Numbered from the stretch's first letter, positions 1 through 32,100 are shown. The stretch: DNA of 32,100 bases from Gemmatimonadota bacterium (GCA_003221825.1 QHUE01000164.1:1-32100), one strand, 5' to 3'. The notes: generated by a model not told the origin, from the sequence alone. A program made the numbers and translations.

Positions 1-1
1 C

Positions 2-181
2 GGGATCGAGATCGTGTGGTCCACAGGGTTTAGTGGTCTTACAATGCGTTTGCAAACAGCCGACAGCGGGGCGACTCTCACAGGCCAGGCAGAAACGTTC
101 TGGGACTTCCCCCGGGAGGTCCAACGGGCGCCCGTGCAGGCGAAACGGGTCGAGTGTCAAGAACTCGACACAGCGAGGTGA
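2..181 (+). CDS. C-terminal part of hypothetical protein (5' end outside window)
   Basis: Open frame 2 reads GIEIVWSTGFSGLTMRLQ...ETFWDFPREVQRAPVQAKRVECQELDTAR to TGA 179-181. Not in the ORF track; read manually. Confidence 0.5.
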   Translation, partial: GIEIVWSTGFSGLTMRLQTADSGATLTGQAETFWDFPREVQRAPVQAKRVECQELDTAR

Positions 182-186
182 GGAAC

Positions 187-384
187 ATGGACCCTGCCGC
201 CCAACCCGTTGCCGCCGCCCGTGGCGTTCGGATTCTTCATGCGGCGCTCGCCATTGGATTGTGCGTCGTCGCCGGCACGTTCGTCTTGGTGCTCCGGAGC
301 CTGGGGCCGTCCCTGCCCAACACGCCCCTCATCGGCTACGCCACCGCCGGGCTTCGCGACTCGAGGGCGATGCGATTTGAATGA
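187..384 (+). CDS. Small membrane protein, probably C-terminally truncated
   Basis: GAGG just upstream of ATG 187. One hydrophobic helix (ILHAALAIGLCVVAGTFVLVL); a second helix breaks off at YATAGL. Confidence 0.45.
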   Translation: MDPAAQPVAAARGVRILHAALAIGLCVVAGTFVLVLRSLGPSLPNTPLIGYATAGLRDSRAMRFE

Positions 385-724
385 CTCCGTACGACGCGCG
401 CTGAACATCGCCGCGATCTTCGTGCTCGTCCTCGGTGTCAGCGTGGTGGCGCTGCTTTATTGGTTCGGACATGGAGAATTGCGCGATGCGGCACGCGCAT
501 CACTCAAGGTCGACTTGCGCAATCTCGGCGTCGCGGAATCGCTGTATTTCGCGCAGCATCACACCTACACCGCCGTCCTCACTGAGCTGGCAGACTTTCA
601 TCCTCGCAGCAATGTATCGGTCGAACTGGCCGACTCGACCGGCTGGGAAGCCACCGCGGTCGAAACGAGACATGCGCAGGTGTGCACGTTTGGCTCCGGG
701 GACGTGACGGTGAAATGTCAGTGA
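377..724 (+). CDS. Membrane-anchored type IV pilin-like protein
   Basis: Probable TTG start. TM helix, then LKVDLRNLGVAESLYFAQHHTY (pilin alpha-1C-like), GWEATA and a C-terminal Cys pair. No class III signal cleavage site. Confidence 0.5.
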   Translation: MNDSVRRALNIAAIFVLVLGVSVVALLYWFGHGELRDAARASLKVDLRNLGVAESLYFAQHHTYTAVLTELADFHPRSNVSVELADSTGWEATAVETRHAQVCTFGSGDVTVKCQ

Positions 725-891
725 GGAGGATCGTGAGGCACGCATGGTCGTTGGCGGCAGCCGGACTCGCTCTCACGCTCGGCTCAACCCGCCGGGCGGC
801 GCATTCGTCGCGCTGGCGATCGATCTCGAGGTCGCTCTGCGGACCACCATCGCCCCACCCCATCGACATCGCCTACCGCGGAAAACGCCGC

Positions 892-1084
892 TATTATGGA
901 AATGGGAGACGGAAGCGGTCTCGGACGCGTATACGTCCGCTGGTCCCGCGTGTTGCCATCCCAACTGGTCACCAGGGTTCGACTCCCATCTTGTTCTGCC
1001 TTAAGGGTCCAGCGGTGAGACCGCATCCCTCGCCCGGCCCTGCAGGCTCACGCCTCCGCTGAGCGCGGGAGGGCCCTTAAGGTG
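892..1084 (+). promoter_or_regulatory. Putative -10 element (TATTAT 892-897) followed by a structured cis-regulatory 5' leader of the SPFH gene
   Basis: Complementary segments: 902-908/983-989, 915-922/1017-1024, 922-927/934-939, 937-947/1005-1015, 999-1010/1071-1082, 1046-1050/1060-1064. Confidence 0.6.
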
Positions 1085-1879
1085 GAACTCATTCTCGCAA
1101 TTGCAGGCGCCTTCTTCCTGTACCTTCTGTGGCGTACACAGCTTGCGTCCATCACGGTCTTCGAATACGAGCGCGGCCTCCGCTTCGTGCGCGGCCGCCT
1201 GCGGAGCGAATTGGGGCCCGGCCTCTACCGATACTTGCGCGCGTACACGGTCATCCGGAAGGTCGACACGCGGCCGGTGCAGCTGCCCGTGAATGGGCAG
1301 GAAGTATTGAGTAAAGACGGCGTAGCGGTGAAGGTAAGCCTGTCTGCCGGCTATCGCGTGACGGATGCGCGGGCCGCCACGCTCAACGCCGACAACTACA
1401 TAACCGCGCTGTACACGGAACTGCAGCAGGCGCTACGCGCTGCCGTGTCCGCAACCGAAGTCGAGACGTTGCTACAGAATCGTGCGGAGTTGGGCCCGCA
1501 GATTCTGCGGACCTGTCAACCCGCCGCTGAGCGACTGGGCCTCGTGCTCGAGCGGTTAGCGATCCGCGATCTGACGTTGCCGGGTGATCTCAAGAAGATC
1601 TTTGCGCAGGTTGTGAAAGCGCGGCAGGAGGGACTCGCGGCGCTCGAGCGCGCCCGCGGTGAAACTGCGGCGCTCCGCAATCTCGCCAACGCCGCGCAGA
1701 TGGTGCAGCGCAATCCTCAGCTGCTGCAGCTGCGGCTGCTGCAGGTGGCCGGGCAGCAGACCGGGACGACTCTCGTTATCGGCATGCCGCAAGGCGCCAC
1801 GCCGATTCCGCTCCGCGAAGGCGCTGCGGATGTCGAGGCTCTACCGACCGAAGGGCAAACCGATAAGCCTGCTGAGTAG
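1082..1879 (+). CDS. SPFH/Band 7 (slipin/stomatin-like) membrane protein
   Basis: N-terminal TM; VFEYERGLRF..G, QEVLSKDGVAVKV, IRDLTLP and ERARGETAALRNLANAA..LLQLRLLQ are typical slipin motifs. SD GGGAGG 1067-1072. Confidence 0.9.
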   Translation: MELILAIAGAFFLYLLWRTQLASITVFEYERGLRFVRGRLRSELGPGLYRYLRAYTVIRKVDTRPVQLPVNGQEVLSKDGVAVKVSLSAGYRVTDARAATLNADNYITALYTELQQALRAAVSATEVETLLQNRAELGPQILRTCQPAAERLGLVLERLAIRDLTLPGDLKKIFAQVVKARQEGLAALERARGETAALRNLANAAQMVQRNPQLLQLRLLQVAGQQTGTTLVIGMPQGATPIPLREGAADVEALPTEGQTDKPAE

Positions 1880-3671
1880 GGGCCTCACCGCGGCGCTATT
1901 AATCATCGCGGCCGCTGCCCGGGCGCACGCGCTGCAGCAGCGCACCTACGCCAATCCCATCGACATCGACTACCGCTACAACTTCGAGCAGCACAACGAG
2001 GGCATCTCGTATCGTTCCGGCGCCGACCCGGTGATCGTGGTGCAGCGCGGCAAATACTATCTCTTCGAAACGATCGGCGACGGTTACTGGGAGTCCTCGG
2101 ACCTCGGTACGTGGCGTCACATCACGCCATCGCGCTGGCCGCTGACCGACGTCGTCGCGCCCGCGGTGCTGGCGGTGCGCGATACGATCTATCTCCTGCC
2201 GAGCACGACGAGTCCGCTGCCGATCCTGATGCTCACCGAGCCGGCGACCGGCCGCGTCGAGTTCTACAATCGGCTGTTGCCCTGGCTGCCCATGGCGCGG
2301 GCACGCGAGGCCAACGTCCTGGCAAAGCCCGATTCCGTGCAGCCCGGTCCCTGGGATCCGCAGTTCTTCTACGATCCTGACACCGATCGCTGGTTTCTCT
2401 ATTGGAATTCGTCGAACGCGTACCCGCTGCACGTCATCGAGCTCGATAAGAGCAGGCAGCTCGCATATAAAGGAACGCCCAAGTGGCTGTTCGGTCTCGA
2501 TCCGGCGCAGCATGGCTGGGAGCGCTTCGGCCAGGACCATCGGGATTCGACCATCAAGCCGTTCATCGAAGGCTCCTGGATGACGAAGCACGGCGGCCGC
2601 TATTACCTCCAATACGGCGCCCCCGGTACGGAGTACAACGTCTACTCGACCGGCGTCTACACCGCCGACGATCCGCTCGGCCCATTCACGTATGCGCCCT
2701 ACAATCCCGTGGCGTACAAGCCGGGTGGATTCGTGCAGGGCGCCGGGCACGGGAACACCTTCCAGGATGTCTACGGCAACTGGTGGAACACCGGCACGCC
2801 GTGGATCGCCGTGAACTGGAATTTCGAACGCCGCATCGGACTGCATCCCGCGGCCTTTGACGCCGCCGGGCAGCTGCACGTGGACACGCGGTTTGGCGAC
2901 TTCCCGCACTGGCTGCCGACCAGGCCCGGGCAGTCGAGCGACGACCTCTTCACCGGCTGGATGCTCCTGTCATATCGGAAGACCGCCACGGCGTCGTCGG
3001 CACTCGACAGCTTCCCGCCGAACGGAGTCACGGACGAGAATCCTCGCACGTTCTGGGTGGCGCGTCAGAATCGGCCCGGCGAGTGGCTCTCGATTGATTT
3101 GGGCGGGACGTACGACGTCAAAGCGATTCAGGTGAATTACGCCGACTACAAGTCTGGTCTCTACAGCACCGACTCGACCGTCGTCACGCGGTTTCGGCTC
3201 CAGGCGTCACTGGATGGGCGCGAGTGGGCCGCCGTCGCGGACCTCTCGGGCGAGCAGCGCGATCGTCCCAACGCCTACATCGAGATGACGATGCCGGTGC
3301 GCGCGCGCTTCGTGCGCTACGAGCACATCCACGTGGGTGCCGCGAATCTCGCGATCAGCGATATCCGCGTGTTTGGCACGCGTTGGGGCGGTGGTCCGCG
3401 TCCGGCGACGCCGGCGGGACTCACCGCGCGGCGTGATCGTGACGCTCGCAACGCCGTGATTACCTGGAAACCGGTCGCCGGTGTCGTTGGCTACAACGTA
3501 CGCTGGGGCATCGCGCCGGCGAAGTTGTACCAGACCTACCAACGCTTCGCCGATCAGGGCACGACGCTGGAGCTGCGCGCGCTGACGGTGGGGCAGGGGT
3601 ACTGGGTGGCAGTCGAGAGCTTCGATGAGAACGGTGTTTCAGCACTGAGCGCGGTGACGCCGATTCGTTAG
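1869..3671 (+). CDS. Secreted family 43 glycoside hydrolase with F5/8 type C (CBM32) and Fn3 domains; start approximate (CTG)
   Basis: Signal peptide (GLTAALLIIAAAARAHA); GH43 motifs SGADPVI, WDP, IEGSWM, GAGHG; discoidin motif DENPRTFW...ARFVRY; Fn3-like C-terminus. Confidence 0.85.
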   Translation: MLSRGLTAALLIIAAAARAHALQQRTYANPIDIDYRYNFEQHNEGISYRSGADPVIVVQRGKYYLFETIGDGYWESSDLGTWRHITPSRWPLTDVVAPAVLAVRDTIYLLPSTTSPLPILMLTEPATGRVEFYNRLLPWLPMARAREANVLAKPDSVQPGPWDPQFFYDPDTDRWFLYWNSSNAYPLHVIELDKSRQLAYKGTPKWLFGLDPAQHGWERFGQDHRDSTIKPFIEGSWMTKHGGRYYLQYGAPGTEYNVYSTGVYTADDPLGPFTYAPYNPVAYKPGGFVQGAGHGNTFQDVYGNWWNTGTPWIAVNWNFERRIGLHPAAFDAAGQLHVDTRFGDFPHWLPTRPGQSSDDLFTGWMLLSYRKTATASSALDSFPPNGVTDENPRTFWVARQNRPGEWLSIDLGGTYDVKAIQVNYADYKSGLYSTDSTVVTRFRLQASLDGREWAAVADLSGEQRDRPNAYIEMTMPVRARFVRYEHIHVGAANLAISDIRVFGTRWGGGPRPATPAGLTARRDRDARNAVITWKPVAGVVGYNVRWGIAPAKLYQTYQRFADQGTTLELRALTVGQGYWVAVESFDENGVSALSAVTPIR

Positions 3672-3701
3672 ACTTGGAAGTCCCGAGGAGGCTCGCGAAA
3701 C

Positions 3702-3950
3702 GTGTTTTTGATTCCCAGCTGGGCGCTCGGCGCGGCGGTCATCCTCATCGCGATTCAGGTCGGGCGGGCGATCTCAGGCCGATATCCGCGTTACCGTCGC
3801 GGCGGGCCGGAACAATCGGACACCGACGTGGCCGAGCTGCGGCAAAGCCTCGATGCGATGCAGACCCGCGTCAGCGAGCTCGAGGAACGTGTGGATTTCG
3901 CGGAACGGCTGCTAGCCAAGCAGCGCGACTCCGATCGGCTGGGTGCGTAA
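3702..3950 (+). CDS. Small single-TM protein with C-terminal coiled coil
   Basis: SD GAGGAGG upstream; TM then LRQSLDAMQTRVSELEERVDFAERLL. Confidence 0.75.
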   Translation: MFLIPSWALGAAVILIAIQVGRAISGRYPRYRRGGPEQSDTDVAELRQSLDAMQTRVSELEERVDFAERLLAKQRDSDRLGA

Positions 3951-3954
3951 ACGA

Positions 3955-4410
3955 ATGGCCGGATCGAAGAGCAGAGTCTGGCTCATCGTGGGAATGATCG
4001 TCACGCTGGCGGCGGCCGGGTCCTGGGCCGGCTATCGCTGGCTACAGGGCGCTGTCGCCGGCTTGATGGTTGAGGGCCGCAAGAGGTACGAAGAAGGGAC
4101 GCGCCTGGGGAGCTCGCTCACCGCCACGGGGTGTCTCGACACGGCGTTTGCGCGCCACGCGCGCGCGCCGACCGCGTCGATGAGTGGGCAAATCAATGAA
4201 GGGGTCTTCCTCGAAGCGTGTCTGCGGGTGAGCACGCCATCCGGTGTCTGCGACAGCATCCCTCCGACCGACAACCTGAAGGAGATTATGCGTTTTTCGG
4301 TGTGGAGCGTCCAGCAATGCCGCGCGCGCGGACTCGAAGACCGAAGTTGCCCACGCTTGCTGCAGGCAGTTGCGAATGATTGCCGCCGGCGGAAAGCAGG
4401 AGGCGGCTAG
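3955..4410 (+). CDS. Hypothetical membrane-anchored protein with 6-Cys extracytoplasmic domain
   Basis: ATG 3955 directly after the previous stop; N-terminal TM; six spaced cysteines. Confidence 0.65.
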   Translation: MAGSKSRVWLIVGMIVTLAAAGSWAGYRWLQGAVAGLMVEGRKRYEEGTRLGSSLTATGCLDTAFARHARAPTASMSGQINEGVFLEACLRVSTPSGVCDSIPPTDNLKEIMRFSVWSVQQCRARGLEDRSCPRLLQAVANDCRRRKAGGG

Positions 4411-4412
4411 GA

Positions 4413-5662
4413 CTATCGCGGCAGATTGAGACTCTTCAAGTAATCGGTGACGACGTAGGCGGGCACGCCGAAGATGATCTTGCCGTTCGATTCGCGCTCA
4501 CCGCCGTACAGCACGGCGATCACTCTCCCGTCGCGATCGAAGATGGGACTCCCTGACGACCCCGGCGCGCCGTAAGCGTCCACTTGATCAACACGCGGAA
4601 CACGCCGACGTCCGCCTCGGGCGAGACGCCGATCAGCTCAGCGCGCCAGAATTGCGTGCTGCCCGAGAAAATCACCCCCAGGCGGCGCGGCGTCTTGGTG
4701 CCGTCCTCGCCCGCAAGAATGTGCTTGTTCGTAACCATCGTGCCCATCGAGTCGACCGCGAACGCCGTTCCACTGAAGCGCTCACCGTCTGTGTACTCGA
4801 CGAGGACGATGGCGACCGCATCCTGATTGCGGTGCGAGATCGCGCGGTAATCGACGCCGCTCGCCCCGGCCAGCGCCCGCTGCCGCCGCTCGGCGACGTC
4901 CAGCTCCGTGCGCAGCCGGGCGACCGACGACGCGTCGCCCCCTGAGGCACCCAGCTCGCGCCGGAGCCGCGCGGTCTCGTCCTGCGACGCCTTCAGCGCG
5001 TCGCGGACGCCTTGCAGCTCGGTCTGGAAGTGCGACGTCAACGCGCGCGATTCGCGCATGAGGCTGTCGGCGCGCAGCTGCAGACGCAGCAGCTCGTTCG
5101 CGCGCCGCCGGCCGTCCCACTGCATCCAGGTGAAGCCGGTGCCCACGATGAGCAACAGCACAATCAGCACCTTGGTGGTCCGCCGGAGCTGCGCTGTCTG
5201 CCGCGCGACTTCGACCGCGATGCGGACACCGGTGCTCTGGCGCGGGGCGCTCGCCCGGGGCGGCGCGGGCGCCGCATGATAGATCTCGCGCGGCGACGAC
5301 GCCCGCTCCGCCAGACCCTCGGCGGCCGTCGTCGCCGGAAGATCGGCATCCGCTTCGACGACGTCGAACTCGAGCGCCGGCCCGTTCGCGCCGAACCCGA
5401 TGACGTCGCCCCCCTTCAGCAGCGTGTCGCCGGTGATGCGCGTCCCGTTCACGAACGTCCCGTTGCGGCTGCCCAGATCCTGGAGGACGAAGCCCTCGGT
5501 CTTGCGCACGATGGCGGCATGGCGCGACGAGACGTCGAGATCGCGCTCGGCGTCGAAGCGCACGTCCGATAGCGGATGGCGGCCAAGGCCGATGTAGCCC
5601 TTGCGGAACGCTTCGATCTGCCCCGCGCGGGCTCCGGAGAGAAACTTGAACTGGGCTTTCAC
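4413..5662 (-). CDS. FHA-TM-coiled-coil-trypsin-like serine protease; interrupted by deletion/frameshift at ~4585
   Basis: FHA motifs GR..SSRHA..DLGSRNGT; TM; triad His (TNKHIL) and Asp (EADVG). The Ser motif QVDAYGAPGSSGSPIFD lies in another frame, which ends at TAG 4413-4415. Confidence 0.85.
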
Positions 5663-6696
5663 TTATTCCGGATGAAGTACCAGAGCAGTGCGGCGGCGAC
5701 CGCGATCAGCGCGAGCACGACTGCCCGCGTCTGTTTCTGACTCTCTTTGTTGGGCACCGGCGGGCGGCTGCCCTTGTAGACAGGGACCGGCTCCGTACTG
5801 GTCTCGGTGTCGATCAGTGGATAGACCTGATGCCCGACGTCGTCCTGCTGGTCGACGCCCGAAGAGCGCAGGCCGTCGCCGTCGAAGCGCGCGATGACCA
5901 CCGTGATGTTGTCGGGGCCGCCGCGCTCGTTGGCGAGCGCGATCAGCTTGTCACACGCCGCGCTCAGGTCGGGCGTCTGGCTCACGATCTCGGCGATCTC
6001 TTCCTTCTTGACCTGGCCCGAAAGCCCATCGGAGCAGAGCACCAGGATGTCGCCGCGGCGCACCTCCTGATGGGTGAGATCGACCTTGACCTTGGGATCG
6101 GGGCCGAGCGCCTGCAGGATGATGTTGCGGCGCTCGCTCTGCGCCGCTTCTTCTTCCGTCAGCTCACCCGCTTCGACCAGCCGCTGCATGAGCGACTGAT
6201 CCTTCGTGATCTGATGCGCCTGGCCGCCGCGAATCAGATAGGCACGGCTGTCGCCGACCTGGGTGAGATAGAGATGATCGTTCAGCACCCCGGCTGCGGT
6301 CGTCGTCGTGCCCATGCCACGCACTTCGGGGTGGGCCTTGGCGTGCGAGTGAATGCTCGCGTTGGCCACCTCGACGGCTTCTTTCAGCCGGTACGCGAAG
6401 CGCTGCGGCGTCACCTCGTCCTCGGCATTCCACGTCTTCACGAGGTGTGCGTAGATCGTGTCGGTCGCCATCTCGCTCGCCAACTCGCCGGCCGCCGCGC
6501 CGCCCATGCCGTCGGCGACCACGAGCAGCGTGCCGCGCGGGCCGATGTCGTGGTGACGCACGTCCGGCTGCAGCGACGCCGCCTTGCGCGTCAGGTCCGC
6601 GACGAGGAAACGATCCTCGTTGTGGTCGCGCGTGCGTCCCAGATCGGTCTTGCCGAAGACCTCGACGCGGACGGGCTTGGAAGAGCGGCCGAACAT
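5659..6696 (-). CDS. PP2C-type (Stp1/PrpC-like) Ser/Thr phosphatase with C-terminal TM anchor
   Basis: TDLGRTRDHNED, VADGMGG, VGDSRAY, LCSDGL, GGPDNIT; C-terminal hydrophobic helix. Start probably ATG 6696. Confidence 0.92.
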   Translation of the reverse strand: MFGRSSKPVRVEVFGKTDLGRTRDHNEDRFLVADLTRKAASLQPDVRHHDIGPRGTLLVVADGMGGAAAGELASEMATDTIYAHLVKTWNAEDEVTPQRFAYRLKEAVEVANASIHSHAKAHPEVRGMGTTTTAAGVLNDHLYLTQVGDSRAYLIRGGQAHQITKDQSLMQRLVEAGELTEEEAAQSERRNIILQALGPDPKVKVDLTHQEVRRGDILVLCSDGLSGQVKKEEIAEIVSQTPDLSAACDKLIALANERGGPDNITVVIARFDGDGLRSSGVDQQDDVGHQVYPLIDTETSTEPVPVYKGSRPPVPNKESQKQTRAVVLALIAVAAALLWYFIRNK

Positions 6697-6701
6697 GGCT
6701 G

Positions 6702-8282
6702 TCAGGACCCGCACGATTGATCGCGTTTGAATTTCAAGTAGTTGCCGTTCTCGGGTTTCAGCTGCAGCGCTTTCGCGTTCCACGCGCAGGCTTGGTCGTT
6801 TCGCGATTCCTGGAAGAATGCCTGCGCGACCATGAATGCGGCCTGCGCTCGCAGCGTCAGCGGGTTGCGCTCATTGTCGTAAATGACCGTGGCTTGCATG
6901 CGTCCGGTGGAAAGAGTCTTGGGATCGAGAACCAGCTCCAATACGTCGCCCAGCTGCCGGTCGATCGCGGCGCTGTCCGGCACATGCGAAGCAGCCGGCG
7001 GCGGCGCGGCGGGCGGCAATGTGCCGCCGGTATGCCGAACCGCGGTGCCACCATTTTGGGGAGTCGTCTGGCTCCGTGCCGTGTCGCGCGGCACGTGCGT
7101 GGTGTCCACAGGATTGGGGGTTGCCTTGCTGCCGCCGTTTAACGCTACCCACGCCCCTCCGCCCGCCAGAATCACGACGCCGGCGATCGCGGCGGGAATA
7201 AGCGAGCGCTTCTTGGGCGCCGCCTTCTGCGCCGAGATCCGCTGGGTCGCGCCCCCCGCGGTCGTGTCGAGCAACTGCGTCTTGCTTTCGGTATCAGCCC
7301 TCGAGCGGGTGTGCGGTACCGCCCCCGCCGACGGCCGCCCCGTGACGGCAGCGATGTCGGCCGCAAACTTCGCGACGGTCTGGTATCGCTCCGCGGGGGT
7401 CCGCGCCAGCGCCGTATCGAGCACCGGCTGCAGCCCCGCGGGGAACGAGAGATCAGGCCGCGCGGCGGCGAGCGTGGTCGGCTCGTCGGTCAGCCGCTTG
7501 ATCATCGTCTCCTGCACCGTGGTCGCCTCGAACGGCAGCTTGCCGCTCAGCATCCGGTAAAACACGAGCGCCAGCGAGTAGAGATCGCTGCGGCCGTCGA
7601 GCGTGTCGCCCGACAGCTGCTCCGGGCTCATGAATTCCGGTGTCCCGACGACCAGACCTGTCTTGGTGACTTTCTGACCCGCCTCGTCGCCACCGACCGC
7701 TTTCGCGATGCCGAAGTCCACGACCTTCACGGTCTCGCCGCCGCCTTTGCGCTTGCTCAACATGATGTTGTCGGGCTTCAAATCGCGGTGCACAATGCCG
7801 AGATCGTGGGCCGCCTGGAGCGCCTCGGCAGTCTGCAGGAAGATTGCGGCGGCGCGCGGCACCGGCAGCGCCCCCTCGCGCTCGAGCAGGTCGGTCAGCG
7901 GCTCGCCCTCGATGAACTCCATCGCGAGATAAATCAACCCGTCCGGTGTCTCGCCGAAGTCGTAAATCGCGCAGACGTTGGGGTGGGTGATGCGGCTGGC
8001 GTTGGACGCCTCGCGATTGAAGCGCGCGACGGCATCGGGGTCGTGCACCATCGAGGGGTTCATCACCTTGATGGCGCTGCGCCGTCCCATTTTCACATGC
8101 TCGGCGAGATAGACCTGGCCCATGCCACCTTCGCCGAGCTTCTTCACGACGTGGTACCGATCGGCCACGACCTGGCCGACGAGATCGCTGGCCGGCGCCG
8201 CGGCCCGCAGGGTCTGCCCATCGTTGGGGCAGAACTTCACGTCATCGGCGTATTCGCTGGAGCAGACGGGGCAGATCTTCAC
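6702..8282 (-). CDS. Membrane Hanks-type Ser/Thr protein kinase with N-terminal Zn-ribbon and helical/TPR-like C-terminus
   Basis: CPVC..CPND; LGEGGMG, AIK, HRDLKPDN, DFG, GTPEFMSPEQ; TM LIPAAIAGVVILAGGGAWVAL. Confidence 0.93.
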   Translation of the reverse strand: MKICPVCSSEYADDVKFCPNDGQTLRAAAPASDLVGQVVADRYHVVKKLGEGGMGQVYLAEHVKMGRRSAIKVMNPSMVHDPDAVARFNREASNASRITHPNVCAIYDFGETPDGLIYLAMEFIEGEPLTDLLEREGALPVPRAAAIFLQTAEALQAAHDLGIVHRDLKPDNIMLSKRKGGGETVKVVDFGIAKAVGGDEAGQKVTKTGLVVGTPEFMSPEQLSGDTLDGRSDLYSLALVFYRMLSGKLPFEATTVQETMIKRLTDEPTTLAAARPDLSFPAGLQPVLDTALARTPAERYQTVAKFAADIAAVTGRPSAGAVPHTRSRADTESKTQLLDTTAGGATQRISAQKAAPKKRSLIPAAIAGVVILAGGGAWVALNGGSKATPNPVDTTHVPRDTARSQTTPQNGGTAVRHTGGTLPPAAPPPAASHVPDSAAIDRQLGDVLELVLDPKTLSTGRMQATVIYDNERNPLTLRAQAAFMVAQAFFQESRNDQACAWNAKALQLKPENGNYLKFKRDQSCGS

Positions 8283-9001
8283 AACTCTGCCGCCTCTGCC
8301 GCCCCTGGCAGTTCAACACGCAGCAGCTTGTCGCCGACCATGATCCGCGAGCCGTGGTGCAGCGTCATCACGCCGCGATCTGCGATCGCGACGCCGTTGC
8401 GGCTGTGATCGTCCACCAGCACAAAGTCCGCGTCCTCCGAGCGCACCGGCACCTGCGATCCGATCAGGATCAGGTCACCATCGGTCAGGCGGTAGGGTCC
8501 TTCGAGGAAGACCCACGTGCCGTTGCGGCTGCCGAGGTCCCGCACTTCGAGCCGCCCTTCTTCCCACGACAGCTTGGAATGGAGCGGCGAGAGAAATTGA
8601 TCTTCGGGGAAGCGGATGTCGCCCTCGGTCCGGCCGATGGTCGTGGTCGCGTGCTTGCGCTCGAACCGCGCCACTTCGGTGGCCATCTCGGAAACCAGAA
8701 CCAATGTGAGGGAGTGATCGGAGTGTTTGTCTGGAGTGAGGCGGCGGTCGCTGCCCCCTCCCGCGCCGGCCCCCCCCCCGTGCGCGCCGACCACGGATCC
8801 GCACAGGGGGCAGGGAGCATCCGCGGGGGCGCTTCGGGCCGACTCTGGCCCGCTGGTGCGGGAGACCAATCCACCTCCGCCGCCAGCGGCAACGGCTGCC
8901 CGCGCGGCCGCCGCCTTGGTCAGCGGCTTGCCGCAATCGGAGCAGAATTGCGCGCCGACGTCGTTCTGCCGGCCGCAAAATTGGCAAGCGCTCAGGGCCA
9001 T
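8279..9001 (-). CDS. Zn-ribbon + tandem FHA domain protein (second ribbon and second FHA appear internally deleted)
   Basis: CQFC..CSDC, CPLC; FHA1 IGR..LSPLHS..DLGSRNGT; only the distal half of FHA2 (DDHSRNGV..IMVG) remains. Confidence 0.8.
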   Translation of the reverse strand: MALSACQFCGRQNDVGAQFCSDCGKPLTKAAAARAAVAAGGGGGLVSRTSGPESARSAPADAPCPLCGSVVGAHGGGAGAGGGSDRRLTPDKHSDHSLTLVLVSEMATEVARFERKHATTTIGRTEGDIRFPEDQFLSPLHSKLSWEEGRLEVRDLGSRNGTWVFLEGPYRLTDGDLILIGSQVPVRSEDADFVLVDDHSRNGVAIADRGVMTLHHGSRIMVGDKLLRVELPGAAEAAEL

Positions 9002-9046
9002 AAAGTTAGGTGGCCCAATCTATTGCTCAACGCTAGCTTGCGCCAC

Positions 9047-10795
9047 ATGCGAGCCCTTCGCGCCACGTTCCCCGCGCTCCTCGTCATCGCGACGGGGTGC
9101 GCGACCTCCCGAGTCTCCCCCGCATCTCCGCAGTCCGCCGACCCGCTCCACATCACCATCGTCTATCCCGACACCGCCGAGCCGATTCAGGCGCAGGATT
9201 CGTCCTTCCTGTTCGGCAGTGTGGGCGGAGGACGAGGCGATGTCGCGTTGGCGATCAACGGATTCCCCGTGCGCGTATCTCCCACCGGCACGTGGCTCGC
9301 CTGGTTGCCGCTGCCGAGCGACTCCCTGGCGCACTTCCAGATCGTGGCGCGGGCCGGTGCGAGCGGCGAGCAGCGCGAGACCACGTTCGTAGCACGCATC
9401 GCGCAGCCGTACCGGCCTCCGCCCGGTGCCGCGGCTTGGATCGATACGACCAGCTTTACGCCCACCGACACGATTGCCTTTCCCGCAGGGGAGGGCGTTC
9501 GTCTGTCGGTTCGTGCGACCCCGGGTGCGCGCGTGCGACTGCGGATGGAAGGGAAGGGGACCGAGGTTTGGTTCGTGCCGGATACGCTGCCGGAAGAACC
9601 GGCGTGGGGTGTGCGCGCGTTCGGCACCGACACGACGGCGTATCGCCTCCCGCCCGCGGTCGATCGCTACGTCGCTTGGCTGCCCGCCGCGCCGCTGTGT
9701 GACGCGATCGTCGAGGCGATCGTCGGCAGCGACACAGCGCGCGCCGTCTGGCCGCTGGTTCTGGACACATTGGATCGGGCGCATCCCATCGTCGTCGTGC
9801 TGAACGACGACACGGCGCATACGGGGAAGAGCGACAGTCTGACGGTGGGGAAGGCCGTCCCGTACGGCACGTACAATTGGTTCTTCCCGCTGGGCACGAC
9901 GTCCGTCGCGTCTGCGCGCTGGGGCAGCCAGACCCGGCTGCAGCTGTCGCGCGGCGCGGTGGCCTGGGTCAACACCGCGGACGTCGTGCCGCTCTCACCG
10001 GCGACGCCGCCGCCCGGAGGAATCGTCGGCTCGGTGCGGCTCACCGCGGGCGCGCGCTCCCTCGTGCTGCGCGTGCCGCTGCCCGCTCGCGTGCCGTTTC
10101 GAGTCGAGGAAGAGGAACGGAGCCTCACCCTGCGGCTGTATGGCGTCGCCTCCGATGTGAATTGGATGCAGCACGGCGGCACTGATGCGTACGTGACGCG
10201 GATGAGCTATGCCCAGCCGGCGGCCGATGAGTTGACGATCATGCTGTCGCTCGCCGGCCGTGTGTGGGGCTACAGCACGCGCTGGAGCGGGCGCGACCTG
10301 CTGCTCGAGATTCGCCGGCCACCGGTGATCGACCCGCGGCGGCCGCTCGCCGGCCGGACGATCGTGCTCGACCCCGGCCATCCGCCGGTCGGCGCCAAGG
10401 GACCATCGGGTCTCTGGGAGCCGGTCGCGACGCTCGCCGTCGCCAAGCAGGCCAAGACTCTGCTCGAGCGCGCGGGGGCAACGGTGCTGCTGACGCGGAC
10501 CGACTCGCTGCCGGTGGACCTGTTCCCGCGCACGCGCTTTGCCGAGGAGCATGACGCGGATGTCCTCGTCTCGATTCACGCGAACGCGCTCCCCGATGGC
10601 GTGAATCCCTTCGTCAACAACGGCACCAGCGTCTACTACTTCCACCCGCGGAGTGCCGCGCTCGCGCGGGCGCTCGATCGCGCCCTCGTCGCGGAACTGG
10701 GGACTAGGGATTTGGGAATGGGGCGAGGGGATTATGCACTGGTGCGAAACGCGTGGATGCCCTCCGCACTCACGGACGGGTTGTGCATGATGATT
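9047..10795 (+). CDS. N-acetylmuramoyl-L-alanine amidase (Amidase_3), probable lipoprotein; C-terminal helix missing and joined in frame to next gene
   Basis: ATG 9047; lipobox-like IATGC; IVLDPGH, WE, SIHANA, MPSALT. Confidence 0.85.
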
Positions 10796-13486
10796 TGGCG
10801 CACGCTCCACACCGAGCACTTCCGCATCCACTTCCGTCCAGCGCTGCGCGCGCGCGCAAGCGCTGCTGCCGCCGAAGCGGAGCGCGCCTATCGCCTCCTG
10901 TCCACCGAGTTGCATCCGCCGCGCGGCATCATCGACGTGACGCTGTCGGACGATGTGGACACGCCCAACGGGTTCACGTCGATCTATCCGTCCAACCGCT
11001 TCACAATTCTGCTCGTCCCGCCGGTCACCGATCCCGCGCTCCAGACCTACGACAGCTGGGAACGGCTCGTGATCGTGCACGAGCTGACGCACGTCTTTCA
11101 TCTCGATCGCTCGCGCGGCGTGTGGAAGACGTTGCAATCAGTGTTCGGGCGCGCGCCGGGACTCTTCCCCAATCAGTATCAACCCAGCTGGGTGATCGAA
11201 GGATTGGCGACCTACTACGAGTCACGGTTTACGGCCGGTGGACGCGCCGAGGGCAGCTATCATCGCGAAGCCGTAGCCGCCGACGCAGCCTTCGGCCGCG
11301 CGCGCTCGCCGTGGGACGCGTTGCTCTTCTCGCGGTGGCCGGATGGCCTGGCGCCATACGCCTACGGCAGCCGGTTCTGGGAGTACCTGTCCCGCAGCGC
11401 CGGCGACTCCGTCGTGCCCCGCTTCGCGGAAGCGACCGCGGGGCAGCTCATTCCGTTCCGGGTGGGGCGCCCGTTGCGGCACGCCGGCGCGCCCGACGCG
11501 CTGACCGACGGCTGGACGCGTGCCATCGCCGAGGTTGCACTCGGCCAACCGGCGACGCGGAGCCAGCTCCTAGCCGGCTGGCTGCGCACCGAGCCGGTGC
11601 CACGCATGTCGCCCCCCCCCGATGGCCGCCGCCTGGCCTACGTCTCCGACGACTGGCGCGGCGCGCGCCGGCTGCGCGTCGTCGATCCGCAGACAGGCGC
11701 CGTGCTGCGCTCCCATCGCGTCACCGGGCAGGTGAGCTACGACTGGGTTGGCGACACGCTGATCGTCGCGCAGCTCGAGTACAGCGGCCGCTGGACGATC
11801 CGCAGCGATTTGTGGCGCTGGGCTCCGAATGGCGCGTGGACGCGCATGACGACTGACGCGCGCCTCATGGAGCCGCGCGCGGGCGGTGGCGTGTTCGCCG
11901 CCTTGCGCCTCGCCGGCGGCGGCGACACCCCGACGATTCCTATCACTCCGTCAGACGCGACGTGGGGACCGACGGTGCCTTCCGCGGACGGGCGCTGGAT
12001 CGTCGCGGCACGCAATCAGAACGGGCGCTGGGAGCTCGTGCGCTGGCGGGCCGGCGCGCCGGAAACCGTCGCGGTGCTGGCGCAAGCATCGGGTGGAAGC
12101 GCGATCGCCGATCCGGTCTGGACGCCGGACGGCGTGCTATTCGTGACCGATGCCGGAGGCTTTCCGCAGATTCATCGCTGGCGGGAAAGCGACGGCGTCA
12201 CGCAGGTGACGGCCGAGCCGCGCGGAGCGCGCGCACCCGCGCTGCTGCCCGACGGCCGGATCGCGTTTGCGACGCTCGGCAACGATGGCTGGGAGCTCCG
12301 TGCGGTCGCCCCGGTCGCTGCGGCACCGCGGCCCGTGACGCTGCCCGCGCCGCTGCCGTTCGACTCCGCGCCACCGGTCGCGATGCGGGAGACGGGCTAC
12401 GCATCGTGGGGCTCGCTCCGCCCGCATTTCTGGGTTCCCCTGGGCGTGAACGCCGGCGAGGCGGGCCGGTTCTTCGGGGCGGCAACCGCGGGGGCCGACG
12501 CGCTGGGACGCTACATCTATCTCGCGGATGCGATGGTCTCGGCCTCGCCCGCCCGTGCGCAGGGCTCCTTCTTCCTTCTTAGTCAGGCGTTGGGCGACCC
12601 GACCCTCGACTTCTCGATCTCCAACGACTGGTCCCTGGTCGGGATCGATAGCACCGGGCACGTGGTGTCGTCGGAGCGCCGCGAAGCGGCCCTGGGCGCC
12701 ACGCTGCTCGCTCACCGCTGGCGCCGCTTCGTGTCATTGCGCCTCGCCGCCGAATATGAAGGAAGGCGATACGTCTCCGTTCCCGATACCAACCTGGCCG
12801 CCATCTGCACGGGCTGCGTCACGCGCGACCGCGTCGGCGGATCGGCGAGCCTCACGTTCGGCTCTGCCGTCGGGGCCCCGCTCACCGTGTCCCTGCAGGA
12901 CGGCGCGACCGCGGCGCTCTTCTATCGTCGCAAGGAAGAGCAGGGCACCGCGCGCTGGCTCAACGAAGTGCGCGCGCGCGGTAACGTCTACGTGCGTGTG
13001 GGCCCGCGCCTCGGATTCGCGTACCCGGTGCTCGCGATACGTGGCGCGATCGGCGCCCTCGATGGACCCATCACCGACCGCTTTTCCGTGGGCGGTGTGT
13101 CATCCGGCACGTTGCTCTTCGGATTCGGGCAGGAGGTCGGGACCCACCGCACGTTCCCGGTGCGCGGCTATGCGGCGGGCGTGCTGCACGGGCGCCGCGC
13201 CGCGACGCTCACGGCCGAGTACCGCATGCCGCTCGCGCTGTGGGGACGATCGCTCGGCCATCTGCCGCTTGGCGCCGACAAACTCGCGTTCGCCGTCTTC
13301 GGCGATGTCGGTGACGCCTGGGACGAGGGCGAGGCCGCTCGGTTGCACCGGCTGCACTCGTTCGGGGCCGAGCTGATCGGCGACATGACCGTCAGCTACG
13401 ATCTGCCGTTGCGTGTCCGGCTGGGTGTCGCGCAGCCGGCCACCGGTCATCCACAGGTTTACGCCGCGTTCGCCGCCGATTTTTGA
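10796..13486 (+). CDS. Outer-membrane protein: HExxH metallopeptidase-like domain + TolB/PD40 propeller + Omp85-like beta-barrel (N-terminal signal missing)
   Basis: WRTLHTEHFRIHF; HELTH...WVIEGLATYYES; repeats PDGR, SADGRW, WTPDG; VRGY barrel-loop motif; amphipathic terminal strand ending in Phe. Confidence 0.75.
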   Translation, partial: WRTLHTEHFRIHFRPALRARASAAAAEAERAYRLLSTELHPPRGIIDVTLSDDVDTPNGFTSIYPSNRFTILLVPPVTDPALQTYDSWERLVIVHELTHVFHLDRSRGVWKTLQSVFGRAPGLFPNQYQPSWVIEGLATYYESRFTAGGRAEGSYHREAVAADAAFGRARSPWDALLFSRWPDGLAPYAYGSRFWEYLSRSAGDSVVPRFAEATAGQLIPFRVGRPLRHAGAPDALTDGWTRAIAEVALGQPATRSQLLAGWLRTEPVPRMSPPPDGRRLAYVSDDWRGARRLRVVDPQTGAVLRSHRVTGQVSYDWVGDTLIVAQLEYSGRWTIRSDLWRWAPNGAWTRMTTDARLMEPRAGGGVFAALRLAGGGDTPTIPITPSDATWGPTVPSADGRWIVAARNQNGRWELVRWRAGAPETVAVLAQASGGSAIADPVWTPDGVLFVTDAGGFPQIHRWRESDGVTQVTAEPRGARAPALLPDGRIAFATLGNDGWELRAVAPVAAAPRPVTLPAPLPFDSAPPVAMRETGYASWGSLRPHFWVPLGVNAGEAGRFFGAATAGADALGRYIYLADAMVSASPARAQGSFFLLSQALGDPTLDFSISNDWSLVGIDSTGHVVSSERREAALGATLLAHRWRRFVSLRLAAEYEGRRYVSVPDTNLAAICTGCVTRDRVGGSASLTFGSAVGAPLTVSLQDGATAALFYRRKEEQGTARWLNEVRARGNVYVRVGPRLGFAYPVLAIRGAIGALDGPITDRFSVGGVSSGTLLFGFGQEVGTHRTFPVRGYAAGVLHGRRAATLTAEYRMPLALWGRSLGHLPLGADKLAFAVFGDVGDAWDEGEAARLHRLHSFGAELIGDMTVSYDLPLRVRLGVAQPATGHPQVYAAFAADF

Positions 13487-13493
13487 CGTTCTG

Positions 13494-13522
13494 TTGACCC
13501 GTCTCCGGGCGAACCCTAAGTT
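13494..13522 (+). promoter_or_regulatory. Sigma70-type promoter for the kinase-TonB gene
   Basis: TTGACC-17 bp-TAAGTT, then GGAG ahead of TTG 13547. Confidence 0.55.
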
Positions 13523-13546
13523 AGCCCGGTCCCCTCGGAGATCGGA

Positions 13547-15400
<1,854 letters not shown>

Positions 15401-15960
15401 TCCATACGCCTAAAATCGATCCGACCGCCTTCATCGCGCCGAGTGCGGTGGTGCTTGGCGACGTGACGCTGGGACCACGGTCCAGCGTCTGGTATCAGGC
15501 CGTGCTCCGCGGCGACATGGCCCCCATCGTCATCGGCGAGGCCACCAACATCCAGGATGCGACCATCGTGCATGTGGATGAGGGGAAGCCGGCCCTCATC
15601 GGTGCCCGGGTGGGCGTGGGCCACCGCGTCATCCTGCACGCCTGCGCGGTGGAGGACGATTGCCTCATCGGAATGGGGTCCATTCTTCTTAATGACGTGC
15701 ATGTGGGCACAGGCAGCGTCATCGCCGCCGGGGCGGTCGTGCCGGAAGGGATGCGCGTGCCGCCGGGTTCGCTCGTCATGGGCGTACCTGCCCGTGTCGT
15801 GCGTCACGTCGATGATGGTCTCCGCGCGCGAATCCTTGGCACGTGGGAGCATTACGTCGCGGAGGCGGAGCGGCACCGTCGAGGCAAGTTCCCGATCGAG
15901 CGAGCAAGTTTGTGATGTTGATACTCGGGGTGCGAGACGCGACGACACGAGTCTTCAGTC

Positions 15961-15989
15961 TTGCCCCGCTCCAGTCATGCACCTACCTT
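15961..15989 (+). promoter_or_regulatory. Putative sigma70 promoter of nrdJ
   Basis: TTGCCC-17 bp-TACCTT. Confidence 0.4.
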
Positions 15990-16045
15990 GGGCCTCCACG
16001 TTCCGTTAAATTCCTCAATTCCACTCGATTCGCCGTGAGACTCGC

Positions 16046-18309
16046 ATGACCGCATCTGAAGACCGTCATAGTCTGGACCTGAACGCCAATGCCCTGACCG
16101 TCCTCGAGCGCCGCTACCTCGTGAAGGACGACGTGGGCAAGCCGGTCGAGCGCCCTCAGGACCTGTTCTGGCGGGTGGCGCGGACGATCGCTGCCCCCGA
16201 TCGGACCTATGGCGCCTCGGATCGGGCTGTAGAAAGCCTGGCCGAGACGTTCTTCGAGCTCATGGCGACGCGGGTGTGGATGCCCAACTCTCCCACCCTG
16301 ATGAATGCCGGCCGCCCCCTCGGCCAGCTGTCGGCGTGCTTCGTGCTTCCGGTGGAGGACGCTCTGTCCAACGGCCGCTCAGGGATCTACGACACCCTGC
16401 GGGCGATGGCGCTGGTGCATCAGTCGGGCGGTGGGACCGGCTTCTCCTTCTCGCGCTTGCGCCCCAAGAACGACGTCGTGCGCTCGACGATGGGGGTCGC
16501 GTCCGGGCCGGTGTCGTTCATGAAGCTCTACGACGCTTCGACCGACGTCGTGAAGCAGGGCGGCACGCGGCGTGGCGCCAACATGGGCATCCTGCGTGTG
16601 GATCATCCCGATATCATGGACTTCATCCACTGCAAGGATGACCTCACGCAGGTCACGAATTTCAACATTTCCGTGGCGGTCACCGACGCCTTCATGCAGG
16701 CGCTCGAGGCGGGCGCATCGTACGATTTGATCCACCCGCGCACCGGCAAGGTCGTCGGGCAGCTCGATGCGCGCGACGTCTTCAAGCAGATCGTGCACGG
16801 TGCCTGGAAAACGGGCGAGCCGGGCGTGTTCTACATCGATCGCGCGAACCGCTACAACCCGGTGCCGCACCTCGGCAGTTACGAGGCGACGAATCCGTGC
16901 GGCGAGCAGCCGCTGCTCCCCTACGACGTCTGCAACCTCGGTTCGATCAACGTCGGCCTGTTCGCCAAGAACGGCGACGTGGATTGGGACGGCCTGCGCA
17001 CCGCGGTACATCTCTGTACCCACTTCCTCGACAACGTCATCGACGCGAACAAGTACCCGCTCGCCGAGATCGACGACCTCGCCAAGCGGATCCGCCGGAT
17101 CGGCCTCGGCATCATGGGGTGGGCCGACCTGCTCGTGCACCTCGGGATCGGATACAACTCCGACGCCGGCGTCGCCCTCGGTCGCAAGCTGATGGAGTTC
17201 ATCGACGAAGAGTCGAAGGTCGCCTCCGAGAAGCTGGCCGGGCGGCGCGGCACGTTCGCCGAGTGGGAGCGGTCGATCTGGGGACCGGACGCCACCTGCG
17301 CGCGCAACGCCAAGGGCGAGCGCGTCCGTCCGATGCGCCGCTTGCGCAATTGCAACCTCACCACGGTTGCGCCCACGGGCACCATTTCAATCATCGCCGG
17401 CTGCTCGTCGGGGATCGAGCCGCTGTTCGCCGTCGCGTTCATGCGCAATCAGGCCGGTGTGCTCATGCCCGACGTCAATGAAGACTTCGTGGCAATTGCG
17501 AAGCGCGAGGGGTGGTACTCCGAAGACCTGATGAAGCAGATCGCGGAGGCGGGCCACATTCATTTCGACGCTGTGCCGGAGCAGTGGCAGCACGTCTTCG
17601 TGACCGCGCACGACGTGACACCCGAGTGGCACATCCAGATGCAGGCGGCCTTCCAGGACTTCACCGATTCGGCGATCTCCAAGACCTGCAACTTCGCGAA
17701 CGACGCGACCGAGGCGGACGTCGAGCAGATCTACCGTTACGCCTACGAGCTGCGCTGCAAGGGCGTGACGGTGTACCGCGACGGCGCGCGCGAGAACCAG
17801 GTGCTCTCCACCGGCTCGACCGCAAAGAAGGTCCAGGAAGGGGCCGTAGGAGCAGGGAAGGACGCCCTCGCCGAGGCGCTCAGCCGCATCGCCGAGCTGG
17901 ACACCGAGCTGCAGCGCACGCGTGACCGGCTGCACGATGTCGAGGCGGAGAACCTGCAGCGCCGCGCCAAGCGCTCGCGCCCCGACCTCCTCAAGGGATC
18001 GACGCGCCGCATCGAGTCACCCCTCGGCACGATGTACGTGACCATCACCGAGGACATGCGATCGGGATCGCGATCGAGAAATGGATGCAGGACAAGCAGG
18101 GGGTCCAGCAGGACCTGCTGGACAGCACGCGGACGGCGGCCCCGACTCCCACGGAGGTCGTACGGGGGGGTGCGGGGGACGCGGCCCTGCGTGCGGCGCG
18201 CGGACCGGAGCAGGACTTCATCGGCGCCTGCCCCGACTGTGGCTCCCAACTGGCGTTTATCGAGGGATGTGCTAAATGTCACGTCTGCGGGTTTTCGGAG
18301 TGCGGTTGA
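16046..18309 (+). CDS. nrdJ: Vitamin B12-dependent class II ribonucleotide reductase; deletion/frameshift at ~18056 in the C-terminal (TSCPD-like) domain
   Basis: PNSPTLMNAG, LSACFV, GGTRRGANM, TNPCGEQ, CNLGSIN, APTGTIS, AISKTCN. The tail AIGIAIEKWM...CPDCG..EGCAKCHVCGFSECG is in another frame, ending at 18309. Confidence 0.92.
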
Positions 18310-18380
18310 ACCGGCCGCCGACCGCATGCCCTGTGACTCCAGTCACGACGGCCACTTGCGCAGGTAGGTAGTCTACAGGC

Positions 18381-18770
18381 ATGGAACGTGCCGACCGGAT
18401 GGTCACACCCACTCGCCTTCAGGTGAAAGGTTGGGCGCGCGTCGGTCCCGCCGGCGCGCATACGCTGCGGCGCGGTGCCTGGTATCCCGTGGTCCGCATC
18501 TCCTCGAGCAACATCGTCGTCCTCGACGTCAATCGGCACAACGTGCCGGTCGATCGTCGCTTCCTCGAGATTCGTTATCATCCGCCGGAACGGTGGACGA
18601 TCGTGCGCTGTGAGCCGCGCGTCATCGAGCGACTGGGACGAATTTTCCCGCTGACGTACGCCGTCTGCCCTGCATGCCGGCATCGGCAGGGCATCGAGGC
18701 GCGGACCAACGACATGACGTGCGATCGTTGCCATAAGAGCGCGGCGATGGCATGGGATGAATTGAGCTAA
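18381..18770 (+). CDS. Hypothetical protein, beta-rich N-domain + C4 Zn-finger
   Basis: LRRGAWYPV...RWTIV...YAVCPAC..CDRC..W; TAGTCT -10-like hexamer 6 nt before ATG. Confidence 0.75.
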   Translation: MERADRMVTPTRLQVKGWARVGPAGAHTLRRGAWYPVVRISSSNIVVLDVNRHNVPVDRRFLEIRYHPPERWTIVRCEPRVIERLGRIFPLTYAVCPACRHRQGIEARTNDMTCDRCHKSAAMAWDELS

Positions 18771-18828
18771 ACGAAGGCGCGGACCTGCAACGACCAGGCC
18801 ACAGACGCACCGCGGTAAACGGTCAAAC

Positions 18829-18870
18829 GTCAACGGGACAACCATGCAAGGGTTGTCCCGTTGACTTTTT
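18829..18870 (+). terminator. Intrinsic terminator between convergent genes
   Basis: Perfect 15-bp stem GTCAACGGGACAACC/GGTTGTCCCGTTGAC, 7-nt loop, then T5. Confidence 0.8.
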
Positions 18871-18897
18871 ACTGTAGCCCGCTGCTGCGTCTGTTGC

Positions 18898-19491
18898 CTA
18901 GCTTTGCATGTCCTGAAGAATTGCAACGGAGTCTCCCAAGGCCACCGTCCCTGTCCCCTCACCGACGCAGTAAAACCCTCTCATCCCATTGTCCAGAAAC
19001 TGGAGGTGCTTTTTCAGCTCCTCCGGCTCCACCTGTTTTCCCAGTGCCCATCCCGTGAACGGCCGGCACGGGTGCGCCACCTGCAGAATCTTGAGTCGCA
19101 CCCGTTCCTTCCCGTCGGGTGACAGGATGGCGACGCCGGCGGCGAGATCGTCGTAGGTGAAGCGCCGGTCGCTGGTCGCGATGATGTTTTCGCCCGCGCA
19201 GCCGATCGCCACCCGGTCCCCGAAGTGTTGGCGCATCGCTTCGTAATGCGCCGTGAAGCCGAGGGAGATGCCGTGGAGCCCGTCCTCGTTCTTGGTGACG
19301 GGGTGAGAGCGGTGGTGGACGTCCACGACCCACATGTCGGCGGAGCTCGCGCCGAGGGCGCCGTCGGGCGAGACGTGCAGCACCGGAACGGCGAGTAGCG
19401 GAGCAGGGTCGTACGTCCGTGTCGGCTTCTCGCCCGACTTCAGCGAGCCGCGTTGGATCTGCAACCGGGTGACCGTACCGATCGTGCGCAT
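18898..19491 (-). CDS. MOSC-domain-like protein
   Basis: AGENI, HPCRPF (conserved Cys), RGFY and GTVALGD, as in MOSC/YiiM barrels. Confidence 0.7.
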   Translation of the reverse strand: MRTIGTVTRLQIQRGSLKSGEKPTRTYDPAPLLAVPVLHVSPDGALGASSADMWVVDVHHRSHPVTKNEDGLHGISLGFTAHYEAMRQHFGDRVAIGCAGENIIATSDRRFTYDDLAAGVAILSPDGKERVRLKILQVAHPCRPFTGWALGKQVEPEELKKHLQFLDNGMRGFYCVGEGTGTVALGDSVAILQDMQS

Positions 19492-19529
19492 AACGGAATC
19501 TAGCAGGATGTGCTAGATTGGCCCCGCTC

Positions 19530-19745
19530 ATGGCCCTCCCTTCCACCCCCGATCAGTGGAGCATCGTCACTCGTACCGGCCTGCTCCGCCCCACCCTGGG
19601 CGGCAGGGAAGGGGAGGAGGTCACCACCACCTACGCCGTCTGTCCGCACTGCCAGGAGCGGCAGGATTTCAGCGGCAAGCCCGACATGCTGAAGTGCCTC
19701 CGCTGCAAGAAAGAATCGAAGGTCGACTGGTCGGAAACCTGCTGA
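19530..19745 (+). CDS. Small C4 Zn-finger protein, paralog of the C-terminal half of 18381-18770
   Basis: PDQWSIV...TYAVCPHCQERQ..LKCLRCKK..VDW. Confidence 0.75.
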   Translation: MALPSTPDQWSIVTRTGLLRPTLGGREGEEVTTTYAVCPHCQERQDFSGKPDMLKCLRCKKESKVDWSETC

Positions 19746-19756
19746 ACACGCCCCTC

Positions 19757-19806
19757 TTGCGCAGCTGAAATCTGCTTAGTATGTTAACTATCAACATGTT
19801 AACTAT
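19757..19806 (+). promoter_or_regulatory. marR promoter with probable auto-operator
   Basis: TTGCGC-17 bp-TATGTT; direct repeat ATGTTAACTAT at 19781-19791 and 19796-19806; inverted ATGTT/AACAT 19781-19797. Confidence 0.6.
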
Positions 19807-20222
19807 ATGCCCGATCGCCCCGAACTGGCCCTGCAGCTGACCGACGCGGTCGCAGCCGCGTACCAGGCGATCGAGCGGGCCGGGAATCGCGCCTACAAGA
19901 GCTTCGGGCTGTCGCAGCGCGCCCACGCCGCCATGCAGGCGGTCGATCTCGGCGGGCCCGACGGCGCGCGGCCCAGCGACGTCGCGAGCGAGCTGGGCGT
20001 GTCGCGCGCCGCCGCGACGACGTTCAGCAGCACCTCGAGGCCGTGGCGGGTCAGGGTGAACCGCACGGCCTCGAGGTGCTGCTGCGCGTCGGGCAGCTCG
20101 AGCGGCGCCTCGCGGCCCGCACCATCGAGGGCATGCCGGCGTCGGCCATGGCGCGCACGATCCATGTCCTGCAGGAGCTCAAGGCGAGGTTGGAGCAGAA
20201 GTCGCTCGAGGTCGTGCGCTGA
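19807..20222 (+). pseudogene. MarR-family regulator disrupted by a deletion + inverted duplication (likely artefact)
   Basis: HTH RPSDVASELGVSRAAATT; wing segment VRFTLTRHG sits on the minus strand; C-terminal helices HGLEVLLRVGQLERR..KSLEVVR* resume on the plus strand. Confidence 0.75.
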
Positions 20223-20327
20223 GCCGGTATACGGATGTGCGAATCTTTATGCAGTCGGCGGTGCCGGTGCGGCGCCGATTCGTTCCAACGTGGCTAGTTT
20301 TCCACATCCCCCACCCCGCGTGTATTT

Positions 20328-21752
20328 GTGGATAACCGTACGAACGGCGTCGCACCCATCCGCCGCACGAAGATCGTCGCGACCCTCGGTCCAGCGACCG
20401 GGACCGAGTCGACGATCGGCGCCCTGCTGCAGGCCGGCGCCAACGTGCTCCGCATCAATGCCTCCCACGGCACCGCCGAGCTGCGGGCGGAGTGGATCGC
20501 CGCGGCGCGGCGTGTCGCGAAGCGCATGGAGGTCCCGGTCGCCGTCCTGCTCGACCTCCAGGGACCACGGATTCGCGTCGGGGATCTGCCCGCTCCGCGG
20601 GAGCTCACGGCGGGTCAGCCGGTGGTGTTCGCTCCCGAAGAGATCGCGCGCGGCGACGAGCTGCCCACGACCTACGAGGGTCTGGCGACCGATGCGCGCG
20701 TCGGCTCCCGCATCCTGCTGAACGACGGCTTGCTCTCGGTCGAGGTCACCGGCGTGGACGGCCCACGCGTGCGCGGCCGTGTCGTCGACGGCGGCATTCT
20801 GACCGCGCACAAGGGGATGAACCTGCCCGGCGTACAGGTCTCGGCGCCGGCGCTCACCGAGAAGGATCGCGAAGACGTGCAGGACGCGATCAAGATCGGT
20901 GTCGACTATCTCGCCCTGTCGTTCGTGCGCCGTCCGGAGGACATCGCGGAGCTGCGCGCCCTCGCTCCCGGCGCCACGAAGCTCGTGGCGAAAATCGAGA
21001 AGGCGACCGCGCTCGACAATCTCGACAAGATCGTGGCCGCCTCCGACGCCGTAATGGTGGCGCGCGGCGATCTCGGCGTGGAATTGCCGTTCGAACAGGT
21101 GCCGCTCGTGCAGAAACGGCTGATCAGCGAGGCGAATCACCAGGGCAAGCCGGTGATCACCGCGACGCAGATGCTCGAGTCGATGGTGCACAACCCGAGG
21201 CCCACGCGCGCCGAAGCGTCCGACGTCGCCAACGCGATTCTCGACGGCACCGATGCGGTGATGCTCTCGGCAGAAACCGCCGTCGGACAATTCCCGGTCG
21301 AGGCGGTGCGCGCCATGGACCGCATCATCCGGGAAATGGAGCGGCATCCGCTGCGGCACCGGGAAGAGCGGCGCACCGCCACCGACGGCGTCCATACGGA
21401 AGACGCGATCGCCTGGGGCACGCACGCCGTGGCGCGCATGCTCAAGACGCCGCTCATCGTGACGCTCACCAAGGGCGGGTTCACGGCACGCAAGGTCGCA
21501 GCGCTGCGCCCCCCCGTCCCGATTCTCGCCGTCACCACCGAGTCGCCCACGTACCGGCAGCTCGCGTTGGTGTGGGGCATCATCCCCGTCCTGGTGGACC
21601 GGGTGCCGGGCTACGACGCGATGCTGACCGTCGTCCGCGACCTGATTCTCAAACGCCAGTACGCCAAGCCCGGGGATTCCATCGTCATGACGGCCGGCGT
21701 GCCGTGGGACGTGTCCGGCAGCACCAACCTGATCAAGGTCGAGCAGGTGTAA
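20328..21752 (+). CDS. pyk: Pyruvate kinase
   Basis: RRTKIVATLGPA, DLQGPRIR, KIE, MVARGDLGVE, ATQMLESM, DAVMLSAET. Confidence 0.97.
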   Translation: MDNRTNGVAPIRRTKIVATLGPATGTESTIGALLQAGANVLRINASHGTAELRAEWIAAARRVAKRMEVPVAVLLDLQGPRIRVGDLPAPRELTAGQPVVFAPEEIARGDELPTTYEGLATDARVGSRILLNDGLLSVEVTGVDGPRVRGRVVDGGILTAHKGMNLPGVQVSAPALTEKDREDVQDAIKIGVDYLALSFVRRPEDIAELRALAPGATKLVAKIEKATALDNLDKIVAASDAVMVARGDLGVELPFEQVPLVQKRLISEANHQGKPVITATQMLESMVHNPRPTRAEASDVANAILDGTDAVMLSAETAVGQFPVEAVRAMDRIIREMERHPLRHREERRTATDGVHTEDAIAWGTHAVARMLKTPLIVTLTKGGFTARKVAALRPPVPILAVTTESPTYRQLALVWGIIPVLVDRVPGYDAMLTVVRDLILKRQYAKPGDSIVMTAGVPWDVSGSTNLIKVEQV

Positions 21753-21753
21753 C

Positions 21754-22536
21754 GTGCGGGTGACCCTGCTGGGCACCGGCACGTCGTTCGGCGTGCCGCA
21801 GATTGGTTGTCGCTGTCCCACCTGTACATCCGCTGACCCGCGCGACCGGCGCACCCGCACCGCCGCATTCATCGAGACCCGCGGCACACGATTCCTCATC
21901 GATACGCCACCGGAGCTCCGCTTGCAGCTCGTCGCCGCCGGGATCGATCATGTGGACGCCGTGCTGTTCACGCACGCGCATGCCGATCACGTGCACGGCA
22001 TCGACGATCTGCGGGCGCTCTCCGTGCGTCAGGGGGCGGTGCTGCCGGCGTACGGCTCGCGCCCGACGATGGCGGAGCTGGTCGCCAAATTTCCGTACAT
22101 CTTCGATCCGTCGATCGTCGTTCCGCTCGGCACGAGCAAGCCGGAGCTCACGGCCCACGTCCTCCAACCCGGCGTGAGCGCGTCCATCGCCGGTGTCCCG
22201 GTGTTGCCGCTCGCGCTGCCGCACGGGGACCATGAGGTCTTCGGCTACCGTATCGGGGCGATGGCATATCTCACCGACGTCAAGGTGATTCCCACCACCG
22301 TGATCGAGGAGCTGGCGGATCTGGAGGTTCTGGTCCTGAACGCCCTCCTGTCGCGTCCGCATCCATTGCATCTGTCGGTTCCGGAAGCGATCGCCGTGGC
22401 GCAGCGCATTGGCGCGCGCCAAACGTTCTTTACGCATCTCACGCATGAAAACACGCACGCGGCGCTGGCCGCGACCCTGCCCGCGGGTATCGCGCCCGCG
22501 TATGACGGGCTGGTTATCGACCTACCCGGGCCATAA
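21754..22536 (+). CDS. MBL-fold metallo-hydrolase, PhnP/YycJ-like
   Basis: LGTGTS.GVP.IGC.C..C, THAHADHVHG, HLTH, AYDGL. Confidence 0.9.
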   Translation: MRVTLLGTGTSFGVPQIGCRCPTCTSADPRDRRTRTAAFIETRGTRFLIDTPPELRLQLVAAGIDHVDAVLFTHAHADHVHGIDDLRALSVRQGAVLPAYGSRPTMAELVAKFPYIFDPSIVVPLGTSKPELTAHVLQPGVSASIAGVPVLPLALPHGDHEVFGYRIGAMAYLTDVKVIPTTVIEELADLEVLVLNALLSRPHPLHLSVPEAIAVAQRIGARQTFFTHLTHENTHAALAATLPAGIAPAYDGLVIDLPGP

Positions 22537-22564
22537 ATTCCGCCGCCAGGAGGCGGGAACACGC

Positions 22565-23700
22565 ATGCTCAAGGAAAGCGCCAAGATCGACGCGCTGGTG
22601 CGGAAGGCTGTCTTCGGCTGGACGCGGGCGCGATCATCTGCGAGATCGCCCGCAGCGAGATCGCCTACACCGATCAGCGGCCCGCCGAGTACGTGGCGGT
22701 AATGACCGCCGCGGCGCTGCGCGAGGGGTTCACCGGGCCGTTGTTCATTCAGGGCGATCACGTGCAGGTCAACGCGAAGAAGTACGCCGCCGATCCCGAG
22801 GCCGAGCTGAAAGCGTTGCGCGCGCTGATCGACGAGGAGCTGCACGCCGGCTTTTACAACATCGACATCGACACGTCGACGCTCGTCGATCTCTCCAAGC
22901 CCAACCTCGACGAACAGCAGCGCACGAACTACGAGCGCGCGGCCGAGCTGACCCAGTTCATCCGCGACCGCGAGCCCGATGGCGTCACCGTGTCCGTCGG
23001 CGCGGAAATCGGCGAAGTCGGCGGCAAGAACAGCGACGTGCACGAGCTGCAGGCCTTCATGGAAGGCTACAACCGCTCGCTCACGCAGCGGGGCGACTAC
23101 GCCGGCATCTCCAAGATCTCGGTGCAGACGGGCACCAGCCACGGGGGCGTGGTCCTGCCCGACGGCTCGATCGCCAAGGTGCAGCTCGATCTCGCAGCGC
23201 TGAAAGCGCTGTCGCAGGATGCGCGCAAGAAGTACGGGCTGGGCGGCGCAGTCCAGCACGGCGCGTCCACCCTGCCGCCCGAGGCCTTCTCGCAGTTCCC
23301 CCAGTGCGAGGCGGTCGAGATCCACCTGGCCACGAATTTCCAGACGATCGTCATGGATCATCCGGCGTTGCCGAAGGATCTGCGCCGCGACGTGAACGAG
23401 TGGGTCAAGGTCGAAGCCAAAGAAGAGTGGAAGCAAGGCGATACCGAGGAACAGTTCATCTACAAGAGCCGCAAGAAAGCGATCGGCCCCTTCAAGCGGC
23501 GGTTCTGGGACCTCCCCGCCGACATCCGCGCGGCGATCGGCGCCGATCTCGAGCAGACGTTCGCGTTCCTGTTCGAGCAGCTGCGCGTGAAGGGCACCCG
23601 GGCAGCCACGGACAAATACGTGAAACCGCAGCTCGATTCCCACGCCGCGCCGCGGGCAGCGTTGGTGTCGGCGCCGGACGACGCGGAGGCGGGCGAATGA
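22565..23700 (+). CDS. Class II fructose-bisphosphate aldolase-like protein; N-terminal deletion/frameshift at ~22617
   Basis: SD GGAGG before ATG 22565. The main frame gives EIARSEIAYTDQRP, QGDH, GAEIGEVGG, GTSHGG, VQHGAS. Confidence 0.85.
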
Positions 23701-24050
23701 GTGAGCGGAGTGGAGGGTTCGGCGCGTTCCTGTTCGGCATCGTGCTCGGCGCCGTCGCGGGATTCGTGTTCGCGCCCACGGAAAGCGGCGAGAGCACGCG
23801 CCGCAAGGTGACGAAGGGCCTGCGCAACCTGAAGGAGCTCGCCGAGGACAAAGTGGACGAGGTGCGCGGCCTCCTCAAGGAGGCCGAGGCGGACGCCGCG
23901 GAGTCCGAGGACGACGCAGACGATGAAGAGCCGGAGATCACGACGCGCGAGCAGCTGCGGCGCCGGCTCGAGGCCGCCCGCCGCCGTCGCGCCCGGGCCC
24001 GCCCGCCGGTGCCCCCTGTGTCCGAGGAGGAGGACGAGCCGCTCGCGTGA
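23697..24050 (+). CDS. YtxH-like protein
   Basis: FLFGIVLGAVAGFVFAP..SGESTRRK motif; ATGA overlap with the upstream stop. Confidence 0.8.
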   Translation: MSERSGGFGAFLFGIVLGAVAGFVFAPTESGESTRRKVTKGLRNLKELAEDKVDEVRGLLKEAEADAAESEDDADDEEPEITTREQLRRRLEAARRRRARARPPVPPVSEEEDEPLA

Positions 24051-24883
24051 ATCGTGAAGGCGGCTGGCACCGCACGGTCACCGGCGTCGTCCGGCGCACC
24101 CTCGAGGCAGCCTACGAAGACAACATTCCCTTTCTCGCCGGCGCGCTGTCGTTCGACATTCTCCTCACTGCCATTCCGTTCGTCGGGCTCGTCCTGGCCG
24201 TCGTCGGCTACCTCGCCCAATACCAGCTCGCCATTCATCAGCTGAACGTCCACGAGCTGCTGGAGCGCTTTCTGCCCGAGTCCAGCGGTGGGGAGACGGG
24301 ACAGTTCGGCTTCATCGAGCGCGGCCTCGGCGATCTCGTCGCCCGGCGCGGCCACCTGACGCTTTTCGCCGCGCCCCTGTTCCTGTGGTTCTCGACTCGT
24401 ATGTTCGGGGGACTGCGTGCGGCCCTGAACGAAGTGTTCGACACCGAGGAGAACCGATCCTGGCCGAGGGCCAAGCTGCTCGACATCGCGATGGTGTTCG
24501 TCGCCGGGACCCTGTTCCTCGCGATCGCGTTTGCGACCACGACCCGCGGGGTCGGATCGCAGCTCGCGTCGCTCCTGTTCAGCACGTCCCTCTTCTACGT
24601 GATCTTCAAGTACCTGCCCAGCCGGCGCATCTACTGGCGTACCAGCGTGGTGGCCTCGGTGTTTTGCGCCGTCGCCTTCGAGATCGCCAAACGGCTGTAT
24701 GCGCTGTACGTGACGCGCTTCGTGACGTTCGACCGCGTGGCGTCGGACGCGAATCTCATCGGTCTCTTTCTGTTCCTGCTGTGGATCTACTACACGGCCT
24801 ATGTGTTTCTCCTCGGCGGCGAGGTGGCGGAGACGTACGACCTGATGCGCATGCGACGCCTGCAACGCGTGCGCCTCGGATGA
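24047..24883 (+). CDS. YihY/virulence factor BrkB family membrane protein
   Basis: DNIPFLAGALSF, ALNEVF, FEIAK, LLWIYY..LLGGE. Confidence 0.88.
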   Translation: MNREGGWHRTVTGVVRRTLEAAYEDNIPFLAGALSFDILLTAIPFVGLVLAVVGYLAQYQLAIHQLNVHELLERFLPESSGGETGQFGFIERGLGDLVARRGHLTLFAAPLFLWFSTRMFGGLRAALNEVFDTEENRSWPRAKLLDIAMVFVAGTLFLAIAFATTTRGVGSQLASLLFSTSLFYVIFKYLPSRRIYWRTSVVASVFCAVAFEIAKRLYALYVTRFVTFDRVASDANLIGLFLFLLWIYYTAYVFLLGGEVAETYDLMRMRRLQRVRLG

Positions 24884-25911
24884 CTACGCCCCTGATCGAT
24901 CTCCGGTCCGATACCGTCACCAGACCGTCGCCCGGCATGCGGCGCGCGATGGCGGACGCCGAGGTCGGCGACGATGTGCTCGACGGCGACCCGACCACGC
25001 GCCGGCTCGAGGAGCGCATCGCGGAGCTGCTGGGCACCGGGGACGCGCTCTTCTTCCCGTCGGGCACGCAGGCCAATCAGACCGGCATCGCGCTGGTCAC
25101 CGAGCCGGGCACCGAGCTGCTGCTCGAAGCCAACGCGCACCTCGTGCACTCCGAGGTGGCCGGCGTCGCCGCGCTGTCAGGCGTGCAGATCCGGCCGATC
25201 ACCACGCCCGACGGCCTGCTCACCGCCGACCAGGTCCGCGGCGCGCTGCGGGTGCCATCGCCACACGTCCCGCGCATCACGGCACTCGCGATCGAGAACA
25301 CGCACAGCACCGCCGGCGGGCGGGTGCTCGATGCCGCGGGGGTAGACGGGCTGGTCCGCGCGGCCCGCGACGCGCGACTCGCAGTCCACCTCGACGGGGC
25401 GCGGCTCTGGAACGCCGCCGTGGCGGCCGGAGTGCCGCCGGCACGGTTGGCGCAAGGCGCCGCCACGGTGATGGTGAGCATCTCGAAGGGACTCGGCTGT
25501 CCCGTCGGGTCATGCCTCGGATTCAAGCAGGAGTGGCGCGCCCGCGCGTGGGAAATCCGCAAACGCCTGGGGGGCGGGATGCGTCAGTCGGGCATCCTCG
25601 CCGCAGCGGGACTGTACGCGCTCGATCACAACCTCGCGCGCATCGGTGAGGACCACGCCAACGCCAAACGCTTCGCCGAGCTACTGTCCGACAGTCCGAC
25701 CGTCCGACCGTCCGACCCGCAAACGAACATCGTGATGGTCGACCTGCTGCGGAGCGGTGACACACCTGAGCCGGTGTCCCAGCGGCTGGCGCAGGCAGGA
25801 GTCCGGCTTGCGCCGTGGGGACCGCGGCGCCTGCGCGCGGTCACGCATCTCGATGTGAGCCGGGCCGACGTCGAGCGCGCCGCCCGGATCATCCTGGAGA
25901 CACTGCGGTGA
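24880..25911 (+). CDS. ltaE: Low-specificity L-threonine aldolase
   Basis: IDLRSDTVT, SGTQAN, HLDGARLWNA, SKGLGCPVGS, GGGMRQSG. Confidence 0.92.
   Translation: MTTPLIDLRSDTVTRPSPGMRRAMADAEVGDDVLDGDPTTRRLEERIAELLGTGDALFFPSGTQANQTGIALVTEPGTELLLEANAHLVHSEVAGVAALSGVQIRPITTPDGLLTADQVRGALRVPSPHVPRITALAIENTHSTAGGRVLDAAGVDGLVRAARDARLAVHLDGARLWNAAVAAGVPPARLAQGAATVMVSISKGLGCPVGSCLGFKQEWRARAWEIRKRLGGGMRQSGILAAAGLYALDHNLARIGEDHANAKRFAELLSDSPTVRPSDPQTNIVMVDLLRSGDTPEPVSQRLAQAGVRLAPWGPRRLRAVTHLDVSRADVERAARIILETLR
25686..25717 (+). repeat. 4 x 8-bp tandem repeat GTCCGAC(A/C) inside ltaE
   Basis: gtccgaca gtccgacc gtccgacc gtccgacc. Confidence 0.85.
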
Positions 25912-27671
25912 GCCCGCGCCCCGAGCCTCGCGCGCAGCCCATGCCGATGGATCGGGCGATCCTGTGGAACCCGTCCCTGCCGGGCGCCAAGCCAACGGGG
26001 GGCGGTCGCGCGCCGTATCCCATCTTCTTTCAGCAGGAAGCCGTCGTCGCGCTCCAGGAACACGTCAAGAGCTCGCCGACCCAGGCGATTTTTGGGTTCC
26101 TCATCGGGGATGTGTATCGGGATCCGGAAAACGGCGTGCTGTACGCCATCATCGACAAGACGCTGAAGCTCAGCCAGCCGATCTACGGTGACAAGACGGA
26201 GGTCGTTGTCTCGCGGTTGTGGGACCGAATGCAGGAGCAGCTCAAGAAGGCGGCCGGCACGCTGCTCGGCTGGTACCACAGCCATCCGGGGCAGGGTGGA
26301 TACCTCACCGCGCACGACGTCGAGACCCACGAGAAATTCTTCACCGATCCCTGGCAGGTCGCGATTCTCGTGGCCGCCGAAGCGGGCGGCGTGACAGGCA
26401 AATTCTTTCGATCCTCACAGACTGACGACTGGCATAAGACGCCGCTGCCGTTCTACGAGCTGCTGCAACCCGACTCGATCAAGCCGGATGGGAAGAAGCG
26501 CTCCTTCATTACGTGGAGGAATTACAAGCAGTACGGTCCGACGCTGACGGGGCCGAGGCCCAAAGTCTCGACACCGGAGCCGCCGCCGCCACCCGAGGCA
26601 GAAGAGCCGGAGGAAGTCGAAGCCGAGGCGCCGGAGCCTTCGAAGAAGAAAGAGACTAAGCCGGCGGGTGATCGCGGCTTCCGGATCATGCGGTCGAGCG
26701 CCGATGACATCCCCGTCGTCAAGACCAGCGCGGACGACGAGCCGGCGCCTCCGCCTGTGCCGACTCCTCCTCCGCCACCACCCAAGAGCGCCTCCAAGAC
26801 GCGGCCTGCGGCGCCGGTCTTTGTTCCGGACGAGCCTCCGGAGCCGAAGCCTCCGGCTCCGCCACCACCACCGCCACCGCCCTCGTCCGCACCGCCCCCT
26901 GTGCAGAAACCCGGCGACCTTCCCTGGACGGTGACGCCGGAATCGGTGCGTGCCGTTCCTCCACCACCGATCTCGTCGCCGTCCCCGCCTCCGGCTCCGG
27001 CTCCGCGACGCACGCCTTCGCACTCGTTCCGGCTGCTCGACGAAGACGAGGAAAAGAAGCCGGCGCCCAAACCGCGCCGCCGGAAGCGGCGCGGTCCCTG
27101 GCTCCGGCGCGTTGCGATTCTGTTGTTGCTCGCCGGCGCAGGGGCGGGGGGGTATTGGTACGTCGTGCTTCGCAATCCCGGCGTGCCGCCGCCCTGGACC
27201 GGGCTGCTCGACCGCGCGAAGCAACTCGTCGCGCGCGTGACGGCGCGAAAGCCCACGCCACCGGCGCCGCGACGGCGACCCGTGACCGCCCCCGCTCCCA
27301 CCGCCGCGACCGCACCCCCTGCGGCGGTGCCGCCACCTGCCGCCGCACCAGTGCCCGCGCCTGTGCCTGTGCCGCAGCCTGTGGCGCCCGCCTCGCCATT
27401 CGCGCGCTTTGATCGTCTGTCGGACTCGTTGTCGCGCGCGGTGCGCAATTTCCAGGATCGAGCGGCGTTGTTCGCCAGCGGGCGGATGGATTGCGGTGGT
27501 CTGGCCAGCGGCCTCGTGTCGGTCGAAAACCTGTGGTCCACGTACAACGTGGAGCGTCGCGCGCGAATGGCGTCGTTCGACGCGCGCCGCGCCACGCAGG
27601 ATCAGGCGATGTACGCGGCCGTAGACGCGGTCGAAAGCGGCTTCGAGCGTTCAGGATGCCCGCGGCCCTGA
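25908..27671 (+). CDS. JAB/MPN-domain protein with Pro-rich linker, TM helix and small helical C-terminal domain
   Basis: GTGA overlap; FGFLIG..LGWYHSHPGQGGYLTAHD; basic stretch + TM VAILLLLAGAGAGGYWYVV; two C-terminal Cys. Confidence 0.8.
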   Translation: MSPRPEPRAQPMPMDRAILWNPSLPGAKPTGGGRAPYPIFFQQEAVVALQEHVKSSPTQAIFGFLIGDVYRDPENGVLYAIIDKTLKLSQPIYGDKTEVVVSRLWDRMQEQLKKAAGTLLGWYHSHPGQGGYLTAHDVETHEKFFTDPWQVAILVAAEAGGVTGKFFRSSQTDDWHKTPLPFYELLQPDSIKPDGKKRSFITWRNYKQYGPTLTGPRPKVSTPEPPPPPEAEEPEEVEAEAPEPSKKKETKPAGDRGFRIMRSSADDIPVVKTSADDEPAPPPVPTPPPPPPKSASKTRPAAPVFVPDEPPEPKPPAPPPPPPPPSSAPPPVQKPGDLPWTVTPESVRAVPPPPISSPSPPPAPAPRRTPSHSFRLLDEDEEKKPAPKPRRRKRRGPWLRRVAILLLLAGAGAGGYWYVVLRNPGVPPPWTGLLDRAKQLVARVTARKPTPPAPRRRPVTAPAPTAATAPPAAVPPPAAAPVPAPVPVPQPVAPASPFARFDRLSDSLSRAVRNFQDRAALFASGRMDCGGLASGLVSVENLWSTYNVERRARMASFDARRATQDQAMYAAVDAVESGFERSGCPRP

Positions 27672-28648
27672 GCGCCGTGTTCGCCGCGCTGGTCGTGCTG
27701 CAGGGACCGGCAGCACTCCGCAAGAGCGATCTGGTGCGTCTGCTGTCCGGGGCGATGATGTCGCCGCTGGAGCTGGCGCAGCTCGTGCGGCGAAACTGTT
27801 TGACGTTCGAGCCGACCGACCGCGATCGCAACGATCTGCGCCTGCTCGGCGCGGATGCCTCGGTGCTCGGGGCGGTGGACAATTGCGCACGGCGCCGAGC
27901 GCCGCGTCGGCCGGCGGCCACTCGTGCGCGGACCACAGCGAGACCGCCAGCCGCAGCACCTCCGCCCGCTCCACCGCCTCCCCCACAAGCGGTCATACAG
28001 GTGCAACGCGTCCTGGACAGAGTGTCGGCCGATCGCAGCGGCTTTGTGTTGGGCGGTGGGCAGCGCGGGACCGCCGGCGCGCAGTTACCCCGCGCGCTGG
28101 TGTTCGAGGTGCGCGACTCGGCCGGCGCCGTGCTCTCGGGGCAGGCGGTGACGTTCACCGGTGTCAATGCCCGCATCCAGCCGGCCGTAGCCCCGACGGA
28201 TGCCGCGGGGCAAGTCCACGTGGGGGTGACGTTAGGCGAGCGCGTCGGCTCGGCGACGGTGATCGCGTCGATCGGCATCGTCGAGAAGCAAGTCGCGTTC
28301 AATGTCGCGGCCGGACCGGCGACGCAGCTGGTGGTGGTGTGCGGCTCGGCCGCGTTGTCGGGAGGGGGCCACGTCGTGATCCGACCCGATTCGAGCGTGG
28401 TCTTGCGCGTGTCCGCGCAGGATGGCTTCGCGAATCCCACGCCGCTCCTCGGGTTGCGCGCCGCGGTGGCCGACGCGCGCATCTTTCGAGTGTCGGGCGT
28501 GGCGCAGGACAGCGCCGCCGGGACCGTGACCCTCAAGCCCGATCAGCCGGGCACGACGAGCCTCGCCGTCATCGCCAATGGCATGCGGCAGTATCTCACC
28601 GTGACGGTGCCCCCGCGGGCCGCCCCGGGCAAAGTAGACTGTCGATGA
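27656..28648 (+). CDS. Exported Ig-like (Big_1/invasin-type) domain protein
   Basis: Signal-like N-terminus; GGGQRGTAGAQLPRALVFEVRDSAG..VTF..TDAAG; second repeat QDGFANP. Confidence 0.7.
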   Translation: MPAALSAVFAALVVLQGPAALRKSDLVRLLSGAMMSPLELAQLVRRNCLTFEPTDRDRNDLRLLGADASVLGAVDNCARRRAPRRPAATRARTTARPPAAAPPPAPPPPPQAVIQVQRVLDRVSADRSGFVLGGGQRGTAGAQLPRALVFEVRDSAGAVLSGQAVTFTGVNARIQPAVAPTDAAGQVHVGVTLGERVGSATVIASIGIVEKQVAFNVAAGPATQLVVVCGSAALSGGGHVVIRPDSSVVLRVSAQDGFANPTPLLGLRAAVADARIFRVSGVAQDSAAGTVTLKPDQPGTTSLAVIANGMRQYLTVTVPPRAAPGKVDCR

Positions 28649-28650
28649 CG

Positions 28651-28716
28651 GCGAATGATCAATGTTCAATGATCATTGATCAGTGATCATTGATGATTGG
28701 ACATTGGTTATTGGAA
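28651..28716. repeat. AT-rich heptamer tandem array (AWTGATC consensus), about 9 units
   Basis: aatgatc aatgttc aatgatc attgatc agtgatc attgatg attggac attggtt attggaa. Confidence 0.9.
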
Positions 28717-28723
28717 GTAAAAT

Positions 28724-28820
28724 GCCCCAGGCACCCCGCAACGAATCCCGGCATCGTTTAGCGCTGCTCCCTGCGGGGGCCTGACGCGGTTCACGAGCGG
28801 AAAGCCTGCGGACCTGGGGC
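28724..28820 (-). ncRNA. ffs: Signal recognition particle RNA (small bacterial 4.5S type)
   Basis: Minus strand reads GCCCCAGG...GTGAACCGCGTCAGGCCCCCGCAGGGAGCAGCG...CCTGGGGC: conserved helix 8 (TCAGG..AGCAGC) with complementary ends, 97 nt, next to dnaX. Confidence 0.9.
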
Positions 28821-28829
28821 GCCTGAAAT

Positions 28830-28873
28830 ATCATTGATCAATGATCAATGTTCAATGATCATTGATCATTCGC
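28830..28873. repeat. Second heptamer array, related to the first as both direct and inverted repeat
   Basis: attgatc aatgatc aatgttc aatgatc attgatc att. Confidence 0.9.
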
Positions 28874-28896
28874 GCGCCGATGTAGATTAGAAGTCA

Positions 28897-30320
28897 ATGA
28901 TTGCACTAGCGCGCAAGTATCGCCCCAAGCAATTCGCCGATCTCATCGCCCAGGAGCACGTCGCTGCCGCGCTCCGCGGCGCCGTCGCGCAGGGGCGGGT
29001 CGCCCACGGCTATCTCTTCGCCGGTCCCCGGGGCGTCGGCAAGACCACCGCGGCCCGCATCCTCGCCATGGCGCTGAACTGCGAGCGTCGCGCGGCAGCC
29101 GGCGAGCCGTGCGGTGAGTGCGACTCCTGCAGGCGGATCTGGACCGGCGCGGCCAATCTGGATGTTGTCGAGCTCGACGCCGCGTCGAACCGCGGCGTCG
29201 ATGACGCGCGCGATTTGCGCGAGCGGGCGATGTATGCGGCGAGCACCGACGCCGGGTCCAAGGTCTACATCGTTGACGAAGCGCACATGCTCACGCGCGA
29301 GGCGTGGAATGCGCTGCTCAAGATTCTCGAGGAGCCGCCCCCTCGCGTCGTGTTCGTCTTCGCGACCACCGAGCCGCAGAAGATCGCCAACACCGCAGCG
29401 CCGATTCTGTCGCGGCTGCAGCGCTTCGATTTCCGCCGCATCGGCCCGCACGCGATCGTCGCTCGGCTGAAGGACGTCGCGAAAGCCGAGCAGCTGCACG
29501 TCGAGGACGACGCGATGCATCTCATTGCCAAAAGCGCGAACGGAGGGATGCGCGACGCGCTCTCGCTGCTCGATCAGGTGCTGTCGTTCGGCGCGGGCCC
29601 GGTCACGGCCGCGCGCGTCCGCGAAGTGCTGGGCTTGATCCCCGACGAGCTGTACGGCGATATGCTGCGTGCCATCGTCGAGCGCGATCCCGCGGGCGTG
29701 TTCCCGCTGGTCGAGCGACTGCTCGAGGCGGGCGCCGACTTCGGCGAATTCGTGAACGGCGCCGGCGAGACGCTGCGCGCGCTGCTGCTCGTGGGCGTCG
29801 GCGGCCAGCCCGAGGGACTGACCGAAGGCCTGATGGCGGTGGTGCGCGCGTACGCGCCGCAGCTCCCGCCCGCCGACGTCGTCCGGTTGCTCACGATTCT
29901 CAGTGAATCCGATCGCCGCCGCCTCAATCGCCGCCCGTCGGCAAGAAGTTAGAGCCCACCCTCGACAACGTGCGATCGGTCTGGCCCAAGATCGTCAGCG
30001 ACGCGCGCGGGAAAACTCCGTTGCTCGGCAGTCTGCTTTCGGAGGTAGAGGTGGTCGCGGTCGAGGGTCGCACCGTGACACTCCGTCCCGGTAACGCCGT
30101 GCACGCCGAGGGGCTCGAACGGCAGCGCGAGACCATCGCCCAGGCCCTGGGCGCCTATATCAGCGAAGCGCCGCGCGTGCAGATCGCAGCTGGTGGAACC
30201 GGCGGCTCGGAGCGGATGACTCCGCAGGGGGCGAACGCCGAGCGACTGAAGAGTCTGCGAGCCAAGGATCCGACCCTGAGCGCCGCCGTAGACGCATTAG
30301 ATTTGGAGCTGCTCGAATAG
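28897..30320 (+). CDS. dnaX: DNA polymerase III subunit gamma/tau; deletion/frameshift at ~29910
   Basis: ARKYRP, GPRGVGKTT, C4 Zn cluster, DEAH, SRLQRF, GGMRDALS. The C-terminal domain (EPTLDNVRSVW...DALDLELLE) is in another frame, ending at 30320. Confidence 0.92.
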
Positions 30321-30356
30321 CTTGCCAACAGTGCCACGCGGGGTAACTTTCGACGT

Positions 30357-30674
30357 ATGGCGGATTTATCTAGCCTGCTCCAGCTCTCCCAGCAGATGCA
30401 GGGGCGGCTGACTGAGATCCAGACACAGCTGGCGCAGCAGACTTTGACGGTATCGGCCGGTGGCGGCATGGTCCAGGCCACGGTGGACGGTCGGGGGCAC
30501 ATTCGCGGCATCAAGATCGACCCCGAAGCAGTCAAGCAGGGGGATGTCGAGATGCTCGAGGACCTCGTGCTGGCCGCCGTAGCAGAGGCGCAGAAGCGCG
30601 CGGCCGAGCTGTATCAAGCCGAGGTGCGGAAGCTGGCGTCGGGTCTGCCGTTCCCATTCCAGTTGCCGCTCTAG
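30357..30674 (+). CDS. ybaB: YbaB/EbfC nucleoid-associated protein
   Basis: AGGGMV, IDP, DVEMLEDLVLAA; dnaX-ybaB-recR synteny. Confidence 0.93.
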   Translation: MADLSSLLQLSQQMQGRLTEIQTQLAQQTLTVSAGGGMVQATVDGRGHIRGIKIDPEAVKQGDVEMLEDLVLAAVAEAQKRAAELYQAEVRKLASGLPFPFQLPL

Positions 30675-30692
30675 GCGCCGCCCCCGGCCCCC

Positions 30693-31295
30693 GTGTCCGC
30701 CATCGAGGAGCTCGTGGCGGAGCTCGCGAAGCTCCCCGGCATCGGGCGTAAGACCGCCCAACGGCTCACGTTCCACTTGCTGAAACAGCCCGCGGAAACC
30801 GCGGAACGGTTGGCCGACGCCATCCGGCGGGTCCGCGGAACGGTCATGGCGTGCGGGGTATGCGGCAACCTCTCGGATGAGGATCCATGCCCGATTTGCC
30901 GCGACCCGCGGCGCGATGCTGCCTTGCTGTGCGTCGTCGAGGAATCGGGCGACGTCGGTGCGATCGAGCGGGCGGGCCGCTATCGCGGGCGCTACCATGT
31001 CCTGGGGGGCCGGATTTCGCCCCTGGATGGCGTCGGGCCGGACGAGCTGCATCTTGATCGGTTGCTCGCGCGGCTGCAGAACGGCTCCGAGGTGCGGGAG
31101 GTCATCGTCGCGACCAATCCCTCGATGGAGGGGGAGGCGACCGCCACGTACCTGCAACAGATCCTGAAGCCGATCGGGGTGCGCGTCACGCGGATCGCGC
31201 GGGGCCTGCCGGTGGGCGGCGACCTCGAGTACGCCGATGCGGTGACGATCGCCCAGGCGCTGGCGGCACGGCGCGACATGTCGGAGACCGACTGA
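30693..31295 (+). CDS. recR: Recombination mediator RecR
   Basis: LPGIGRKTAQRL HhH, C4 Zn finger, Toprim EGEATA, RIARGLPVGGDLEYAD. Confidence 0.97.
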   Translation: MSAIEELVAELAKLPGIGRKTAQRLTFHLLKQPAETAERLADAIRRVRGTVMACGVCGNLSDEDPCPICRDPRRDAALLCVVEESGDVGAIERAGRYRGRYHVLGGRISPLDGVGPDELHLDRLLARLQNGSEVREVIVATNPSMEGEATATYLQQILKPIGVRVTRIARGLPVGGDLEYADAVTIAQALAARRDMSETD

Positions 31296-31310
31296 TCCAT
31301 TAGGAGGCGC

Positions 31311-31796
31311 ATGGCCGGGGCCGCAAGCTGGTCTTTCAACGAGAACGATTTCAAGCAAATCCAGACGCACCTGCAGGCGTTCCTGCGTGACTCGAACGCC
31401 CGCTGTGCGCTGCTCGTCGATCGCAACGGCCAGCTCGTCGCCACCGTCGGAGAAACGCCGCAGTTCGATCCGACCGCCTTTGCCTCACTGACCGCCGCGG
31501 ACTTCAGCGCCAACGATCAGCTCGCGAAGATGATCGGCGAAGCGGAATTCGCGTCGCTCGTGCATCAGGGCGAGCGCGAGTCGATGTATCTCGCGGACGT
31601 CGCCAAGCGGGTGATTCTCGTCGTGCTGTTCGACCAGCGCGCCACGCTGGGACTCGTGAAACTCAAGGCCAAATCGGTCGTGGGAGAGCTAAACAAAGTC
31701 TTCGCGGAGATGTTCAATCGGGTCGGCACGGGTCAGGCCCAGCAGAAGGGCCTGCTCGAAGGGGCGGAAGACGAAATTGACAAACTCTTCGGTTAA
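31311..31796 (+). CDS. mglB: Roadblock/LC7 protein MglB
   Basis: ALLVDRNGQL, FASLTAA..A..QLAKMIGE.EF, TLGLVKL; directly upstream of mglA. Confidence 0.88.
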   Translation: MAGAASWSFNENDFKQIQTHLQAFLRDSNARCALLVDRNGQLVATVGETPQFDPTAFASLTAADFSANDQLAKMIGEAEFASLVHQGERESMYLADVAKRVILVVLFDQRATLGLVKLKAKSVVGELNKVFAEMFNRVGTGQAQQKGLLEGAEDEIDKLFG

Positions 31797-31808
31797 GGGA
31801 ACGCGCCC

Positions 31809-32100
31809 ATGTCGATGATCAACTACGCGTCCCGCGAGATCAACTGCAAGCTCGTCTATTACGGACCGGGCCTGGGCGGGAAGACGACCAACCTGGAGCA
31901 CATTTACGGGAAGGTCTCGCCCAACACGCGTGGCAAGATGATCTCGCTCGCGACCGAAACCGAGCGGACCCTGTTCTTCGATTTTCTCCCGGTCGATCTC
32001 GGCACGATTCGCGGCTTCAAAACGCGATTCCACTTGTACACCGTCCCCGGCCAGGTCTACTACAACGCCAGCCGCAAACTCATCCTCAAAGGCGTGGACG
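31809..32100 (+). CDS. mglA: Small GTPase MglA (partial, runs off window)
   Basis: Read manually: [63 protein letters not shown]. Confidence 0.95.

Follow-up and report, generated by a model that had tools for sequence, protein, structure and literature searches.

A structured leader RNA upstream of a bacterial SPFH gene that looks like a new regulatory RNA

What is encoded in the short stretch between a promoter-like hexamer and an SPFH gene in the genome of a Gemmatimonadota bacterium, and how might it influence that gene? Bacterial SPFH (stomatin/flotillin/HflK-like) proteins are widespread membrane scaffolds, the triggers of which are poorly understood. The DNA analyzed here, referred to as the window, comprises 32,100 nucleotides (GCA_003221825.1, QHUE01000164.1:1-32100). 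The original prediction, made from this sequence, had proposed that positions 892-1084 hold a two-state leader RNA (riboswitch- or thermometer-like), whose mutually exclusive helices hide or release the translation start of the gene. Comparison with other genomes allows 904-1088 on the + strand to be assigned to an uncatalogued RNA family of ~185-200 nt, of which the window carries one member. It is framed by the following two features:

892..897, + strand: -10-like box TATTAT, read from the sequence
1082..1879, + strand: SPFH/Band_7 gene encoding 265 amino acids, from the open reading frame list and Pfam

The relatives were collected along several routes. A DNA similarity search over 41 genomes returned 2 matches only, the window's own genome and G022 of the same genus, where the stretch is 99% identical. 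Here, homology begins abruptly at ~888, just before TATTAT, and the gene upstream of the leader differs between the two genomes. Homologous elements lie 5' of the SPFH genes of G130 and G132, which were found by protein search and not through the RNA, while no such element occurs upstream of a partial SPFH copy in G134. A covariance model of the 5' domain only (R1) detected just the three known copies in a family sample of 151 genomes. A search pattern of three conserved blocks (GGAAGC, GCGYGUWGCC, and GGGUUCGA) yielded 56 loci among GTDB contigs (one genome per species) and a further 67 among metagenome contigs, and R1 gave strong scores for 15 of the former (E<=7.5e-8) and 33 of the latter (E<=2e-8). 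Once false hits, duplicate or incomplete copies, and one contig full of errors are left out, the set consists of 36 distinct full-length members, which together with two divergent Mycobacterium ones make 38. When a full-length covariance model (R2; 191 positions, 50 pairs) was run on the window and 99 of the 123 pattern loci, 35 sequences scored 83.8-174.7 bits, followed by one Mycobacterium locus at 33.3 bits and one false hit (L097) at 20.4 bits; 63 sources gave no match. The gap in score between the members and the rest is clean.

By the names of their genomes, the members found in genomes comprise eight Gemmatimonadota, two Acidobacteriota, one Planctomycetota, one Phycisphaerae, one Nitrospira, two Chloroflexota (Herpetosiphonaceae, Chloroflexales), and Mycobacterium syngnathidarum. 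R2 found a second Mycobacterium member, G316, among 41 genomes of that genus (36.8 bits). This sequence reads CUGUGUGUUGCC and its T hairpin is GAGGUUCGAAUCCUC, with the stem compensated; P1 (the helix closing the 5' domain) is compensated relative to the first Mycobacterium member as well (CGACGCCG/CGGCGUCG against GGCGCCG/CGGCGCC), and an SPFH gene again follows directly. Five members were obtained independently of the search pattern, namely the window, G022, G130, and G132 (by DNA or protein similarity) and G316 (by R2), of which G316 is the sole one that fails to match it. The invariance of GGAAGC, GCGYGUWGCC, and GGGUUCGA in the set is partly a matter of ascertainment because the pattern requires these blocks, and the same holds for the invariance of the T-loop GGGTTCGA. 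Three weak model matches were set aside as non-members: G219 has neither T-loop nor SPFH gene, G287 lies inside a coding sequence, and L097 reaches about 20 bits.

The RNA and the SPFH gene are a rare and patchily distributed pair that occurs together. An SPFH homologue lies directly downstream and on the same strand in 38 of 38 elements, 37 of them at E<1e-3 (the homologue of L109, with E=0.001, offers only 105 nt of sequence to compare). Conversely, an orthologue at E<=1e-40 was present in 4 of 401 genomes of a phylum sample, and the RNA was present in 4/4. R2 retrieved the pair from 2/151 genomes of the phylum sample (where it also gave one weak match outside the family), from 1/151 in Planctomycetota (the centre genome only), and from 1/41 in the family of one acidobacterial member (plus the weak match G357, 25.5 bits). 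The RNA occurs once per genome in five of five member genomes. Plasmid and phage collections contained no match to the element and the search pattern was absent from viral contigs, so that these collections lend no support to a phage or plasmid origin.

The SPFH protein itself scores 103.8 bits against Pfam PF01145 (Band_7; cut-off 23.6, E 1.5e-29, residues 26-194). It is not HflK, since its score with the NCBIfam HflK equivalog (39.4 bits) is far under the cut-off of 159.4. Identification as a defence-system gene was rejected (PADLOC, 0 families). Judged by its sequence relationships, the gene can be classed as an accessory paralogue. In the family sample, SPFH matches at E<=1e-20 were found by protein search in 103 of the 151 genomes, nearly all at 26-34% identity (the tally takes in two unpublished genomes, with low-identity matches only), and a housekeeping copy of this 26-34% class is located on a separate contig of the window's own genome. 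Close SPFH proteins were found only in G130 (53%), G132 (50%), G181 (54%; copy cut by the contig end), and G134 (49%; partial copy). Among the genes that follow the RNA, in turn, the window protein shows 72% identity with the protein of one acidobacterial member, 52-68% with those of other Gemmatimonadota members, ~51% with those of Planctomycetota/Nitrospira members, and 32-35% with those of Mycobacterium members. Such graded identities across phyla fit a movement of the RNA-gene pair between lineages. The genes 3' of the SPFH gene vary from locus to locus.

From 5' to 3', the RNA is made up of a rod (P1-P3), a hairpin with a tRNA-type T-loop (GGGUUCGACUCCC), and a three-way junction that P5 closes. 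Its parts in the window are listed below:

904..962, + strand: 5' domain, a rod of stacked helices (consensus fold, pair counts)
904-907/959-962, + strand: P1
911-912/956-957, + strand: P1a
915-918/946-949, + strand: P2
919-920/942-943, + strand: P2b
922-927/934-939, + strand: P3 hairpin, loop 928-933
913-914 opposite 950-955, + strand: internal loop of the 5' domain, AA opposite GUGUUG
963..974, + strand: linker with a near-conserved YUGG
975..987, + strand: tRNA-type T-loop hairpin, stem 975-977/985-987, loop UUCGACU 978-984 (read from the sequence)
993..1088, + strand: 3' domain, a three-way junction (minimum-energy and consensus folds)
993-1010/1071-1088, + strand: P5, 18 bp
1012-1016/1020-1024, + strand: P6 hairpin
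1026-1029/1067-1070, + strand: P7a
1031-1038/1058-1065, + strand: P7b
1042-1047/1052-1056, + strand: P7 tip, conserved UGCAGG...CCUCCG
1067..1072, + strand: Shine-Dalgarno-like GGGAGG, inside P7a and the top of P5 (read from the sequence)

The folded RNA upstream of the SPFH gene is real as a structure. The minimum free energy of the 199-nt stretch is -93.0 kcal/mol, compared with -76.5 +/- 4.6 for dinucleotide shuffles (z -3.61; 0/200 shuffles as stable). The reverse strand scores nearly as well (z -3.35), and the strand is therefore not given by energy alone. Comparative evidence comes from a sequence-only MAFFT alignment of the 36 members, for which RNAalifold returned a consensus of 50 pairs, 36 of them with compensatory changes. 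The two partners can pair in 94.9% of the 1798 cells versus 77.3 +/- 0.6% in shuffled alignments, none of 500 shuffles reaching the observed value, and versus 45-50% when the partners are slid by 1-3 columns. Likewise, the covariation score is 0.563 as opposed to 0.220 in shuffles and 0.10-0.15 in the slid controls. Compensatory pairs are spread over the helices (P5 15/17, P7a 4/4, P7b 8/8, P7 tip 3/5, and P2/P2b 4/6), and the column pairs with the highest mutual information are consensus pairs; the same scan of the alignment revealed no supported non-nested pair and hence no pseudoknot signal. P5 is rich in G-U pairs (UG in 17, 12, and 13 sequences at three pairs), which would be A-C on the opposite strand, so the RNA is placed on the strand of the gene (+).

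Individual changes illustrate this pattern. Pair 22-53 in P2 is AU in 19 sequences and GC in 17, the P7 tip shows a joint change from A-U to G-C in 8 sequences, and P1 changes from GGGAG/CUCCC to GCGAG/CUCGC in L066 and L096. In the trio formed by the window, G130, and G132, 20 of 58 predicted pairs have undergone compensatory change, with GGGAG/CUCCC as P1 in two of the sequences and GCGAG/CUCGC in the other. Outside the pattern blocks, too, some columns are conserved in 34 or more of the 36 members, among them a C and a U in the P3 loop, the top of P5, the P6 stem, a junction A, and the P7 tip (UGC.GG...CC.CCG). Other parts vary. The P3 loop contains GUA in 15 members and AUC in 8, and 18 of the 36 are predicted to form an optional linker hairpin (P4, 3 bp or more), which is absent from the predicted fold of the window.

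Much of the closed conformation that the original prediction had drawn is recovered in this consensus. Its helix 999-1010/1071-1082 forms part of the 18-bp P5 and 1026-1033/1063-1070 coincides with P7, both conserved with covariation; its hairpin 922-939 is P3, which forms in 36/36 members; and the T-loop-like GGGTTCGACTCCC at 975-987 proves to be a T-arm with a GGUUCGANUCC-type loop, whose stem pairs in 35-36 of the 36. A different outcome was obtained for the proposed closure of the 5' domain by 902-908/983-989. This helix is chosen by the lone minimum-energy fold of the window and can pair in 78% of cases, but only because CUCCC occurs twice, each copy being a possible partner of GGGAG. However, where P1 changes to GCGAG/CUCGC, the strand in the T-loop region fails to compensate and the compensating partner is the internal strand 959-962. 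A closure that is selected by energy yet unsupported by the relatives indicates that single-sequence folds mislead here.

Selection on the leader is visible in near as well as distant relatives. In G022, the leader differs at 2/193 positions and the coding sequence at 55/798, 40 of which are third codon positions. Identity to the window amounts to 191/193 in the leader versus 743/798 in the coding sequence for L063, to 178/192 versus 206/277 for L134, and to 161/178 versus 148/206 for L104. As the leader is better conserved than the coding sequence in each of these comparisons, the non-coding leader is under the stronger purifying selection. A 40-codon open reading frame (896-1018) was considered as a leader peptide and rejected, as it has no counterpart in the relatives, whose sequences differ by indels.

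The element also holds a fixed place with respect to its surroundings, and the original idea of a structured leader directly following a -10-like box and preceding the SPFH gene has held up. The TATTAT box at 892-897 is present as predicted. Although a sigma-70 consensus promoter scan of the window reported 0 sites here, 29 of the 36 members carry a TAnnnT hexamer that ends 6-11 nt 5' of the second base of P1 (28 of them at 6-9 nt), whereas the background is 28/630 upstream control windows. The seven members without a box in this position include all five that have a U-run after P5. The transcript is predicted to start at ~903-905, at the foot of P1. Contigs from RNA libraries (two soil libraries, one study) that cover 926-1330 and 956-1197 bridge the leader and the coding sequence, and lend weak support to their co-transcription; with a depth of 2-4, DNA carry-over is possible, and as starts and ends are not readable from such contigs, they have no bearing on the 5' end. 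Another contig (832-983) runs across the predicted promoter, which leaves the predicted 5' end unproven. Regions of the window that these libraries leave uncovered carry no information on expression.

At the 3' side, the relation between fold and start codon differs from lineage to lineage. A start could be called in 31 members. In 22, it follows the end of the model at a distance of 14-23 nt; in six (the window, L063, L130, L113, L142, and L134), it is found inside the 3' strand of P5, where the GTG of the window is situated; and the remaining three lie at 6 nt (L104), 36 nt (L038), and -15 nt (L090, with an alternative GTG at +18). The motif ITVFEYERG is 26 amino acids away from the start in the window and 24-29 amino acids away in 23 members with a downstream ATG, except for L104 (33). 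The predicted probability that the start site (-14 to +3) is unpaired is 0.01 in the six sequences of the window's clade and 0.23-0.67 in the 22 other members. The burial of the Shine-Dalgarno sequence and the GTG, which the original prediction had described, is thus borne out for the window's clade and does not extend to the 22 others. A run of 4-7 U after P5 was found in 5 of the 36 members (L087, L109, L120, L137, and L149).

From these data, we lean towards a ligand- or factor-sensing leader that acts in cis, i.e., an orphan riboswitch candidate. In this reading, 904-1088 (+) would be the 5' leader of the SPFH mRNA and would act on SPFH expression, most likely at translation initiation. 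A ligand or factor would be sensed through a conserved tertiary core made up of the internal loops, the T-loop, the junction, and the P7 tip. For the window's clade, the folded form would have to be the OFF state because the Shine-Dalgarno sequence and GTG are locked in P7a and P5, and in most other lineages, the folded form would leave the start site open. The output stage would consequently differ between lineages, and a constant core combined with output arrangements that vary by lineage is what is seen in riboswitches. As the window's 3' domain holding the start site folds at -58.7 kcal/mol, P5 appears too stable to fit easily with a simple equilibrium switch, and a plain thermometer or equilibrium switch, the former being part of the original prediction, is unlikely on the modelled energies.

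Conserved structures that would compete with this fold were sought in the 36-member set, and none of the helices tested was mutually exclusive with it and conserved. Pairing of the 5' or 3' strand of P1 with the 45 nt after P5 gave a mean z of 0.07 and 0.02, and pairing of the 3' strand of the T-loop plus linker with the 30 nt after P5 gave a mean z of -0.36, only 4 of the 36 members falling below -1.5. In Planctomycetota-type members, the Shine-Dalgarno sequence GGAGGUGAG can pair with the 3' strand of the T hairpin and the linker at ~-8 kcal/mol, which is plausible but was rejected because it is no stronger than composition predicts. The same lack of a conserved alternative bears on the switch of the original prediction, in which the ON state forms 915-922/1017-1024 and 937-947/1005-1015. 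In the window, these strands are indeed complementary, perfectly so for 915-922 and 1017-1024 (8/8) and at 10/11 positions for 937-947 and 1005-1015, and a repeat search lists the pair 904-922/1017-1035 at 84%. Moreover, the start site is truly buried in the window's clade. Across the family, however, the ON helices pair in 64.4% of cases versus 61.8% in shuffles, with a covariation of 0.165 versus 0.145, so that the covariation upstream of homologous genes, which had been put forward as a check, was obtained for P5, P7, P3, and the T-loop hairpin and not for the ON helices. The first ON helix is intact only in five near-identical sequences. In L134, where the GTG is buried as well, it loses 3 of its 8 pairs, and in L104 it loses 2/8, both without compensation, although these are the nearest non-identical relatives and retain all consensus pairs of P1-P2. 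Since the competing native fold is also far more stable, the proposed two-state mechanism is scarcely credible.

Several other functions have to be weighed against sensing. The leader could bind a protein or form an RNA-protein particle instead of recognizing a small molecule. Its partner would be either the product of the SPFH gene, in autoregulation or co-assembly, or a tRNA-handling factor for which the hairpin mimics a T-arm. The exclusive association with a single gene family (38/38) is typical of autoregulatory leaders, and the hairpin following the tRNA T-arm consensus, the leader being more conserved than the coding sequence, and the lack of a conserved alternative helix point in the same direction, as does ARAGORN threading the 5' domain of L055 as a 92-nt 'tRNA-Ala'. 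On the other hand, the T-stem measures only 3-5 bp without an acceptor-like helix, ARAGORN made no call over the element in the window or in 16 of 17 loci, no conserved partner gene adjoins the element as the downstream genes vary between loci, and SPFH proteins are not known to bind RNA. We regard this explanation as unlikely. It should nevertheless be kept in mind that the association with one non-enzyme gene family only fits a protein-binding or structural leader as well as a metabolite sensor. A structural leader that shields the mRNA from 5'-end-dependent decay and tunes translation, without any switching, would agree with P1 beginning within a few bases of the predicted 5' end, with the open start site predicted for the 22 members outside the window's clade, and again with the missing alternative fold. 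For such a purpose, a terminal hairpin alone would suffice, whereas ~190 nt are under strong selection here, including unpaired bases, the T-loop, the three-way junction, and the fixed P7 tip, and the fold of the window's clade would block its own start site; a constitutive role is thus quite unlikely. Finally, the element might be a separate or processed small RNA that ends at P5 through termination or RNase III cleavage and is merely linked to the SPFH gene. The U-runs in 5/36 members and the long, near-perfect P5 duplex (17-18 bp), a possible RNase III substrate, would allow for this. We consider it very unlikely, as 31 of the 36 members have no U-run, the start codon is at most 36 nt away from the element and always on the same strand, and the RNA-library contigs, weak evidence as they are, bridge leader and coding sequence.

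If the sensing leader is the right explanation, it may go further and represent a new riboswitch class, a possibility that we put forward tentatively and hold to be doubtful at present. A ~190-nt aptamer organized around the T-loop and the three-way junction would then respond to some signal in the cell, possibly an ion or a metabolite associated with membrane stress. It would turn on or off a dedicated SPFH membrane-scaffold gene that spreads horizontally and is present in five or more phyla. Its ligand would be the first direct handle on what these SPFH proteins respond to. What is of interest in either case is a large, strongly conserved RNA that strictly accompanies a single group of SPFH orthologues in phyla far apart from one another. 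RNA biologists gain a well-supported new structured RNA with a clear genetic read-out, and for those who study SPFH proteins, it may be a sensor, the input of which would indicate what the protein does. Cultured Mycobacterium species carry a divergent form of the RNA, which makes the family accessible to experiment.

It remains to compare the element with RNAs that are already known. The original prediction had not recognized it as a named RNA family, and indeed neither the element in the window nor its relatives matched Rfam 15. At the gathering score, a search of the whole window with its 4227 families found only the SRP RNA (28721-28820), and positions 600-1400 gave 0 matches at E<=10. For member loci, 15 searched at the gathering score yielded only unrelated tRNA, and six searched at E<=1 yielded nothing over the element. 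In the freely accessible literature covered, nothing relevant was found on riboswitches with SPFH-type genes or on structured noncoding RNAs of Gemmatimonadetes, and an earlier description in subscription journals or supplements is possible.

T-arm or tRNA-like elements are known from tRNA, the tRNA-like domain of tmRNA, and bacterial YrlA RNAs. The element shares with the tRNA T-arm the 7-nt UUCGANU loop closed by G-C; unlike tRNA, it has no cloverleaf, and P1 closes before the T hairpin with no acceptor helix after it. ARAGORN found 0 tRNAs in the window and made a call over the element in one of 17 member loci (L055), and the tRNA model of Rfam did not match the element, not even with the threshold relaxed to E<=1 to 10. 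A tRNA gene or integration-site remnant was rejected on the basis of ARAGORN and this model, and the element is single-copy. Leaders that sequester the start site, such as ROSE, fourU, and the cspA 5' UTR, resemble the window's clade in that the Shine-Dalgarno sequence and start codon lie inside a helix. Unlike in these thermometers, the helix is 18 bp long and embedded in a -58.7 kcal/mol domain, the element is far larger and more conserved, and sequestration is confined to 6 of the 28 members analyzed: instead of a weak, meltable start-site helix throughout the family, 22 of the 28 have a start site that is 0.23-0.67 unpaired. The E. coli ompA 5' UTR, in which a 5'-terminal stem-loop stabilizes the mRNA, likewise has a helix at the very 5' end (of the predicted transcript in our case), but the complexity and sequence conservation of the element go far beyond a protective hairpin.

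The surveys of Weinberg and Breaker reportedly describe orphan riboswitch candidates such as the raiA and nhaA-I motifs. Two differences from these candidates should be mentioned, namely that the element is tied to a single non-enzyme gene family and that neither a conserved alternative helix nor a terminator was found for it; as to an expression platform, the start is buried in 6/28 members and a U-run follows P5 in 5/36. Like these candidates, the element is a multi-helix 5' UTR with covariation and conserved unpaired bases, it begins at the promoter and borders on the start codon, and it occurs in several phyla with an output stage that varies by lineage. A conserved, covarying 5' UTR domain as found in riboswitches is present, with compensatory changes in 36 of 50 pairs, 94.9% of cells paired, and the promoter box in 29 of 36 members. 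Taken together, the element is a structured leader, apparently cis-regulatory, that matches no catalogued family and looks like a new regulatory RNA.

The 5' GGGAG of the leader (window 904-908) has two potential CUCCC partners, located at 959-962 and 983-987, of which the former is the 3' strand of helix P1 and the latter the 3' strand of the T-loop hairpin. Pairing of GGGAG with the T-hairpin strand is possible in 28-36 of the 36 members, considering five core pairs (columns 9-13 with 100-104).

Beyond the leader itself, a 26-nt direct repeat (window 854-879 and 1951-1976) flanks the leader and the SPFH gene on both sides. The two copies are 88% identical, are separated by 1097 nt, and both encode a PIDI(A/D)YR stretch. 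The left copy lies within a short reading frame (682-890) which resembles a signal peptide and runs as far as the leader, and the right copy is found close to the N-terminus of a GH43 protein, which is listed here together with an RNA gene located elsewhere in the window:

1830-3668, GH43 + F5/8-type-C protein (assigned by Pfam)
28721-28820, minus strand, bacterial small SRP RNA (Rfam match to RF00169, 44.3 bits versus a gathering score of 40)

When the window is compared with the same-genus relative genome G022, the left flank is occupied by a different gene and the right flank is syntenic. This arrangement might reflect a past rearrangement in which the leader-SPFH cassette was brought to this site.

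In the Herpetosiphonaceae member L090 (oriented 1671-2820), the SPFH frame ends after 136 codons, its match to the window's protein is limited to residues 24-67, and it is followed by two small ORFs on the minus strand that, judged by eye, resemble a toxin-antitoxin pair of the MazF/AbrB type. The leader scores 127.8 bits with the full-length covariance model and is intact, and the SPFH gene may have been disrupted here with the leader kept whole. On the metagenome contig L152 the 5' domain is matched twice. Roughly 330 nt upstream of the full copy, and in the opposite orientation, lies a further match that is truncated:

1-60, minus strand, truncated 5'-domain match
390-485, plus strand, 5'-domain match of the full copy

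Because the leader copy of this contig differs from the window by several insertions or deletions of single bases, the double match is possibly an assembly or read-error artefact.

No tRNA was called by ARAGORN across the leader in L090 or in 15 other member loci. In L055, the Chloroflexales member and a close relative of L090, the program called a 92-nt tRNA-Ala (tgc) spanning the 5' domain and the T-loop (1484-1575, minus strand), which shows the degree to which the leader's T-arm region resembles a tRNA.
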